Of a DNA stretch of 47,795 nt, positions 1 through 47,795 are shown one piece after another. Numbering within the stretch: position 1 is the first letter of the stretch; each line of letters starts with the position of its first letter. The notes beneath the pieces were generated by a model. That model saw only the letters and a list, made by a program, of their open reading frames with translations, searched no databases and was not told the DNA's origin. Position numbers and translations under genes: made by a program. The stretch covers positions 1-47,795 of the IMG/VR virus record IMGVR_UViG_3300038393_000411. One strand, 5' to 3'. This DNA comes from a virus. Taxonomy: Duplodnaviria; Caudoviricetes.

Positions 1-71
1 CTGACCGTGCGCGAGTTGAGCGCTGTGGCGGGCGTGGCGCCGCGCGCTGTTCAAGCGATCGGAGGCGCAGC

Positions 72-752
72 ATGAGCGCCGCGAATCGCAAGCTGAACTC
101 CCCGGACCCGCGCGGCGCCTACCAGCGCGGCCGCATCCTGGCTGCCATCGCTATCGCGCCGCTTACTGCGCAGCAGTTGGCCGACAAGCTGCACTTGACC
201 AAGGACGCGATCAACCTGCACCTCAAGGTCATGAAGGAAGCGTCGCCGCGCCTCGTACACATCGCTGGCTATCTGTACAACCGCGACGGCGGCCGGCCGG
301 CGCCGCAGTACCGCCCTGGCGATGGCAAGGACGCTGTCTATGTCAAGACACGCCCGATCCTGCAAGGCCGCAACCAAGTCGTAGAGCAGACGTTCCGCCG
401 AGTGATCGACCTGTTGCGGCGCAAGCCGATGACCGCGAAGGAACTGGGCGACGCGCTCGATCTGGCCCCCGCGCGTGCACGCTGGTACATCAACGAGTTG
501 CGCACGTCGACGCCGAAACGCGTGTACATCAGCCGGTTCACGCCGAACTTCGCCGGCTATCCGGCGCCCGTCTATGCGGTCGGAGACAAGCCCGACGTGG
601 TCTACACGCCGAAGACGCCCAAGGAAGTGCATCAGGAGGCGATGCGCGATCCGGACCGGCGCCTGCGGATCTTGGCGCGGACCAAGCTGCGCCATTTCAT
701 CGAGAGCAAGCGTAAGAAGCCGAACGGCATCTTTGGCGCGCTGGGGATCTGA
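72..752 (+). CDS. Tandem winged helix-turn-helix DNA-binding protein
   Basis: Two similar halves (PLTAQQLADKLHL..RLVHIAGY..RPAPQY and PMTAKELGDALDL..KRVYISRF..YPAPVY). GGAGG RBS; ATGA overlap with the upstream partial ORF. Confidence 0.75.
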   Translation: MSAANRKLNSPDPRGAYQRGRILAAIAIAPLTAQQLADKLHLTKDAINLHLKVMKEASPRLVHIAGYLYNRDGGRPAPQYRPGDGKDAVYVKTRPILQGRNQVVEQTFRRVIDLLRRKPMTAKELGDALDLAPARARWYINELRTSTPKRVYISRFTPNFAGYPAPVYAVGDKPDVVYTPKTPKEVHQEAMRDPDRRLRILARTKLRHFIESKRKKPNGIFGALGI

Positions 753-753
753 C

Positions 754-999
754 GTGGCACATGAGAGCGAAAAAATCTGCGCCCTCTGCGACGAATTTTC
801 GATCAAGCAGGCCGCGCCCGAACACGCCGGCATCGGCATGGGCCGCTGCCTCGCGCGCCACGATCACGGCCACCTATCCGTGCACGTAGGGTGGGACAGC
901 GAAACGTGTGTGAGCTTCCGGCTTGATCGGGCGAATTTGGCAAAGCGCCGGAAGTACGTTCAAGTCCAGCGTCAAAAGCAGGAGGAATCGAACGCATGA
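754..999 (+). CDS. Small Cys/His-rich hypothetical protein
   Basis: GTG start just after the previous stop; CxxC..C..C pattern; ATGA overlap with the next gene. Confidence 0.6.
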   Translation: MAHESEKICALCDEFSIKQAAPEHAGIGMGRCLARHDHGHLSVHVGWDSETCVSFRLDRANLAKRRKYVQVQRQKQEESNA

Positions 1000-1307
1000 G
1001 ATACGGCGCCAAGATCGACGCAAACCAGCCCGAGATAGTCGCCGCACTGCGCAAGGTTGGCTGCACAGTCCAGCATCTGCACGCGGTTGGCAAGGGCTGC
1101 CCCGACCTCTTATGTGCACTGGCGGGCGCCACCTTTCTCATTGAGGTGAAGGACGGCGCCAAACCGCCGAGCAAGCAGGCTCTCACGCCCGATCAGGCTG
1201 CATGGCACGCGGGCTGGGGCGCGCAGGTTCACATCGTAAATTCGGTGGCTGGCGCGCTTCTCGTCGCCGAAAAGTACAGGATGCGCACACTGAAGGAGAC
1301 AACATGA
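996..1307 (+). CDS. VRR-NUC / PD-(D/E)XK nuclease (resolvase-like)
   Basis: KIDANQ..GCPDLL..LIEVKDG..LTPDQ..W motif pattern. Confidence 0.8.
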   Translation: MRYGAKIDANQPEIVAALRKVGCTVQHLHAVGKGCPDLLCALAGATFLIEVKDGAKPPSKQALTPDQAAWHAGWGAQVHIVNSVAGALLVAEKYRMRTLKETT

Positions 1308-2194
1308 ACTACGAGGGAGCAGGCATGATGAACGAAAAGATCCTGGAAGTGATCGCGGCGGCGCCCGGCTGTCGCGAAGCAGCCATCTACGACGCGGTGT
1401 CCGTGGATGCTGACGAGACCCGCGCGGCTATTAGCGTTTTGGAGACGGCGGGCGCCATCGCGGTAATCGATTCGGAAGGCATCACCGAAGACGGGCGCGT
1501 GTTCGAGTTCACGGGGGAGTTCAAGGAAACCGACCTCTGCAAGCGCATCACGTTGAAAGCGACGGCGGCGAAACTCCCGGGCGCGAACCGTATCGAGCGC
1601 GCGATTGCGTTCGTCAGAGAGCGCGGGACCGCGACGTCGTCCGAACTGCACGCCCTCATGGGCCTGTCGCCGGACGAATACGCCTCGAACGCGCTAGCCA
1701 GCGCCGTGCGCACGAAGCGGCTGGTGAAGGACGGGAAGAACTGGACGCTTGGACCCGGACCCGGTGGACCGGCCGCACTCGTGATGCCAGCCAAGGACTG
1801 CGATACGTCGCCCGTCACGCCGGGATTTCGGGCCGCGCCGTTCCCGGTGCCGGCGTTCCTGCGCAAAGAGGCGGAGGCAGCGCAAGCCAAAGATGCCGCC
1901 GTCTTCAGGGTCGAGGACGAGCAGAAGCCAGCCAAGGTCGCCGCCGCGGCAGCGCCTGTCGAAGCGCCCCGTCCGGCGAAGGTGGTCAAGAGCGAGCCCA
2001 AGGCTGTAGCCGCTCCAGCGCCCGCCACGAGCAAGACCGTCAAACAGCCCGCGCTTCGGTGCGGCCTGTGGTCCGATGGAACCGTGGAACTGCGCCGCGA
2101 TGACCAGACCGTCGTCATCCTGAGTGCGCAGGAGGCGACCTATCTGGCCGAATTCTGGTCCCGTGTTTCGACTATTGCCAAGGAGGCTGCATGA
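1304..2194 (+). CDS. Hypothetical phage protein with HTH-like segments and an Ala/Pro/Lys-rich linker
   Basis: GGAG RBS; ATGA coupling at both ends. Confidence 0.7.
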   Translation: MNYEGAGMMNEKILEVIAAAPGCREAAIYDAVSVDADETRAAISVLETAGAIAVIDSEGITEDGRVFEFTGEFKETDLCKRITLKATAAKLPGANRIERAIAFVRERGTATSSELHALMGLSPDEYASNALASAVRTKRLVKDGKNWTLGPGPGGPAALVMPAKDCDTSPVTPGFRAAPFPVPAFLRKEAEAAQAKDAAVFRVEDEQKPAKVAAAAAPVEAPRPAKVVKSEPKAVAAPAPATSKTVKQPALRCGLWSDGTVELRRDDQTVVILSAQEATYLAEFWSRVSTIAKEAA

Positions 2195-2544
2195 CCGCTG
2201 TCGAGAAAATCATGGTGGAAGAGGCGCCGAAGGCCGATACCCCGTTCGTCACCGTGATGAAGATCTGGGCGCGCTGGAATACGCTCGCCGACCGCAAGGA
2301 GTCCGGCGGATGGTCTCACCCCCAGGACGTCAAGGAATTCATGCGGACAGGGGAGGCCGTGGAGGCGATGGTGCATGACCTTCCGTCAGTGAATCGGTGG
2401 GCGGTCTTCCGCGCCTTCGGCATTGCAACGGTGTGGCGGTTCCCTCATCTGTCGCTACCGGATGCGCTACTTGAGGCGGAGCAGATGTTGACGCAAAAAA
2501 TGATGAAAAATGTTGACACAAAGAGGTACTTTAATGGGTGCTAA
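2191..2544 (+). CDS. Putative Q-like late antiterminator
   Basis: Last gene of the delayed-early operon, ahead of a promoter-terminator pair. The WARW..AVEAMVHDLP..RWAV pattern resembles Q-family proteins. Confidence 0.55.
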   Translation: MTAVEKIMVEEAPKADTPFVTVMKIWARWNTLADRKESGGWSHPQDVKEFMRTGEAVEAMVHDLPSVNRWAVFRAFGIATVWRFPHLSLPDALLEAEQMLTQKMMKNVDTKRYFNGC

Positions 2545-3106
2545 ATCAAGCCCAATCTGTCCGCGATGCGGGCAGCCGAAGGAGGGCCCATGTCTGCCGT
2601 GTAAGAGGGCAAGTGCGAGGGCATACATAGCCCGCAACAAGGAAAAGGTCCGCGCAAAGAACAACATTTGGAAGGCTAATAACAAAGAGCATTACGATGC
2701 CAAGGCTGCCGAATACAGGGCTATGAACAAGGAGCGCATACGAAAGAAGCGGGCCGACTACCATCTTGCCAATAAAGAAAAGCTCAATAAGACGAGTGCG
2801 GAATGGCGAGCGAACAATCCTGAGCGATGCAGGATACAGATGCACAACAGGCGCGCCAGGGTCGCGCAGGCAGGAGGCGAGCTTTCGCCCGATCTCTTTG
2901 ATAAGCTATTTGCACTGCAAAAGGGTAGATGCGCTTGCTGCGGCGAACGGTTGACGCGTGCAGCGCATCTCGATCACATCGTTCCAATTGCTCGTGGCGG
3001 ACGGAACGAGGATGCAAACATGCAACTATTGACCCAAAAATGTAACAACCAGAAGCATGCGAAAGACCCTATCGAATTCATGCGGGGAAAGGGTTTCCTA
3101 ATCTGA
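2534..3106 (+). CDS. HNH endonuclease
   Basis: CACC..HLDHIVPIARGG.N...NMQLL...CN..K motif; visibly lower GC than the flanks. Confidence 0.9.
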   Translation: MGAKSSPICPRCGQPKEGPCLPCKRASARAYIARNKEKVRAKNNIWKANNKEHYDAKAAEYRAMNKERIRKKRADYHLANKEKLNKTSAEWRANNPERCRIQMHNRRARVAQAGGELSPDLFDKLFALQKGRCACCGERLTRAAHLDHIVPIARGGRNEDANMQLLTQKCNNQKHAKDPIEFMRGKGFLI

Positions 3107-3115
3107 AGATTTCCG

Positions 3116-3144
3116 TTGCGGATGTTGTAGGAATGAATTATGAT
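3116..3144 (+). promoter_or_regulatory. Sigma70 promoter, pR'-like late promoter
   Basis: TTGCGG (3116-3121), 17-nt spacer, TATGAT (3139-3144); a terminator follows about 50 nt later. Confidence 0.7.
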
Positions 3145-3191
3145 GTGGCTGCTAGTGGTCGAGATTGCGCACAAAGCGCATGCGGCCACCG

Positions 3192-3229
3192 AAACCCGCC
3201 CCGAAAGGACAGCGGGTTTTTTTGTTTTT
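3192..3229 (+). terminator. Intrinsic terminator (tR'-like)
   Basis: AAACCCGC..GCGGGTTT stem followed by a T-tract. Confidence 0.85.
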
Positions 3230-3253
3230 GGCATTCGCAACTAATCGATAGCT

Positions 3254-3500
3254 TCGCCGGCTCAACCGGCGACCACACAAAGCCTAAGCCTGACAAGCAC
3301 GTTCCACGTGTGCGGATGATGGCTGCGGGCTTTGTGTGGTGTTTGCGCATTAGCTGATGCGCGCTGTGTAACTTCGGGATAAACAGCACATCGCCGGAAC
3401 GCCAGCCAGCACCGGCCGCCACAAAACGTCTCCTCCAGTTCCAATCAGGGATTGGATTCAGCCCGTCGTCCTCACAAGAGGACGGACGGGCATTTTTTTT
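3254..3500 (+). ncRNA. Candidate structured RNA tract in the late leader
   Basis: Consecutive hairpins, including a perfect 13-bp stem ACCACACAAAGCC/GGCTTTGTGTGGT and a C(UUCG)G loop; ends in a terminator. Confidence 0.5.
3461..3500 (+). terminator. Intrinsic terminator upstream of the moron gene
   Basis: GCCCGTC-GTCCTC ACAA GAGGAC-G-GACGGGC followed by A and T8. Confidence 0.85.
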
Positions 3501-3525
3501 GCCCGTCTACACAGGAATTCATATC

Positions 3526-4068
3526 ATGGCAGATACCACCAGCACCGGCATCCAGTTTGCCGCCGACCCGAATCAACCCACGGTCGTGTACAACCACGAC
3601 GTGGTCGGCCTCTACAATCGCCTGAACCGCTTCATCTGCGAATTGATCGGCAGCCAGAGCTCGGGCGTCAGTCTGACCAACAGCTTCGACATGGCGCGCC
3701 TGGCGAGCTACCTGGACTCGATCGACAAGTACCACGATTGGGTGCTGGCCGAATCGCAACTCGACCTCCCGGAGACCAAGGGCCTGCAATACGTCCTGGA
3801 ACTGCCGCCGGTCGTCCCTGCGCTGGAAAACGAAGACCTGGAAGACCTGACCCGCCTGTTCGTCCTGACTCGCCGCGAGCTGACCAACAGCCAGAGCGCG
3901 CGCGTCGGCTCCGGCCTGCCGATCAAGCAGGACTCGGCCCGCCTGCGCGCCATCACCGACAAGGCGCGCAAGTTCCTGACCGACTACATGACCCCGGTGC
4001 AGCCGCTGGACCTGCCGGTGTCGTCGCCGCAGGATGGCCCGACCCCGACGCCGAATCACGGCGTCTGA
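3526..4068 (+). CDS. Moron-like hypothetical protein with an internal two-fold repeat
   Basis: AGGA RBS; strong GC3 codon bias; repeated N.D..EL..SQS..D.ARL..Q.LDLP unit. Confidence 0.85.
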   Translation: MADTTSTGIQFAADPNQPTVVYNHDVVGLYNRLNRFICELIGSQSSGVSLTNSFDMARLASYLDSIDKYHDWVLAESQLDLPETKGLQYVLELPPVVPALENEDLEDLTRLFVLTRRELTNSQSARVGSGLPIKQDSARLRAITDKARKFLTDYMTPVQPLDLPVSSPQDGPTPTPNHGV

Positions 4069-4136
4069 TTCCGCCGGGCCGGTAAGATCATCGGCCCAGT
4101 CACGTGTCTCTTCAGGAACCTCCCTGGTTCTGGCTT

Positions 4137-4175
4137 GCCGCCTGCCGCAGAAATGCGCTCGCGGCTTTTTTATTT
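4137..4175 (+). terminator. Intrinsic terminator
   Basis: GCCGC..CGCA-GAAA-TGCG..GCGGC followed by TTTTTTATTT, located between convergent genes. Confidence 0.75.
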
Positions 4176-4591
4176 CAGCGCACGACCAGATCGAGTTCGC
4201 GCCCGAGCGCTGTCATGGCGTCCGCGATGCGATCGATCTTGGTCGCGTGCTTCAAGTCGGTAAGGCGGTTCGCCTCCTGCTTGGATGTGCCCATGCGGCG
4301 CGCCAGCTCAGACGGCCCGATGTCCTGAGACAGCATCTCGTTGAGAAGCAAGACCTTCGAGGCCGCACTCAACGGCAACGGAATCATGCGTTCGCCTTCC
4401 AACTGCTCTGACGGCATCGGAACCGGGCGGCGATCCTCGAAGTAGAAGTCCATGACCGTCAGAAGAACATCGGCGGCCATATGGAGCGCCTCGGCCTCGT
4501 CGTCGCCCTGGCTGATCGCTTCGGGGATGTCGCGGAAGGTGATGACGAATCCGCCTTCCTCGGCCGGCGTAAAAGTGGCTGGATATTTCAT
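4175..4591 (-). CDS. hicB: HicB antitoxin with C-terminal HTH
   Basis: MKYPA..GGFVITFRDIPEAISQGDD..A motif plus ELARRMGTSKQEANRL HTH. Confidence 0.93.
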   Translation of the reverse strand: MKYPATFTPAEEGGFVITFRDIPEAISQGDDEAEALHMAADVLLTVMDFYFEDRRPVPMPSEQLEGERMIPLPLSAASKVLLLNEMLSQDIGPSELARRMGTSKQEANRLTDLKHATKIDRIADAMTALGRELDLVVR

Positions 4592-4662
4592 GTGCTTCCT
4601 TTCGTAGTTCGTGCTGCGGAGGTGTGGCAAGCAGAGCGGGAACCCCTTTCGGGGCTCCCTCC

Positions 4663-4839
4663 TTATTTCAGTTTCAGTCGCTTCAGAATCCCGTTCACCG
4701 TTCCTCGTTTCAGTTCCTTGCTTGGATGCCGGGGAATCGGGGCCTTTTCACCGTTGAGATGAGCAATCATGTGCTCCTTCCCTTCGGTGAAGGTGGCGCC
4801 TTGACGGGCTAACCACCTCACGAACTCACTCTGCTTCAC
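4663..4839 (-). CDS. hicA: HicA mRNA interferase toxin
   Basis: SEFVRWL..GA..EGKEH..IPRHPSKEL..GTV..ILK; lies directly upstream of hicB. Confidence 0.92.
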   Translation of the reverse strand: MKQSEFVRWLARQGATFTEGKEHMIAHLNGEKAPIPRHPSKELKRGTVNGILKRLKLK

Positions 4840-4870
4840 CACACCTCCTTCTCTCGTTGACCATGAATCT

Positions 4871-4899
4871 ATGGTAAACAAAAACGTTTACCAAGTCAA
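4871..4899 (-). promoter_or_regulatory. hicAB promoter with overlapping palindromic operator
   Basis: TTGACT-N17-TACCAT on the - strand; inverted repeat TGGTAAAC-N6-GTTTACCA at 4872-4893. Confidence 0.85.
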
Positions 4900-4939
4900 G
4901 AGAAAAGTAAGCATTATTGAGTACTCTTTTGGGCGCGCC

Positions 4940-5029
4940 ATGTACATGACCATCGAAGCTGAGCGCGTCTGGCTGATGGTCCTCGTCCAGCTGGAGCAGG
5001 ATCGAATCGTGCTGCGGTCGACGACATGA
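4940..5029 (+). CDS. Possible 29-aa peptide
   Basis: MYMTIEAERVWLMVLVQLEQDRIVLRSTT; ATGA overlap with the next ORF; weak RBS. Confidence 0.3.
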   Translation: MYMTIEAERVWLMVLVQLEQDRIVLRSTT

Positions 5030-5262
5030 GCGGCCCCATCGACGCATACCGTGCTCAGGTCATCCACGCAGTCGTAGGCAGAAAGCCAGTCGCCGTGGAA
5101 GACATCGCGACTCTGGACCGCATCTGCCAGCGCCTGGTGGAAGCCGAAGAGGCGCACGAGATCCTGCGCGCGCTCGGCTACGGCAAGTCATGGAGCCGCC
5201 TGCCGGAACTCGCGCAGCTGGTCCCGCACTCGACCGCCATGCTGATTCGCCCGAAGAAGTAG
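5026..5262 (+). CDS. Hypothetical protein
   Basis: Codon bias and operon position upstream of the terminase. Confidence 0.7.
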   Translation: MSGPIDAYRAQVIHAVVGRKPVAVEDIATLDRICQRLVEAEEAHEILRALGYGKSWSRLPELAQLVPHSTAMLIRPKK

Positions 5263-5279
5263 CGCGCAAGGGCGCCGTC

Positions 5280-5561
5280 ATGGACCTCGACAACCTGTAC
5301 GCCCTCTACCTACAGAACAAGCGCAACGCCGAGAAGCGCGGCATCGCTTACCGGCTGACGTTCAAGGACTGGCTGGACACATGGGGCGAGCGCATCCTCG
5401 ACGAGCACCGCGGCACGGGCGACGAACGCCTCCGCCTGGAGCGCATCGACAAGGCCGGCGTCTTCGAAGTGGGCAACGTGCACGTCGTGCGCCGGCTGAT
5501 GCCCGGGGAGATGCGCAGGGTGATGCAGGCGCTTGAGCGAGAGCTTGAGTCACAACCGTGA
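5280..5561 (+). CDS. Degenerate His-Me-finger/HNH-like protein
   Basis: KRNAEKRGI..LTF..W..RID..G.FEVGNV pattern without the usual Cys/His ligands; adjacent to terS. Confidence 0.55.
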   Translation: MDLDNLYALYLQNKRNAEKRGIAYRLTFKDWLDTWGERILDEHRGTGDERLRLERIDKAGVFEVGNVHVVRRLMPGEMRRVMQALERELESQP

Positions 5562-5597
5562 TGCAAGGGGCGTCGCACACGATAACGGGTACTGTAT

Positions 5598-6149
5598 ATG
5601 GGCCGCAAATCAGCGCTGACAGATAAGCAGTGGCAGCAGATTGGTGAGCGGCTACTGAAGGGCGAGGCCGGCCGAGTCCTAGCTCGCGAATTCGGTGTCT
5701 CGGAAGCGGCGATTCGCAAGCGCTTTGGTGCGCAAACGAAACAAATAAAAGACGTTGCAAATCAATTGGTTGCAGCGGAAACGGCGTTTTCGGCGCTCCC
5801 GATAAGTGCGCAAATAAGTGCGCGCACTTTGGCTGACGAACTGAAAGAGATATCGACGCACCTCGCCGGCGCCGCGAGGTTCGGCGCAGCTACCGCGCAC
5901 CGGCTGTCCGGCATCGCAAATGCCCAGGTGGCAAGGATCGATGATGCCGACCCGCTCAGGGCTGAATCAATGGAATCGCTCAAGGGCATCTCCGCATTGA
6001 CGCGCCTTGCAAACGAGTCGAGCACGATTGCGATCAACCTGCTGAGCGCCAACAAGGAAATGGTCAAGGCTGCGATGCAGGACGATGACGTGCAGCCCGT
6101 GACGATCGTGGTCCAGGTGGAAGATGCAAGTCGCCCCGAAGCTGAATAG
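5598..6149 (+). CDS. terS: Terminase small subunit
   Basis: N-terminal HTH (RVLAREFGVSEAAIRKR); overlaps the large subunit start. Confidence 0.8.
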   Translation: MGRKSALTDKQWQQIGERLLKGEAGRVLAREFGVSEAAIRKRFGAQTKQIKDVANQLVAAETAFSALPISAQISARTLADELKEISTHLAGAARFGAATAHRLSGIANAQVARIDDADPLRAESMESLKGISALTRLANESSTIAINLLSANKEMVKAAMQDDDVQPVTIVVQVEDASRPEAE

Positions 6150-7416
6150 GCCGCAGGCGCGCTTCCTCGCTCTCGATCGTAAGTTCCGCGCATTCGTTGC
6201 AGGATTCGGCAGCGGCAAGACGTGGGTCGGTAGCTCCGCGCTGTGCCAGCACGCTTGGGAATGGCCCAAGGTCAACGCCGGCTACTTCGCGCCGACCTAC
6301 GCCCAGATTCGCGACATCTTCTATCCGACGATGGAGGAAGTGGCCTACGAGTGGGGGCTGACGACCAAGATCCATGAGTCGAACAAGGAAGTGCACCTGT
6401 TTTCCGGCGCGCGCTACCGCACGACGGTGCTGTGCCGTTCGATGGAGAAGCCGGGCGACATCGTCGGCTTCAAGATCGGCAAGGCACTGATCGACGAGCT
6501 GGACGTGATGAAGGCGGTCAAGGCGGCAATCGCATGGCGCAAGATCATCGCCCGCATGCGCTACAACGTCGACGGCCTGCGCAATCAGATCGACGTCACG
6601 ACCACGCCCGAGGGCTTCAAGTTCGTCTATCAGCAGTTCGTCAAGGCCCTGCGCGAGCGACCGGAGCTGACCAAGCTCTATGGTCTGGTCCAGGCGAGCA
6701 CGTACGACAACGCCAAGAACCTACCTGACGACTATATCGATTCGCTGCGACAGAGTTACCCGCCGCAGCTGATCGAGGCCTATATCCGCGGCCAGTTCTG
6801 CAACCTGGCAAGCGGCAGCGTCTATCCGAACTTCGACCGCGCGTTGAATCACACGCCTGAACGCATACGCGAAGGCGAGGCGCTGCACGTCGGCATGGAC
6901 TTCAACGTGCTGAACATGACGGCGGCGATCAACGTCGTGCGCGACGACCTGCCGCTGACGCTCGATGAACTGACGAAGGTGCGCGATACGCCCACGATGG
7001 CGCGCATGCTCAAAGATCGCTTCAAGGACAAGGGCCACGCGGTGGTGATTTATCCGGACGCCAGCGGGCAAAACACGAGCAGCAAGAACGCGAGCGAATC
7101 CGACCTGTCGATCCTGCGCCAGGCTGGATTCACGGTCGTCGTGAACTCGACAAACCCGGCTGTGCGCGACCGCGTCAACGCGGTGAATGCCTTGATCCTG
7201 AACGACACCGGGGAACGGCGCTGGAAGGTGAACACGGATGCCTGCCCGGTGCTGACGGAGGCGTTCGAACAGCAGGCGTACGACAACAACGGCGAGCCAG
7301 ATAAATCGACCGGGCACGATCACCCGCCCGATGCCGTTGGATATTTTCTGGTGAAGCGCTGGCCGATCATGACACGCCCAGCAATGAGCATGAACCTGCG
7401 AAGTGCAACGAACTGA
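6124..7416 (+). CDS. terL: Terminase large subunit
   Basis: Walker A AGFGSGKT, Walker B LIDE, TTT coupling motif, nuclease motifs GMDFN and DHPPDA. Confidence 0.96.
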   Translation: MQVAPKLNRPQARFLALDRKFRAFVAGFGSGKTWVGSSALCQHAWEWPKVNAGYFAPTYAQIRDIFYPTMEEVAYEWGLTTKIHESNKEVHLFSGARYRTTVLCRSMEKPGDIVGFKIGKALIDELDVMKAVKAAIAWRKIIARMRYNVDGLRNQIDVTTTPEGFKFVYQQFVKALRERPELTKLYGLVQASTYDNAKNLPDDYIDSLRQSYPPQLIEAYIRGQFCNLASGSVYPNFDRALNHTPERIREGEALHVGMDFNVLNMTAAINVVRDDLPLTLDELTKVRDTPTMARMLKDRFKDKGHAVVIYPDASGQNTSSKNASESDLSILRQAGFTVVVNSTNPAVRDRVNAVNALILNDTGERRWKVNTDACPVLTEAFEQQAYDNNGEPDKSTGHDHPPDAVGYFLVKRWPIMTRPAMSMNLRSATN

Positions 7417-7424
7417 CCGAATCC

Positions 7425-8870
7425 ATGGCCGATAACGACATCACTTACAACCGCATCCCGGCGGAAGTGCTCGAGCGGTGGAAGGTCGTGCGCGACGTTT
7501 GCTCTGGCGACCAGGCGCTGCGCAAGGGCGACTACCTGCCGTACCTGAACAAGAGCGACACCTCGGAGGAGAATGTCGAGCGAAACCGGGCGTACCGCGA
7601 GCGTGCCGTTCTGTATGCAGCGACAGGTTTCACCCTGGCGGGCTTGATCGGTCTGGCATTCCGGCATCAGCCAAAGCACAACCTGCCCGACAAGCTGAAA
7701 TATCTGCTCACCGATGCAGATGGCGCAGGGATCAGCATCTACCAGCAGGCACAGGCCACGCTTGCGAACGTGCTCGGCCCGGGGCGACATGGTCTGTACA
7801 CGGACTACAGCAGCAATCTCAAGCGCCCTGTCATCAAGCCGTATCTAGCCGAAGACATCATCAACTGGCGTCCGACAGTGGTGGGCGGTAAGACCGTCCT
7901 GTCGCTCGTTGTGCTGCGTGAGGATGCGCAAGAAGTCGACGAATACGCGACCCGCACGGTTCCGCAGTGGCGCGAGTTGTTCCTGAACGCGCAGGGGTAT
8001 GCGACGTGCCGCTTATGGCGCCTGGATGATGCGGACAAGCCGCAGATCGTCCAAGTCGAGGACGCCGACGGGAATTTGGTCGACGAACTCGTGCTGCGAT
8101 CTTCCGGTGCGCCGTTCGATTACATTCCGTTCGAGTTCACCAACAGCCAGAACAACGACTCGGCGATCGACGACAGCCCGCTCTACGGGCTTGCCAAGGT
8201 CAATCTTGCCCACTTCCGCAACTCGGCCGATTACGAAGATGCGGCCTTCATGCACGGCCAGTCCCAGTTCTGGATATCCGGCCTGACGGAAGAGTGGCGC
8301 GATCACCTAGAAAAGCAAGGTATGTACATCGGCGCGCGTAAGCCGATGCTACTCCCGGTCGAAGGCGCATGCGGATTCGCGCAAGCCCAGCCGAACATGG
8401 TTGCCAAGGAGGCGATGGAGCACAAAGAGGAGCAGATGGTAGCTCTCGGCGCTCGCTTGATCGACAAAAAGTCGGCTGTGAAGACCGCAACGCAGTCCGA
8501 GGGCGAGCGCGAGGCTTCGACTTCCATCCTCGCCCTGTGCGTGTCGAACGTGAGCGAGGCTTATCAGCGCTCGATTCGTTCCTGCGCCCGCTACCTCGAT
8601 ATGACGCTTCCCGAAGGCGAAGACCTGTTCGAGATCAATCAGGACTTCACGACTGTCTCCAACGACCCGCTGACGATTTCTGCGCTGGTCGGCGCATGGC
8701 AGCAAGGGCTAATGGCGAAAGAGGACGTGCGCAGCTACTTCCGGCGCCAGGGAACGATCGATCCCGAGCGCACCGACGAACAAATCGACGCGGACCTCAA
8801 GAAATCGCCGCCGCCCGCACCGACTCCAGCCGCGACGACGGCGAAGAAGGACTCGGCCGCGGCCCAATGA
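7425..8870 (+). CDS. Portal protein (DUF4055-like)
   Basis: Follows terL; Y..RA..Y, DADG.G, NLAHFRNSADYE and LGARLI motifs. Confidence 0.9.
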   Translation: MADNDITYNRIPAEVLERWKVVRDVCSGDQALRKGDYLPYLNKSDTSEENVERNRAYRERAVLYAATGFTLAGLIGLAFRHQPKHNLPDKLKYLLTDADGAGISIYQQAQATLANVLGPGRHGLYTDYSSNLKRPVIKPYLAEDIINWRPTVVGGKTVLSLVVLREDAQEVDEYATRTVPQWRELFLNAQGYATCRLWRLDDADKPQIVQVEDADGNLVDELVLRSSGAPFDYIPFEFTNSQNNDSAIDDSPLYGLAKVNLAHFRNSADYEDAAFMHGQSQFWISGLTEEWRDHLEKQGMYIGARKPMLLPVEGACGFAQAQPNMVAKEAMEHKEEQMVALGARLIDKKSAVKTATQSEGEREASTSILALCVSNVSEAYQRSIRSCARYLDMTLPEGEDLFEINQDFTTVSNDPLTISALVGAWQQGLMAKEDVRSYFRRQGTIDPERTDEQIDADLKKSPPPAPTPAATTAKKDSAAAQ

Positions 8871-8943
8871 TTTTCCACCCTCGATAGCCGGGGGTTCCAT
8901 CGGCACAAGGTGCCAGTCAATAACCATCCCAAGGGGATAACAC

Positions 8944-9714
8944 ATGTTCATTCGTAAGCACTTTCTCCGTAACGAAGCCGGCGACGATGGCGGTTCTGGC
9001 GGCAGCGGCGGCAGCGTCACGATCACGCCCGAGCTGCAAGCAATCATCGACGCCCGGGTCGGCGATGCTGTTTCCGGGCTCAAGGCCAAGAACAGCGAAT
9101 TGCTCGGCAAATTCAAAGCCGCCAGCGACGACCTGAAGCGCTACGACGGCATCGATCCGGACGCCGTGCGCACCATCCTGGCGAAATTCGCCGACGACGA
9201 GGAAGCGGGCCTGATCAAGTCGGGCAAGATCGACGAGGTGCTCAACAAGCGCACCGAGCGGATGCAGGCGGAGAACGCGAAGGCACTGAAAGCCGAGCAG
9301 GAAAAGTACGAGCGCGCCGAATCGAAGGCTTCGAAGTTGGCCGCCCGCACCCTGTCGGCTGCCATCAAGGACGCCGGCCTGAAATCCGGCGCGTATCCGG
9401 AAGCGCTCGACGACATCGTCTTGCGTGGCCAGAACCTGTGGCGCCTGAACGACGACGGCGAGCCGGTCGCGATGAACGGCGACGAGATCGTGCTCGGCAA
9501 GGACGGCAAAACGCCGCTCACGCCGATGGAATGGGCTGAATCCTTGCGGGAAACCGCACCGCACCTGTGGCCCAAGGCCCAGGGCAGCAACGCACCTGGC
9601 AGCAACGGCGACAAAGGCGCACCGAAGAAGGGCAAAGCCCCGGAGCGCAAGGACTACGCCGATGACATCGCCTATACGAAGGCGGCGGCGCGCTATCACG
9701 CGCAGTCGGACTAA
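8944..9714 (+). CDS. Capsid scaffolding protein
   Basis: Coiled-coil, GLKAKNSELL, APHLW..GS.A.G tail; lies between portal and capsid. Confidence 0.85.
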   Translation: MFIRKHFLRNEAGDDGGSGGSGGSVTITPELQAIIDARVGDAVSGLKAKNSELLGKFKAASDDLKRYDGIDPDAVRTILAKFADDEEAGLIKSGKIDEVLNKRTERMQAENAKALKAEQEKYERAESKASKLAARTLSAAIKDAGLKSGAYPEALDDIVLRGQNLWRLNDDGEPVAMNGDEIVLGKDGKTPLTPMEWAESLRETAPHLWPKAQGSNAPGSNGDKGAPKKGKAPERKDYADDIAYTKAAARYHAQSD

Positions 9715-9756
9715 CCAACAACGCCCCGCATGGGGCAACACTGAAAGGTCAGCATC

Positions 9757-10758
9757 ATGGCTATCGGTAAGGCAAGCGATTTCAAGATTTATAACGAGCA
9801 GTTCTTCGGTGGGCTGGTCGAAACTCTGACGCAGGACACCTCGGCACTGAACAGCGTCGGCATCCGTGTCAGCGGCCGCGCCATCAAGGGCGACTTCGAA
9901 CTGCAGAGCTTCATCAAGAAGATCAGCGGCACCGTCAGCCGCCGCGACACGACCGTCGTGACCGCAGCGACGGACCTGGCCGTGCCGATGGACGAGAACA
10001 TCAGCGTCAAGCTGAACCGCAAGATCGGCCCGATCGCGCAGACGCTCGACGCATGGAAAAAGGCCGCGCTGCCGTTCCAGACCGACTTCGACGTCGACGG
10101 CGCGCAAGGCTTCTCGCGCTACCTGGGCTCGATGATCGCCAAGGACATCGAGGGCGAGATGCTGAATACCGCGCTGCTCGCGGCTCGGACCTTCCTGGAA
10201 GGTGCTGCATCGGGTGCGAACCTGTACACGATTGCCTCGAACGGCACGATGACCACGGCGGCGCTGATCAACCTGCTGGCGACGATGGGCGACGCATCGA
10301 GCAAGGTCAAGGCATGGGTCATGCACTCGAAGGTCTATTTCGACCTGATCCAGTACCAGGTCGCAGCCGCGAACAACGGCTCGGACGCCGCCTACGGCGT
10401 GATCCAGGCCGCGATGCCGCTGACCCTGAACCGTCCGGTGTACGTGACCGACTCGCCGTCGCTGGTCGTCGCCGGCACGCCGAACCTGTATCGCACGCTG
10501 GGTCTGGTCGAGGCAGGTATCGACATGATCAACAGCGAAGAGCAGACCGTCGTGCTGGACACCGTCACCGGCCTGGAAAACCTCGTGTCGCGCATGCAGG
10601 GTGAGTTCGCCTACAACCTGGCGATCAAGGGCGCCAAGTGGGACACCACCAACGGCGGCGCGAACCCGAACTCGACGGCCCTGGGCACGTTCTCCAACTG
10701 GGACCAGAGCGCGACGTCCAACAAGGACTTCGCCGGCTGCGTCTGCATCTCGGGCTAA
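9757..10758 (+). CDS. Major capsid protein
   Basis: 333 aa with strong codon bias; WVMHSK.YFDL, TLNRPVYVTDSP, KG.KWD..GG.NP motifs. Confidence 0.92.
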   Translation: MAIGKASDFKIYNEQFFGGLVETLTQDTSALNSVGIRVSGRAIKGDFELQSFIKKISGTVSRRDTTVVTAATDLAVPMDENISVKLNRKIGPIAQTLDAWKKAALPFQTDFDVDGAQGFSRYLGSMIAKDIEGEMLNTALLAARTFLEGAASGANLYTIASNGTMTTAALINLLATMGDASSKVKAWVMHSKVYFDLIQYQVAAANNGSDAAYGVIQAAMPLTLNRPVYVTDSPSLVVAGTPNLYRTLGLVEAGIDMINSEEQTVVLDTVTGLENLVSRMQGEFAYNLAIKGAKWDTTNGGANPNSTALGTFSNWDQSATSNKDFAGCVCISG

Positions 10759-10772
10759 TCGCCCGTCACCGC

Positions 10773-10801
10773 GCTGGCCCGCGGCGACCCTGCGGGCCAG
10801 C
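10773..10801 (+). terminator. Strong hairpin after the capsid gene (weak terminator or mRNA stabiliser)
   Basis: GCTGGCCCGC/GCGGGCCAGC 10-bp stem; poor U-tract. Confidence 0.5.
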
Positions 10802-10815
10802 TTCAAAGGAAAACC

Positions 10816-11103
10816 ATGCGATACAACATTGGCATCTATGCATCGAACGACTGGGCGCAGGCCCGTGCTTACGCCGACCATCTGCGCGCGCAAGAGCCGT
10901 GCGTCGTCCGCATCCGCGACGGCAGCCTGTTCACGGATGACCAGCGCGAGGATTTCGACGTCGTGTTCGTCAAAGGCGATTTCCCGGCTGTGATGGAAGC
11001 CTATCCGGACGCGCACCAAGTCGACGAGTTCCCCATCCCCGAACCGGAAGCCGCTGCGTCCAGCGACGCAGCTGACACGGAAACGAAGCACGACGCTGAA
11101 TAA
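10816..11103 (+). CDS. Hypothetical head-region protein
   Basis: AAGGA RBS, codon bias, synteny. Confidence 0.75.
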   Translation: MRYNIGIYASNDWAQARAYADHLRAQEPCVVRIRDGSLFTDDQREDFDVVFVKGDFPAVMEAYPDAHQVDEFPIPEPEAAASSDAADTETKHDAE

Positions 11104-11112
11104 GGCACCGCC

Positions 11113-11505
11113 ATGCTCACCGACGCACAAAAGGTCGACGTTCGCCGTTGGATGGGATATCCGACGCTGAACGCGGGCTATCCGGACACCATTTACACGG
11201 TGGCGTGGAATCGCTCGTACTTTCCCGTGTCGATCACGGAGAAGCTGGCGAACCTGACCGACAGCGAGGAATCTGTGCTGGTGAGCGTCTACCTGACGCC
11301 TCTCGCAACCCTGGAAGCTGCCATCCTGAGCGTCGGCGACAACCTCGACACAAACAAGGCCGCCGTGTGGGAGCGCAACACCAACGAGCAGGCCGATCGT
11401 GAGCGCCTGTTCGACTCGGTGCGGCGCCGCATGTGCGCGTTCCTCGGCTTCAAGCCGGGCCCGGAACTTGGTGGCGGTGGCGGCTTGAATCTGGTGCGCG
11501 CATGA
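11113..11505 (+). CDS. Putative head-tail adaptor
   Basis: MLTDAQKVDVRRWMGY..NLDT.KAAVW; helical, about 130 aa, located after the capsid gene. Confidence 0.7.
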   Translation: MLTDAQKVDVRRWMGYPTLNAGYPDTIYTVAWNRSYFPVSITEKLANLTDSEESVLVSVYLTPLATLEAAILSVGDNLDTNKAAVWERNTNEQADRERLFDSVRRRMCAFLGFKPGPELGGGGGLNLVRA

Positions 11506-11942
11506 CCGTCATCGCGTGGGACGGCAAAACGCTCGCGGCTGACAAAGAGGCGAGCGACGCTTGGGTAAAGGCTTCGCGCACGACCAAGATTCACCGGCGC
11601 GATAACGGACTGCTGGCATTTGCCGGCAACGCGTCTATGGGCCGAGAATTGCTCGCATGGTTTGATGCGGGAGCAAATCCGGCGGATTTCCCCTCTGGGA
11701 ACCGCGACGCGAGCAACCCGACGCGCCTGATGCACATCACGCTCGCCGGGGAGATTCTGGTGTACGAGTGCGGGCCGTATCCGCTTCGCTTTGAGAACGA
11801 AATCTATGCGCTTGGATCCGGTCGTGAAGCCGCGTTGGCTGTGATGATGCTTGGCCATGACGCCACGAAAGCCGTCGAGATTGCGTCGCGTCTGTGCACC
11901 GGCTGCGGCAACGGCATCGATACACTGGAGTTACACCCATGA
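11502..11942 (+). CDS. Ntn-hydrolase (proteasome-beta/HslV-like) protein
   Basis: M-T-VIAWDG..LAADK, KI, FAG, ALGSG..A..A motifs with Thr at position 2. Confidence 0.75.
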   Translation: MTVIAWDGKTLAADKEASDAWVKASRTTKIHRRDNGLLAFAGNASMGRELLAWFDAGANPADFPSGNRDASNPTRLMHITLAGEILVYECGPYPLRFENEIYALGSGREAALAVMMLGHDATKAVEIASRLCTGCGNGIDTLELHP

Positions 11943-12553
11943 TGAACGGTGACCGCCTGCAGGGCTTGATCTACGCAGGCTATGCAAAGCTCGCGGCGCG
12001 CCAGGGCTCGATGTACGACGTCTACCGATTCGACGAGCCGATCGCGGTCACGGACGACATCTACAAGATCGCGCGCATCCCGGTCGCACTCGCAGCCGAG
12101 AAGAAGTTCGCGATCCCGAACAAGTACCAGCAGCCGGTGTGGTACTGCTACGCCGACGGCCGGGTGCTGCAGCCGCGCGACATCCTGATCGGGCCGGTCG
12201 GCACGTTCTACATCGGCGACATGCAGCCGAACCTGCCGATCCAGGCGGTGGAAACGAATCACGTGATCTCGATCGGCCGCGGCTCGTACGACGGCGGCGA
12301 CCAGACCGTCGAGTACTACGCGACCGATATCCCGTGTTTCATGCAGTTCAAGCGCGAGGATATCAAACAGTCGCAGTACGCGACCACGATGGGGCAGGCG
12401 ATTACGCACTGGACCACGTTCATTCCGCTGCCCGAAGGCACGCTGAAGCAGGATGACGTCGTGCAGGACGAGAACGGCATCCGATACATCGTCGACGCGC
12501 CAGATTTCACCAGCATCGGCTACGTCGCGCACTTACGGTTGATCACGATATGA
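11939..12553 (+). CDS. Putative head-closure protein
   Basis: Beta-rich with a D.V.DE.G.RY.V motif; synteny. Confidence 0.6.
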   Translation: MMNGDRLQGLIYAGYAKLAARQGSMYDVYRFDEPIAVTDDIYKIARIPVALAAEKKFAIPNKYQQPVWYCYADGRVLQPRDILIGPVGTFYIGDMQPNLPIQAVETNHVISIGRGSYDGGDQTVEYYATDIPCFMQFKREDIKQSQYATTMGQAITHWTTFIPLPEGTLKQDDVVQDENGIRYIVDAPDFTSIGYVAHLRLITI

Positions 12554-12975
12554 CGATGACCATGGATCTGGCGCAGGCGCTGGCATGCCTGAACCGCCTC
12601 GCCTCGCTCAACATGTCGCCGTGGATGGCGAAGGTCGGCCAACAGGCACAGCAAAGCGTGCAGCATCGCATCCAGCAGTCCAAGCAGGATCCGGACAACG
12701 CAGCGTGGTCGCCGTGGATGCCGAGGACCGAGAAGTACCGCACGAAGAAGGGTAACGCGGCCCAGGGCCTGTTGTGGGACGACGGAACGCTGCTCAATTC
12801 AATCAAGTTTCACTCGGCCCCGGACGGCGTCTCGGTGAGCAGCGAAGTGCCATATGCGGGCTACCTGCAGGACGGTACGGAACGCATGGCCGCGCGCCCG
12901 TTCATGGGCTGGTCCGACGAGGATATCGCCGGCGTGGAGTTCTCCGCGGTCCAGTTCATCGAGGCGCTGCTGTGA
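12550..12975 (+). CDS. Virion morphogenesis / tail completion protein (Mu gpG / P2 gpS-like)
   Basis: DPD..W.P..L.D.G.L.NSI..YA.Y.Q.GT..M.ARPF.G motif. Confidence 0.85.
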   Translation: MTMTMDLAQALACLNRLASLNMSPWMAKVGQQAQQSVQHRIQQSKQDPDNAAWSPWMPRTEKYRTKKGNAAQGLLWDDGTLLNSIKFHSAPDGVSVSSEVPYAGYLQDGTERMAARPFMGWSDEDIAGVEFSAVQFIEALL

Positions 12976-13175
12976 AAACGGTGCGTCTGTACCTCGATCA
13001 CACCGAACATCGCGACGGCAAGACCATCAAGCACAAGGCGGGCGAGGTCGTCGAACTGCCCGACGACGTCGCGGACTTCATCGTTCGCGCGACGCTGAAC
13101 AAGCGCGCCTCCGATCAGCAAATCGCCGAGAACACGCCGGGCACGCCGGAAAGGAATCGCAAGCATGATCTCTGA
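12972..13175 (+). CDS. Small hypothetical tail-region protein
   Basis: GTGA overlap; H.H..G..H.AGEVVELPDD.A pattern. Confidence 0.65.
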   Translation: MKTVRLYLDHTEHRDGKTIKHKAGEVVELPDDVADFIVRATLNKRASDQQIAENTPGTPERNRKHDL

Positions 13176-13614
13176 AAACGCAGCCGACCTCGTCGCGCGC
13201 GTGACGTCGGTTCCCGCCTTGGCGAATTCCGCCGGCTTGGCGCTCGGCGGCCGCGGCGCCGACCCTGCATTGACCAAGATTCCACTGCCGGCGGCATGGA
13301 TCATGTTCGGCAAGGATCAGGTCGACGAATCGCCTTACGGCACTTCTCAGTCCGGCGGGCGCGGCGGCTTGATCCCGAGCGGCGAGAACGTGCAGCAGGT
13401 TTTTTCCGTTGTGATCTACGTGCCGTACATCAGCCAGGACGACCTGCTGACCACTCAATACCCGCTACTGGAATCCGTGATCGCCGCGGTCCGCAACAAC
13501 GGCCAAGCTGCCCCCTCCGGCAATCGCTGGCGATACATCGGCCAGAAGCTCGCCATGGTTTACCCGGACCGCCTCGCCTACGAACAGCACTACACGCTCG
13601 ACGCTTTCATGTAG
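13165..13614 (+). CDS. Putative tail terminator
   Basis: LPAAW motif, about 150 aa, synteny. Confidence 0.65.
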   Translation: MISENAADLVARVTSVPALANSAGLALGGRGADPALTKIPLPAAWIMFGKDQVDESPYGTSQSGGRGGLIPSGENVQQVFSVVIYVPYISQDDLLTTQYPLLESVIAAVRNNGQAAPSGNRWRYIGQKLAMVYPDRLAYEQHYTLDAFM

Positions 13615-13661
13615 CAGCAACCTGCCCGCGGTGAGCGGGATTCTCTCAACAAGGAAATATT

Positions 13662-14450
13662 ATGCCCCTCATCAGCAATAACGATCTGCAGGCCATCGGC
13701 GACAAGCTCGCACGCTTTGCCGCCATGTCGGTCGGCGATCCGGCGTTCGACAGTTCGTTCACCGCCGGCCTCGACGCTGCAAGCAACGCGGTCCTGTCCG
13801 GCTCCGGCAGCATCGCGCAGTACCTGCTCGATTCGAACGACGAAGCCGTGACGGCCGACCTGCTGCCGGCGGCGCGCGACCTGGACGAGTCGCATCCCGT
13901 CGTGCCGACCGGTTTCCTGCTCGGCATCCCGGGCATCAGCGCAATGATCAAGGCGCTGGATACCCACGTGAAGCGTTACGCAGCTGCAGCGAACCTCGAC
14001 GCCTACCTGTCGACGCTGAACGCCTCGGGCCCGACGCTGCGCTTCCATGCGGCTTTCACCGATCACCTCAAGACGCTGTCGGCCAAGAACGTGTTCATCG
14101 GCGCCGATCTGGACATCGCCCGCGTGAACGTCACCGGCGCCACGACCGGCACCTACACGCACCTGGCCGCGATCGACAAGACGAAGTATTCCGGCGCCAA
14201 GCTGGTGGCCAAGAACGTCGGCGCGCTGACGGCAACGACCGCACTGTCGATCACCGGCAAGAAGTTCGACGGCACGACCGCGATGCTGACGGTCTCAATC
14301 GCCACGCTGACCGACGGCACGGAAACGAACCTGTCCGACGTCACCAAGGTGTTCGTCGACGTGACCGGCATCACGGTGACCTCGGGCGGCACGTCCGGCA
14401 ACGTCATCAAGATCGTCGCCAAGACCGACCGCGATATCTCGGCCGCCTAA
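13662..14450 (+). CDS. Unassigned probable structural protein
   Basis: AAGGA RBS, capsid-level codon bias, Thr-rich beta C-terminal half. Confidence 0.75.
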   Translation: MPLISNNDLQAIGDKLARFAAMSVGDPAFDSSFTAGLDAASNAVLSGSGSIAQYLLDSNDEAVTADLLPAARDLDESHPVVPTGFLLGIPGISAMIKALDTHVKRYAAAANLDAYLSTLNASGPTLRFHAAFTDHLKTLSAKNVFIGADLDIARVNVTGATTGTYTHLAAIDKTKYSGAKLVAKNVGALTATTALSITGKKFDGTTAMLTVSIATLTDGTETNLSDVTKVFVDVTGITVTSGGTSGNVIKIVAKTDRDISAA

Positions 14451-14477
14451 TCAACTCCCCTCGAAAGGTAAATCACC

Positions 14478-15236
14478 ATGGCATACAACGACAATTCCTA
14501 CGGCCTGTTCCAGGGGCAGCTGTTCCTCGCTCCGCGCGTCATGAACGGCGCGCTGACTGGCGGCTACAAGCCCGTGGGCGACGCCGACATGTTCACGATC
14601 GACCCGAAGCAGAAGTTCGAGGACATCAACGAGAGCCAGACCGGCCTGGGTCTGACCGCGGCGCACATCCCGACCGAGACCTCGATCTCTGTCAAGATGC
14701 GCATGCTGAACATCAAGCTGGACAACTGGGAGCGCGCAATCTGGGGCACGCAGTCGGGTGCGCAGGCCGGCGGCACCGTGTCGGGTGAGGCGATTACCCT
14801 GTATGCTGATTCGGTAGCGCCGCTGGCTCACCCGGGCGTGTCGAGCGTGGCGATCGCCGGCCTGACGGCAGACGTGGACTTCACCGTCGATGAGCGCCTG
14901 GGCGCCGTGACGATCCTGCCAACGTCGACCGCGACCTTCCCGATGACGACGACGGCCTCGTACACCTATGACGCCTACAGCGGCAAGGTCGAGGCGTTCA
15001 CCAAGAACCAGCCCGTGTTCTCGGTCCTGCTGCTGGGTATCAACACGGCCAACTCGAACCAGCCGGTCAAGGTCGAGTGCTACCAGTGGGCGCCGGATAT
15101 GGCGAAGACCATCAGCCTGTTGGAGCGCAAACACATGGTGTTTGAGCTCGATGGCATGCTGTTACAAGACCAAGCGCGACCGCTGCCTACGGCTGACTCG
15201 CCACTGTCCCAGTTCTTCCAAATCGTAAAAAGCTAG
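14478..15236 (+). CDS. Major tail tube protein
   Basis: GQLF..VGD..ES.TG..GINTA..PV.VE motifs of siphovirus tube proteins. Confidence 0.85.
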   Translation: MAYNDNSYGLFQGQLFLAPRVMNGALTGGYKPVGDADMFTIDPKQKFEDINESQTGLGLTAAHIPTETSISVKMRMLNIKLDNWERAIWGTQSGAQAGGTVSGEAITLYADSVAPLAHPGVSSVAIAGLTADVDFTVDERLGAVTILPTSTATFPMTTTASYTYDAYSGKVEAFTKNQPVFSVLLLGINTANSNQPVKVECYQWAPDMAKTISLLERKHMVFELDGMLLQDQARPLPTADSPLSQFFQIVKS

Positions 15237-15290
15237 GACTATCTAGTGGCAATAGCAAGGTTTTTCGAGATTCAAAGGTAAACTGGAAAA

Positions 15291-15367
15291 GCGGGCGAAA
15301 AGGCCGGCCAGCCATTTCGGTGTCACACCACCGAATAGCCCGCATCTTCCATATCAGCCGTGTGAGG
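15291..15367 (+). ncRNA. Candidate cis-regulatory pseudoknot leader of the HNH gene
   Basis: GCGGGC/GCCCGC outer stem, TTCGGTG/CACCGAA inner stem; loop TCACAC is complementary to GTGTGA overlapping the RBS. Confidence 0.55.
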
Positions 15368-15373
15368 TTGTCC

Positions 15374-16147
15374 GTGAATTATCAAAAGCATTACGACTCA
15401 TTAATCGAGCGAGCCAGATTGCGAAAGTTCGATGCAAAAACAGAATCGCACCACATTATCCCGCGCTGCATGGGCGGATCAAATGCGAAATCAAATCGTG
15501 TTGATTTAACGCCAGAAGAGCATTTCGTGGCGCATCAGTTGTTGGTAAAGCTTTATCCACACATCAAAGGGCTGGTTAAAGCTGCCGCCATGATGGTGAC
15601 GAACAGGTCGGTCAATCGAACGAAGAACAAGACGTACGGATGGTTGCGGCGACTTCATTACGAGGCTCGTGTTGGCGTTCCGTGTTCGCCTGAAACACGA
15701 GCAAAACTCAGCATCAAGCACAAAACAAGTGAAGCTGCAAAAGCGGCTCGCGCAAAGCTGGCCGCTGCGCAGGTTGGACGAAAGCGCAGCGAGGCTTCTC
15801 TCAAGAAAATGAGCGAGTCCAAAAAAGGCGTGCCATTAAGCCTTGAAGCGCGGAAGAAGATGAGTGAGGCTCAAAAGGGGCGAGAGTTTTCGCAGGAGTG
15901 GCGAGCGAAGCTAAGTGCTAGCGCCATCGGCAAACGCAACTCGTTAGGGGCTGTGCGGTCGCTGGAAACACGCGAAAAGATTAGGGCCGCGAAAGTCGGC
16001 AAGAAATTGACGCCCGAGCAGATAGAGAAGAGATGGACCATAAAAACCCCAGAAGAACGGAGCGCCATTCTTCGTAAAGGATGGGAAACGCGACGCGCAA
16101 AAGCAGCGTTGAATCAGAATGCAAATATGGAGGTGAATTTTGTCTGA
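15374..16147 (+). CDS. HNH homing endonuclease with NUMOD3-like repeats
   Basis: NYQKHY..ESHHIIPRCMGG.N..N.V.LTPEEHFVAH.LL, then S.ET..K.S repeats; lower GC. Confidence 0.9.
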   Translation: MNYQKHYDSLIERARLRKFDAKTESHHIIPRCMGGSNAKSNRVDLTPEEHFVAHQLLVKLYPHIKGLVKAAAMMVTNRSVNRTKNKTYGWLRRLHYEARVGVPCSPETRAKLSIKHKTSEAAKAARAKLAAAQVGRKRSEASLKKMSESKKGVPLSLEARKKMSEAQKGREFSQEWRAKLSASAIGKRNSLGAVRSLETREKIRAAKVGKKLTPEQIEKRWTIKTPEERSAILRKGWETRRAKAALNQNANMEVNFV

Positions 16148-16559
16148 AGACCTGAAAGCCCTGTTCCCGGGCCAAGAGGTCGTCGCCGGCGGGGAGACCA
16201 TCAAGGTTTCCCCGTTCGCCTTCGGCCAGTTGCCCAAGGTCGCCAAGTGCTTCGCGTCGATCAAGGACGTGATCGAAGGGGGTGACCTGATCGTGATCGC
16301 CTCGGTGGGCGGCGAGGATCTGATCGAACTTCTGTGCCTGGCCGCGAAAAAGGCGCGGTCGTGGTTCGACACGCTGCCGGCCGACGAGGGCTTGGCGCTG
16401 ATGGCGGCCGTCATCCAGGTGAACCGGGATTTTTTCGTCCAGCGGATGTCTCCCGTGCTGCAGCGCCTCACGCAAGCCGTGAATGGGACTGGGGCGCCGT
16501 CGTCGCCCGCCTCATCCGCGCCGGCCACCGATGGGGCGACATCCCCGGGTACACCCTGA
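16140..16559 (+). CDS. Tail assembly chaperone (gpG-like)
   Basis: Between tube and tape measure; VN.DFF motif; GGAGG RBS with TTG start. Confidence 0.8.
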   Translation: MSEDLKALFPGQEVVAGGETIKVSPFAFGQLPKVAKCFASIKDVIEGGDLIVIASVGGEDLIELLCLAAKKARSWFDTLPADEGLALMAAVIQVNRDFFVQRMSPVLQRLTQAVNGTGAPSSPASSAPATDGATSPGTP

Positions 16560-16699
16560 GCCAGATCAAGCTGTTCCTGCGTGAGGCCAGCGTGCTTGAG
16601 CGGGAAGAGGCGGCGCAGCGCTTGGCGCACGGCTGGATGGCGGCGAATGCGGAGGGCGACAAGATCAACGAGGCGATCAAGACTCTCACCGGTGGCTGA
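16430..16699 (+). CDS. -1 frameshift extension of the tail chaperone (gpGT-like)
   Basis: Slippery T TTT TTC at 16430-16436; the -1 frame is open to 16699 (W..LI..GH..I.GYTL.Q). Confidence 0.75.
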   Translation, partial: FFRPADVSRAAAPHASREWDWGAVVARLIRAGHRWGDIPGYTLSQIKLFLREASVLEREEAAQRLAHGWMAANAEGDKINEAIKTLTGG

Positions 16700-16776
16700 A
16701 AACAGTACAAAAAGCTGATGCGCGGACGAATCTGCCGTAGTAGTTTACTTGCCAATTCACTAACGCGAGGTAAGTG

Positions 16777-17208
16777 ATGCGAGCAATTACCGTGGCGGCA
16801 CTTCTTGCCCTGGCTGGCGGCGCTGTTGCCGCTCCAGTTTATCTGGATTGCGTCAAGAAATATGAGAATCCGCCACCAGGCGCGGCACGTGAGTTCCGCT
16901 TTTCCGTAAAAATCGACGAAGCCAACGGGACTATCACGCACACGGATGCGGATGGATCAGCGTTCAATGCCGAGGGGTTTTTCACTGCTCGCGAGGTCGG
17001 CTACAAGCACGAAGATGGCGATGCGAGCATCACCGAGAGAGTAATCGCCTACACAATCGATCGAGCCAACCTGACCTTTACGCGGACGTACACAGCGAGG
17101 CTTTCAGAAAGTGGGAGGGAAAGGCTCCAAAGCGCGGATGAGCTTAAGCGTGTCTTGACAATAAGAGGCGCGTGCAAAATCATGGACGTTAAAAACAGGA
17201 AGTTCTAA
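16777..17208 (+). CDS. Secreted/periplasmic moron protein
   Basis: Signal peptide MRAITVAALLALAGGAVA; one Cys near each end of the mature protein; GAGG RBS. Confidence 0.75.
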   Translation: MRAITVAALLALAGGAVAAPVYLDCVKKYENPPPGAAREFRFSVKIDEANGTITHTDADGSAFNAEGFFTAREVGYKHEDGDASITERVIAYTIDRANLTFTRTYTARLSESGRERLQSADELKRVLTIRGACKIMDVKNRKF

Positions 17209-17747
17209 CGCTTCTTCGGGACCTGCGCCAGCCTCTCCAGCTGGCCAAGTTGGTCATGGTGAAGCAGCAGCACCTGCGTGCTGGCAGCAAGCGCCTGCGC
17301 GGACCGTGTATAGGGTGCCGGGCTGACGACGACAGCCACGTGAGCGCCGTAGTGTAGACGCCCCGCGACAACCTCCTGCACAGCATGGTTGCCGACCGGG
17401 TGCGCGTACTTCTTGCACTGGATTACCACTTTCGTACCGCGCAGGACCGCGACGACATCGACGCCTTGGTCCTGTAGCGGAGTCGTATGCGCCCGCCAGC
17501 CGGCGTCGCGCAGTACCACGGCGCAGTAATCCTCGTAGGCGAGCGGCGAGAGGGCTGATACGTCCGACGCGCGCAGCATCGAGTCGCGGCGCAGCGCCTG
17601 GCCGCGCATCGAACGCCATGCCAGGAAAATCACGACGGCCATCACGGCTGTGTCCTCCCACGGTATGCGCGAGACAAACCAGCCTACCCCCAAGAGAAGC
17701 AAGGCAAGCGCGCACGATCCAGCCAGATTGGCGAAGAGTTGCCGCAT
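17205..17747 (-). CDS. Membrane-anchored Mrr-family restriction endonuclease
   Basis: Two N-terminal hydrophobic segments, then YE.YC..DQGVD..IQCKKY..VG..AVQEV..YT..A. Confidence 0.85.
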   Translation of the reverse strand: MRQLFANLAGSCALALLLLGVGWFVSRIPWEDTAVMAVVIFLAWRSMRGQALRRDSMLRASDVSALSPLAYEDYCAVVLRDAGWRAHTTPLQDQGVDVVAVLRGTKVVIQCKKYAHPVGNHAVQEVVAGRLHYGAHVAVVVSPAPYTRSAQALAASTQVLLLHHDQLGQLERLAQVPKKR

Positions 17748-17780
17748 TGTCGTAAATGTAACATAACCAAGTGAGCGCCC

Positions 17781-20700
17781 ATGGGTTCCGTGAACATCGA
17801 AATGCGCCTGAACCTGGTCGATACGGCCAGTGCTCCGGTGCGAGCGTTCATCTCGACGCTTGACGCGTTGCAATCTGCGGTGGCAGGCGTCTCGTCGCGC
17901 CTGGCGGGCCTTTCCGGCAGCATGGATGCGCTCAGCGCGTCGCTCGGCCTGATCAAGACCAATTCCGCCGGCGCGGCCACTGAGCTCGGCGCCGTTGGCA
18001 CGCAAGCCGGCACGGCTGCCGGCGAGACCGCGCGCCTGGAAACGACGATGGCGGCGCTGTCGCTGTCGCTCGAGCGCATTGTTGGTCAACTCAGCTTGAC
18101 GACTACCGGCCTTGCTGGCGTTGGCGGCGCTGCAGTTGCGGCCAGCGCGGAAGCCGGCGCCGCAATGAATGCGGTCGGCACCGGCGCGCAGGGCGCAGGC
18201 ACGCACGTGAACGCGCTCGCTGCCTCGATCCGCGGCATGGGTGAACTGTGGGCCGCCTTCAAGATCGAAAAGGGCCTGAAAACCGCTGTACAGGACGCCG
18301 CCGAGTACGAGCGCACCGACAACCGCCTGCGAAACATGAACCTGCGCCCGGATGAGTCGGACGCGATCCACCAATCAGTACGCCAGACCGGCCGCGACTT
18401 TCACCAGTTCGATCAAAACGAACTGTTGGAGATGGCGATTGACCTTCGCAACGCCACCGGCAGCGCGCACGAGGCAGCAACGGGCCTGAAAGGCTTCGCG
18501 GAGTCTGTCTTCGCCATCAACCTGTCGATGCCGAGTGGTAAAAAGCTCGACGAGCAGGGCACGCTGAACTTCGCCAAGTTCCTCGAAGGCCGCGGCGTGA
18601 CGATGGACCCGGCCGCCATGGCTGCGCAGCAGGATCTCGTGACGAAGATCGTCGCCGCGACGCAGGGTCGAGTGAACCCGAACAACTTGTTCGGCAACCT
18701 GACGTACGCCAAAGGCGGTCTCGGCCGCACGATGGACGACGAGGCGCTGGTGACGTTCGCCGCGATGATTGAGCAGGATTCACGCGGCGGCGGCACTGGT
18801 GGAACCATCGGCACGATGCTGACCTCGTTCGTCAACAGCATCTCGAAGGCAAACGCGATCACGACCAAGAACCGCGACGAGTGGCTGAAACTCGGCCTTG
18901 TCGACCCGGAAAAGGTCAACATCAATGCGAACACGAACCGCGTGACGAGCATTCAGGCCGGCGCCATTGCGGGCACGGACATCGTTGGCAAGAACTTCAA
19001 GCGCTGGGTGGACGAGTATCTCCGCCCGGCGCTGGTTGCCGCCGGCGTGAACATGGACGACCTGACGGCTGTCAAGGCAAAAACCGACGTGCTGTTTCCG
19101 AACCGGAACGCGGCAGAGGCGGCATTCCAGTTGCTGTCGAAGAAGGACCTGATCGAGAAGGACGCGGCCAACATCAACCAGGCCGCCGGCAAGGATGAGC
19201 AGGTCAAGAACGGCGAAAAGCTGTCCGCAGCGAACTGGGAGCGCTTCCACAAGGCGATCAATGACCTCGCGATCGCGATCGGAACTACGCTCCTGCCGGT
19301 CCTGAACCCGCTGCTGGAGGGCTTCACCAAGATTCTCGAGGTGCTCGGCCACCTGAGTCAGGATCATCCGGTGTTTGGCTTCATTCTGGGTCTGTCCGGG
19401 GCACTGGGCAGCGTCTCGCTCTTGATCGCCGGCGTGACGCGCCTGTTCGGGCCACTCGGCGCAGTCCTCGGCATCACCGCAGAGTCCTTTGGCGGCTTCG
19501 GCACGGTGGTTAGCACGGTCGGCGGGTTCATCGCGGCCGCGATCCCATTGATCCTCAAGTGGTTGCTGCGCCTGGCCGGCCCGATTGGCATCGTGCTGCT
19601 GATTTGGGACGCTGGTCTCGGCGACTGGATCTCGAAGCTGGAGGTGTTCGGCCATTCGGTCGGCGACTGGGCCTCGTCCCTTGCTGACAAGGTCGCGACC
19701 TCGTTCCTCAACATGTGGGTGCGCACCAAGGAGTATTTCGGCTTCCTGTCGAAGGACGCGGCCGACGCGCAGGTCGAGGCGAATAACCGCGCGAGCGGAC
19801 AGAAACAGGGCAAATTGGGCTTTGGCGGCCCGCAGCCGGCCGCAAGACGGGGTGGCGCATCGGGCGACTGGGATCGTGGCGAGGACGTGTCGCCGCAAGC
19901 CAGGGCGACCGAGGAAAAGCTCAAGCGCGAGAAGGCGATCGCGAAGCAACTGGAGGACAACAAGGCCGGCGCATCCGGCCTCGGCGGCGGCAAGGCGGGC
20001 GGGCGCTTCAAGAACTACGACGCGACCCTCGACGACGCCAAGAACGACCTGCGCCTCGAAGAGGACGAACTCGCCCGCCACATGAAGGCCGAGGATGAGC
20101 TCTACAAGGCCAACAAGCTGTCTATCGACGAGTACTACGACGACAAACTGGCCACGATCCGAAAGAGCGTCAACGCACAGATCGCCGAGCTTGAGCGCGA
20201 AAAGGCTGCCTACCAGCGTCAGGGCGATAAAGCCGGCGTGAACCGGACAAATACCGAGATCACGCTGCGCAAGCGCGACCTGGCCGACAACGTGAAGTCG
20301 GTCGAGGTCCAGCGCGAGAAAGACCTCAATGCGTTGAAAGAAAAAGGTCTTCAGCTCGACGCCCAGATGTTGCGGGCAGAAGGTAAGAGGGACCAGTCGG
20401 TTCTCGAGCGTCAAATCCAACAGCTCAAGAAGGATCAGGAAGAGTACCTGCGCAGCGGCGACTACGAGCACGCGGTCCGCGCACAGCAGGCCATCGACAC
20501 GGCCAAGCTGACAGCCGCATGGGAAGACTACGGCGACGCGGTCAAGAAGGTGCACGAGGAAACGCAGACCAAGGAAGCTGCGATCGATGCCGATGTTAAA
20601 TCCGGCAGCCTTTCCAAGTACACGGCCGAACAGAAGATTTTCGAGCTGCGGAAGGAGGAGGCGCGTCAACTCGACGAACTGATCGCGAAGGAACGTGCGC

Positions 20701-21410
20701 TGATCGAGTCTTCGGATGCGCCCCAGGCGGAGAAGGATCGGCGCCTAAAGACGCTCGATCTGGCGCAGGCACGCGCGAATGCGACCATCTCCGAGATGAA
20801 CCCGGAGGATGCGCGGGTCAAGCACGCCCTGGACAGCGGCATTGAGAACAGCTTCACCGGTCTTTTCCGCAACATCATCTCCGGCTCGAAGTCGGCCAGC
20901 GCTGCCTTTAAAGACTTCGGTAACAGCATCGCCAACGTGGTTGACCAACTGGTTGCTGAGCAGCTTGGGAAGCAGTTATTCCAGTCGCTGTTCGGGCAGG
21001 GCGGCGTGAGCATGGGCGGCATGGGCGGCGGCTCGATGTCCGGTGGCGGCGGGTTTCTCGGCAGCCTGTTTGGCGGCGGTAGTGGTTCAGCAGGTGTCGA
21101 CGCCAATGCCGACATCTCGATGGTCAACGGCGCCTCTGGCGGTGGTTTCTGGGACACCATCGTCAACCTGCTACCTAAATTCGACGTCGGCACCAATCGT
21201 GTTCCACGGGACATGGCGGCATTGATTCACGAGGGCGAGATGATCGTCCCGGCGTATGACGCCGAGCGTATCCGCAGCGGGCGAGGGCAAACACCGACGC
21301 ATGTGACGAACAACTTCACCGTGGCCGGCAACGTGACCCGCGAAACGCAGTCGCAGATCGCGGTGCAGGCGTCGCTCGGCGTGCAGCGCGCAACCAGGAG
21401 AAACGGATGA
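17781..21410 (+). CDS. Tail tape measure protein
   Basis: 1209 aa, Ala/Gly-rich and helical, with a central hydrophobic stretch; FDVGT..VP.D..A.IH.GE C-terminus. Confidence 0.93.
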   Translation: MGSVNIEMRLNLVDTASAPVRAFISTLDALQSAVAGVSSRLAGLSGSMDALSASLGLIKTNSAGAATELGAVGTQAGTAAGETARLETTMAALSLSLERIVGQLSLTTTGLAGVGGAAVAASAEAGAAMNAVGTGAQGAGTHVNALAASIRGMGELWAAFKIEKGLKTAVQDAAEYERTDNRLRNMNLRPDESDAIHQSVRQTGRDFHQFDQNELLEMAIDLRNATGSAHEAATGLKGFAESVFAINLSMPSGKKLDEQGTLNFAKFLEGRGVTMDPAAMAAQQDLVTKIVAATQGRVNPNNLFGNLTYAKGGLGRTMDDEALVTFAAMIEQDSRGGGTGGTIGTMLTSFVNSISKANAITTKNRDEWLKLGLVDPEKVNINANTNRVTSIQAGAIAGTDIVGKNFKRWVDEYLRPALVAAGVNMDDLTAVKAKTDVLFPNRNAAEAAFQLLSKKDLIEKDAANINQAAGKDEQVKNGEKLSAANWERFHKAINDLAIAIGTTLLPVLNPLLEGFTKILEVLGHLSQDHPVFGFILGLSGALGSVSLLIAGVTRLFGPLGAVLGITAESFGGFGTVVSTVGGFIAAAIPLILKWLLRLAGPIGIVLLIWDAGLGDWISKLEVFGHSVGDWASSLADKVATSFLNMWVRTKEYFGFLSKDAADAQVEANNRASGQKQGKLGFGGPQPAARRGGASGDWDRGEDVSPQARATEEKLKREKAIAKQLEDNKAGASGLGGGKAGGRFKNYDATLDDAKNDLRLEEDELARHMKAEDELYKANKLSIDEYYDDKLATIRKSVNAQIAELEREKAAYQRQGDKAGVNRTNTEITLRKRDLADNVKSVEVQREKDLNALKEKGLQLDAQMLRAEGKRDQSVLERQIQQLKKDQEEYLRSGDYEHAVRAQQAIDTAKLTAAWEDYGDAVKKVHEETQTKEAAIDADVKSGSLSKYTAEQKIFELRKEEARQLDELIAKERALIESSDAPQAEKDRRLKTLDLAQARANATISEMNPEDARVKHALDSGIENSFTGLFRNIISGSKSASAAFKDFGNSIANVVDQLVAEQLGKQLFQSLFGQGGVSMGGMGGGSMSGGGGFLGSLFGGGSGSAGVDANADISMVNGASGGGFWDTIVNLLPKFDVGTNRVPRDMAALIHEGEMIVPAYDAERIRSGRGQTPTHVTNNFTVAGNVTRETQSQIAVQASLGVQRATRRNG

Positions 21411-22030
21411 CGGGATTTGCCGAGGTCAGGGTCGACGACAACCTGATCATCTATCGCACGGTGGGCGGCCCGACCTTTTCCACGGCCGTCAGCGTGGTCG
21501 ACTCGGGGCGCGAATACCGCAATGCCAACTGGTCGCTTCCTCTCGGGCAGTGGGAACTCGGCGAGCGCGACATGATGCCGGGCGACCTGGAGGCGATGAA
21601 GAACTTCTTCAACGCGCGGCAGGGCAAGGCGCAGGGGTTCCGCTTCAAGGACTGGGCCGACTACCGTGATGGCGGCATGGGCGTGCTGGTTGCGGTTCCG
21701 GGCGTCTCGGGCAGCTACCAGATGTACAAGCAGTACCCGTCCGGTGGTGTCACTGGCCTACGCAAGATCGTCAAGCCCGTCGCCGACAGAATCAAGGTGT
21801 ACAGCGCGGGCTCCCTGATCACTGCCACGGTCGATTCGACGACGGGCATCGTGACGGGCGTGTCTGGTTCCACGCTTACATGGACTGGCGAGTTCGATAC
21901 GCCGGTGCGGTTCGACACGGACCAGTTGCGATACGAGTTCATCGCCGCGAATGGGCCTGGCGGCGCCGCCAACGTCAAGGACGTGTATTTCCACCTGTTC
22001 AGCCTGCCGATTACGGAGCTCCGCCTGTGA
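21407..22030 (+). CDS. Distal tail protein (DUF2460, GTA-like)
   Basis: GGP.FST..SG.E.RN..W, FF.AR.G..GFRFKDW.DY, GEFD.PVRFD motifs. Confidence 0.9.
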   Translation: MTGFAEVRVDDNLIIYRTVGGPTFSTAVSVVDSGREYRNANWSLPLGQWELGERDMMPGDLEAMKNFFNARQGKAQGFRFKDWADYRDGGMGVLVAVPGVSGSYQMYKQYPSGGVTGLRKIVKPVADRIKVYSAGSLITATVDSTTGIVTGVSGSTLTWTGEFDTPVRFDTDQLRYEFIAANGPGGAANVKDVYFHLFSLPITELRL

Positions 22031-24330
22031 AAAACCTGAGCACGGCGCTGCGCAATCACTACGCCGGCGATGTGACGACGCTTACGACATGCTGGAAGGC
22101 GACGCTGCAGAACGGGACGGTCGTTGCCGCCACCAAGTTGGACCGCGATCTCGTGATCGATGGCGTGACCTACCAATCGGTGGTCGGCTACTTCGATTCC
22201 GACGTCGAGAACAGCGCGGAACTCAACCCGGACAATCTGGAAATCGATGGCTTCCTCGCATCGCCGGCAATCACCAATGCCGATATCCATTCCGGCGCTT
22301 GGGACTATGCCGCGATCGAGATGTTCGAGGTCAATTACAACGACCTCACGATGGGCAAGAACATTCTGCGCACGGGCACGCTCGGCGAAGTGAAGGGCGG
22401 CCGCATCAAGTTCACCGCGGAGTTGCGCGGCCTGATGCAAGCCTACACCCGTACCATCGTCCGACTGATGACGAAGGACTGCAATGCGGACCTGGGCGAC
22501 GGCCGGTGCAAGGTCGACATGACGCTTTTCACCGCGACCGGAACTGTCGGAAGTTCGAACAGTACGAACAGCGTGATCTACGACGCCGGCCGCACCGAAG
22601 CGGGGCCGGATGGCGCCAAGGCTATCACTGGGATATCGCGCGCGGCAAGCGCTGTTGTGACATGCCCGGCGCACGGGTTCGCGACGAATGCAACCGTGCA
22701 GCTGTCCGATATTGTGGGCTGCATCTTGGCCGGCGCAACGAAAGATGGCGTGTTCTACGCCGGCAGCGGCGACAGTGTGAACGGCATGCTGTTCCAGATC
22801 AGCGTCATCGACGCGGACCACTTCAGCATACCGCTGGACACGCGCTCGTATAACGCTGATAGCTCGATCGGCGTGACCGATCCGCTGCAGGTGTACTCGT
22901 CGTACGTCAGCGGCGGGCTTGCGCATCCGGCGAATGCAAGCGGCTACTTCGATCACGGGACGATCACCTTCAACTCGGGCGCAAATAGTGGCCTGTCGAT
23001 GGAAGTAAAAGCCTATGCACCGGGCGTCATCACGCTGATGCTGCCGATGCCGTTCGCTGTCGTTGCCGGCGATGCCTACACGATCAAGGCCGGCTGCAAT
23101 CAGGCCTTCGAAACGTGTCAGCAGAGGTTCGGCAATGTCGTGAATTACAGGGGCTTCCCGAACCTGCCGCAGTCGAAGATTTATCGGCGCGGAGCAGAAG
23201 GCGTTGGCACTACTGACGGAACGAGCGGCACTGGAGGCAGTAGTGGTACGGGCGCCGGTTCCGGTGGTGGCGCAAGCAGTGCAGCTCCGACCCTGTATGT
23301 GTCCACTACAGGCAGTGACAGCAACAGCGGCACCAGCGCAGCCACGCCATTCCTTACCATCGCCCACGCGGCCAGCGTCGCCAACCCAGGCGACGTCATC
23401 TTGGTCGCCAATGGCACCTACAGCTTCACCAGCGGCACGAGCGGGGCGGGCAGCACCGGCATGGTTACGTCCTGCTCCGGCACGGCGTCCCAGCCGATCA
23501 CGTTCGTCTCCGCTACCCCGTACGGCGCCAAGCTGGTCGACGCGGGCCTGGGCATCACGTGGCAACACAACGGCCACTACACGATCATCGACGGCTTCGA
23601 GATAACCGGCTCCCAGCGCATCGGCATCTACCTCACGGGCGACTCTTGCGAGGTGCGCCACAACTATATCCACGACCTGCTGGCCCATGGCGGCGCCGGC
23701 GGACCAGGTGGTGCGGCCATCGACGGCATCGGTGCCAACATGGTCATCCACCGCAACCACATCAATAACATCGATGTCGCGAAGTATACGGGCAGCTCGC
23801 TCGTGCAGGGTATTTACATCGCCGGCGCCGGTTGGACCGTCAAGAATAACGTCGTCTCGAACGTCGCCTCGACCAACATCCAGCAATGGCACGGCGCCAC
23901 CGCGTCGACCATCGTCAACAACACGCTGTTCCACTCGACCACCGGCATCATGCTAGGCGATGGCGACTCGGGCGCGCTGCCGGGCGGCTCCGCCGACAAC
24001 CTGGTCGCCAACAACATCGTGTACGACCACAGCGGGTACGGCATCCGCGAATACGGCGCCGTCGGCACGAACAACCGCTACTACAACAACCTGGTGTTCT
24101 CCAGCGGGACCGACCTCGCGCTGAACACGGGCGCCACCGAGAGCGGCACCATCAGCGCGTCGCCCCTGTTCGTCACCTACCAGTCCGATGGGAGTGGGGA
24201 TTACCGCCTTGCCTCAGGATCGCCGGCGATCGGTGCTGGCTTGGCGGCCTATGCGCCGGCGACAGACTACAGCGGTCTTACGCGTACATCTCCGTTCGAT
24301 CTTGGGGCCTACAAATACACTGGTGCATGA
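22027..24330 (+). CDS. Baseplate hub (DUF2163/BR0599-like) fused to a C-terminal right-handed beta-helix
   Basis: C.A.LGD.RC and GC....TC..RF.N..N.RGFP.LP hub motifs, a Gly/Ser linker, then YVS.TGSD.N.G..PF.TI and NN-ladder repeats. Confidence 0.85.
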   Translation: MKNLSTALRNHYAGDVTTLTTCWKATLQNGTVVAATKLDRDLVIDGVTYQSVVGYFDSDVENSAELNPDNLEIDGFLASPAITNADIHSGAWDYAAIEMFEVNYNDLTMGKNILRTGTLGEVKGGRIKFTAELRGLMQAYTRTIVRLMTKDCNADLGDGRCKVDMTLFTATGTVGSSNSTNSVIYDAGRTEAGPDGAKAITGISRAASAVVTCPAHGFATNATVQLSDIVGCILAGATKDGVFYAGSGDSVNGMLFQISVIDADHFSIPLDTRSYNADSSIGVTDPLQVYSSYVSGGLAHPANASGYFDHGTITFNSGANSGLSMEVKAYAPGVITLMLPMPFAVVAGDAYTIKAGCNQAFETCQQRFGNVVNYRGFPNLPQSKIYRRGAEGVGTTDGTSGTGGSSGTGAGSGGGASSAAPTLYVSTTGSDSNSGTSAATPFLTIAHAASVANPGDVILVANGTYSFTSGTSGAGSTGMVTSCSGTASQPITFVSATPYGAKLVDAGLGITWQHNGHYTIIDGFEITGSQRIGIYLTGDSCEVRHNYIHDLLAHGGAGGPGGAAIDGIGANMVIHRNHINNIDVAKYTGSSLVQGIYIAGAGWTVKNNVVSNVASTNIQQWHGATASTIVNNTLFHSTTGIMLGDGDSGALPGGSADNLVANNIVYDHSGYGIREYGAVGTNNRYYNNLVFSSGTDLALNTGATESGTISASPLFVTYQSDGSGDYRLASGSPAIGAGLAAYAPATDYSGLTRTSPFDLGAYKYTGA

Positions 24331-24761
24331 CAATGAGAAAAGAACAGATTGTCGCGATCGCTCGCGAGCAGATCGGTGTGCGCTGGCAGCACCAGGCCCG
24401 CGTCGGCGGCATCGCCATGGACTGCGCCGGCTTGCCGATCCTGATCGGGCAGCGCCTTGGCATTTCGATTGAGTCCCTGGCGAACTACGGGCGCCTGCCG
24501 GTTCCGAGCGAAATGCGACGTGAGCTCGATGCGCACCTTGTGCGCGCAGCAAAGGCTGAAATGCAGCCGGGCGACGTGGTCTGGATCCGGTTCGAGGTCG
24601 AGCCGCAGCATTTCGCCATCGTCGGCGACTACGTGCATGGCGGCCTGTCGCTGATCCACGCGTACAACGGCGCCGGCATCAACAAGGTGGTCGAGCATCG
24701 GCTCGATGAGCAATGGCTCGCGCGCATCGTGGGCGTGTGGCGTTTTCCGGGAGTGCAATAG
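24327..24761 (+). CDS. NlpC/P60 tail-associated peptidase
   Basis: AR..IG..W.HQ.R..DC.GL, PGD, H.AI, IHA motifs. Confidence 0.9.
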   Translation: MTMRKEQIVAIAREQIGVRWQHQARVGGIAMDCAGLPILIGQRLGISIESLANYGRLPVPSEMRRELDAHLVRAAKAEMQPGDVVWIRFEVEPQHFAIVGDYVHGGLSLIHAYNGAGINKVVEHRLDEQWLARIVGVWRFPGVQ

Positions 24762-27179
24762 ATGTCGGGCTCGTTGATTGGTGGGATTATCGGCGCTGGC
24801 ATCGGCTTTATTGTCAGTGGTGGCAACCCGATGGGTGCCATGTATGGCTGGTCGGCCGGCAGTATCGCCGGCGGCCTGCTGTTCCCGCAGCATATGGACG
24901 GCCCGCGCCTCACCGATCTGAAACCGCAGTCGTCCGAGTATGGCAGACCGATCCCGATCGTCTACGGCACCGTTGCGCTTGGCGGAAATGTCATCTGGGC
25001 GTCTGACTACGTTCAGGAAGAAGATGACTCAGGCGGCAAAGGCGGTCCGAGTGTCACGACCTACAGCTATTACGGGAATTTCGCCGTCGCCTTCGCGGAA
25101 GGGGAATGCAGCATCGGACGCCTGTGGGCGGGGCCCGAGAAGCGCCTGATCTGGGATGGCGCGAAGCTGGAAGGGGGCGGCTCGGTGCGTTTCTACACTG
25201 GCACCGAGGACCAGCTGCCGGATCCACTGATCGAGTCGTATCTCGGCGCTGGAAACGTCCCGGCCTATCGCGGGACCTGCTACGTCGTCTTCGAGCGCTT
25301 TCCGCTGGCCAAAGACGGCAATACGATCCCATTTATCACGGCCGAGATTGGCGCGACATCGCAGGGTTTCGTTTGCCCGGCGCCGGTTTCATCGGTGACA
25401 GTAGACGGTCTGACGTATTCGATTTACGACCCCGCGCCGCAAAAGGTCACGGATACGCATGAAATTGTGGCGACCATATTCGACTATGGCCGCGCGTTTT
25501 TCGACGAATCAACAGGCCTGATTTACTACACATACAAGGACATTGGCGACGTCTGGTGGCTGGACCGGGTTGACCCGCAGACTGGATACGTTGGGCCACC
25601 ACTGGAACTGGCGACGGGATTCTATCTCGGCGGAGATCTGCGGATCGCATGGAACAACGCGGGCCTCGCGGCGTTCGTGGTCGACAACTACGCACCTATC
25701 GGCTACGTCTCACTGCTCGACTGGAACGTGTACTTTCGCGAGACAAAGTACCAAAGTGTTTGCTCGGGCAGCACTTGTGTCTGGGTTCCGGTGGAGATGT
25801 CGGATGTTGTGTGGGATGTTGCATACAACCGGTGGCGGTTTCTCGGCGCGTCGAACATTCTGAATGCATCCGGTTACGGCTTGGCGGCGACGGCTGTTTC
25901 AGATTATGCCTGGGGAACCGGCATCCGCTATGACGGCCACCTGACCCCAATCGGACCTGGCGCACTGTATGGCTACGCGGCGCACTTGATTTTGCAGCCG
26001 TCTGATTACTCGACCGACGCGAACATTTACTGGCAGGCTTTCGACACGAAGCGCCACATCCTGGTCGATTTCAACAACGGCGTCTATAACCTGATTGATT
26101 CCAGCACGTATATCAAGACGGCTGCGTTTGGATTTCCGTCCGGAGAGGGGCAGGCCGTTTACAGCGAGGCGCAGGACCGCTTCTATGTCGCTGACTATAC
26201 GAACGGCAATATTTACATCTATGACCCGGAAAAACTAACGCCGCTGGGCTGGCCGCGCGAAGACTGCATCCTATACAAAGGCCCGCTGCCGAGGCAGGCC
26301 TACGCCAACGGCGATCCGATCAAGATCGAGTTCACGATGCGGCTGATCATCGTCCCGAGTGAGCCGGATTGGCTGTACGTCCTGACCGCAGGCGGCGAGA
26401 TGATGAAGGTGAGCATCGCGCGCACGGGATCGACCAAGCAGAACGGGATTTCGCTGGCCGACGTCGTCAGTGACCTGTCGCTGCGTGCCGGCGAATCTCG
26501 CATTGACGTATCGCAGCTGGAGGACGACACGGTCGACGGCTACACGATTGCGCGGCAGACTACGGTGCGCAACGCGATCGATGCGCTGCGGCCGGCGTAC
26601 TATTTTGACGCGGTCGAGAGTGGAGGGCTGATCAAGTACGTCAAGCGCGGCGGTGCGCCGGTCGTCACCATCGACGCTGACGACCTGGACGCGCGCAGCG
26701 GCGGCGAGCACTCGGGCGACCCGCTGTTGACGACCCGTCAGATGGAGGTCGAACTGCCGCGGGTGGTGAACGTGAATTACCTGCTTGCCGCGACCGACTA
26801 CTCGCCGGCGACAAGGCTTGCGAAACGCCTGGTCGGAGCGAGCGGCAACGAGAGTACGCTCGAACTCCCGCTCGTGCTCACCGACACCAAGGCGCAAGAG
26901 GTTGCCGACGTCAATCTGCAGGTGACGTGGGTTCAGCGGTTGACGTACGCATTCAGTCTGCCGCGCAAATACGCCTACCTCGAGCCGACTGATCACATCA
27001 TCGTGCAAGGCAATGGCATGCGCCTGACGAAAGCGACACGCACACCGCAAGGCATCCTCAAATGCGAGGCCGTAGCTGACGGGGTGACGTTTTACACGCC
27101 AAACACCACGGTGAGCGAGACCCCTGCGAACCAGCAGACAGTCTACGTGCCGGGAATAACTTCGCTGGAGCTGATGTGA
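24762..27179 (+). CDS. Central tail / host-specificity protein, N-terminal part (GTA megatron-like)
   Basis: GPRL.DL..S.YG.PIP.VYG..GN.IW, Y.G...Q.PDP, PAYRG..Y.VF and ELP..V motifs. Confidence 0.88.
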   Translation: MSGSLIGGIIGAGIGFIVSGGNPMGAMYGWSAGSIAGGLLFPQHMDGPRLTDLKPQSSEYGRPIPIVYGTVALGGNVIWASDYVQEEDDSGGKGGPSVTTYSYYGNFAVAFAEGECSIGRLWAGPEKRLIWDGAKLEGGGSVRFYTGTEDQLPDPLIESYLGAGNVPAYRGTCYVVFERFPLAKDGNTIPFITAEIGATSQGFVCPAPVSSVTVDGLTYSIYDPAPQKVTDTHEIVATIFDYGRAFFDESTGLIYYTYKDIGDVWWLDRVDPQTGYVGPPLELATGFYLGGDLRIAWNNAGLAAFVVDNYAPIGYVSLLDWNVYFRETKYQSVCSGSTCVWVPVEMSDVVWDVAYNRWRFLGASNILNASGYGLAATAVSDYAWGTGIRYDGHLTPIGPGALYGYAAHLILQPSDYSTDANIYWQAFDTKRHILVDFNNGVYNLIDSSTYIKTAAFGFPSGEGQAVYSEAQDRFYVADYTNGNIYIYDPEKLTPLGWPREDCILYKGPLPRQAYANGDPIKIEFTMRLIIVPSEPDWLYVLTAGGEMMKVSIARTGSTKQNGISLADVVSDLSLRAGESRIDVSQLEDDTVDGYTIARQTTVRNAIDALRPAYYFDAVESGGLIKYVKRGGAPVVTIDADDLDARSGGEHSGDPLLTTRQMEVELPRVVNVNYLLAATDYSPATRLAKRLVGASGNESTLELPLVLTDTKAQEVADVNLQVTWVQRLTYAFSLPRKYAYLEPTDHIIVQGNGMRLTKATRTPQGILKCEAVADGVTFYTPNTTVSETPANQQTVYVPGITSLELM

Positions 27180-28072
27180 ATATCAACATGCTACGAGACA
27201 CGGACGATGATCCGGGATTCTACGCGGCAGTGTCCTCATCCGATCCTAAGTGGCCCGGATGCACATTGTTCCAGTCGAAGGACGACGGCGCGACCTACCA
27301 GCAGATCGCCGCGATCACCACGCCGGTCACGGCGGGTCGAGTGTTGAACGCGCTCGGGGATTTCGAGGGCGGCCTCATCCCCGACGAGATCAACACCCTC
27401 AAGGTGATGATGTTGCGTGGCTCGCTGTCGTCCGTACCGTACGCCACGTTCCTGAACGGTGCCCAAGTCGCGATCATCGGCGACGAGATTGTGTACTTCC
27501 GCAATGCCGTCCTGAACACCGATGGCACCTACACCGTTTCCGGCTTCCTGCGTGGCATGCGCGGCAGTGAATACGCAATGTCCAGCCATGCGACGGGCGA
27601 GCGGTTCATCCTGGTCGACACGAACCTGCAGCGCATCGCAGGCGTGACGGCCGACCTGCATATGCCGAGGCTGTATAAGGCCGTGACGTCAGGCGACACG
27701 CTCGCCAGGACGTCGCCGCAGAGTTTCACGAACGACGGCGCCGAGCTCAAACCATACGCGCCGGTGCTGGTTGGCGGTGGGCGTGACGCCAGCGGCAACC
27801 TTACCATCAACTGGACACGGCGCACGCGAGTCTCCGGCGAATGGCGCCCCGGGGTGGACGTGCCGCTTGGTGAGGCATCGGAGGCCTATGAGGTCGACAT
27901 TCTCAACGGCTCCGCGGTCGTTCGCACGTTGACGTCGACGACGCCGACGGTCGCATATGTCGCCGCCGACCAGGTGACGGACTTCGGCGCCGCGCAGTCG
28001 GCGGTAACGGTGAGCATTTATCAGCTGAGCGCCGTTATCGGACGAGGGTATCCGGCGACAGCGACGGTCTAG
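27176..28072 (+). CDS. Central tail protein, C-terminal part
   Basis: EI..F..A..LRG.RG.E, W.RR.R..W..DVPL.E..E.YEVDI, V..YQ.S...GRG motifs. Confidence 0.85.
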   Translation: MNINMLRDTDDDPGFYAAVSSSDPKWPGCTLFQSKDDGATYQQIAAITTPVTAGRVLNALGDFEGGLIPDEINTLKVMMLRGSLSSVPYATFLNGAQVAIIGDEIVYFRNAVLNTDGTYTVSGFLRGMRGSEYAMSSHATGERFILVDTNLQRIAGVTADLHMPRLYKAVTSGDTLARTSPQSFTNDGAELKPYAPVLVGGGRDASGNLTINWTRRTRVSGEWRPGVDVPLGEASEAYEVDILNGSAVVRTLTSTTPTVAYVAADQVTDFGAAQSAVTVSIYQLSAVIGRGYPATATV

Positions 28073-28089
28073 CAGTTCCAGACGCAGCC

Positions 28090-28118
28090 AAGGCCGCTTC
28101 CGAGCGGCCTTTTTCTTT
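28090..28118 (+). terminator. Intrinsic terminator
   Basis: AAGGCCGCT-TCCG-AGCGGCCTT followed by a T-tract. Confidence 0.8.
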
Positions 28119-28127
28119 GGGAACCAC

Positions 28128-29207
28128 ATGGCAAACAGCACTACGAATCTCGACTTGCTTAGCGTGTCTCAGGCCAGTAAGGAGGTCACCGCGAACGCTC
28201 TGTTCGACGCTGGATCGCCCGCGATGCTGTACGGCCGGCGCGCGTCGACTACGGCGGCTCTCACCTGGGGCTATTACGGTGGAGGCCTGCTTATATCCGG
28301 CTCGATTACCGTGATCGCCAACGGCACTGTGACGCTTACCGCGTCGGCGACAAATTACGTGGAAGCCGATCCGGCTACGGGCGCGGTATCCTACAATACC
28401 ACTGGCTTCACGACGGGCAAAGTTCCCTTGTACGAGATCGTGGCCGGAACGGCCAGCGTGACGAGTTACATCGATCGGCGCGCGGTTGCGCTGGCGGGTA
28501 CCTATGATGAGCTTGGAGCGGCCTCCAGCGCAGTCGCTGCGCACGTTGCGGCTAGCGACCCGCATTCGCAATACTTGACGCAGACAGAAGGCGATGCGCG
28601 CTATGCCGCCATCGCAAGCGCAGGGGTCAGCAGCGTCAACGGACACACCGGCGCCGTCACGTTGGCTGCAACTGACGTTGGTGCGGTTTCCAGCGTCAGC
28701 CTGTCCGTGCCTGGCTTGCTCTATACCGTGTCCGGCAGCCCCGTAACGTCCAGCGGAACACTGGCATTCGCACTCAAGACCCAAGCCAAGAATACCGTAC
28801 TGGCCGGCCCGACATCAGGCGCAGATGCAACGCCAACGATGCGCGCGCTCACGCAGGCGGATTTGCCGGCGCAGCCATTCGACGTAACGGCTTTTTACCC
28901 CGGCGTGCCATCGGCAAGCGTGAGAGTCACTCGCGTCCCGATCGCACGCGCGGTGGCTTTCCCGTCGAATTTCGCCGGTAGTGTTGGCATCGCAAGCGTG
29001 GCCGCGACCGCATCGACAGCATTCGATGTGCGGAAGAATGGCACGTCAGTCGGTACGATCACCTATGCCGCGGGCGCAACGACCGCCACGTTCAGCACCA
29101 GTGGCGCCGTCTCTTTTGCGGCCGGCGACTACCTGTCCATCGTCGCGCCGGCCACGCCGGATGCAACGCTCGCTGACCCGGGCTTCGTGCTGGCCGGCAC
29201 TCGCTAA
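28128..29207 (+). CDS. Tail fibre protein
   Basis: DUF2793-like N-terminus (LL..SQASKEVT.N); AH.AA.DPH.QY and V.SVNG.TGAV.L fibre motifs. Confidence 0.8.
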   Translation: MANSTTNLDLLSVSQASKEVTANALFDAGSPAMLYGRRASTTAALTWGYYGGGLLISGSITVIANGTVTLTASATNYVEADPATGAVSYNTTGFTTGKVPLYEIVAGTASVTSYIDRRAVALAGTYDELGAASSAVAAHVAASDPHSQYLTQTEGDARYAAIASAGVSSVNGHTGAVTLAATDVGAVSSVSLSVPGLLYTVSGSPVTSSGTLAFALKTQAKNTVLAGPTSGADATPTMRALTQADLPAQPFDVTAFYPGVPSASVRVTRVPIARAVAFPSNFAGSVGIASVAATASTAFDVRKNGTSVGTITYAAGATTATFSTSGAVSFAAGDYLSIVAPATPDATLADPGFVLAGTR

Positions 29208-29218
29208 CGAGGGGTTTT

Positions 29219-30223
29219 ATGACAACCAATTTCTACTTTATCGGCGGCGAGGATCACGATTTCTCGAAAATCGGTAGTTGCACCGTCAATACTGCGACAA
29301 CGGCAGGCCGGCGAACCGCATATGCCCGCTGTGCTTTACAGGTTGCGGCAGCCTCGCTCACGGACGGCTGGGTCGGGTCGTTCAGTTCGGCCCAGTCCTC
29401 ATTCTGGCTTGCCGCGAGAATGTACCTCAACAACAACAACAATTCGACGGCAAACGTCGAGACAATCGCCTTCACCGATTCAGCCGGGGCGCGAAGACTG
29501 GTTATCCGCACTGGCTCCGGCACCAACCCATTTGCACTGGTGAAGCGCAACGCAAGCAACACGAACACGGCACTGGTAACCCTGTCGGTGTCGCCTTCGG
29601 TGGCATTGGTGCGGTGGGATATCCAAGTCAACTACGGCACCTCCGGTAGCATCAATATTTACATGGACGGCGCGCTCGTGGGGTCGTACACGGGTGACGT
29701 AACGACAGACAGCGTCACATCACTGTCCGGCTTTGTTCTCGGCGGGACATCGACGACCGCGACGAATGCGCTCTGGTCGGAGGTCATAGTCTCGGACTCG
29801 GATACGCGCGGGCTGAGCCTCGTCACTTTGACGCCAAGCGCAAACGGCAATGCCTTCACATGGGATTCCGGCAGTTATACCAGCATCAATGAGACGACAC
29901 TGGATGACTCTAGCGTAATGTCCAGCGGGACGTCCGGAGAACTCGCTCAATTCACGGTGAACTCAAGCGGGATCACCGGCAATCCGGCAATTAAGGCGGT
30001 CGCAATCACCGCCAGGGGAGCAAAAGGCGGCACGGGGCCGCAAAACGTCAAAATGAACGTTCGGACGAGCGGGATCGATTACATGTCGAGCGCCATAGCC
30101 TTGCCGGCGGCACTAAACCGGGTGCAGGGTGTATTCACGACGAACCCCGGCACATCCGGCCCGTGGGCCTACACGGATCTGACCGCTACGGGCTTCAATA
30201 TCGGCATCGAATCGGAGCCGTAA
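29219..30223 (+). CDS. Putative fibre/receptor-binding virion protein (beta-sandwich)
   Basis: Ser/Thr/Gly-rich; ends NP.T...W...L...G; follows the fibre gene. Confidence 0.65.
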   Translation: MTTNFYFIGGEDHDFSKIGSCTVNTATTAGRRTAYARCALQVAAASLTDGWVGSFSSAQSSFWLAARMYLNNNNNSTANVETIAFTDSAGARRLVIRTGSGTNPFALVKRNASNTNTALVTLSVSPSVALVRWDIQVNYGTSGSINIYMDGALVGSYTGDVTTDSVTSLSGFVLGGTSTTATNALWSEVIVSDSDTRGLSLVTLTPSANGNAFTWDSGSYTSINETTLDDSSVMSSGTSGELAQFTVNSSGITGNPAIKAVAITARGAKGGTGPQNVKMNVRTSGIDYMSSAIALPAALNRVQGVFTTNPGTSGPWAYTDLTATGFNIGIESEP

Positions 30224-30226
30224 ATC

Positions 30227-30421
30227 ATGGCCGATATATCCAAGGCTTCAGGTTATGCGGTCACGGGCGGGAGCGACACGAGCGCAATTGTCACAAAATT
30301 GACTGCGTACGCCGTCACGGATACACCCAGCACGGTCGTGACTATCTCAAAACTGGTCGGCTATACCGTCATTGTCGATTCGTCGAACAATGCAAGGCCT
30401 CAAGTCTTCGTCTGCACTTAA
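30227..30421 (+). CDS. Small protein with a triple repeat
   Basis: ISKASGYAV, VTKLTAYAV, ISKLVGYTV; GGAG RBS. Confidence 0.65.
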   Translation: MADISKASGYAVTGGSDTSAIVTKLTAYAVTDTPSTVVTISKLVGYTVIVDSSNNARPQVFVCT

Positions 30422-30434
30422 TCGAAAGGTCATC

Positions 30435-30821
30435 ATGGATTTCACCATCAGCATCACCGACAACCCGAAGGCCGTCGCCCTGCAACGTGCGCTGGACGCC
30501 TACAACGCGAGCAACCCACAGCTGACGTCGGAGGCATTCCTGCAGAAGCTAGTCGACGGGCAGTTGTCGAATCTCGTCGCGTCGTACACCGTCGCGCAGA
30601 TGGACCCGTTCACATGGCTCAAGACGCGGTTCACGGCTGAAGAGCGCGCCGCTATCCGTGCCGCAGCACTTACGGATGGTGCCATTGCCGACCTGTGCGC
30701 CATGACTGACAAAGCGAGCATCATCCATTTTGATGATCCGCTGACGGTCGGTGGTGTGGCCCTACTGGAGTCAAAAGGCCTGATCGCCGCCGGCCGCGCC
30801 GCGCAGATCCTGGCCCTGTAG
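30435..30821 (+). CDS. Hypothetical, possible fibre assembly protein
   Basis: RFT.EER.AI..GLI...RA..IL pattern common after fibre genes. Confidence 0.65.
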   Translation: MDFTISITDNPKAVALQRALDAYNASNPQLTSEAFLQKLVDGQLSNLVASYTVAQMDPFTWLKTRFTAEERAAIRAAALTDGAIADLCAMTDKASIIHFDDPLTVGGVALLESKGLIAAGRAAQILAL

Positions 30822-30842
30822 CCTCAATCCTCCCCGTCCAAC

Positions 30843-30870
30843 GAGCCGCCTACGGGCGGCTTTCTCTTTT
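30843..30870 (+). terminator. Intrinsic terminator
   Basis: GAGCCGCC-TACG-GGCGGCTT followed by TCTCTTTT. Confidence 0.8.
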
Positions 30871-30881
30871 GCGAGGTCGCT

Positions 30882-31157
30882 ATGGCGCGAGTGCGCTTGC
30901 TTGGCATCTGGCTGGTCTGCGTCGTGTGCGCGGTGCTCGCGGTGCCGTGGATGCTCGTTTCCGTCATCGTCAATTCCCCGCGCGCCTGGACCTTCGCCAA
31001 GGGGTTCGACCGTGTCGGAAACGTGATGTCGGGCGGCGGCGATGACGAATACCTGAGCTCTCGGGCGCAGCGTGTGCGCAAGGAGGGGAGGCGTTGGGCA
31101 TGCGTCCTGTGCCGGCTCCTCGACAATTTCGACCCGGGGCACTGCGACAAGTACTGA
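30882..31157 (+). CDS. Small membrane protein with Cys-rich C-terminus
   Basis: N-terminal TM segment; D..GN..GG..E..SSR..WACVLC..LD..DP.HC. Confidence 0.75.
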   Translation: MARVRLLGIWLVCVVCAVLAVPWMLVSVIVNSPRAWTFAKGFDRVGNVMSGGGDDEYLSSRAQRVRKEGRRWACVLCRLLDNFDPGHCDKY

Positions 31158-31228
31158 TCGAGCCGGCGCCGACCGGAAAACACTTCCCTCAACCAGGCCG
31201 CTCATCGCGGTCATCTGCGCGAGTCCAC

Positions 31229-31435
31229 ATGGACCACCTCAAACACATCTTCGATGCCGGATCAACGGTCGCGGCCACCTTCACGATCATTGGCTGGTTC
31301 GCCAACGTGCTGCCGCCAATGGCTGCGTTGGCCTCGATTCTCTGGATCGCATTCCAGTTCTATCACTCGGCGCCGATGACAGCGCGCAGGCGAGCTAGAA
31401 AAGAAGCGCGAGAAAGAACGAAGGGGGATATGTGA
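31229..31435 (+). CDS. Putative holin
   Basis: Hydrophobic core with a strongly basic C-terminus; overlaps the endolysin start. Confidence 0.65.
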   Translation: MDHLKHIFDAGSTVAATFTIIGWFANVLPPMAALASILWIAFQFYHSAPMTARRRARKEARERTKGDM

Positions 31436-31905
31436 ATCCAAACCTCAAGGCCCTTCTGGACACGATCGCCACGAGTGAACTGACGGCACGGCTGCTGCTG
31501 GCCTCGGACAACGGCTACAACGTCCTCGTCGGAAGTACGCCTGATCACCCGCGCTTGTTCGCTAGCTACGCCGATCACCCGCGCCAGTTGATCGATCTGC
31601 CGCGGCTCGGCATCAAGTCCACGGCAGCCGGCCGCTACCAGCTGCTCGCGCGCTACTTCGACGGCTACAAACGGCAACTGGGCTTGCGCGACTTTTCGCC
31701 GGCGAGCCAGGACGCGATCGCCGTGCAGCAGATCCGGGAGCGTGGCGCTCTCGCCGATGTAGAGGCTGGGCGATTCGACACCGCGGTCGCGAAATGCTCG
31801 AGCTGCTGGGCGTCACTTCCGGGTTCGACCTATGGGCAGCACACAAACGACCTGGCGGACCTGCGCCTGGTCTTCATTAAGGCAGGAGGGCAACTGCAAT
31901 GCTGA
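31432..31905 (+). CDS. Endolysin, lambda R-like transglycosylase
   Basis: LLD.IA.SE, GY.V.VG, STAAGRYQ, DFSP.SQD and WASLPG motifs. Confidence 0.95.
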   Translation: MNPNLKALLDTIATSELTARLLLASDNGYNVLVGSTPDHPRLFASYADHPRQLIDLPRLGIKSTAAGRYQLLARYFDGYKRQLGLRDFSPASQDAIAVQQIRERGALADVEAGRFDTAVAKCSSCWASLPGSTYGQHTNDLADLRLVFIKAGGQLQC

Positions 31906-32135
31906 ATTGGATGAGGAAGCAGTTTCGGGACATCTTTACCGAGCCTGATGGGGAAACCATCTGCGTCGTCAGGGTGATGGGCGTATGGGTTGCGCTGCAA
32001 GGCAATGCTCTCGCCATCTGGGATGTCGTCGTGCAGCACGCGCATTTCGATTTCCAGACCTACGGCCTCGGTATGGGGGCGACGCTGACCGCGCTCGGCG
32101 TGGCGCTCGGAATGAAGAAGGATACCCAGCCATGA
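31899..32135 (+). CDS. Two-TM membrane protein (holin/antiholin candidate)
   Basis: Two hydrophobic segments; lies inside the lysis cassette. Confidence 0.6.
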   Translation: MLNWMRKQFRDIFTEPDGETICVVRVMGVWVALQGNALAIWDVVVQHAHFDFQTYGLGMGATLTALGVALGMKKDTQP

Positions 32136-32242
32136 GCATCGATCGCGCATTCTTCCTTGGCATGGCCGCCGGGGCTTTCATGGCCGCCATCGTCGTCATC
32201 TACGCCGCCGCCACGCTGATGGCTGACAGGTGGCGCCGATGA
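32132..32242 (+). CDS. 36-aa single-TM peptide
   Basis: MSIDRAFFLGMAAGAFMAAIVVIYAAATLMADRWRR; ATGA-coupled at both ends. Confidence 0.5.
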   Translation: MSIDRAFFLGMAAGAFMAAIVVIYAAATLMADRWRR

Positions 32243-32751
32243 TCGCCGCGTTACTCCTGCGGCTCGCGCCGTACAAGCTTGCGTTCGAGATCTTGGTATT
32301 TAGCGCGCTGGCCGCCGCCGTGATCTATGGTGCCCACCAGTTCCTTGAACACGAACGCGACATCGGGCGCGACGAGGTGCGCGCCGAGTACGCCAAGCAG
32401 CTCGCCGAGGCCAAGGACGCGGCCCGGCTGCGTGAACAGCAACTTCAATCCCAAGTCGACGAGGCAAACCAGCATGCACATGAACGTGATCAAACCATCC
32501 AGTCTCTTGCCGCTCGCGCTGGCGTGTCTACTAGCGGCCTGCGCGACACCATCGCCGCCATTGGCAACAGCATGTCCGGCGCTACCGCGGATGCCCTACG
32601 TAACACCGCCAGAGCCTACGGGGAAATTCTTGCAGAGTGCGCAGCAAGACGCGGAGAACTGGCGGTCACGACTGAAAAGCTCAACAGCGAGAAGCGAACC
32701 CTGATCGAAGCGTGGCCGAAGAATCCACCGGCGGAGAAGCAAACGCAATGA
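32239..32751 (+). CDS. Rz-like inner-membrane spanin
   Basis: N-terminal TM segment plus coiled coil; downstream of the endolysin. Confidence 0.8.
   Translation: MIAALLLRLAPYKLAFEILVFSALAAAVIYGAHQFLEHERDIGRDEVRAEYAKQLAEAKDAARLREQQLQSQVDEANQHAHERDQTIQSLAARAGVSTSGLRDTIAAIGNSMSGATADALRNTARAYGEILAECAARRGELAVTTEKLNSEKRTLIEAWPKNPPAEKQTQ
32474..32704 (+). CDS. Rz1-like outer-membrane spanin embedded in Rz
   Basis: +1 frame; lipobox LLAAC; Pro-rich mature part. Confidence 0.75.
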   Translation: MHMNVIKPSSLLPLALACLLAACATPSPPLATACPALPRMPYVTPPEPTGKFLQSAQQDAENWRSRLKSSTARSEP

Positions 32752-32758
32752 GCTAGCC

Positions 32759-32929
32759 ATGGACGATCTGCTGCAACGCATGCGCGCCTTTGCTTCAGAG
32801 CCGGGCGCGCTTTTTTTCGTCATCAAGACGAAAACACGTGGCTCCGTGCCCATCTGGGCCGACGACATCCGCGCCACAGCCGACGACGAACAACTGCTCG
32901 CCCTGGTCACGGCGTGCATCAATTCATGA
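32759..32929 (+). CDS. 56-aa hypothetical protein
   Basis: Open frame MDDLLQRMRAF..ACINS that fills the gap between genes. Confidence 0.5.
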   Translation: MDDLLQRMRAFASEPGALFFVIKTKTRGSVPIWADDIRATADDEQLLALVTACINS

Positions 32930-32936
32930 GGTGAAT

Positions 32937-34130
32937 ATGCCCGAAGCACGCCAGTACGACCCGCAGCTGCGTCAGTTCGCCACGCCACGGCAGGCGCTAT
33001 ACCTCGATGCGGTCATCGAGCACGGAGGTATCCGGCCGGCATCGCGCGCGCTGGGCGTGAGCAAGGGAACGATCTGCGCCGCGCTGGACCGAATCGCCAA
33101 GGCGGCGGCGCGTCAGGGGTATGCGCCGGGGCACTTCACCGAAGGCGTCGCTCCCGGCTACCTGATGGGCAAAGTCACTGTGCAGCGCGGCCCGGGTGGC
33201 GACGTGGAGCGCACTTGGGAGCGACAGAGCCCGGATCAGGGGATGCAGCAAGAAGCGATGCGCGCCGCGGCGGCAGCGATGGCCGAAGACATACCGCGCG
33301 CCAAGCCGGTAAAGGTGCCGGCAGTGACGAACGCCATGCTGGCGAACCTCTACACTCTCACCGATAGTCACGTCGGAATGCTGGCGTGGCACAAGGAGAA
33401 CCTGGACCCGCACGGCGACTGGGATCTGACGATCGCCGAAGACACGCTTGTCGGATGTTTCGAGCACATGGTGAATGGCAGCCCGCCGGCGCGCACCGGG
33501 ATCGTGGCGCAGCTGGGTGACTTCCTTCACTCGGACGGCATGGGAATGATCGAGGGAAGAACGCCAACGTCTGGTCACATCCTGAGCCAGGACGGGCGTT
33601 TCCAGAAAGTCGTGCAGACCGCCATTCGCATCCTGCGCCGGGTAATCAGCTTCGCGTTGCAGCGACATGAGTACGTTGTCGTGCTGCTGGCCGAAGGGAA
33701 CCACGATCTGGCGAGCTCCGTCTGGCTACGCGCGATGTTCAAGGCCTTGTACGAGAATGAGCCGCGGGTGGAGGTGATCGATTCGGAACTGCCGTACTAC
33801 GTCTACCAGCATGGCAAGACCATGCTGGCATGGCACCATGGCCACCTCAAAAAGAACGACCAACTCCCGCTACTGTTCGCTGCGCAGTTTCCGAAGGTCT
33901 GGGGCGACACGACGAAGCGCTATGCCCACGTAGGCCACCGCCACCACGTGGAGGAAAAGGAACACGCCGGCATGATGGTCGTGCAGCACTCGACACTGGC
34001 GTCACGCGATGCCTACGCCGCTCGCGGAGGATGGATGAGCGAGCGGCAATGCACGGCGATCACCTACCATACCGAATTCGGACAGGTCTGCCGGAGCACG
34101 GTCACGCCCGAGATGCTGGCTGTAGCGTAA
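32937..34130 (+). CDS. HTH plus calcineurin-like metallophosphoesterase
   Basis: Motifs TDSH.G, GD..H, GNHD, HGH, GH.HH; N-terminal RPASRALGVSKGTI HTH. Confidence 0.85.
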   Translation: MPEARQYDPQLRQFATPRQALYLDAVIEHGGIRPASRALGVSKGTICAALDRIAKAAARQGYAPGHFTEGVAPGYLMGKVTVQRGPGGDVERTWERQSPDQGMQQEAMRAAAAAMAEDIPRAKPVKVPAVTNAMLANLYTLTDSHVGMLAWHKENLDPHGDWDLTIAEDTLVGCFEHMVNGSPPARTGIVAQLGDFLHSDGMGMIEGRTPTSGHILSQDGRFQKVVQTAIRILRRVISFALQRHEYVVVLLAEGNHDLASSVWLRAMFKALYENEPRVEVIDSELPYYVYQHGKTMLAWHHGHLKKNDQLPLLFAAQFPKVWGDTTKRYAHVGHRHHVEEKEHAGMMVVQHSTLASRDAYAARGGWMSERQCTAITYHTEFGQVCRSTVTPEMLAVA

Positions 34131-34133
34131 CCG

Positions 34134-34439
34134 CTAGTGAACCGTATTCCACACTTTCTCGATCTGCCTGAAGATGATCGGCATGACCGCCGCGGCCCCA
34201 AACGACGCCGGCCGGTCATCGCTTGGGTAGCCTAGTGCCGGTGCAGACCGGATCATGTTGAGAACGAATTCTGGATGCTCCCCGCTCGCCGCCAACTCGG
34301 CCAGCACCTCCGATTCCATCTTGTGCATCAGCGCCCAAGTCAGGGCGCTGGTCTCCCGGTAGCGCATGACGACGGCCGGAACCGCGCGCTTGGCAGCCTC
34401 GCCCGCAGCGGCTAGGTCGTCCCAGTCATCCTTGTCCAT
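34134..34439 (-). CDS. DUF2471-like protein
   Basis: LTW.L.H..E.E..YP.DDRP..F pattern recalled from Burkholderiales proteins; GGAG RBS. Confidence 0.65.
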   Translation of the reverse strand: MDKDDWDDLAAAGEAAKRAVPAVVMRYRETSALTWALMHKMESEVLAELAASGEHPEFVLNMIRSAPALGYPSDDRPASFGAAAVMPIIFRQIEKVWNTVH

Positions 34440-34476
34440 GCTGATCTCCGCTTTATATTGTCTGCGCGTCACATTA

Positions 34477-34496
34477 TACTGTGCGAATGTACAGTA
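34477..34496. promoter_or_regulatory. LexA (SOS) box overlapping a -10 element and a start codon
   Basis: TACTGT-GCGAATGT-ACAGTA matches CTGT-N8-ACAG; TATACT at 34475-34480. Confidence 0.85.
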
Positions 34497-34780
34497 TCGT
34501 CAAACGATTGAGGCACCGCGGCCGGCGTCTTCCTGACCGCGAAATCTCCGCCAGCACAGGCGTGCGGGGCGAGCTCACCGTCGCCATCTGCGGCCACGGG
34601 CCCGAGGCGACGCTGTTCGCGCCGAATGACCAGCAACGGAAGCCGCTGATACCCGAGCTTCAAAATGCTCAGCTGGTCACGATGACGACTACCGGCATGC
34701 TTCTCTATGGCACGGAGAAATCCCAGGACGGCGCCGAGTACGTGCAGGAGTGGTCGGTTCGGCTCGCCAGCATCGATTAG
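34487..34780 (+). CDS. Hypothetical, probably SOS-regulated protein
   Basis: ATG lies inside the LexA box; LIP.L..A.L..G.E..QEW pattern. Confidence 0.7.
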   Translation: MYSIVKRLRHRGRRLPDREISASTGVRGELTVAICGHGPEATLFAPNDQQRKPLIPELQNAQLVTMTTTGMLLYGTEKSQDGAEYVQEWSVRLASID

Positions 34781-36033
34781 GCGGCCATAGCGGACCCCTT
34801 CAGCGGAACGACATTCCACGGCAGACCGTTTTCGCACGCGACCAGGAACGACGCCCAAAGCTCAAGCGCCTGCCGCCGCTCCGGGATTTCGTCGCGGACG
34901 TCGTAGACCGCCTCCATGCCCTTGAGGGTGTGGTTCAGCGCGATCTCGGAGATTTCGCGCGACACCCCGAGATTGCGCATGTGGCCCTTGGCGGTACTGC
35001 GCGTGTCGTGCGGCGTGAACTTGCGTGTCTGCAGGGCGCCGCGCTCGAACGCTCGATACAGGGCGGCCGAAAGGGTCGACCGTCCCACATGTTGGCCGGC
35101 CCGGCGATCGTCCCTGGCAGGCAATACCCATGGCGAACCCCCGGCGAGACGCTCCAGTTCCTTGAACCATCCCGCGACGGTCGGGGTGATCGGCACCAGA
35201 AAGCCGACCCGCGTTTTTACGGACTCGTCGGGTACGAACCAGGTGCCGCGCTCGAAATCGATATGCTCCCACCGCGCCTTGACCAGTTCGATCGTGCGGA
35301 CGCAAGTCGCCAGCATGATTTTCAGGGCCAGTCCGTTTTCGTCGCCGATATCACCAACGGACGAGAGTAGCTTGCGCAGTTCATCCTCCTGCAGCATGAC
35401 GCGCTTGCGGATGGGCGGGCGAGGCCCCATCAAGGCTGCCAGTTTGATGCCGGCCGCTGGGCTGACCTTGATCAGTTGCCGGCCAATGGCGTGTTCGAAA
35501 AGCTGGGAAGTGGTACCCAAAATCCGCTTCTGCATGACCCAGCCGCGGCCGGAGCGCTCAAGCATCGTGACGATGTCCTCGGCGATGACCGACTGAACCT
35601 CGAGAGGTCCGAGCTTTGGCAGGATCACCTTTTCCAAATCCCACTTCTTCGCCTTGACTGTCCCTGGCGCCAGACTGCCGGCGTCTAGCACCTTTGCCGT
35701 CAAATCCTCGGCCAGGCGCCGCACGGTCCAGGTGCCGCGCAGCTTCATCCGCTCGGCGCGCTTTTCCGCTGCCGGATCCTGCCCCTTGTCGACGGCGACG
35801 CGGTGTTCGCTCGCCATCTTGCGCGCCGCGGCGAGGCTGATATCGGGGTAGTTCCCGATGGTCAACTCACGCGGCCGGCCTTCGCGCATGTAGCGCAGGA
35901 TCCACGACGCTGTCCCGGCCCGGGACAGGGTGAACGTCAGGCCGGCACCATCTGATTTCGCGACGGGCTCGCCGGCCGCTATCCAGCGGCGTATCTGCAT
36001 GTCACTGAGGAGGTTCGTTCCGCGCTTGGCCAT
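34777..36033 (-). CDS. int: Tyrosine integrase with N-terminal arm-binding domain (P4-like)
   Basis: DG.GL..W..RY..IG.YP.ISLA.AR; catalytic R (TCVR), HDTR, LNH and Y. Confidence 0.96.
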   Translation of the reverse strand: MAKRGTNLLSDMQIRRWIAAGEPVAKSDGAGLTFTLSRAGTASWILRYMREGRPRELTIGNYPDISLAAARKMASEHRVAVDKGQDPAAEKRAERMKLRGTWTVRRLAEDLTAKVLDAGSLAPGTVKAKKWDLEKVILPKLGPLEVQSVIAEDIVTMLERSGRGWVMQKRILGTTSQLFEHAIGRQLIKVSPAAGIKLAALMGPRPPIRKRVMLQEDELRKLLSSVGDIGDENGLALKIMLATCVRTIELVKARWEHIDFERGTWFVPDESVKTRVGFLVPITPTVAGWFKELERLAGGSPWVLPARDDRRAGQHVGRSTLSAALYRAFERGALQTRKFTPHDTRSTAKGHMRNLGVSREISEIALNHTLKGMEAVYDVRDEIPERRQALELWASFLVACENGLPWNVVPLKGSAMAA

Positions 36034-36042
36034 GGCGTTCCC

Positions 36043-36339
36043 AAATTTGTAGTTAGACGCGGTCGTCGTAGCTAGCTACAAATCTAGCTACAAATTTTGA
36101 CCGCGTCAGCGAGGTCCAACAAGATACGAAAGATACATCAAGTTGGCCATCTATAGGGGGAAACTGCCGGGTGACGTACACAGAAGAAATTATAAGAGTG
36201 ACCAATCGCGATTGAAGGTGGCAATCTTCATATTTTTCCTAAAACTCACTGTCCATGCGGGTTTCGAGGCGGCAGACTCACCCGAAAACTGCGCTAGCTA
36301 CAAATCTAGCTACAAATTGCGGATGAGTCAGAAAGATAC
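36043..36339. other. attP region with arm-type repeats
   Basis: Exact 26-bp repeat GCTAGCTACAAATCTAGCTACAAATT at 36071-36096 and 36293-36318; an inverted partial copy at 36043-36056; three AAGATAC copies. Confidence 0.85.
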
Positions 36340-36361
36340 AACAATGCGCAATAATAGCCGA

Positions 36362-36541
36362 TCAACTTTTCAGCTTGCCGGCGGCAATCGCGCGGTCGAT
36401 ACTCTCTGCAGTGATCCGCGTCGCGCGCTGGCCAATCCGCACCAAGTCCAGTTCGCCGCGGGCGGCCATGCGGTAGATCGTGGCGCGGCACACGTCCAGG
36501 CGTTTCATTGCGGTGCTGACTCGATAAAGCAGTTTTTCCAT
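36362..36541 (-). CDS. Excisionase / AlpA-like HTH protein
   Basis: MEKLLYRV..A.KRLDVCRATIYRM..RGEL..VRIG.RATRIT..SI; AAGGAG RBS; adjacent to attP. Confidence 0.85.
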   Translation of the reverse strand: MEKLLYRVSTAMKRLDVCRATIYRMAARGELDLVRIGQRATRITAESIDRAIAAGKLKS

Positions 36542-36554
36542 TTTCCCGTGCTCC

Positions 36555-36617
36555 TTACAGTTTAATGGCCGTAGCCATGATTTCCCATATCAGCCGCCAG
36601 ATGGTCAGGAGCCACAT
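36555..36617 (-). CDS. Possible 20-aa hydrophobic peptide
   Basis: MWLLTIWRLIWEIMATAIKL; GGAGG RBS; its stop overlaps the RBS of the excisionase. Confidence 0.4.
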   Translation of the reverse strand: MWLLTIWRLIWEIMATAIKL

Positions 36618-37012
36618 CCTTCCTCCTTCCCGGCTTTGGTGTGAGCTTCGATAGCGGCGTGACCCCGTGCAGTATTCGTGTCTGACAGATAGCCATCTTG
36701 GATGATCGACTTCAGAACGTCATAGGCGGCATCCTTCTCCACCGTTCCCGCTGCGGGAGCCACGCAGTTGCTCGAAAAATTCGATGAACTGTTTGTTTGG
36801 GCCGCGCGCAGCCGTCCGACTTCGGCGATCAGTCCGCGTTGGGCTGCTTGCCATACGATCCAGTCGCGCTCGACCAATGCGCTTGCAAACGTGTCCTCGC
36901 CGGTCAAACTCTTGCGCAAGTCGACTGGACTGCAATTACCTTCATCCGTACGCGCCCATTCGATAAATTCCGCCAGTGCCAGCGCCTTCAGCTTTTCGAT
37001 GTCCACGGTCAT
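36605..37012 (-). CDS. Hypothetical early protein (Ead/Ea22-like N-terminus)
   Basis: DIEKLKALA..LIAEV.RLR pattern. Confidence 0.65.
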   Translation of the reverse strand: MTVDIEKLKALALAEFIEWARTDEGNCSPVDLRKSLTGEDTFASALVERDWIVWQAAQRGLIAEVGRLRAAQTNSSSNFSSNCVAPAAGTVEKDAAYDVLKSIIQDGYLSDTNTARGHAAIEAHTKAGKEEGCGS

Positions 37013-37302
37013 TTCGTTCCTTTCGGTGCATGGTCCTGCGGGTAGATATAATTCGGATCGGTGGCCCACATCGGATGCGAGGCCTTAGCATCACCGGCGT
37101 CGATCTTCGCCTTGAGGCGCGCGGCCGCATCGCACAGCTTGTTATAGGCGTCCACGGTTCCCATTTGCGTCTCCATGCTATTCACGGCGTTCATCAGGCC
37201 GTATTCGCACGGGCGTACGATGCGCTTCGGGGGCTCGCGGTGCGACGTGCCGGCCACTGGCAGTTGGCGGACTTCGCCCTTGCGCTCCTTTTCGATGTCC
37301 AT
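37009..37302 (-). CDS. Hypothetical protein
   Basis: GGAGG RBS; coupled within the operon. Confidence 0.7.
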   Translation of the reverse strand: MDIEKERKGEVRQLPVAGTSHREPPKRIVRPCEYGLMNAVNSMETQMGTVDAYNKLCDAAARLKAKIDAGDAKASHPMWATDPNYIYPQDHAPKGTK

Positions 37303-37303
37303 T

Positions 37304-37525
37304 TCATGCCTCCTGAACCAGCGCCCAGCCGGTGCTGTGCTTGTGCATCCGCTGAATCGAAACCATCGTACTTTTGCCAGCTTGGCCGTTCACCATCGTG
37401 AACATCTGTGCCTTGCCAAGTTCAATCTTCCCGACACGGCAAATGCGACCGGTCATGCGTTTGTCCAGATCGCGCCATAGCTGGCCGCGCTTTACCTCGA
37501 TTCCTTCTTTCGTGATGTTGTCCAT
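37304..37525 (-). CDS. Hypothetical SH3-like small protein
   Basis: V..GQLWRDLD.R..GR pattern; GGAGG RBS. Confidence 0.7.
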   Translation of the reverse strand: MDNITKEGIEVKRGQLWRDLDKRMTGRICRVGKIELGKAQMFTMVNGQAGKSTMVSIQRMHKHSTGWALVQEA

Positions 37526-37526
37526 T

Positions 37527-37877
37527 TCATGCCTCCTTGGTGGCGCGCTTGCGGGCGACTTCCGCTGCTGCGCGCACGATTGCACGACGGGCAGCAGCGT
37601 ACGGTTCACCCTCGTAAAATTCCTGAATTAGCGGGCCTCCAGCAGCCAGCACCTCTACGCGCTTGCCACCGACGACGCGGTACATGACGTCAAGTTCAAG
37701 CTTCCCGGCCAAGCGAAACGCGTCACAGTCGTCGGTCAGCGGGTTCCACATCACCCATCGACCATATCCCACTGATTCAGGCAACCGGTAACGCTGAATG
37801 CACGCCTTCATTTCTGACCACCGAATTAACAGCCCCACCGCCTTCGCGGCCAGTTCCAGCAGTTCGCGATCAGTCAT
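37527..37877 (-). CDS. Conserved phage hypothetical protein
   Basis: MTDRELLELAAKA..WNPL.DD.DA.RLA..RRAIVRAAAE. Confidence 0.8.
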   Translation of the reverse strand: MTDRELLELAAKAVGLLIRWSEMKACIQRYRLPESVGYGRWVMWNPLTDDCDAFRLAGKLELDVMYRVVGGKRVEVLAAGGPLIQEFYEGEPYAAARRAIVRAAAEVARKRATKEA

Positions 37878-38574
37878 TGGCTTCCTCCTTCCCACTATTT
37901 GGTGTAGGGGCGGCAGCGCGCCATTCTTCGACCGTGCGGCGGACGCCTTCTGCAGTGCCGGGGTTCTTGAGCGCGGTAGCCAGCACTTCAAGCGTGGTCG
38001 CCATGCGGTTGCCGATTTCCAGCGGGTCATCGGGCACTATTCCAGCAGTGCGCCCGTCGATGTAGGTGATGAGGGCGTTCAACGAGTGCAAAATCGCAGT
38101 ATGAGATGCGGCATCATCGTACTCCTCCAATAACTCTTGGAACTTCGGATCGTCGCCGATACTCGCCGTCTTCCGTTCTGCCGGTTTGCCATAGCCCATG
38201 TCGCATTCCTGCGCGATGTCGACAATCTCTTGAAGCTTCGCTTGTTTCAGATCGCGCTCTAGCTGGCGGATACGCTCGGCATACGGGGCGAACCATGCAA
38301 TGACTTCCTCGCGTGGGATCACGATGCAATAGCCGACGTACATGCAAGCTTCGTCGCCGTCCGGTAGCGCCGGCAGTTCTTCCACGATAGGGGCGGAGAC
38401 AGGAGCGGTGCGGCGGGCGGCTTGCCATGCGGACCATGCGGCTTGCGCGTCGTCCTCGAAGTAATACCATCCGCCCTGTGCATCAGTGCCCTTAAGCGAA
38501 GCGTAGCCCTGATCGGTGTCTCTAGCCCACGCCTCAAACGCCGCGCGCTCGGCTTCCATGTTCAGTTCAGCCAT
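37870..38574 (-). CDS. Hypothetical mosaic early protein
   Basis: ERAAFEAW..AW.AWQAA module; GGAG RBS. Confidence 0.7.
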   Translation of the reverse strand: MAELNMEAERAAFEAWARDTDQGYASLKGTDAQGGWYYFEDDAQAAWSAWQAARRTAPVSAPIVEELPALPDGDEACMYVGYCIVIPREEVIAWFAPYAERIRQLERDLKQAKLQEIVDIAQECDMGYGKPAERKTASIGDDPKFQELLEEYDDAASHTAILHSLNALITYIDGRTAGIVPDDPLEIGNRMATTLEVLATALKNPGTAEGVRRTVEEWRAAAPTPNSGKEEAND

Positions 38575-38755
38575 TCTTCTCTCCTTCGATGATGCTGTCG
38601 AGCGGCCACCCGTTCATCTGCATCCTGTGCTCGCCACCAGTGAGGATGAGATCAAACAGGACCATGCAGCGCGCCTTGGCGTACACGCTTCCGTTACTAC
38701 GCCAGTGGCTATGCCAGATTTCTGACACGTACAGTGCGGCAAATAAGCGGCTCAT
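38567..38755 (-). CDS. Small hypothetical protein
   Basis: Overlap-coupled to both neighbours. Confidence 0.5.
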   Translation of the reverse strand: MSRLFAALYVSEIWHSHWRSNGSVYAKARCMVLFDLILTGGEHRMQMNGWPLDSIIEGEKNG

Positions 38756-39663
38756 GCCTTCTTCTCCTGTTCAGCGCTTGCGGCGATAGCTGCGCGGAAC
38801 ACGAATTCAAGACCTAGAAGCATGTCAGCAGAGGTGGCGCCTGGCTTGGACAAGTCGCGCATAAGCAGTCGCCCGAATGGGTCATGCCATACTCTTTCGA
38901 GGTCTGACGCAACAACTTGACCTTTGAAGCGAATCGTGCCAGTAAGGTTATCTTGTGTCATCGTTAGTTTCGTTTCTGCTGCATCCCGCTCGGTATCCTC
39001 GCCAGCATTCGATGCATGGGCTGCGCGCTCCAGCTTGAACGCGATTTCGCCCAGGATCGTGCCGGCGATGGCTGCAATATCCTCGTGTGACATACTCGGC
39101 ATGGTCACGCCGGCCAGCCGGGCAACGCGAGACAGGCGCTTCGATAGGAACTCGGCCTCCGACAGCGGCAAATTCCGGTCAGGTGTCGTCGCGCTTGCCG
39201 TGGTGGCCTTGTCGTAGGGGTAGACGAGAGGCAGCATCTTCGGCTGGACGCTTGCCGTGGTGGCCGCAGGTTGGCACATAGCAGCGGTAGGTTGGCAGGT
39301 AGGCGATGGAGGTTGGCAGACAGCCGCTCCTGCCTGCTGTGCGGCCGGTGCGAGGTCATAGAGTGGGAAGAACTCGGTGCAGCCTTCGCCAGCGCGGCGC
39401 TTGGCTTCTTCCTTCGTGAACGCCACGTCGCCACGGCCATCAAGATCGGTCGCCAGCCATGCGGCAGGCGCTTCGGGCGCGGCTTGGAGATCATGGCGGG
39501 CCGCGTCCCACTGCTTGCGCAGCGAATCCATCGTAGCGACGACATCGCCGGTCAGCGCCTCGCCGGGGCGCTGCGCCAGGTTGAACATTACGTTTGCCAT
39601 CTGGCCGCCGATGTTTAGCAGCTTGTCCAGGTCTACACCTGTGGTGTTGGTCTTGTCTGTCAT
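38752..39663 (-). CDS. Hypothetical mosaic early protein
   Basis: ATGA coupling, GGAG RBS, internal short repeats. Confidence 0.7.
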   Translation of the reverse strand: MTDKTNTTGVDLDKLLNIGGQMANVMFNLAQRPGEALTGDVVATMDSLRKQWDAARHDLQAAPEAPAAWLATDLDGRGDVAFTKEEAKRRAGEGCTEFFPLYDLAPAAQQAGAAVCQPPSPTCQPTAAMCQPAATTASVQPKMLPLVYPYDKATTASATTPDRNLPLSEAEFLSKRLSRVARLAGVTMPSMSHEDIAAIAGTILGEIAFKLERAAHASNAGEDTERDAAETKLTMTQDNLTGTIRFKGQVVASDLERVWHDPFGRLLMRDLSKPGATSADMLLGLEFVFRAAIAASAEQEKKA

Positions 39664-40421
39664 GCTGCCTGCTCCATGAAAAGTGGGTTCTGAATGGGTG
39701 CGGCCTTGCGATCCCAAAAGATGGCTGACTGCTGCGACTCGATGCGCTCGCGCATGATTGCGGCCCGCGCTTCCTTCGTTGGTGGGGTATAGGTTCCCTT
39801 CCACGCGCTGTCTATGCCGATGTTCTGTGCGATATTCGTGCTGTCTGCCGATGAGAACGGGAAGCGCGTGAACACGTCCGGATTGAGCATCCGCAGGCCG
39901 TGAACCTTAGCGGCTGGACGTCCGGAGCGATCACAAATTACGTCCATCGCCTCAGCCATACGAACCCACCATGTCGGCGTGCCGATCTGAGCGAATTCGC
40001 CAGAGCTACCGAGGCAAACGCGTGGCCACTGGCTCACGAGCCGGTCCAGGCGATCTAGCGACTCGTGCAGGTGCCGCACGGGCGCGCCGATGTGCGGCGC
40101 TGTCAGCCGCCAGGGCCATTCGGCCAGCAGTGCGTCGTTCGCTGCCTCGTCGCCGTCGATAACATCCGGAATCACAGCGAAGTCGAACGGCGGATAGCGA
40201 TGCAGTTCCGCGACCCACTCGTAGAATCTCGACCAATCCGTGATCGGCTTGCCACTCTTCCATGCCGAGAAGGCGCCGTTGTCCACTGCAAACGACTGCG
40301 CCGCTTCCAGCGCGATCGTCAACTGGTCAGGATGCGCGAACGACACGAAGGCGTGACCGCCGCTCACCGCGCGCACAGCTGCTGTCGCGGGCGTGATAGG
40401 AAGTCCGTGATAATGGATCAC
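39660..40421 (-). CDS. DpdA/TGT-like (guanine transglycosylase fold) protein
   Basis: DNGAFS, IPDVI, KVHGL and SADST motifs parallel the TGT-family DSG, D, H and D motifs. Confidence 0.65.
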   Translation of the reverse strand: MIHYHGLPITPATAAVRAVSGGHAFVSFAHPDQLTIALEAAQSFAVDNGAFSAWKSGKPITDWSRFYEWVAELHRYPPFDFAVIPDVIDGDEAANDALLAEWPWRLTAPHIGAPVRHLHESLDRLDRLVSQWPRVCLGSSGEFAQIGTPTWWVRMAEAMDVICDRSGRPAAKVHGLRMLNPDVFTRFPFSSADSTNIAQNIGIDSAWKGTYTPPTKEARAAIMRERIESQQSAIFWDRKAAPIQNPLFMEQAA

Positions 40422-40816
40422 TGGTCGCCCCCATCACTGTTAGCTGATCCCTTGGTCTGGCCTTGCTCGGCGACCCACGCCTTAAATCCTTCGATAATCG
40501 GCTTGACGTTCGTGTCGTCGGCCCAGCCAGCGAAGCCGATAAAGCCGTCGGTGTTGAAACTGATCGCCTCGCGGTTGTCGAAGTAGTCGGCGCGGCAGCG
40601 CAGTTCAGCGAATGGCCCCCATGGCGTCTGCTTGATGATGGCGCGCTGGCGGCAGCGGAACTCGCCGTGAATCAGGCCGCTGGCCTTCATGCGTTCGTTG
40701 ACCAGCGTGCGTAGGCGCTGCATGTTGGTCGGCGTAAGAACCTTGTAGGCGAGCCCAGCTGCGGTGAACGCTTGGCGCGCGTCGTTGCGGAGGCTTTCGT
40801 ATTCGAGGCCCATCAT
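40418..40816 (-). CDS. Conserved phage hypothetical protein
   Basis: YF..REAISFN.DGFIGFAGWAD..N..P motif; coupled to both neighbours. Confidence 0.75.
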   Translation of the reverse strand: MMGLEYESLRNDARQAFTAAGLAYKVLTPTNMQRLRTLVNERMKASGLIHGEFRCRQRAIIKQTPWGPFAELRCRADYFDNREAISFNTDGFIGFAGWADDTNVKPIIEGFKAWVAEQGQTKGSANSDGGDQ

Positions 40817-42279
40817 GCACCACCTTCCTGGGTGTTAGCTGATCCAGTCTGGAGATCGCCCGAAAAGTCCTCATGCGTAAGCACGTAGGGCTTGATGTTC
40901 TCGACCGTGTAGAAGGTCGGCGGGCAGGTGCGCTTGATCCAGTCGGCAACCAGCGATTCCAGTTCCTTGGCCTGCTCGGGCGTCACGTCCGGGTAGTCCT
41001 CGGCATACTCGCCGCCGATGTCATAGGCCGCCTCGCCTATGTTCTCGATGATCCCGTCCTCATTGACGAGTCGTTCCGGTTTCGGATGTACGGCCTCTCC
41101 GACCCAAACGGTATCGCCCGGCTTCAGGTCGTCGTGCGAGTCCAGCAGTTCGCAGAGTGAACGTGCATTGAAGTCTTCCTGATCGCGCGACCAGCATTCG
41201 ATCTGCTCGGGCTCGGGCTCCGCCTGATTGCGGATTGCCTCGGCGTTCTGTGCGCCGGCCATACGCTCGCGCAGTTCGATGCATTCCTTGGACTTGGCTT
41301 CAGCGCGCTCCCAGCCTTGGTCGGCGCGCATCTTCTCGGCGGCGAGCTGGCGATGCAGCGCGAGGATTTCTTCGTTCTGTGCGCCGGCAGGAGCTACCGG
41401 AGCGACGAGGTAGATCGGTGCGTCGCTCTTGGCGAGCAAGATTTCACGCTGCATGCTGGTCAAGCTGAGCGCGATTTCGTCTTCGCATATTGAGATGAAG
41501 CCAGCCGGCTCGGCCTGCGCCTGTCTTGCCAAGTGGGCGCGGAGTTCATCAATCTCCGCCTGCAAGAGTCCATAGGCCGTTTTCGGGTCGAGCGCTTTTT
41601 CGCCTAGCTCTACTGCGCGCTCCTGCCACGTCTTGATGGCTGGCAGATCCGTAACGCTACTCCCCGCAGCCTGGGCGGCAGTGGGTGCGGCGCCAAGCAT
41701 CACGTGCTCAGTGAGTTGCGTGCCGCTGCCGCGCCAGCCGCGTGTCGCCCAGAACACATCTTCCTTACGACAGAACTGGCAGGCTTTGTTGATGTCGTCG
41801 GTAAAGCTCTGCGAATGGCCGCCATCCCAGTAGCCTGCGCTGCGGCCATCGGTGAATTTCTCCAGCACCCAGAACGATCGGGTTTCGGCGGCCGCGATCA
41901 CGTCAGCTGGCGGAACGGCGGTGACCGGCTGCTCTGCTTTCGGTTGGCGTGCGAGGTGGGCGGCAATAGCAGCGCGCTCGATGTCGCGTGCAAACTTGAG
42001 GACAAATTTGTATCCATCGTCAAGCCAGCCGAACACGGCATCGTGCATTTTGATGATCTGCTCATCCGTCAGATCGCCGGTCGGCTGCGAAACTGCGTCA
42101 GGCGCAGGTAGCATCTTGCCGATCATCTGAAGCGTGCCGGCGACGGCGTACTGTTGCGGCTCGGTGTCGGGAATAGCGGCCAGCGCTGCACCCACGCCCA
42201 TGTAGTTCAGCAGTTCCGCGCCTGCATCTGCAAACGCGTTCGCAAGGCCGGTGCGCGTAGTTTCGAATTCAAAGTCCAT
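40813..42279 (-). CDS. Large mosaic early protein
   Basis: 488-aa ORF with modules separated by Ala/Pro/Gln linkers. Confidence 0.7.
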   Translation of the reverse strand: MDFEFETTRTGLANAFADAGAELLNYMGVGAALAAIPDTEPQQYAVAGTLQMIGKMLPAPDAVSQPTGDLTDEQIIKMHDAVFGWLDDGYKFVLKFARDIERAAIAAHLARQPKAEQPVTAVPPADVIAAAETRSFWVLEKFTDGRSAGYWDGGHSQSFTDDINKACQFCRKEDVFWATRGWRGSGTQLTEHVMLGAAPTAAQAAGSSVTDLPAIKTWQERAVELGEKALDPKTAYGLLQAEIDELRAHLARQAQAEPAGFISICEDEIALSLTSMQREILLAKSDAPIYLVAPVAPAGAQNEEILALHRQLAAEKMRADQGWERAEAKSKECIELRERMAGAQNAEAIRNQAEPEPEQIECWSRDQEDFNARSLCELLDSHDDLKPGDTVWVGEAVHPKPERLVNEDGIIENIGEAAYDIGGEYAEDYPDVTPEQAKELESLVADWIKRTCPPTFYTVENIKPYVLTHEDFSGDLQTGSANTQEGGA

Positions 42280-42291
42280 GCTGTCTCTCTT

Positions 42292-42945
42292 TCAGATGAA
42301 ATTAAGTGCCAGTTGCCTTGGCATCCCGATGCGCTTTTCGACCTTCTTCAGCTCTACGGCTACCCTAGAGAACAAGGTCGTCCTAGTAATCCCAATTCTG
42401 TCCGCCGCCTCCGATAAGCACATACTTTCCCCTTCAAGGGACACCATCACGTTCCGTCGAGTGTTCTGCGCCTGTTGCTTCGGTGTGGCCCACCGACAAT
42501 TCCCAGGCTCGTAATTTCCGTTCTTATCGGGCCATCGATCTAACGTCATTCCATCCGGAGGGTCGCCCATATCAGCAACGAAGCTCTTTAAATCCTTCCA
42601 GCGATCACACACCTTGATGCCCCGGCCGCCGTAGTCTTTGTAGAACTTATCTGCTGGGTTCTCGCACCGTCGAATCATGTGGCGCCAACTGTTCCGTGCT
42701 CTCACGTGATATTTACCAAATGCATCGGCTTTGCGCTGCTCGTTCTTCTTTCTGAACGCATCCCCTACGAGGCATCCACACGACTTTGTATTGCCGCCAA
42801 TGAGCCTGCTGACATCGACAAGGATGATGACTCCGCATTTGCACGCGCACTCCCATTGGGTCTTCCCGAATCGGTCCTTCCCCATCCTGCGAACCGCTGT
42901 GAGTCGACCAAACGCCTGCCCGGCAATCTCCTTAAACCGTGGCAT
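42292..42945 (-). CDS. HNH-type homing endonuclease-like protein
   Basis: G..FGRL..W.C.C.CG..SCGC, W..M..RC, YGGRGI.VC.RW, LDR..NG.Y.P.NCRWAT; lower GC. Confidence 0.85.
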   Translation of the reverse strand: MPRFKEIAGQAFGRLTAVRRMGKDRFGKTQWECACKCGVIILVDVSRLIGGNTKSCGCLVGDAFRKKNEQRKADAFGKYHVRARNSWRHMIRRCENPADKFYKDYGGRGIKVCDRWKDLKSFVADMGDPPDGMTLDRWPDKNGNYEPGNCRWATPKQQAQNTRRNVMVSLEGESMCLSEAADRIGITRTTLFSRVAVELKKVEKRIGMPRQLALNFI

Positions 42946-43387
42946 CGGTAACCTCCTCTTGGCGGGCTGCTGGATCACTCCAGCGGACCCCGCGGACTGC
43001 TCCGAAGGCGTACAAAAATTCGATGAATGCAGCGGCTTCCTTCACATAGAAATCGCGCGACTGAATGCCAAGTTGGACTATGCGGCGCCCGTCCAGGCTT
43101 GGGATCACCCGGCCGTCGTGGTGCAGCGGCGTCCCGGCCGCGCGCATCTCGTCTGCGAACTCGTCGATCAGCAGTCGCTTCATGTCGTCAGCGTCCCACT
43201 TGCGACCAATGTGCTCGACCTGCCGCGCGATGTCGCCGATCATTGCGTGATACTTCTCTTCCTGAATACGCTTTTTTACAGGTTCCGACATCACGACCAT
43301 CCAGCCGGCCGGCGCCTCCATGCAGAAGCGCGCGGCGTTGTTGCGAGCCTGGTCGTGCACGAGCACAAAGGTGCGCTTGGTCGTCAC
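42932..43387 (-). CDS. ninB: NinB/Orf-family recombination mediator
   Basis: Q..KYHAM..DIA.Q..W..K.L..FIE.L.AFG motif; downstream of exo and recT. Confidence 0.8.
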   Translation of the reverse strand: MTTKRTFVLVHDQARNNAARFCMEAPAGWMVVMSEPVKKRIQEEKYHAMIGDIARQVEHIGRKWDADDMKRLLIDEFADEMRAAGTPLHHDGRVIPSLDGRRIVQLGIQSRDFYVKEAAAFIEFLYAFGAVRGVRWSDPAARQEEVTDATV

Positions 43388-43608
43388 GCCGCCACCTCTC
43401 TACGCAACTCGGCGAAGTCCATGCCCTGCAGACGGTCAATCATCTCGTCGTGCGTCAGGTCGAACACTTCGACCAGTGCGTCGACGATCTCGATGTCGGT
43501 TGGCTCGTTGCTGAAGACGTCGGCCATGTCGATCAGGTGCGGATAGCCGGGCTGCTGCGCGTCGTACAGGAACTGGGAGATCATGTCGTTGGCGTGGTCG
43601 AGGGTCAT
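43384..43608 (-). CDS. Acidic hypothetical protein
   Basis: 74 aa, overlap-coupled, Asp/Glu-rich. Confidence 0.7.
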   Translation of the reverse strand: MTLDHANDMISQFLYDAQQPGYPHLIDMADVFSNEPTDIEIVDALVEVFDLTHDEMIDRLQGMDFAELRREVAA

Positions 43609-44255
43609 GCTGCATCCCGCAGCAGGCGTTCATATGCCTGCACCATGTTGTCAAACATGGCCAGTTGCCCGACCATATCGTCAATGAACACGTCGTCGCG
43701 AAAGATGCGCTTTACGAACAGGTCCTTACCGACGGCGGCGAGGTCCGGAACGTACATGATGAAATCGCAGTACTTGCGGCCTGTGATCCACATGCCGCCC
43801 TGCATCTGGTGGTCGTACTCGGACGTATCGCCGGTCTGCCACATTGCCAGGATCTTGCTGCTGTCGATGGGTGACTTGATCTCGATGAGGCCATCGTCGT
43901 CCACGAGACCATCAGTCGAGTAGCCGAAGATTCCGTCGTCGGTCAGGCAGATGCCGGCTTCAGTCACGAAGGCGCCCGTGCGGCCCTCATAAACGCGCCG
44001 TGCAGCAGCCTCCATTTCGTGCCCGCGCTCCAGCACCCAAGCCTTCGGCGGCTCGCCGTGTGGCTGACCGCTGATGCGCTCGATTGCGAGGTCGGCGGCA
44101 TAACGTTCGGCTACCGCCGTCGGGTCGCCAACACTACGTGTACCAGACTTCTTCTGGCAGCGGCTGATGGCGTCTGCGAAGCAGGAGGCCGTGATTTTGC
44201 CGCAGCGGCTGGCGAGCCATTCCGGCGTCCCTTGCGGGCATTCGATGAATTTCAT
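43605..44255 (-). CDS. YqaJ / lambda-type exonuclease
   Basis: QGT.EW..R.G.ITAS, G..E..AR, S.DG, IEIK, Q.Q..MW motifs. Confidence 0.93.
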   Translation of the reverse strand: MKFIECPQGTPEWLASRCGKITASCFADAISRCQKKSGTRSVGDPTAVAERYAADLAIERISGQPHGEPPKAWVLERGHEMEAAARRVYEGRTGAFVTEAGICLTDDGIFGYSTDGLVDDDGLIEIKSPIDSSKILAMWQTGDTSEYDHQMQGGMWITGRKYCDFIMYVPDLAAVGKDLFVKRIFRDDVFIDDMVGQLAMFDNMVQAYERLLRDAA

Positions 44256-45250
44256 GCTGCTGCTCCTGCGGTGCGTTGATAGTCCGCGTCTTCGGCGCTC
44301 ATGGTCGGCACCTGCTGCTCGGTTGCTTGCACGTCGATCGTGTTCGCGTCCTCTGCAGCCTGGCGCAGCTTCTGACGGTGCGCGGCGATCGCTTCCTTCA
44401 GTTTCTTGTGATCGGCCGGCTGGTTCGCGAGTTGGCCGTTGTGCGCCCTCCAGTAGTTCAGCGCGTCGGCGTCGCTCTTCGTGCGCAGTGCTTCTGCAAT
44501 CATCGGCGCGACGTCAATCCAGTCGTCGGGGCGATCTTGTGCGAGGCCTTCTTCGTTCGTTTGGTTCAGGTGGGTCATTGCATCGTCCAGGCGCTCGGTC
44601 TTTGGCCACAGTTTGTAGGCGCGCTTGATCACGGTCTTCTTGATCATTTCGCCCTCGTCCGTCAGCCACGGGCACGTGCTGACCTTCTTCTGGAGGTAGG
44701 CTTTCCATGCCTCGGAGCGGTCGCGGATGCTGTGCACGTCCTCGATCGACATCGCCGTGGTCAGGTAGTCACCGCTATGCGTCTTGACGACCACATAGGC
44801 GCCGACGATATCGCCGCGGTCCTTGCCGAACGGGTTGAATACGTGCGTCGGTGCCTTGTCGAAGCCGTTCAGTGTGAACCCATCGTTCTCGCGGACTATC
44901 TCGGCCTGCCCCCATAGGATCGAGCCCGACGCCACAGCCAGGTCGAGCAGGCCGATGTAGCTCAGGTCCAGACAGATCTCCATCTGGCCGTTGACCTTGC
45001 GTGGGATCAGGTACGCTTGCTTGCGTGCTGGGTTCAGGCTAATGCCGATGGCTGCGATGTTGGTCACGGCGTTGATGACCGACTGGCGGCTCTGCATCGC
45101 TACCTTGAGCGTGTAGTCGTTCTTCTGCAACTGCTGGATCGCAAAGCCGGACTCACGCTCAAAACTGAGGCTGCGGTCGACCAGGACGCGAGAGAAGTCG
45201 TCGCGCGCTTCCTGAATTGCGCCGGTCACGATGGCAAGGGCGTTACTCAT
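44252..45250 (-). CDS. recT: RecT-family single-strand annealing protein
   Basis: GISLNP..AYLIP, SY.GL, W..D..EM..KTVIKR motifs; paired with the exonuclease. Confidence 0.93.
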   Translation of the reverse strand: MSNALAIVTGAIQEARDDFSRVLVDRSLSFERESGFAIQQLQKNDYTLKVAMQSRQSVINAVTNIAAIGISLNPARKQAYLIPRKVNGQMEICLDLSYIGLLDLAVASGSILWGQAEIVRENDGFTLNGFDKAPTHVFNPFGKDRGDIVGAYVVVKTHSGDYLTTAMSIEDVHSIRDRSEAWKAYLQKKVSTCPWLTDEGEMIKKTVIKRAYKLWPKTERLDDAMTHLNQTNEEGLAQDRPDDWIDVAPMIAEALRTKSDADALNYWRAHNGQLANQPADHKKLKEAIAAHRQKLRQAAEDANTIDVQATEQQVPTMSAEDADYQRTAGAAA

Positions 45251-45310
45251 CTCTATCTCCAATTCGTGCTGCGTTCGTTAATCGGTGGGTTTTCGAGCGC
45301 GAGGCTTCGA

Positions 45311-45457
45311 TCACGGCACCAACTTCGTACAGGCGATCACCAGCACGTCGACCGCGCACAGCACCATCAAGCCCATCAGCTTGACCTTGGCGACGGCGAT
45401 CTCGCGCTCGGTGACGCGGCGCTTGGCGCTCACGACAGCTTGCGTATTGCGGTCCAT
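45311..45457 (-). CDS. 48-aa protein with C-terminal hydrophobic segment
   Basis: MDRNTQAVV..LMGLMVLCAVDVLVIACTKLVP; AAGGAG RBS. Confidence 0.6.
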   Translation of the reverse strand: MDRNTQAVVSAKRRVTEREIAVAKVKLMGLMVLCAVDVLVIACTKLVP

Positions 45458-45476
45458 GGCGATCTCCTTGGTTGAG

Positions 45477-45683
45477 TTACCAGCTGCGTATGGCGTTTCG
45501 GCGTCCTACCAGTTGTACGGCGCGCAAGCGCTGGTGGCGCTCCATTGGTGCAGCGGACTGGCGCAGATACCTGTAGAAGTCGGCCAGGTCTTCGGCCTCG
45601 CGCAGCGCGCGCTCGTTCCACCACAGGGCCGCGGGCTTGGCGAGCTTGCGCACTAGGCGGCGGGCGATGCGGGCGGCGATCAT
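45477..45683 (-). CDS. Small basic hypothetical protein
   Basis: ATGA overlap, GGAG RBS. Confidence 0.65.
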   Translation of the reverse strand: MIAARIARRLVRKLAKPAALWWNERALREAEDLADFYRYLRQSAAPMERHQRLRAVQLVGRRNAIRSW

Positions 45684-46006
45684 GCGGCGCTCCCGGTGGC
45701 TTTGGCGATGGCGGCGTGGGCGAGTTCATTAATGTCGCCTTCGCCCAAGCCACCTGGCTCTCTGTCGGGCTCCCAGAAGTAATTAACGACGGCCGCCAGA
45801 GCCTCCAGCAGTTCGGGCGCCGCCACGATCAGGCGAGCATCAGCGGTGCTCATGTGGCCGGAAATGGAAAAGCCTGGTTCGCGCTGATCCGTCGCTTCGG
45901 CCCAGAAGCCACAGCCTGCGAGGATGTTGTGGTAGTCCTCATCGGTGACATGGGCGGTGCTGGGTCCATCGAGCTCCCACGGCCCGGGCGTGTGCGTCGT
46001 TTCCAT
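45680..46006 (-). CDS. HTPGPW-motif phage protein
   Basis: HTPGPW..ADARLIVAAPELLEAL. Confidence 0.75.
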   Translation of the reverse strand: METTHTPGPWELDGPSTAHVTDEDYHNILAGCGFWAEATDQREPGFSISGHMSTADARLIVAAPELLEALAAVVNYFWEPDREPGGLGEGDINELAHAAIAKATGSAA

Positions 46007-46169
46007 CCTGCTGCTCCTTCGTTCTGGCCGGCGCCGCCGGCGGTTGTTGTTCGGGTGTGGTGCCCGTCTGTTCCGGGCCGTCACGGCATTTGAGATCCGA
46101 CTCCCTCTATTCACTGACCCGAGATCAGGGCAAGCCCTCCGTTGACGGGGAAGGGCGCTCCGTCGCGAA

Positions 46170-46451
46170 TCACACGGGCTCACCCGCTTCCATCAGCGCG
46201 GCCTCGATCAGAAAGAGCGGGATGTGTCGGTCGGTCTGGATCAAATTGCGCACTGCTTTCAAGACTTCCACGAGCTTTGGATGGGCGTTGCAGGCCTTGA
46301 CGATGTAGGCGGCGTCAAACTCGCGGTTCGGGTTCGACAGTTCCATCCTGGCCACGCTCAGGCCGCGCATGTCATCGCTGCGGCGCACGGTGCGGATGTA
46401 TCCGCCGGCTGCCTCGTAGGGCGTCTGCGTGTGTTGGGTTGTCGTGTTCAT
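46170..46451 (-). CDS. HTPGPW-like phage protein (paralog)
   Basis: HTQTPY..DAAYIVKACNAH..L.E.L. Confidence 0.7.
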   Translation of the reverse strand: MNTTTQHTQTPYEAAGGYIRTVRRSDDMRGLSVARMELSNPNREFDAAYIVKACNAHPKLVEVLKAVRNLIQTDRHIPLFLIEAALMEAGEPV

Positions 46452-46506
46452 GGTCTCGTCTCCTATCGGTGTCACACGGGCTAACCTGCTGCGGCTAGGG
46501 CGGCGA

Positions 46507-46776
46507 TCATTTGGAGCTCGCTGAAACAAGCGCATCCATAACCAGCTTTTGGGTTTCGGGCTCCATGAATTGAAATGGGAGCGTGTCTGCGACCATCGCC
46601 AGGGCCAGATGCATAGAGTCGAATGCATTGCAAGCGCGGACGATGAAACTGCCAGTAGCCGCATCTCGCGCTGTCATAAACTGCTTGGCGTCTGCATCGA
46701 AAATATCTACATCGCCAGTCACGCTATCGACTTCCACGCTCCACGGCGTCGGCGTATGCTTTTCTGTCACATTCAT
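46507..46776 (-). CDS. HTPGPW-like phage protein (paralog)
   Basis: HTPTPW..FIVRACNA. Confidence 0.7.
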   Translation of the reverse strand: MNVTEKHTPTPWSVEVDSVTGDVDIFDADAKQFMTARDAATGSFIVRACNAFDSMHLALAMVADTLPFQFMEPETQKLVMDALVSASSK

Positions 46777-46816
46777 GGTCTCTGCTCCTTATCCGTTGAA
46801 CTGCGCTGTATCAGTC

Positions 46817-46914
46817 ACAAGGGAGTCGGCTGCCCCGGTTTCCCGGTCCGCTCGGTGACAGCCGCCGCATACGCCTCACCGAATGGGCGCATGCAGCACA
46901 ACCGACTCTCTTGT
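46817..46914 (-). ncRNA. Candidate pseudoknotted structured RNA
   Basis: 16-bp closing stem, 13-bp inner stem with G-U pairs, 8-bp loop pseudoknot and a GAAA-capped hairpin. Confidence 0.6.
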
Positions 46915-47046
46915 AACGCCCGTCTCTCCGGGCTGCCCGACATGCCGCGCGTCCTTAAACCTCGGGAGAAGCGAGGGACCCAGGACTTCCAAAACGCACA
47001 TGTCTGCTGGTGTTATCTCCCGACATCCAGCTGCGGTCTGCTGTAC

Positions 47047-47289
47047 TCAGGAATATTCGTATCCGGCTTGGCGGCGCTGGTACGGCTTTGCCGGTCGATC
47101 CAACCGCATCGCCTTGTGTTCCGCCCATGCCTCGGCTTGAAGCTCCGCGCTCGGCGCCATGTACTGCACGATGGTGCGCACGACCCAGTACTGCTTATCG
47201 AGCTCCCACTGCGGGGCAGGGTGGCGACCCAGGCGCATGTCGTCGATCACGTGGCGCATGGCGATGTCGCCGATGGACGGGGCGCTCAA
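47047..47289 (-). CDS. Hypothetical protein
   Basis: TTG start overlapping the upstream stop; GGAGG RBS; start position uncertain. Confidence 0.6.
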   Translation of the reverse strand: MSAPSIGDIAMRHVIDDMRLGRHPAPQWELDKQYWVVRTIVQYMAPSAELQAEAWAEHKAMRLDRPAKPYQRRQAGYEYS

Positions 47290-47588
47290 ATCGACCTCCA
47301 CTGGTGATCGAGGCGCGACATCTCGCGTTCGTGGTCAAACCGCTCGGCGCGTGCCTCTACGCGGCTCATGCGGTAGGCTTCGCTCGCTTTGCGGTCGAGC
47401 CATACACCCATCAGATCGAGCGTGTCGTCGTTCAGGATGTAGGCCAGGCTCGTTGCCGAACCAACCAGCGTAGCGGTGACGACGATGTGGCCGCGGTCCT
47501 CGTTGGCCGGCAGGCCGTACAGGTCGAGGTTGATACCAGGTCCGTACGGGTAGCCGCTGTGCAGCAGCTTCATGCTTTCGATCGACAT
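47286..47588 (-). CDS. Hypothetical protein
   Basis: GGAGG RBS and codon bias. Confidence 0.7.
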   Translation of the reverse strand: MSIESMKLLHSGYPYGPGINLDLYGLPANEDRGHIVVTATLVGSATSLAYILNDDTLDLMGVWLDRKASEAYRMSRVEARAERFDHEREMSRLDHQWRSI

Positions 47589-47598
47589 GGCTGCCTCC

Positions 47599-47739
47599 TC
47601 AACGGCCACAGTTGGTGTTCTTGGCCGGGGCGGTCATGTACCAGCCAAGTGCGCGGCGGACCTCTGCCGGCGTCGGGGGTACAGTCTTTTCCTGCTGGCG
47701 CTGCTGCATCCACTTCCGGACTTCCTCTTTGCTCGGCAT
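47599..47739 (-). CDS. 46-aa hypothetical protein
   Basis: MPSKEEVRKWMQQRQ..PPTPAEVRRALGW; GGAG RBS. Confidence 0.65.
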   Translation of the reverse strand: MPSKEEVRKWMQQRQQEKTVPPTPAEVRRALGWYMTAPAKNTNCGR

Positions 47740-47795
47740 GATCGACTCCGTTTAGTTGACGTTCAGGATCAAAGAAACTTCGTGTACAAGGTGGT

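Follow-up and report, generated by a model that had tools for sequence, protein, structure and literature searches.

A phage attachment site that reads as the start of an exonuclease III-type gene, and related elements integrated into the first codons of such genes

Why does the DNA between the excisionase and the integrase of a phage read, on one strand, as the beginning of a bacterial repair gene? The question is posed by the window, the whole stretch of DNA analysed here, which is the entire IMG/VR virus record IMGVR_UViG_3300038393_000411 (47,795 bases, classed linear, 84% complete). The record is a virus contig alone (47.8 kb), and it therefore contains no host DNA for a search within its own genome. 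The first-pass annotation read the minus strand between the arm repeats as an RBS-like AGGA, five bases, ATG, MKIATFN, six further codons and a stop, and this reading is correct. It took the stretch for the replacement 5' end of an xth-like host gene.

Attachment site of the window phage

Temperate phage in attP form, the window has the order xis-attP-int. Terminase, portal, major head, tape measure and RecE/RecT-like genes are encoded. The tyrosine integrase is of the arm-binding type, 418 aa in length (34777..36033, minus strand), with matches to Arm-DNA-bind_3 (PF13356), Phage_int_M (PF22022) and Phage_integrase (PF00589). Its sequence indicates the arm-binding, core-binding and catalytic domains of lambda/P4-like tyrosine integrases. 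Residues R246, K273, H342, R345, H368 and Y377 are invariant in the clade alignment and are presumably the catalytic R-K-H-R-H-Y residues. The excisionase-like HTH_17 ORF is 59 aa in length (36362..36541, minus strand; PF12728, E 7e-9). A further minus-strand ORF (39660-40421) matches phrog_887 (queuine tRNA-ribosyltransferase-like, E 2e-72).

The excisionase-like ORF and the integrase are separated by 330 bases, with tandem arm-type repeats flanking on both sides. The int-side (P') repeats (36043..36097) consist of a tandem pair at 36071-36096 and an inverted third copy at 36043-36057; they recur before int in relatives. The xis-side (P) tandem repeats (36293..36318) lie 65 nt before the ATG, and the distance from repeats to start codon is 56-65 nt in 30 P arms. 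A 14-bp direct repeat is present once per arm (36128-36141 and 36331-36344) and is a candidate site for Xis or an accessory factor.

Between the arms, on the minus strand, a Shine-Dalgarno-like AGGA (36237..36240) stands 5 nt before the ATG (36231). The ATG opens a mini-ORF of 13 codons (36190..36231), M-K-I-A-T-F-N-R-D-W-S-L-L followed by TAA (36192-36190), which exists in the attP state only. A role as a functional peptide was rejected, since the tail varies between close relatives.

Inverted half-sites around a short overlap are the usual core layout of tyrosine integrases. The attP of the window appears to conform to it, with two inverted half-sites, an overlap in the 6-8-bp class, arm repeats and an adjacent excisionase. 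The left core half-site (36222..36231, minus strand) is formed by the replacement ATG and codons 2-3 (M-K-I). It is followed by the 7-bp overlap CCACCTT (36215..36221, minus strand), the probable crossover, equivalent to bases 11-17 of the host gene, and by the right core half-site (36205..36214, minus strand), a predicted Int core-binding site complementary to the left one at 7/10 positions. The best-scoring inverted repeat of the att region in the window has a 7-bp spacer and begins at the ATG. Across 10 attP sites, an imperfect inverted repeat (6-9/10) pairs the ten bases beginning at the ATG with the ten that follow the overlap, and the repeat that starts at the start codon is best or joint best in six of them. 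Because the inverted repeat in attP sites starts at the ATG, codons 1-3 are probably the left Int core site. The six codons after MKIATFN are present as annotated; they take no part in replacement and cover the right core half-site together with the first part of the int-side arm.

A chance resemblance of seven codons to the N-terminus of exonuclease III (ExoIII) has next to no probability. The motif is short, but a degenerate 21-nt start pattern matches the window exactly once, where 0.07 matches would be expected even at 3 mismatches, and a looser pattern is present in 28 of the 37 stretches directly upstream of close integrases against 2/318 window tiles and 4/388 tiles downstream of related integrases, which served as controls. 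The paired junctions with intact genes described below also oppose it, and their attR side already refutes it.

The attP form is real DNA, since single contigs span the intact site in three of the four DNA runs examined (X1, X3 and X9; X1 and X3 are possibly the source of the record and hence maybe not independent of the window). The stretch is present in 11 DNA sequencing runs, with no RNA run among those listed. In the four runs examined, no loose ends were found at the core such as attL or attR of the window phage itself would give.

Host junctions of related elements

Integrase relatives were drawn from viral contigs and species-representative genomes. A stub of the host gene was scored where the pattern M/V/L-K/R-I/L/F/V-x-T/S-W/F/C occurs some 200 bp upstream of int and soon runs into a stop codon or into unrelated sequence. 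It is found in 15 of the 17 chromosomal relatives with upstream DNA at 58% identity or more; of the other two, one has a stub visible by eye and the locus of the second is truncated at a contig end. The stub is absent from all 16 relatives at 23-32% identity. An even sample of 401 family genomes contains 12 with an integrase match: the stub is present with all five full-length integrases at 56% or more and with none of six at 45-48%, and is absent from a broken fragment at 66%. A profile search of viral contigs gave 80 loci, of which the 43 with enough upstream DNA were tested together with one plasmid locus. Among these 44 further loci, ten of which repeat earlier records, the start is found in 28/37 at 53% identity or more and in 1/7 below. 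No new clade member was found in a class-wide sample of 401 genomes, where two other matches are without a stub by eye.

The clade (support 97/97; 27 of the 39 tree rows) holds most stub-bearing integrases; one, L013, falls outside it. The order of target switches is only suggested, because the tree has open forks inside the clade. The nearest full-length chromosomal integrase (84% identity) lies on a contig binned as Xanthobacteraceae. The flanks of close integrases, whose inspection had been proposed as a check, mostly contain an ExoIII-type start about 200 bp before int and a gene in frame at the far end.

The far junction, attR, was sought via ExoIII families, window DNA and the arm pattern in genomes with a related integrase. 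Both junctions were recovered in 22 of the 27 genomes or records that have a related integrase and a host-side end; these pairs were chosen for both ends being found and are not independent, eight of the 22 being Aquabacterium-like kin. In the other five (G001, G002, G011, G148 and G435) attR was not found, G002 having just an 11-nt remnant of the leader. On the attL side, upstream of int, the first codons of the host gene persist as a dead stub. The attR side consists of tandem arm repeats, an element leader of 56-65 nt, the element start and then the gene in frame. At gene bases 11-17, attL matches attR exactly in each of the 22 pairs; mismatches between the two ends number 2-7 in the ten bases right of this overlap and 0-5 in the ten on its left. 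In eight pairs the two ends share a contig and a strand, with about 7 to 56 kb between them. The distinct attR sequences number 20, of which 19 open into an ORF of 254-281 aa and one is cut by a contig end. The host stub starts with GTG or TTG while the element supplies ATG in 5/22 pairs, with one reverse case. A scan of viral and metagenome contigs for the P-arm pattern returned attP forms only, plus two unrelated matches.

Two features are thus seen in relatives: a crossover inside the 5' coding region that leaves the native 5' piece as a stub, and an in-frame start, supplied by the element, with which the ORF regains its full length. The pairs strongly support the first proposal, insertion within the opening codons of an ExoIII gene with a start borne by the element; the extent of the replacement is smaller than proposed, comprising the element leader and codons 1-3, and the remaining codons are not replaced. 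The predicted geometry also holds in relatives, with the host upstream region staying before int and the gene lying behind xis and the P arm.

The stretch in the window is an intact attP core. The integrase very probably recombines this core, inside the 7-bp overlap, with the start of an ExoIII paralog, and the gene would be left whole behind a phage leader and start. Strand exchange would take place in codons 4-6, within the overlap. Host promoter, host RBS and host codons 1-6 would stay at attL, reading into the P' arm and int. At attR, xis, the P arm, the element leader and the ATG with codons 2 and 3 would be placed before the rest of the gene. The replacement codons would double as the left core-binding half-site, so that one 10-bp stretch would serve recombination and translation; the overlap would set which paralog and which allele are usable. 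A promoter near the xis stop may keep the gene expressed in the lysogen. The first core strand of ExoIII, with its conserved Asn, is presumably made by the N-terminus, which for that reason would have to be replaced.

It is improbable that the replacement is nothing but a left core half-site resembling attB, with restoration of the gene incidental and the gene maybe silent in lysogens. The coincidence of codons 1-3 with the left arm of the core inverted repeat in the 10 attP sites (6-9/10) would fit such a reading, as would the weak or missing Shine-Dalgarno motifs of several arms and an Ideonella element (below) whose ATG, joined to the middle of a CheY-like gene, gives just a truncated protein. 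Against it, an in-frame start is kept in 30/30 P arms (selected for this) and the right half-site varies freely; all 19 complete restored ORFs are open; and in the five pairs named above, with one reverse case, an element ATG takes the place of a host GTG or TTG. By our own motif list, Shine-Dalgarno motifs are absent from 5/30 P arms. The RBS-like motif of the first reading is present in the window, as AGGA, and is not a conserved feature of the clade.

Host gene of the window phage and target range of the clade

Gene restoration at a second ExoIII paralog is the reading taken further here. Canonical xth is the commonest target within the clade; the subgroup of the window uses this second paralog, which is 41-42% identical to canonical xth and present in 107 of 110 Massilia genomes. 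The best 30 paralog loci were fetched, and 29 have a readable start. Unoccupied paralogs begin ATG CG- (MR[IV]ATFN) in 27/27, mostly with GGAG or GAGA before the start, where the window has AGGA. Occupied paralogs, recognised by arm repeats, begin ATG AAG ATT G (MKIATFN) in 2/2, as does the window. The window overlap CCACCTT is found in 14 of the 27 unoccupied Massilia paralogs and in both occupied ones; other close phages have CCACTTT (8/27 hosts) or CCACATT (seen in G048).

Among informative cases, Massilia G017 comes nearest to the window, with an int fragment 86% identical over 113 aa. The element is degraded (135-aa int), and its two ends lie on separate contigs. The start at attR is equal to the first 19 bases of that of the window and leads into an ExoIII of 264 aa (TIGR00195, E 4e-77). 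The attL stub reads MRVATFN, and its neighbour on the upstream side is a gene that also precedes the unoccupied paralog of G014 (78% identity between the two copies); host upstream motifs remain at this junction. The paralogs of G017 and G014 score above the TIGR00195/TIGR00633 cut-off, that is, as exodeoxyribonuclease III. The best match of the paralog to a solved structure is 2jc4 (E 2e-61), aligned from residue 1.

Unoccupied Massilia paralogs (L166-L195) have common motifs 20-90 bp upstream, with CGTGCG about 20 nt before TTACAA. One group has a GTAGT-N3-ACTAC palindrome upstream. The shared motifs may represent a dedicated promoter or operator.

Target and host genus are read from relatives, because no junction of the window phage itself was seen. 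On the overlap and the start codons, the likely target is the second ExoIII paralog rather than canonical xth, and Massilia or a close relative is the probable host. The proposed target is accordingly retained as an ExoIII gene and given up as canonical xth. Integration at canonical xth, or at an unrelated gene with the same core, instead of the MR[IV]ATFN paralog is still less probable than the half-site reading above. It would agree with the rank of canonical xth as commonest target and with a relative, 81% identical, in a cdaR-like gene; the canonical xth overlaps seen, however, end in TG (Thr/Ser-Trp), whereas CCACCTT of the window encodes Thr-Phe and occurs in the paralogs at the frequency given above (14/27 unoccupied and both occupied).

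Within the clade the target moves among xth, the ExoIII paralog and two non-ExoIII EEP genes. Two Massilia elements lie in the latter (PF03372, below ExoIII cut-offs), each with its own fitting start. The EEP target paralogs align just over their first 40-100 residues. A satellite-like island of 15 kb (L162; G031:C1:2785300-2800600) has the same integrase type and a non-ExoIII EEP gene as target; helicase and capsid-like ORFs were recognised in it by eye.

Other genes are entered as well. In two loci with an 81%-identical integrase (L006 and L221), the insertion is in a cdaR-like gene some 20 codons from its start (L006:215-290), at an internal MRIIPFN stretch that resembles an EEP start; the cdaR-like identity is from a Pfam E of 0.03 on a stub of 25 residues, and the L006 record is without its far end. 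In Ideonella dechloratans NZ_CP088082.1 (~562-645 kb; L308, L295:2560-4290) a clade element of 83 kb lies inside a CheY-like gene, and its ATG is joined to the middle of that gene, giving a receiver truncated at its N-terminus. Beside int, this element has a reverse transcriptase and avd (diversity-generating retroelement). A 70%-identical phage (L008/L229) has both arms intact and a core about 200 bp before int without an EEP-like start. A 55%-identical integrase (L271:1220-1300) follows a gene start with two CTG-N10-CAG motifs upstream. We take these motifs to be LexA-box-like, and the insertion may be in an SOS gene.

Sister integrases (39-48% identity) use the 3' end of rng. The orientation of int to rng varies (L155-L160, L275, L277, L291), as either the full gene or an inverted QYD[VI][IV]L fragment precedes int. 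L014 follows an apparent 3' end of rnr, judged by eye. The cdaR-like, CheY-like, non-ExoIII EEP and rng targets fit a choice of site by DNA sequence and not by repair function.

Expression, known systems and significance

The exchange of promoters follows from the geometry of insertion; its regulatory effect is putative. Scans of the window arms for a sigma-70 consensus and for terminators found nothing. TATTAT (36351..36356, minus strand), just past the xis stop, is a putative -10 hexamer and is tentatively regarded as a candidate replacement promoter. In 10 Massilia-type arms the arm pair is preceded, at a distance of 43-46 nt, by a TA-N-N-AT hexamer; a further 11 P arms have different -10-like hexamers at other places, and 9/30 have none. 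Strict TANNAT is present in 11/30 P arms against a shuffle mean of 3.0 and maximum of 10, the pattern having been chosen post hoc and the rows being related. Across 110 Massilia genomes the -10 pattern has 7 matches, two of them (G066 and G078) unrelated to att sites. The paralog of G104 (L305, C54 ~930-1030) keeps the xis tail and the hexamer and has lost the arm repeats; that of G077 (L185, C237:23500-23700) keeps the P arm and an element-derived 5' end. No clade integrase was found in G077 or G104, both of which may be incomplete assemblies, and their 5' ends are possible domesticated phage promoters. In L024 the region upstream of the stub resembles an eroded P arm.

An evolved switch, with the repair gene under element control, int under the host promoter, and repair or excision readiness tied to the state of integration, much as in active lysogeny or regulated gene integrity, is considered unlikely. 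The geometry fits it: host upstream motifs at attL are co-directional with int, and the window arms gave no terminator. The hexamer at a fixed place past the xis stop in the 10 Massilia-type arms and the element-derived paralog 5' ends of G077 and G104, where no clade integrase was found, point the same way, as does a dusA island that lowers dusA expression according to bioRxiv 10.1101/2021.06.18.448947. Against this, the hexamer pattern was chosen after looking and has no matching -35, G077 and G104 may be incomplete, and the clade also targets non-ExoIII EEP, cdaR-like and CheY-like genes, its sister clade the 3' end of rng. By analogy with prfC and dusA, the replacement start most likely serves chiefly to keep the interrupted gene functional; a change in expression level is treated as a side effect until shown otherwise.

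Restoration of this kind is known, because replacement of a 5' end has already been described at prfC (SXT) and dusA. That an attP directed at a gene carries replacement sequence is stated as a rule in PMC10111431. SXT/R391 ICEs replace the 5' end of prfC by the same strategy; here, in contrast, the target family is ExoIII/EEP, just three codons are replaced, and the carriers are phages and islands of about 7 to 180 kb. The dusA-associated integrases (Farrugia 2015, PMC4482086; IMEVchUSA3) also occur in both prophages and islands, integrate at the 5' end, supply a replacement first beta strand and promoter, and exchange about 35 residues at one target gene. The present system differs in that the core half-site includes the start codon itself and in that the target shifts from one EEP paralog to another. 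In regulated gene integrity, or active lysogeny, the target is inactivated until excision, whereas here the ORF is intact when integrated, as seen in relatives. The rng (RNase G) 3'-end sister integrases have the same arm-type repeats and integrase family; since they use a 3' end, they have no start codon or promoter to replace.

The integrase of Burkholderia phage BcepC6B (gp25) is 57% identical to that of the window and falls in the same supported clade. The BcepC6B attP has an RBS-like motif and MKIAT, in the same layout, with an overlap of the xth type. The phn-island integrase IntCs14 is reported to be 60% identical to the BcepC6B integrase (PMC3318190); that paper notes the adjacency of related integrases to rng and states that a preferred integration site could not be identified. 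No description of xth/EEP as an integration target was found in the literature searched; TIGER tables and Mageeney et al. 2020, outside the search, may list it. Neither xth nor exodeoxyribonuclease is mentioned in PMC13626063, PMC12884075 (text and supplements), PMC10111431 or PMC4482086 (text). A new target family, with switching between paralogs, for a known restoration strategy is well supported.

A wider reading is doubtful and is put forward as speculation: that an undescribed integrase clade of beta- and some gamma-proteobacteria reads the N-terminal motif conserved throughout the EEP nuclease superfamily as an att site, hops between paralogs via seven bases and uses promoter exchange as a switch, with repair genes controlled by the phage and int by the promoter of the repair gene, and that decayed elements leave host repair genes under phage-derived promoters for good.

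The start of xth and of other EEP genes is a recurrent target of this integrase clade, which is carried by Burkholderiales and Luteimonas phages and islands. This predicts the attachment site of BcepC6B, and probably that of the phenanthrene-degradation phn island. A route of specificity change is indicated, in which the half-sites keep to a protein motif that the paralogs have in common and the 7-bp overlap changes. One threonine codon of the host gene exists in wobble alleles that have counterparts in different phages, and this would limit where each phage can lysogenise. In such genomes the 5' ends of xth genes consist of element DNA, a point relevant to promoter annotation. If expression does shift on integration, lysogeny would directly touch DNA repair.
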